A DNA stretch of 10,643 nt from Pseudomonadota bacterium (GTDB lineage Bacteria > Bdellovibrionota_B > Oligoflexia > Oligoflexales > CAIYRB01), in NCBI GenBank assembly GCA_031416315.1, contig JANOTL010000083.1, positions 1 through 10,643 on the forward strand, given 5' to 3'. The position numbers and the translations under genes are program-made. Below, piece by piece: positions 1-10,643 of the stretch; within the stretch, counting starts at the first letter, position 1; every line of letters starts with the position of its first letter. Under the pieces are notes generated by a model. The model saw only the letters and a list, made by a program, of their open reading frames with translations. It ran no database searches and had not been told where the DNA came from.

Positions 1-17
1 CGCGTGCGCCGGGATCG

Positions 18-1169
<1,152 letters not shown>

Positions 1170-2296
1170 CGTGATTAATTCTCCTGAGATACAGCATGAT
1201 GGCGAAATAGAGGCAGCCGCCGATCGCGGCGGCCCAGAGGAACTCGTAGACCCGGTCGACGAACGCGAGCAGCACGAGCAGATAGATGAAGTCGCGCTGG
1301 GCAAGCGTGTTCTCGAGACGGGACAGCTTCGATTCGAAGCCGTCGCCGTCGAGCTGATCCACCACGCGCGCGTCGCCTCGATGAGCGCGCCGGTGCTGCC
1401 AGGCCGTCCACGCCGAAGCGAGGACGCCGAGGTCCGCGACCGCCGCCAAGGCCAAGGTGTGGGCGCCGTTGCCGGTAAGCCAGAAGCCCACGCCGAGCGA
1501 GGTGAACAGCGCGAGGTGCACGAGGTTGTCGCCCCAGAAGTCGAGGTCGGAGCCGAAGGTGCTTTCCTGAAAGCGCACGCGCGCGAGCTCGCCGTCGCAG
1601 CCGTCGAGGACCGAGTGCAGCCAGACGAGCATCGCGCCCGTGACATAGGCGAGGCGCGTGTCGCCGAGGAAGAAGCACGCGCCGACGAGGCCGATGAGCG
1701 TGCTGAAGATCGTCATCTGGTTGGGCGTCACCGAACTGTCGAGCAGGGCGCGGCTGGCGGCGAGGGAAAGGTGGCGGTCGAAGTGGCGCGCCATGAAGCC
1801 GTCCTGGGACTTGGGGCCGGCGACCATGAGCCAGTCGACGATGGGCCCCTGGGACAGCGGCGCCTCGAGGCGCTTGGCGGAGCCCTCGGGGAGGGGCTGC
1901 TTGGCGCGCGCGATGACGTCCTCGCGCGTGAGCACGACCTGCACGACGCTGAGGCCCGCGGAATCCTCGTAGCTGACCGTCGACGGAAAATCCTGGCGCG
2001 CGATGAAGGCCAGGGTCTCGACTCGGATGAGGTGGTCGGCCGAGATCCCGAGGTAGGGCGGTTCGCACTCGTTGAGCGTCGCCTGGTTCTTCGACACCCA
2101 GCTGACCTCGAGCCCGGGCGGCAGGCGCAGGATCCCGATCTGCGCCTCGTCCGGCTGGGACATCGCGACGAAGACGGATTTGATGCCCGCGCGCGCCGCG
2201 GTGAACAGCTGGCGCTCGAGCACGAGCATGCCGCCGGCCCGCTGCCAGAGCAGCTTGGGATGGGCGACCCATAGGATCGCGCGCGTGAACGTGGGA

Positions 2297-3286
2297 TTAG
2301 GCAAGTGAGGCTCTCTTGCGGGCGCCGTAAGCGGCGCGGATCGCGGACAGGCAGAACGCGGCTTCGGTCAGATTCTCGCCGCGCCGTAGGCCCGAGCACT
2401 CGGCTTCGAAAGACGGCCACATCGCGGCGAGCCACTCGGGGTGCGCGGAGCCGCCGGACAGCTTCTCGGGAAATTGAATCGTCTCCTCGACGCCGTCGGC
2501 CTTGATGATGAGAGCGTCATCGCGAAGTTCCGCGGAGCCGCGTTCGCCCGTGACGAAAGCGGAGTTGGAGCGCTCGCCGGCACGCCACGAAAGATGCATC
2601 GTGCCGGTCGCGAGCGGTGCGCTGAAAAGGGCGGTGGCGACTTCATCCACGGAAGATAGGGGTTGGAGCACGACGTCTACGAGCTGAAGCTTCGGGCCGA
2701 GGAGACGACGCATGAGATAGAGATTGTGCCAACCGTGGTCGACGAAAATGCCGCCGCCGGAAATCGCCGGGTCTTTGCGCCAGTCGTTCGGCGAAGCCGA
2801 AAGAGACGGCCGCGTGCGAAGCACGCGAATATCGGCGTGGCGAATAGCGCCAAGCCGCCCGGATGCCGCGACCTCGAGCAGGCGCGACCATTGCGGTGAA
2901 AAAGCCCAGTTGTTTATCGAGTAAACGCAGACGTTCCTTGCTTCAGACTCGGTTTGGATTTGGGAAAAAGTCTCGGGATCCAAGGTGAGCGGCTTCTCAC
3001 ACAGGACGTGAAGGCCCGCGCGTATGCCCGACAAAACTCCGTTGCCGTGAAAGCTTGGCGGAGAACAAACGACGAGGGCGTCGAGTGACTTCTCCGCCGA
3101 CAGCAAGGCTTCGACGGAGTCATAAACCCGCGCGGACGGCAACGACTTTTTCGCCGCTTCGCGGCGCAACGGCGACGGCTCGGCTACGGCATCAACTTTT
3201 ACCATGCAGGCACGGAGGGCCGACAGATGGGCGCCCTCGGCGATGGCGCCGAACCCAACCAAGCCGACGGAGCTTATCTTGCTCAG
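2297..3286 (-). CDS. Gfo/Idh/MocA-family NAD(P)-dependent oxidoreductase (inositol/sugar dehydrogenase-like)
   Basis: Rossmann SVGLVGFGAIA, HVLCEKPL and WRKDPAISGGGIFVDHGWH motifs. The ORF track starts at TTG 3262, inside beta-strand 1. A CTG at 3286 overlapping the upstream stop (CTGA) is the more plausible start, so the start position is uncertain. Confidence 0.88.
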   Translation of the reverse strand: MSKISSVGLVGFGAIAEGAHLSALRACMVKVDAVAEPSPLRREAAKKSLPSARVYDSVEALLSAEKSLDALVVCSPPSFHGNGVLSGIRAGLHVLCEKPLTLDPETFSQIQTESEARNVCVYSINNWAFSPQWSRLLEVAASGRLGAIRHADIRVLRTRPSLSASPNDWRKDPAISGGGIFVDHGWHNLYLMRRLLGPKLQLVDVVLQPLSSVDEVATALFSAPLATGTMHLSWRAGERSNSAFVTGERGSAELRDDALIIKADGVEETIQFPEKLSGGSAHPEWLAAMWPSFEAECSGLRRGENLTEAAFCLSAIRAAYGARKRASLA

Positions 3287-4626
3287 AGTGAGCGCCTCTT
3301 CTGAACGACCTGCATCGCATCGGCCATGAGATCGAGGCCGTCGAGCGCTTGCTTCTCGGTGATGACGAGAGGCGGGTTGATGCGCAAGGACGGGTTATAA
3401 GCCATAGTCAACACGCCGCGCTTTAATCCCTCTTCAAAAATCTCCCGACAAATGGCTTTGTCGAGTGGTTTTTTGTCCAACGGATTGATCAAGTCCACTC
3501 CGATCATAAGTCCCCGACCACGGAGCGAGCCGATCAACGGCTGCTTCTCTTTAATCTCAGTCAGGCGCCGGAGCATCGCCGCTCCTACCGTCGCGGCGTT
3601 TTCGACGAGCTTATCACGCAAAATAATTTGCAGCGTCGTGTCGCAGGCGGCCGACGCCAACGGGTTGCCGCCGTAGGACGAAGACGACCCCGAGGGGTTC
3701 GACCACGGCTTGGCGTTCGCCATCTCGCTGCTCGTGACGACGCCCGAAACCGGGAATCCGCCGCCGAAGCCCTTGCCGATGGTCATCATGTCGGGAATGA
3801 CTCCCTCATGATCGCACCCGAACATCTTGCCCGTGCGTCCGAAGCCGGTGATCATTTCATCCGAGATGAAAACCGCGCCGATCTCCTTGGCGATCTCCTG
3901 CACGCCTTTGAAGAAGCCGGCGGGCGGGATCACGTTGCCGTTGGTTCCCTGAATGGGCTCAACGATGATCGCGGCCACGGCGCCCGTCGTCTCGCGTTTG
4001 ATCTTTTCGCGCAGGAACTCCAACGAATGAGCTCCGCAATCATGCGGCGCTATGGCGCCGAACGGACATTTTCTGCTGTCCGGGTAAGGGGAGAGGTGCA
4101 AGCCGGGCGCGGTCGCTCCATATCCGTTCTTGAAGCCGTCGTTGAGCAGACCCATGACTCCTTGCGTCTTGCCGTGGAATCCACCCCAAAATCCGATGAC
4201 TTCGAATTTCCCCGTCCTGCTCTTCGCGAGCCGCAGCGCGGCCTCGACGGCCTCGGCGCCCGACGAGTACAGCTGGCAGCGCGTGAGGCCCTTCGGCGTG
4301 ACGCTCGCCAAGGTCTTGAGGAAATTCACGCGGTGCGGCGAGGTGAAGGAACCGACCGCGGTTTTCGCGGCCTGCGCGCCGACGGCCTTGGCCCACTCTG
4401 GATGGCCGTAGCCCAGGGACGCGACGCCGATGCCGGCGACGAGGTCGAGGTATTCCTTGCCGTCCACGTCGCGCAGCGATGCGCCGCTTCCGCCGTCGAT
4501 GGCGAGTTGGGCGTACAGCGCGATGGTCTGGAGGCCGGGAGCGATGTACTCCTGCTCCTCAAGGAACATGGCCTTGGACTTCGGTCCGGCGGAATACGGA
4601 GCGTCGGTGAGCGTCTGAGGGGTCAT
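3283..4626 (-). CDS. class III PLP-dependent aminotransferase (GabT/ArgD-like fold, substrate unknown)
   Basis: DVDGKEYLDLVAGIGVASLGYGHP, SGAEAVEAALRLAK, FHGKT, IIVEPIQG, DEMITGFGRTG, PLP lysine in TIGKGFGGGFP, YGGNPLA, RGRGLMIGV and LRINPPLVI. Confidence 0.93.
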   Translation of the reverse strand: MTPQTLTDAPYSAGPKSKAMFLEEQEYIAPGLQTIALYAQLAIDGGSGASLRDVDGKEYLDLVAGIGVASLGYGHPEWAKAVGAQAAKTAVGSFTSPHRVNFLKTLASVTPKGLTRCQLYSSGAEAVEAALRLAKSRTGKFEVIGFWGGFHGKTQGVMGLLNDGFKNGYGATAPGLHLSPYPDSRKCPFGAIAPHDCGAHSLEFLREKIKRETTGAVAAIIVEPIQGTNGNVIPPAGFFKGVQEIAKEIGAVFISDEMITGFGRTGKMFGCDHEGVIPDMMTIGKGFGGGFPVSGVVTSSEMANAKPWSNPSGSSSSYGGNPLASAACDTTLQIILRDKLVENAATVGAAMLRRLTEIKEKQPLIGSLRGRGLMIGVDLINPLDKKPLDKAICREIFEEGLKRGVLTMAYNPSLRINPPLVITEKQALDGLDLMADAMQVVQKRRSL

Positions 4627-4632
4627 GTGAGT

Positions 4633-5475
4633 TTAGGCCTTCCTACCGGCGACCTGCCTCAGCCGGAGGCGAAGGCGGCGGGCGATCTGGACCGAGGCTT
4701 CGGCGCGCACGCGCGCGAAGCTCGGCCAGCTGTTGATGTCGATGATATAAATCTTTCCATCGGGAGTCACGATGGCGTCGCCGCCGAACACCTCGACCTT
4801 CACTGCCTGGGCGGCGAGCTCGGCCTGGGCGGCGAGGTCCTCGAGCTCGAAAGGGAGGCGGCGGGCGGTGGAGGGATCGTGATAGAACCAGGTGAACCAT
4901 TGGCCGGGTCCGACGCCGTAAAACTTGATGAGGTCGCCGTCGGTGTGGCGCTGGATCACGAGGTCCTTGATCTCGCGGCTCTCGAATTCGCGGCGGATGT
5001 GCTCCGCCTCCTTCCAGTCCTTGGCGAAGACCACGTCGAAGGCGCAGGTGTTGTGCACGTCGCCGCGCTTGAGCCACCAGCCGCCGTCGGCTTCGTAGGA
5101 GGGAGGAACCTTGTTCGCCTCGGCCGTAGTGCGGCGGACCTCGGTGGGCGGGTAGGAGAGGCCGGTCGTGTTCACGAAGGACTCGAGCATGCGCGTGCGG
5201 TAGCAGCCGAGCACGGAGTCCGCCGGGTTGACTGTGACGACTCCGGTCTCCTCCTCGATCTTCTTAAGCCGCATCAGACGGGGGTAGGTTTCACACATCG
5301 GGACGATGAGGTCGTATCCTTTGGCGTCCGCGCGGTCGAATTCCTCCGGCGTCATAACGGTCGTTTCAGTCTTTAAAATGGAGAGCTGGTCCATCACGGC
5401 CTTCAGGATCAGGGCGTCGTCGCTCTCGCGGCCGGGGGAGTTCTGAGTTTCGCGCAAAATGCCGAGGGCTTTCAT
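4633..5475 (-). CDS. ATP-grasp fold protein of unknown function
   Basis: WWLKRGDVH (ATP-binding Lys), LVIQRHTDGDLIKFYGVG and C-terminal FGGDAIVTPDGKIYIIDINSWPSF (D...D-x-N metal site). ATGA overlap with the upstream gene. Confidence 0.8.
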   Translation of the reverse strand: MKALGILRETQNSPGRESDDALILKAVMDQLSILKTETTVMTPEEFDRADAKGYDLIVPMCETYPRLMRLKKIEEETGVVTVNPADSVLGCYRTRMLESFVNTTGLSYPPTEVRRTTAEANKVPPSYEADGGWWLKRGDVHNTCAFDVVFAKDWKEAEHIRREFESREIKDLVIQRHTDGDLIKFYGVGPGQWFTWFYHDPSTARRLPFELEDLAAQAELAAQAVKVEVFGGDAIVTPDGKIYIIDINSWPSFARVRAEASVQIARRLRLRLRQVAGRKA

Positions 5476-6170
5476 CGCTTCGTCTCCGTGGTGAGGAATG
5501 CCTCGGCGGCGGCCACGTCCTCGGGCCGGTCCACGTCGAGGGATTTGGACAGCAGCACGCCGGCCACGCGGGCTTCGGCCGCGAGCGCGGACAGGAAATC
5601 ACGCAGGCGGCCGTGCGCGTTCGCGGCGGGCAGGCGCTTTGCGGCTGCGCCGGTCATGTAGTAAAGGCCGCACGTCACGAAGCGGCGCGTCTTGGCGTCG
5701 GGTCCGAGGGCGCGCACGAGGCCGACCTCGTCGACGTCCGCGTAAAGGGGTTTCTCGTCGTCGACGTGCGCCGTCAAGGCCAAGCCGGCCTCGGCGCGAG
5801 ACGCGCGGCATTCGTTGATGAAGCGCGCCGTGTCTTCAGGTTTGACCAGAGCGTCGACGGTGCTGATGACGAAGTCTTTCGCCGTTTCGGCGAGACGCAA
5901 AGACACCAGCCGGAACGACTCGAACGATGAGGCGGTGTCGGCCGTGACGAAATCGAAGGACACATCCGGGAACGCGGCGGTGAGATAGGCGCTGACGGAG
6001 CCGCCGCGTGAATTGGTCAGAACGACGATTTCTTTACACCCGGACGAGCGCAATCCGACGACCACCCAGTAGATGAGCGGCTTCGCCGCTATTTTAATCA
6101 TTGGCTTGATCTCGCCGACGGCAGCCAAGCGGGAACCTTCACCTGCCGCGATGATGCCGGCGCGGATCAC
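5472..6170 (-). CDS. nucleotidyltransferase (NTP_transferase family; candidate inositol-phosphate cytidylyltransferase)
   Basis: N-terminal AGIIAAGEGSRL...KPMIKIAAKPLI loop, ISTVD and C-terminal LDVDRPED. True start is GTG at 6170 (GTGA overlap with the HAD stop), not 6323. Confidence 0.88.
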   Translation of the reverse strand: MIRAGIIAAGEGSRLAAVGEIKPMIKIAAKPLIYWVVVGLRSSGCKEIVVLTNSRGGSVSAYLTAAFPDVSFDFVTADTASSFESFRLVSLRLAETAKDFVISTVDALVKPEDTARFINECRASRAEAGLALTAHVDDEKPLYADVDEVGLVRALGPDAKTRRFVTCGLYYMTGAAAKRLPAANAHGRLRDFLSALAAEARVAGVLLSKSLDVDRPEDVAAAEAFLTTETKR

Positions 6171-6832
6171 TTCAGCACCCCTTCGAGCTCCGTGACCGAA
6201 CGGATCGTCCAATCCTGGCCCGCGTCCGGCGCATTTTTCGCCGTGGTGATCAGCGCCTTCTTCATGCCGACACCCGTCGCGCCGGCCATGTCGCGCTTGA
6301 TCGAATCGCCGACCATCACGCATTCATTGGGCGCGGCCTGGCAGGCATTCGCGGCATGGAGAAAGATGCCCGGCTCCGGCTTGATCACGCCGAGCACGCC
6401 GGAGTCCGCGACGACCGAGAACAGCGGCCTCAGCCCTTCCGCGCTCAGGATGCCGTCCAGATTGCCGTAGAAATTCGACACGACGCCCAGCTGGTAGCGC
6501 TTCGCCAGCCGTTCCAATACGGGCGTCAGCTGCTTGAAGTGGGCCCGGCAGTCGCCGGTGAAGCGGCCCGCGACCGGCTCGATGAGGTCGCGGCGGTCTG
6601 GGGCCACCGCCATGATGACGTCCGTCACCTGCAGGCGGACGGTCTGGGCCAGGTCGAGGCCCTTAAGGGCATGGCGCGTGTGGAGGTTGTCGTCGGAGTC
6701 GTAGAAGGCGCGCTCGAGGCGCTCCAAGGGGGCTTCGAGGCCGGCTTCCTTATAAAGGGGGAGGAAACGCTCGAGCCAGGTGGTGCCGTCGGCATCGAGG
6801 GTCCCCCCATAGTCGAACAGCAGGGACTTCAT
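6167..6832 (-). CDS. HAD-IA family hydrolase (phosphatase)
   Basis: Motif I LFDYGGTLD, motif II VVSN, motif III KPEPGIF and motif IV VGDSIKRD. Confidence 0.92.
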   Translation of the reverse strand: MKSLLFDYGGTLDADGTTWLERFLPLYKEAGLEAPLERLERAFYDSDDNLHTRHALKGLDLAQTVRLQVTDVIMAVAPDRRDLIEPVAGRFTGDCRAHFKQLTPVLERLAKRYQLGVVSNFYGNLDGILSAEGLRPLFSVVADSGVLGVIKPEPGIFLHAANACQAAPNECVMVGDSIKRDMAGATGVGMKKALITTAKNAPDAGQDWTIRSVTELEGVLK

Positions 6833-6838
6833 TTAAAA

Positions 6839-6844
6839 ATTATA
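6839..6844 (-). promoter_or_regulatory. -10 box (TATAAT) for the leftward inositol operon, probably giving a leaderless mRNA
   Basis: Minus strand reads TAG-TATAAT-TTTTAA-ATG: a perfect TATAAT 6 nt before the HAD ATG, with no Shine-Dalgarno sequence and no consensus -35. Confidence 0.6.
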
Positions 6845-6888
6845 CTAAATAGCCATGAATCCACAGCCCGCCCGAAGTAGTCCTTTTA

Positions 6889-6907
6889 TGACAAGGCCTT
6901 GACAAGG
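6889..6907. repeat. TGACAAGG direct repeat with 11-bp period (possible transcription-factor site)
   Basis: TGACAAGG at 6889-6896 and 6900-6907; the second copy overlaps the -35 of the pilM promoter. Confidence 0.45.
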
Positions 6908-6927
6908 ATGGGTAAACCTGTTATAAC
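6899..6927 (+). promoter_or_regulatory. sigma70-type promoter for pilMNOPQ
   Basis: TTGACA (6899-6904), 17-nt spacer, TATAAC (6922-6927), with an extended -10 TG at 6919-6920. Confidence 0.8.
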
Positions 6928-6945
6928 TCGCTGTCGTTACAAAAC

Positions 6946-6994
6946 GCGCCGAGTCCGACCTCCCGGGAAATCGGGGGGGCGTCGGCGCTTTTTT
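6946..6994 (+). terminator. intrinsic-terminator-like hairpin within the pilM 5' leader
   Basis: Outer stem GCGCCGA (6946-6952)/TCGGCGC (6982-6988), inner stem CCTCCCGG-GAAA-TCGGGGGG, followed by TTTTTT (6989-6994). Confidence 0.55.
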
Positions 6995-7033
6995 AATGGG
7001 TACTTGGCGGGTCGGACGGAAAAAAGGAGATAA

Positions 7034-8176
7034 ATGCCTAAGCTCGAAGAGGTCAAGGAGAAGCTCGGAGCCCTGAAAGGGCTCGCGGAGATGTTCCTTG
7101 GCCCCAAGGACGTCGTCGGCATCGACGTCGGATCTTACTCGGTCAAGGTCGTCCTCTTTAAGCTCGAGGCCGGCGCGTACACGCTCAAGGCCTGGGGCCA
7201 GCTGCCCCTGGGCGCGAAGGCGGACGCGGGCCCCGACGAGAAAAAGGCGGCCGTGGTCAATTTGCTGCGCGCCTTCTTCATCGAAAAAGGCGTCAAGGTC
7301 AAGGAAGTCTCCACCTCTTTGTCGGGCAACGCCGTCATCGTGCGCTACGTCAAGTTCCCGCGCCTGACGAAGACCGAGCTCCAGTCGACTTTGGCGACCG
7401 AGGCCGAGCCCTTCATCCCTTTCGACATCAACGAAGTCCAGCTCAGCTTCCACATCCTCAGCGAGATCGTCGAGGACGGCCAGAAGAAGATGGAGACCGT
7501 GCTCGTTGCGGCCAAGCGCGACCTTGTCCAGCAGCGTCTCGAGATCCTGCAGGGCGCCGGGCTGGTCCCGACCATCATCGACGTCGACAGCTTCGCCCTC
7601 GAGAACATCCACGAGAAGACGCGCGACGCGAAGGAAGGCCCTGGCGCGACGCTGTACCTGAACATCGGCCACATGGTGACGAACCTCTCGATCGTCGAGA
7701 ACGGCGTCACGCGCGTCGTGCGCGACATGTTCATCTCGGGCAACACTTTGACGAAGGCGATCATGAAGGCGTTCCAGTGCGACGCGGCCCGCGCCGAGGA
7801 GCTCAAGCACTCGCGCGGCGTGTTCGTCGATCCCGCCGAGAAGGAAAAGGCGCTCGCCGACGGAGACCGCGACGGCCTGGGCGTATCGCAGGCGGTCGGC
7901 CAGGTCGCGCGCGACCTCGTCGCCGAGGTCCATCGCTCCGTCGACTTCTACCTGTCGCAGGGCCCCGACCGCTCGATCGGCCGGATCATGCTCGCGGGCG
8001 GCACCGCGCGCCTCAAGAATCTCGACAAGCACCTCGCGCAAGAGCTCAAGGTGCCCGTCTCGGTCCTAAACCCTTTCGCGTTCGCCAAGGGCGGGGACGC
8101 CGTGCCCGAAGCGCTGGCCCCCAGCTTCGGCGTGGCCGCCGGCCTTGCGCTGCGGTCGAACAGGGACTGGGAATAA
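7034..8176 (+). CDS. pilM: type IV pilus assembly protein PilM (actin/FtsA-like)
   Basis: VGIDVGSYSVKVV, EAEPFIPFDINEV, VLVAAKRD, IIDVDSFALEN, NIGHMVTNL, EVHRSVDFY and MLAGGTARL motifs; AAGGAG RBS; first gene of an M-N-O-P-Q order. Confidence 0.95.
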   Translation: MPKLEEVKEKLGALKGLAEMFLGPKDVVGIDVGSYSVKVVLFKLEAGAYTLKAWGQLPLGAKADAGPDEKKAAVVNLLRAFFIEKGVKVKEVSTSLSGNAVIVRYVKFPRLTKTELQSTLATEAEPFIPFDINEVQLSFHILSEIVEDGQKKMETVLVAAKRDLVQQRLEILQGAGLVPTIIDVDSFALENIHEKTRDAKEGPGATLYLNIGHMVTNLSIVENGVTRVVRDMFISGNTLTKAIMKAFQCDAARAEELKHSRGVFVDPAEKEKALADGDRDGLGVSQAVGQVARDLVAEVHRSVDFYLSQGPDRSIGRIMLAGGTARLKNLDKHLAQELKVPVSVLNPFAFAKGGDAVPEALAPSFGVAAGLALRSNRDWE

Positions 8177-8182
8177 CCGCAG

Positions 8183-8731
8183 ATGATCAAGGTTAACTTA
8201 GTCCCCGCGGAGCTCCTCGCCAAGGCCAAGCAGCGCCAGCTGCTGATGCAGGCCGTGGTGCTGGGAAGCCTCATGGCGTTGATCCTCGTGGTTGTTTCCT
8301 TCGGCCATTGGTACGGTAAGCGCACGCTCGAGGTGCGGCTCGCCTACGCCGAGTCGGAGCTTCAGCGCCTAGACCGGATCGTCAAGCAGGTCGAGGAGCT
8401 CGAGAAGGCCGCCGCCGCCGTGCGCGCCCGCCTGGGCGTGATCGAGAATCTCCTGCTCGGCCGCGCGTATTACCCCATCTTCATGTCGGAGTTCGCCCGT
8501 ACCGTTCCCGGCGGCGTTCGCGTGAACACGATGACCACCGGAAGCGGATCCGCGGTCGGCACGATCAGGCTCTCCATCGGCGCCATCGCCAACTCCAACG
8601 AGGACATCGCGGCCTGGGTCAAGACGATGGAAAAGAACACCCGCTTCGGCCTGATCGAACTCGGCGCGGTGACCGCGTCGGGTCCGACGCAATACGCCTT
8701 CACCATGACCGCGACGTACACGAGCAACTAA
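8183..8731 (+). CDS. pilN: type IV pilus assembly protein PilN
   Basis: N-terminal IKVNLVP (INLLP-type PilM-binding motif), a single TM helix, a coiled coil, then a ferredoxin-like periplasmic region; follows pilM. Confidence 0.9.
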   Translation: MIKVNLVPAELLAKAKQRQLLMQAVVLGSLMALILVVVSFGHWYGKRTLEVRLAYAESELQRLDRIVKQVEELEKAAAAVRARLGVIENLLLGRAYYPIFMSEFARTVPGGVRVNTMTTGSGSAVGTIRLSIGAIANSNEDIAAWVKTMEKNTRFGLIELGAVTASGPTQYAFTMTATYTSN

Positions 8732-8732
8732 C

Positions 8733-9278
8733 ATGGCCATGCAACTCTCGAAGCAGGAAAAACAATACCTCGGCGCGGGCGCCGTGCTGTTCATCGTCTT
8801 CAGCGTCGTCTATGTCAAGTTCTTCTGGCTGCCGATCAAGGTGGCCAAGGAAGAGGCGACGGCGAAGATCGAGGCGATCGAGGCCAAGATCGTGAAGGCC
8901 AAGCAGCAGGCGGCCCGGCTCGAGCGTCTGCAGGCCGAGATCGCGAGCCTCAACGAGCGCGCGGCCGAGGCCGAGAAGAAGCTGCCGAAGACGAAGTCCG
9001 TGCCCGACATTCTTCTGTCCCTTTCCGCGCTCGCGCAAAAGAGCCGGGTGACCATTCAGAGCTTCGCTCCGGGCCCGCAGAAAACCCAGACTTATTTCAT
9101 CGAGCTGAACTATCCGTTGTCGATCCGCGGGTCGTACCACAACATCGGCCGTTTCCTGGCCGCGCTGTCGCTCGAGGAACGCATTTTCAACATCAAGGAC
9201 ATCAACTATCCGACGACGGACGCCAACGGCGAGATGACCGTGACGTTCACCTTGCTCTCGTACCAGTATAAAGGATGA
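8733..9278 (+). CDS. pilO: type IV pilus assembly protein PilO
   Basis: N-terminal TM helix, coiled coil, KLPKTKSVPDIL and YFIELNYPLSIRGSYHNIGRFLAALSLEERIFNI, typical of PilO. Confidence 0.92.
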   Translation: MAMQLSKQEKQYLGAGAVLFIVFSVVYVKFFWLPIKVAKEEATAKIEAIEAKIVKAKQQAARLERLQAEIASLNERAAEAEKKLPKTKSVPDILLSLSALAQKSRVTIQSFAPGPQKTQTYFIELNYPLSIRGSYHNIGRFLAALSLEERIFNIKDINYPTTDANGEMTVTFTLLSYQYKG

Positions 9279-9769
9279 TGATCACCACCATCGCTTTACT
9301 CCTCGCGACGTCCGGTCCCGCTTCGGCGGGGCCGGCGCCGTCGCCGGCCGCCGTCGCGGCCTCTACGAGCACCGCGCTGCCCTTAGGCGTCTCGACGCAG
9401 ACGGTCTCGACCATCTACACGGGCGATCGCTCGCGGGACCCCTTCATGCCGGCCGCGATGGGAGCCAAGTCCGCGCGCCGCGTCACCGACGAGAACAAAC
9501 CCGAAGGCCCCGAAGTCGTCGACATCCACGGAATGCAGCTTAAGGGCATTCTTAAGGACACGAAGATAGACTTCGCGTTGTTCTCCGCCGAGGCCGGCGG
9601 CTCCTACATTCTACGCGGCGGCAAGCTTTACAATGAGCGCAACAAGCAGGTCCCCGGCATCACCGGCAACATCAAAATAAAGCAGAAGACCGTGGAACTC
9701 ATCACCGCCGACAAGGACGTTCAGGTGTTCCGTCTCGGCGAGGAAGACAAAGAGAAGGAGAAGCGGTAG
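9275..9769 (+). CDS. pilP: PilP-like type IV pilus assembly protein (no lipobox)
   Basis: Located between pilO and pilQ with an ATGA overlap to pilO; hydrophobic N-terminus, low-complexity linker, RDPF motif and MQLKGIL...ALF beta-domain start. Confidence 0.72.
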   Translation: MMITTIALLLATSGPASAGPAPSPAAVAASTSTALPLGVSTQTVSTIYTGDRSRDPFMPAAMGAKSARRVTDENKPEGPEVVDIHGMQLKGILKDTKIDFALFSAEAGGSYILRGGKLYNERNKQVPGITGNIKIKQKTVELITADKDVQVFRLGEEDKEKEKR

Positions 9770-9782
9770 CCGCGGAGAATCT

Positions 9783-10643
9783 ATGATCAATCAATCCATG
9801 AAAAAAGCCCTGTCCGCGGCCCTCGCCGTCATCCTCGCGACCCCCGCGGGCGTCGTCCCGGCTTTCGCGGCGGACGCGGCGTCTCCGGCGGTGTTCCAGG
9901 GCATCACGGCGACGGATGACCTCGTCACGATCAAGCTCAGCACCTCCGTGATGTACAACAGCTTCCTGACGCAGACGCCGCCTCGCCTGGTGCTCGAACT
10001 GCTCGACACCAAACACGAAGGCCCGACGCAGTCCGCCAAGGGGAGGGGTCTGTTCCTCTCCGGCGTGCGCTCGAGCCAGTACGAAAAGACGCCGCGTCTG
10101 ATCACGCGCGTCGTGATGGACCTCGTGAAGATGGCGGGCTATAAGGTCGGCACGACGAAGGACGGCCTCACCGTCCAACTCGTCGGCTCCGTCGATGACG
10201 CTCCGACCTCCGCCGCGCCCGTCGCGCCGGCTCCGGTCGTCAAGCCGGTCGCCAAGCGCGCCGCCGCCGCGAAGGCTCAGGCCCCCGCTCCCGTGCCCGC
10301 CGCCGCGCCCGAGATGTCGGCCATCGACACTGCCGCCACCTCCGCCGCTCTCGCGCCGAGCATGAAGGCCGCCGACGCCGCTCCGAAGCCCAAGCCCCGC
10401 CTCAACATCACGGCCGCGCAGGCCATGAAGCGGGCCGGCCTCTCCGGAACCATGACCGAGGAACTGGCCGCCTCGGCCCAGGCCTCCGACATCACCAAGA
10501 CGAAGGTTGATCCCTCCGGAGAACCCGAGGAGGCGGACCGCACTACTCGCCCGGCCGGCGGACGCATCTTCCGCGACATCGTCAGCCGCTTGCCTCGCGA
10601 CATCGTGACCTTGGATTTCGACAACACCGACATCCGCGACGTC
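9783..10643 (+). CDS. pilQ: type IV pilus secretin PilQ, 5' part (runs off the window)
   Basis: Absent from the ORF track because it has no stop in the window. Translated by hand from ATG 9783 (GGAG RBS at 9774-9777): signal peptide MINQSMKKALSAALAVILATPAGVVPAFA, AMIN domain (YNSFLTQTPPRLVLELLDT...VRSSQY...TRVVMDL), a Pro/Ala/Lys linker, then secretin N0 start VTLDFDNTDIRDV at the window end. Confidence 0.88.
   Translation, partial: MINQSMKKALSAALAVILATPAGVVPAFAADAASPAVFQGITATDDLVTIKLSTSVMYNSFLTQTPPRLVLELLDTKHEGPTQSAKGRGLFLSGVRSSQYEKTPRLITRVVMDLVKMAGYKVGTTKDGLTVQLVGSVDDAPTSAAPVAPAPVVKPVAKRAAAAKAQAPAPVPAAAPEMSAIDTAATSAALAPSMKAADAAPKPKPRLNITAAQAMKRAGLSGTMTEELAASAQASDITKTKVDPSGEPEEADRTTRPAGGRIFRDIVSRLPRDIVTLDFDNTDIRDV

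Follow-up and report, generated by a model that had tools for sequence, protein, structure and literature searches.

The presence of an ATP-grasp gene in the same operon as a myo-inositol-phosphate synthase (MIPS) gene raises the question of whether its product is an inositol kinase or an amide ligase. The protein is encoded at positions 4633–5475 of the window, the whole stretch of 10,643 nucleotides that was analysed. A preliminary description made from the letters of this stretch proposed an inositol (poly)phosphate kinase resembling the eukaryotic enzyme ITPK1, with an amide ligase acylating the product of the adjacent aminotransferase as the alternative. In the available parts of two reports (PMC6900528, PMC8024741), kinases acting on inositol phosphates are assigned to eukaryotes and Asgard archaea. 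A bacterial ITPK-type kinase would shift the origin of the family and would model the ancestral reaction in a simple form.

Operon organization and origin of the contig

The ORF at 4633–5475 on the minus strand is a genuine ATP-grasp gene encoding 280 amino acids, and its product is predicted to be an inositol head-group kinase. It is the third gene of an operon of seven, all on the minus strand and including MIPS, in agreement with the preliminary description. The first gene encodes a HAD-family phosphatase (6167–6832; PF00702, 1e-15). The next encodes an NTP-transferase that is predicted to be a cytidylyltransferase (5472–6170; PF12804, 2.8e-10); its GTG start overlaps the HAD stop and its stop overlaps the ATP-grasp start, each overlap being four bases long. 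Following the ATP-grasp gene are a class III aminotransferase (3283–4626; PF00202, 1.6e-97), a Gfo/Idh/MocA dehydrogenase (2297–3262; PF01408, with IolG as the best NCBIfam match at 2.4e-18, far below its cut-off), a CDP-alcohol phosphotransferase with an extra N-terminal domain (1135–2304; PF01066, with NF041135 at 2e-22, below its cut-off) and MIPS (18–1169; PF07994, 3.6e-80; PF01658, 4e-34). The CDP-alcohol phosphotransferase is of the AF2299 or IPCT-DIPPS type (PDB 4o6m, 2e-23; 4mnd, 1.5e-10), and the NTP-transferase is no closer to IPCT (2xme, 2.4e-11) than to RmlA (6e-16) or GDP-mannose pyrophosphorylase (6e-15).

The final codons of the MIPS gene look aberrant, the frame stopping abruptly in FRRRRSS near the contig end (window 18–60), and the window MIPS is about 70 residues shorter than that of Phocaeicola vulgatus. 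This aberrant end is likely an assembly artefact. Divergent from the inositol operon, the plus strand at 7034–10643 carries an ordinary pilM-N-O-P-Q type IV pilus operon.

The window comprises an entire contig, the composition of which fits its assembly. A search of 115 further genomes from the assigned phylum detected no orthologue, and the PilM protein of the contig exhibits only 24–32% identity to those of same-genus and same-family genomes. The assembly holds two further PilM-like genes, that of the contig being the third; about 13–14 of 15 relatives have two and the remainder one. The closest named relatives of the ATP-grasp protein belong to Elusimicrobiota (68–91% identity). The contig probably derives from Elusimicrobiota and was mis-binned into another genome; because it looks foreign, the genome to which the window is assigned was not used as context.

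A widespread ATP-grasp family

Pfam analysis of the window protein alone gave a best E-value of 0.094 and no family name, and a single-sequence search of the PDB returned nothing significant. A search over representatives clustered at 50% identity recovered 868 proteins at E ≤0.001 and 585 at 1e-10. Matches in the ESM Atlas were headed by unnamed clusters, followed by RimK-labelled and Asgard ITPK clusters with similar scores, and viral contigs contained neither a relative of the family nor a match to the ITPK motif. The window protein is a member of a large, widespread and unnamed bacterial ATP-grasp family.

Conservation was read from an alignment of the window protein with 115 full-length relatives picked from the listed matches (n=116), mostly 28–41% identical. 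Eleven residues are invariant in 116/116 (R8, D20, R93, K136, G180, G231, G232, D233, D246, N248 and P251), and K184 and Y186 (115/116 each), W250 (113/116) and F253 (112/116) are nearly so. M60 is found in 112/116 and H141 in 93/116, and four conserved acids, D20, D139, D147 and D249, are specific to the family. The motifs quoted in the preliminary description are exact: IQRH at residues 174–177 (window 4945–4956), LIKFYGVG at 182–189 (4909–4932), GGD at 231–233 (4777–4785) and YIIDINSWPSF at 243–253 (4717–4749). Judged by their conservation across the alignment, the ITPK-type motifs exceed chance and are confirmed as a family-wide feature. The segment at 4717–4785, from GGD233 to D246-x-N248-x-W-P-S-F, is predicted from profile and conservation to form the metal-binding catalytic strands.

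Fold, profile and tree comparisons

The AlphaFold model of the window protein (pLDDT 96) confirmed the ATP-grasp fold. RimK/LysX amide ligases were the top VIA and Foldseek matches of the whole model, with VIA Z-scores of 22.6 for RimK, 22.2 for ArgX and within 22.1–22.6 for LysX (rmsd 2.7–3.2); these ligases (PF08443, TIGR00768, TIGR02144) have their size and three-domain layout in common with the window protein. The ITPK family (PF05770/PF17927; human 2qb5/2q7d, Entamoeba 1z2n, AtITPK4 7pup, StITPK1 8oxe, Asgard LcIKA-D) has the ATP-grasp fold in common with it and scored below the ligases (range 17.8–20.2: maize 20.2, StITPK1 19.4, human ITPK1 19.1, Entamoeba 18.1). The comparison of ITPK1 with RimK/LysX structures, named in advance as the test that could overturn the kinase proposal, therefore went partly against it, RimK/LysX ranking above ITPK (Z 22.6 vs 20.2). 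The model of the C-terminal half likewise scored higher with RimK (Z 8.9) than with ITPKs (5.9–6.4), whereas in the structural alignments of this half its identity was 21–24% to plant and human ITPKs and 11–14% to RimK/LysX.

A profile of the C-terminal half built from 60 sequences and run against the PDB ranked five ITPK sequences first, AtITPK4 at 2.6e-5 and four human ITPK1 sequences at 4e-4, with PsnB (0.014), Ddl (0.47), Entamoeba ITPK1 (0.51) and RimK (0.66) at lower ranks. With the full-length profile the ligase PsnB was first (1.2e-7) and AtITPK4 second (8.1e-7), and the profile-profile scores were level (eukaryotic ITPK 85, Asgard 87, LysX 90, RimK 86).

For tree building, ITPK-side sequences were taken from a metagenome scan by ITPK motif (126 stretches from 8 of 64 parts, of which 124 loci were read). 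Of these ITPK-motif proteins, 37 were classified by Pfam, and Asgard ITPKs plus LysX, RimK and Ddl from genome searches were added. In quick trees the family falls with eukaryotic ITPK, with Asgard ITPK and with a second group of bacterial proteins, away from RimK/LysX. The SH-aLRT value for this grouping was 91 (63 rows), 91 without four long-branch rows and 89 without the motif columns; the ITPK-side branch was never starred, and the ITPK-side sets had been gathered by the motif itself. In an AU test, a tree joining the family to RimK/LysX could not be rejected (p 0.31).

Catalytic and acceptor-site residues

In the alignments, K184 of the window protein falls on the ITPK K-x-[YF] motif, and the D246-x-N248 region on D-x-N-x-F-P. 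The LIKFYGVG strand thereby places K184 at the position of human ITPK1 K199, which is also that of the ligase Arg, with Y186 two residues on. K199 is given as an inositol-phosphate contact in ITPK1 in the available part of PMC6900528, and Lys198/Tyr200 of maize ITPK are noted in that of PMC7614388. The arginine of the first C-domain strand and E-x-N, which mark most amide ligases according to the available part of PMC4431377, are replaced here: the arginine is present in 1/116 and is Lys in 115/116, and E-x-N is D-x-N in 116/116. The glycine-rich loop of RimK/LysX occurs in 1/116 and the NxxxG[GA] loop in 0/116, vs 17/17 of LysX and 3–4 of 4 RimK-like proteins; these loops are absent from ITPK and the window family alike, and also from Ddl (0/3). 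NCBIfam scores fall far below their cut-offs (TIGR00768, 22.9 vs 143.4 bits; TIGR02144, 22 vs 275.6). With the RimK/LysX signatures absent and ITPKs heading the C-half profile search, the description of the catalytic strands as ITPK-like rather than RimK-like stands.

The acceptor pocket was compared from alignments, contacts being mapped via metagenomic eukaryotic ITPKs with human numbering assigned by motif spacing rather than by aligning a human sequence. Of the three most conserved inositol-phosphate contacts of ITPK1, H167, K199 and R212 (available part of PMC6900528), only K199 has a counterpart in the window family; at the H167 and R212 positions stand F146/D147 and a W-F-Y aromatic stretch instead. 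The K59 position is M60. H141 aligns at the H162 position, where animal-type ITPK1 carries a His five residues past its ATP Lys, and S252 stands for G301, likewise in AtITPK4 and one Asgard protein. The K18 region of ITPK is not alignable to the window family, though the invariant R8 lies nearby. W-P-S-F replaces the F-P-G-[YF] of ITPK, and the long tether insert found in ITPK is absent. Up to E 1, neither PF05770 (cut-off 23 bits) nor PF17927 matched the window protein, and PF05770 was matched weakly by 23/116 relatives (best E 0.0022). With the K59, H167 and R212 equivalents gone and PF05770 unmatched, membership of the ITPK family is unsupported, and the window protein stands outside it. 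By these alignments, it combines ITPK-type catalytic strands with a different and less basic acceptor site.

The D-I-N-x-aromatic-P pattern that had been taken as an ITPK sign is matched by the window protein, but it is less specific than supposed. D-x-N occurs in CDC123 as well (available part of PMC4431377), and two YheC/D-like ATP-grasp proteins (L082:2190-3260, L098:4002-5120) carry D-V-N-M-F-P-G-F together with the ligase Arg and loops, so the C-terminal ITPK motif does not by itself identify an ITPK. In the R2K/CDC123 clade, as far as the available part of PMC4431377 describes it, D-x-N stands in place of E-x-N as in the window family, and a second basic residue lies just past the strand-2 Lys, this being R137 in the window protein. 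R2K retains the ligase Arg (ExR, strand 5) and has no linker Lys/Arg, whereas the window family has Lys184 and the invariant R93. PF14243 was matched weakly by 8/116 relatives.

Conserved gene neighbourhood

Gene context is the strongest evidence on function. A scan of GTDB genomes gave at least 594 confirmed matches, of which the best 80 loci were kept; neighbours were read within at most 7 kb, many of the 80 loci being shorter. These best 80 of 594 loci span at least 12 named phyla, and the counts that follow refer to them. An NTP-transferase is present at 74, a CDP-alcohol phosphotransferase at 72 and a HAD protein at 69, which makes these three the core partners of the ATP-grasp gene and the NTP-transferase the tightest. 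The preliminary description had passed over all three. MIPS lies beside 41 loci, four of these matches being weak. The aminotransferase is found at 34 loci and the dehydrogenase at 31, and all 31 of the latter also hold the aminotransferase. The aminotransferase occurs at 1/40 Bacteroidota loci vs 33/40 others, and four Bacteroidota genomes with the ATP-grasp gene contain only aminotransferase paralogues (26–41%) and no orthologue, the positive control having one at 55%. Active-site residues are identical in family members with and without a neighbouring aminotransferase. The aminotransferase is an optional module, and likewise the dehydrogenase.

Eleven long matches were examined as fusions: seven are joined to an NTP-transferase, one to HAD plus NTP-transferase and one to a CDP-transferase, and two have no informative domain. 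At one further locus (L076) the ATP-grasp gene and the aminotransferase read as a single frame. A complex prediction for the NTP-transferase and the ATP-grasp protein scored 0.20, the mark being 0.32, and was set aside. In the P. vulgatus phylum, the ATP-grasp gene is present in 11 of 201 genomes; the NTP-transferase occurs in exactly these 11, each of which is also one of the 41 genomes with MIPS. No statistical test is given for this co-occurrence because the 11 genomes are kin and not independent.

Other genes adjoin the cluster at some of the best 80 of 594 loci. LPG_synthase_TM is found beside 37 and an SPT-like gene beside nine. At eight loci (L036, L041, L044, L054, L064, L071, L073, L079) SPT-like, acyltransferase-like and epimerase-family genes adjoin the cluster and resemble bacterial ceramide synthesis genes. 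MlaE/MlaD genes occur in Ignavibacteria-like loci. Two such loci carry tandem ATP-grasp duplicates (L255:6669-8358, L256:8831-10506), with MlaE/MlaF/MlaD-like genes between the ATP-grasp gene and the NTP-transferase; overall, tandem ATP-grasp paralogues were present in 2/7 fetched loci.

A TM0415-like inositol kinase (PfkB) lies beside eight of the best 80 of 594 loci, including that of P. vulgatus (L038:11786-12682, minus strand), where it pairs with an MFS transporter as a probable inositol salvage pair. TM0415 makes Ins1P, and a change at S89 is tied to a non-Ins1P product in the available part of PMC5931981. In the P. vulgatus protein, Gln replaces S89 and the PPi-specific arginines are missing (alignment read by hand with an assumed 12-residue offset), and on these grounds the idea of taking this neighbour as a sign of D-Ins1P input was dropped.

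Relation to published inositol-lipid systems

The orthologue of the ATP-grasp protein in P. vulgatus ATCC 8482 (L038:6992-7843) is 34% identical and is encoded between the NTP-transferase and the CDP-transferase. This locus corresponds to the "alternative inositol lipid cluster" of Bacteroidetes reported by Heaver et al. 2022 (PMC9246714), the available part of which names BVU_RS13095, RS13105 and RS13115. The ATP-grasp orthologue is probably RS13100, an assignment that follows from locus-tag spacing. The text and eight supplementary files of PMC9246714 gave no matches for "ATP-grasp", "RimK" or "RS13100", figure labels lying outside the search, and no description of the ATP-grasp gene was found in the open literature. 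In the available part of the same paper, the proposed pathway activates the MIPS product directly and is called unconfirmed, and P. vulgatus is reported to make PI-DHC, the lipids being plain PI-DAG/PI-DHC; a search of its text did not find the stereochemistry of these inositol lipids.

The published cluster and the window have the NTP-transferase, CDP-alcohol phosphotransferase, HAD and MIPS genes in common, the window genes being homologous to those of P. vulgatus. The window adds the dehydrogenase and aminotransferase to this set, and the cluster is found in at least 12 phyla rather than in Bacteroidetes alone. The ATP-grasp family is a core and previously unreported part of the proposed bacterial inositol-lipid gene set, including that of common gut bacteria. 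The IPCT/DIPPS and IPCT/BEPIS routes of Archaeoglobus and Rhodothermus have the CDP-inositol logic in common with the window, as reflected in its phosphotransferase. The partially available sources on these routes describe direct use of the MIPS product and no kinase step, which means that a kinase is not chemically required. According to the available part of PMC6900528, both Ins3P and Ins1P are substrates of ITPK1, and MIPS is flanked by ITPK genes in Asgard archaea. The window family resembles these archaeal genes in its linkage to MIPS and, unlike ITPK, has an NTP-transferase and a CDP-alcohol phosphotransferase as fixed partners.

Predicted function and alternatives

From its catalytic residues and gene context, the window protein is probably a kinase for an inositol head-group precursor that adds a single phosphate, and not a maker of polyphosphates. 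The kinase part of the original proposal, acting on MIPS-derived inositol, remains the best reading; polyphosphate synthesis is not supported, the K59, H167 and R212 equivalents being missing. Within this reading, the substrate may be Ins3P or an amino derivative of it. A neighbouring TM0415-like kinase suggests that free inositol has its own kinase at those loci, which favours an inositol phosphate (Ins3P) as the substrate of the ATP-grasp enzyme. Free inositol or inosamine, reached after the HAD step, is a less likely substrate.

In the proposed route, MIPS forms D-inositol 3-phosphate, and we infer the subsequent steps as follows. The ATP-grasp enzyme would transfer ATP's gamma-phosphate onto a ring hydroxyl, most likely at D-1, with D233, D246 and N248 holding two metal ions and with K184 and Y186 beside the acceptor. 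The NTP-transferase would activate the newly added phosphate to give a CDP-linked donor, the CDP-alcohol phosphotransferase would pass the donor head group to diacylglycerol or ceramide, and the HAD phosphatase would strip the original 3-phosphate. Kinase and phosphatase together would produce a net move of the phosphate, a step missing from the published model. Both the D-1 assignment and the step order are conjecture. Ordinary phosphatidylinositol is D-1 linked. In the window operon, the dehydrogenase and aminotransferase may aminate the ring to give an amino-inositol head group, by analogy with aminocyclitol pathways. The aminotransferase-bearing version of the cluster predicts such a head group, and none was found in a literature search. 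In gut Bacteroidales such as P. vulgatus, the kinase would fill a gap in the main, unconfirmed inositol-lipid route.

A bolder proposal, which we regard as doubtful, is that at least 12 bacterial phyla contain a true inositol-phosphate kinase from the lineage ancestral to the ITPK1 enzymes of Asgard archaea and eukaryotes, that an inositol bisphosphate made from the MIPS product leads to phosphorylated inositol lipids, and that operons like that of the window make an undescribed amino-inositol phospholipid. If true, inositol-phosphate kinase chemistry would predate eukaryotes and Asgard archaea and extend beyond them.

Several other functions were weighed against the single-phosphate kinase. 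A ligase attaching a carboxylate such as an amino acid to the inositol head group or to the completed lipid, through a hydroxyl or through an amine that does not come from the neighbouring aminotransferase, is unlikely, even though the fold is nearest to RimK/LysX/ArgX, the AU test leaves a ligase clade unrejected (p 0.31) and LPG_synthase_TM adjoins 37 of the best 80 of 594 loci. Ddl also lacks the RimK loops (0/3), and absence of these loops does not, therefore, exclude ligation. The Lys that replaces the ligase Arg of PMC4431377 (available part) in 115/116 and the D-x-N, not E-x-N, of all 116 argue against such a ligase, as do the plain PI-DAG/PI-DHC lipids reported for P. vulgatus in the available part of PMC9246714. 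The narrower idea raised at the outset, an amide ligase acylating the inosamine produced by the adjacent aminotransferase, is hardly to be expected. It would suit the adjacency of the two genes in the window, the 33/40 non-Bacteroidota loci (best 80 of 594) with an aminotransferase and the single frame at L076, and it is weakened because the aminotransferase is optional: only 1/40 Bacteroidota loci among the same 80 hold one, four Bacteroidota genomes with the ATP-grasp gene offer only 26–41% paralogues where the control recovered a 55% orthologue, and the active-site residues are the same with or without it.

The enzyme could instead be a phosphotransferase for a different step, with CDP-inositol or the lipid head group as its substrate, or could run in reverse as a shuttle passing phosphate from inositol phosphate to ADP. 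Plant ITPKs are reversible phosphotransferases according to partially available sources, the single fusions to a CDP-transferase and to HAD plus NTP-transferase would fit such a role, and the tandem paralogues of 2/7 fetched loci could serve two steps. This placement is nonetheless improbable, since the NTP-transferase is both the direct gene neighbour and the partner in 7/11 long-match fusions, which points to the substrate of the NTP-transferase. Very unlikely is a true ITPK-like multikinase producing soluble polyphosphates of inositol (InsP3 to InsP5) in bacteria. The ITPK-type catalytic residues, the C-half profile, the linkage to MIPS as in Asgard archaea and the grouping with ITPKs in three trees are consistent with it; against it stand the absent K59, H167 and R212 equivalents, the conserved family-specific acids D20, D139, D147 and D249, the lack of a PF05770 match at E up to 1, and the binding of the gene to an activation-and-transfer module rather than a stand-alone position.

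A second bacterial ITPK-like group

The second bacterial group of ITPK-like ATP-grasp proteins (L108, L113, L121, L132, L142, L159 and other scan loci; L262, L263) lies nearer to ITPK than the window family does. Its members feature K-x-Y-V-[VI]-G, D-V-N-x-F-P-G-[FY] and a Lys at the K59 position, and many are above the PF05770 cut-off. The group is a stronger candidate than the window family for an inositol polyphosphate kinase of bacteria; because the scan searched for the motif, its presence in the group is a product of selection. Several paralogues occur per locus, together with APH-type kinases, mannitol dehydrogenase and MFS transporters, and an inositol monophosphatase is present at L121 and MIPS at L108.
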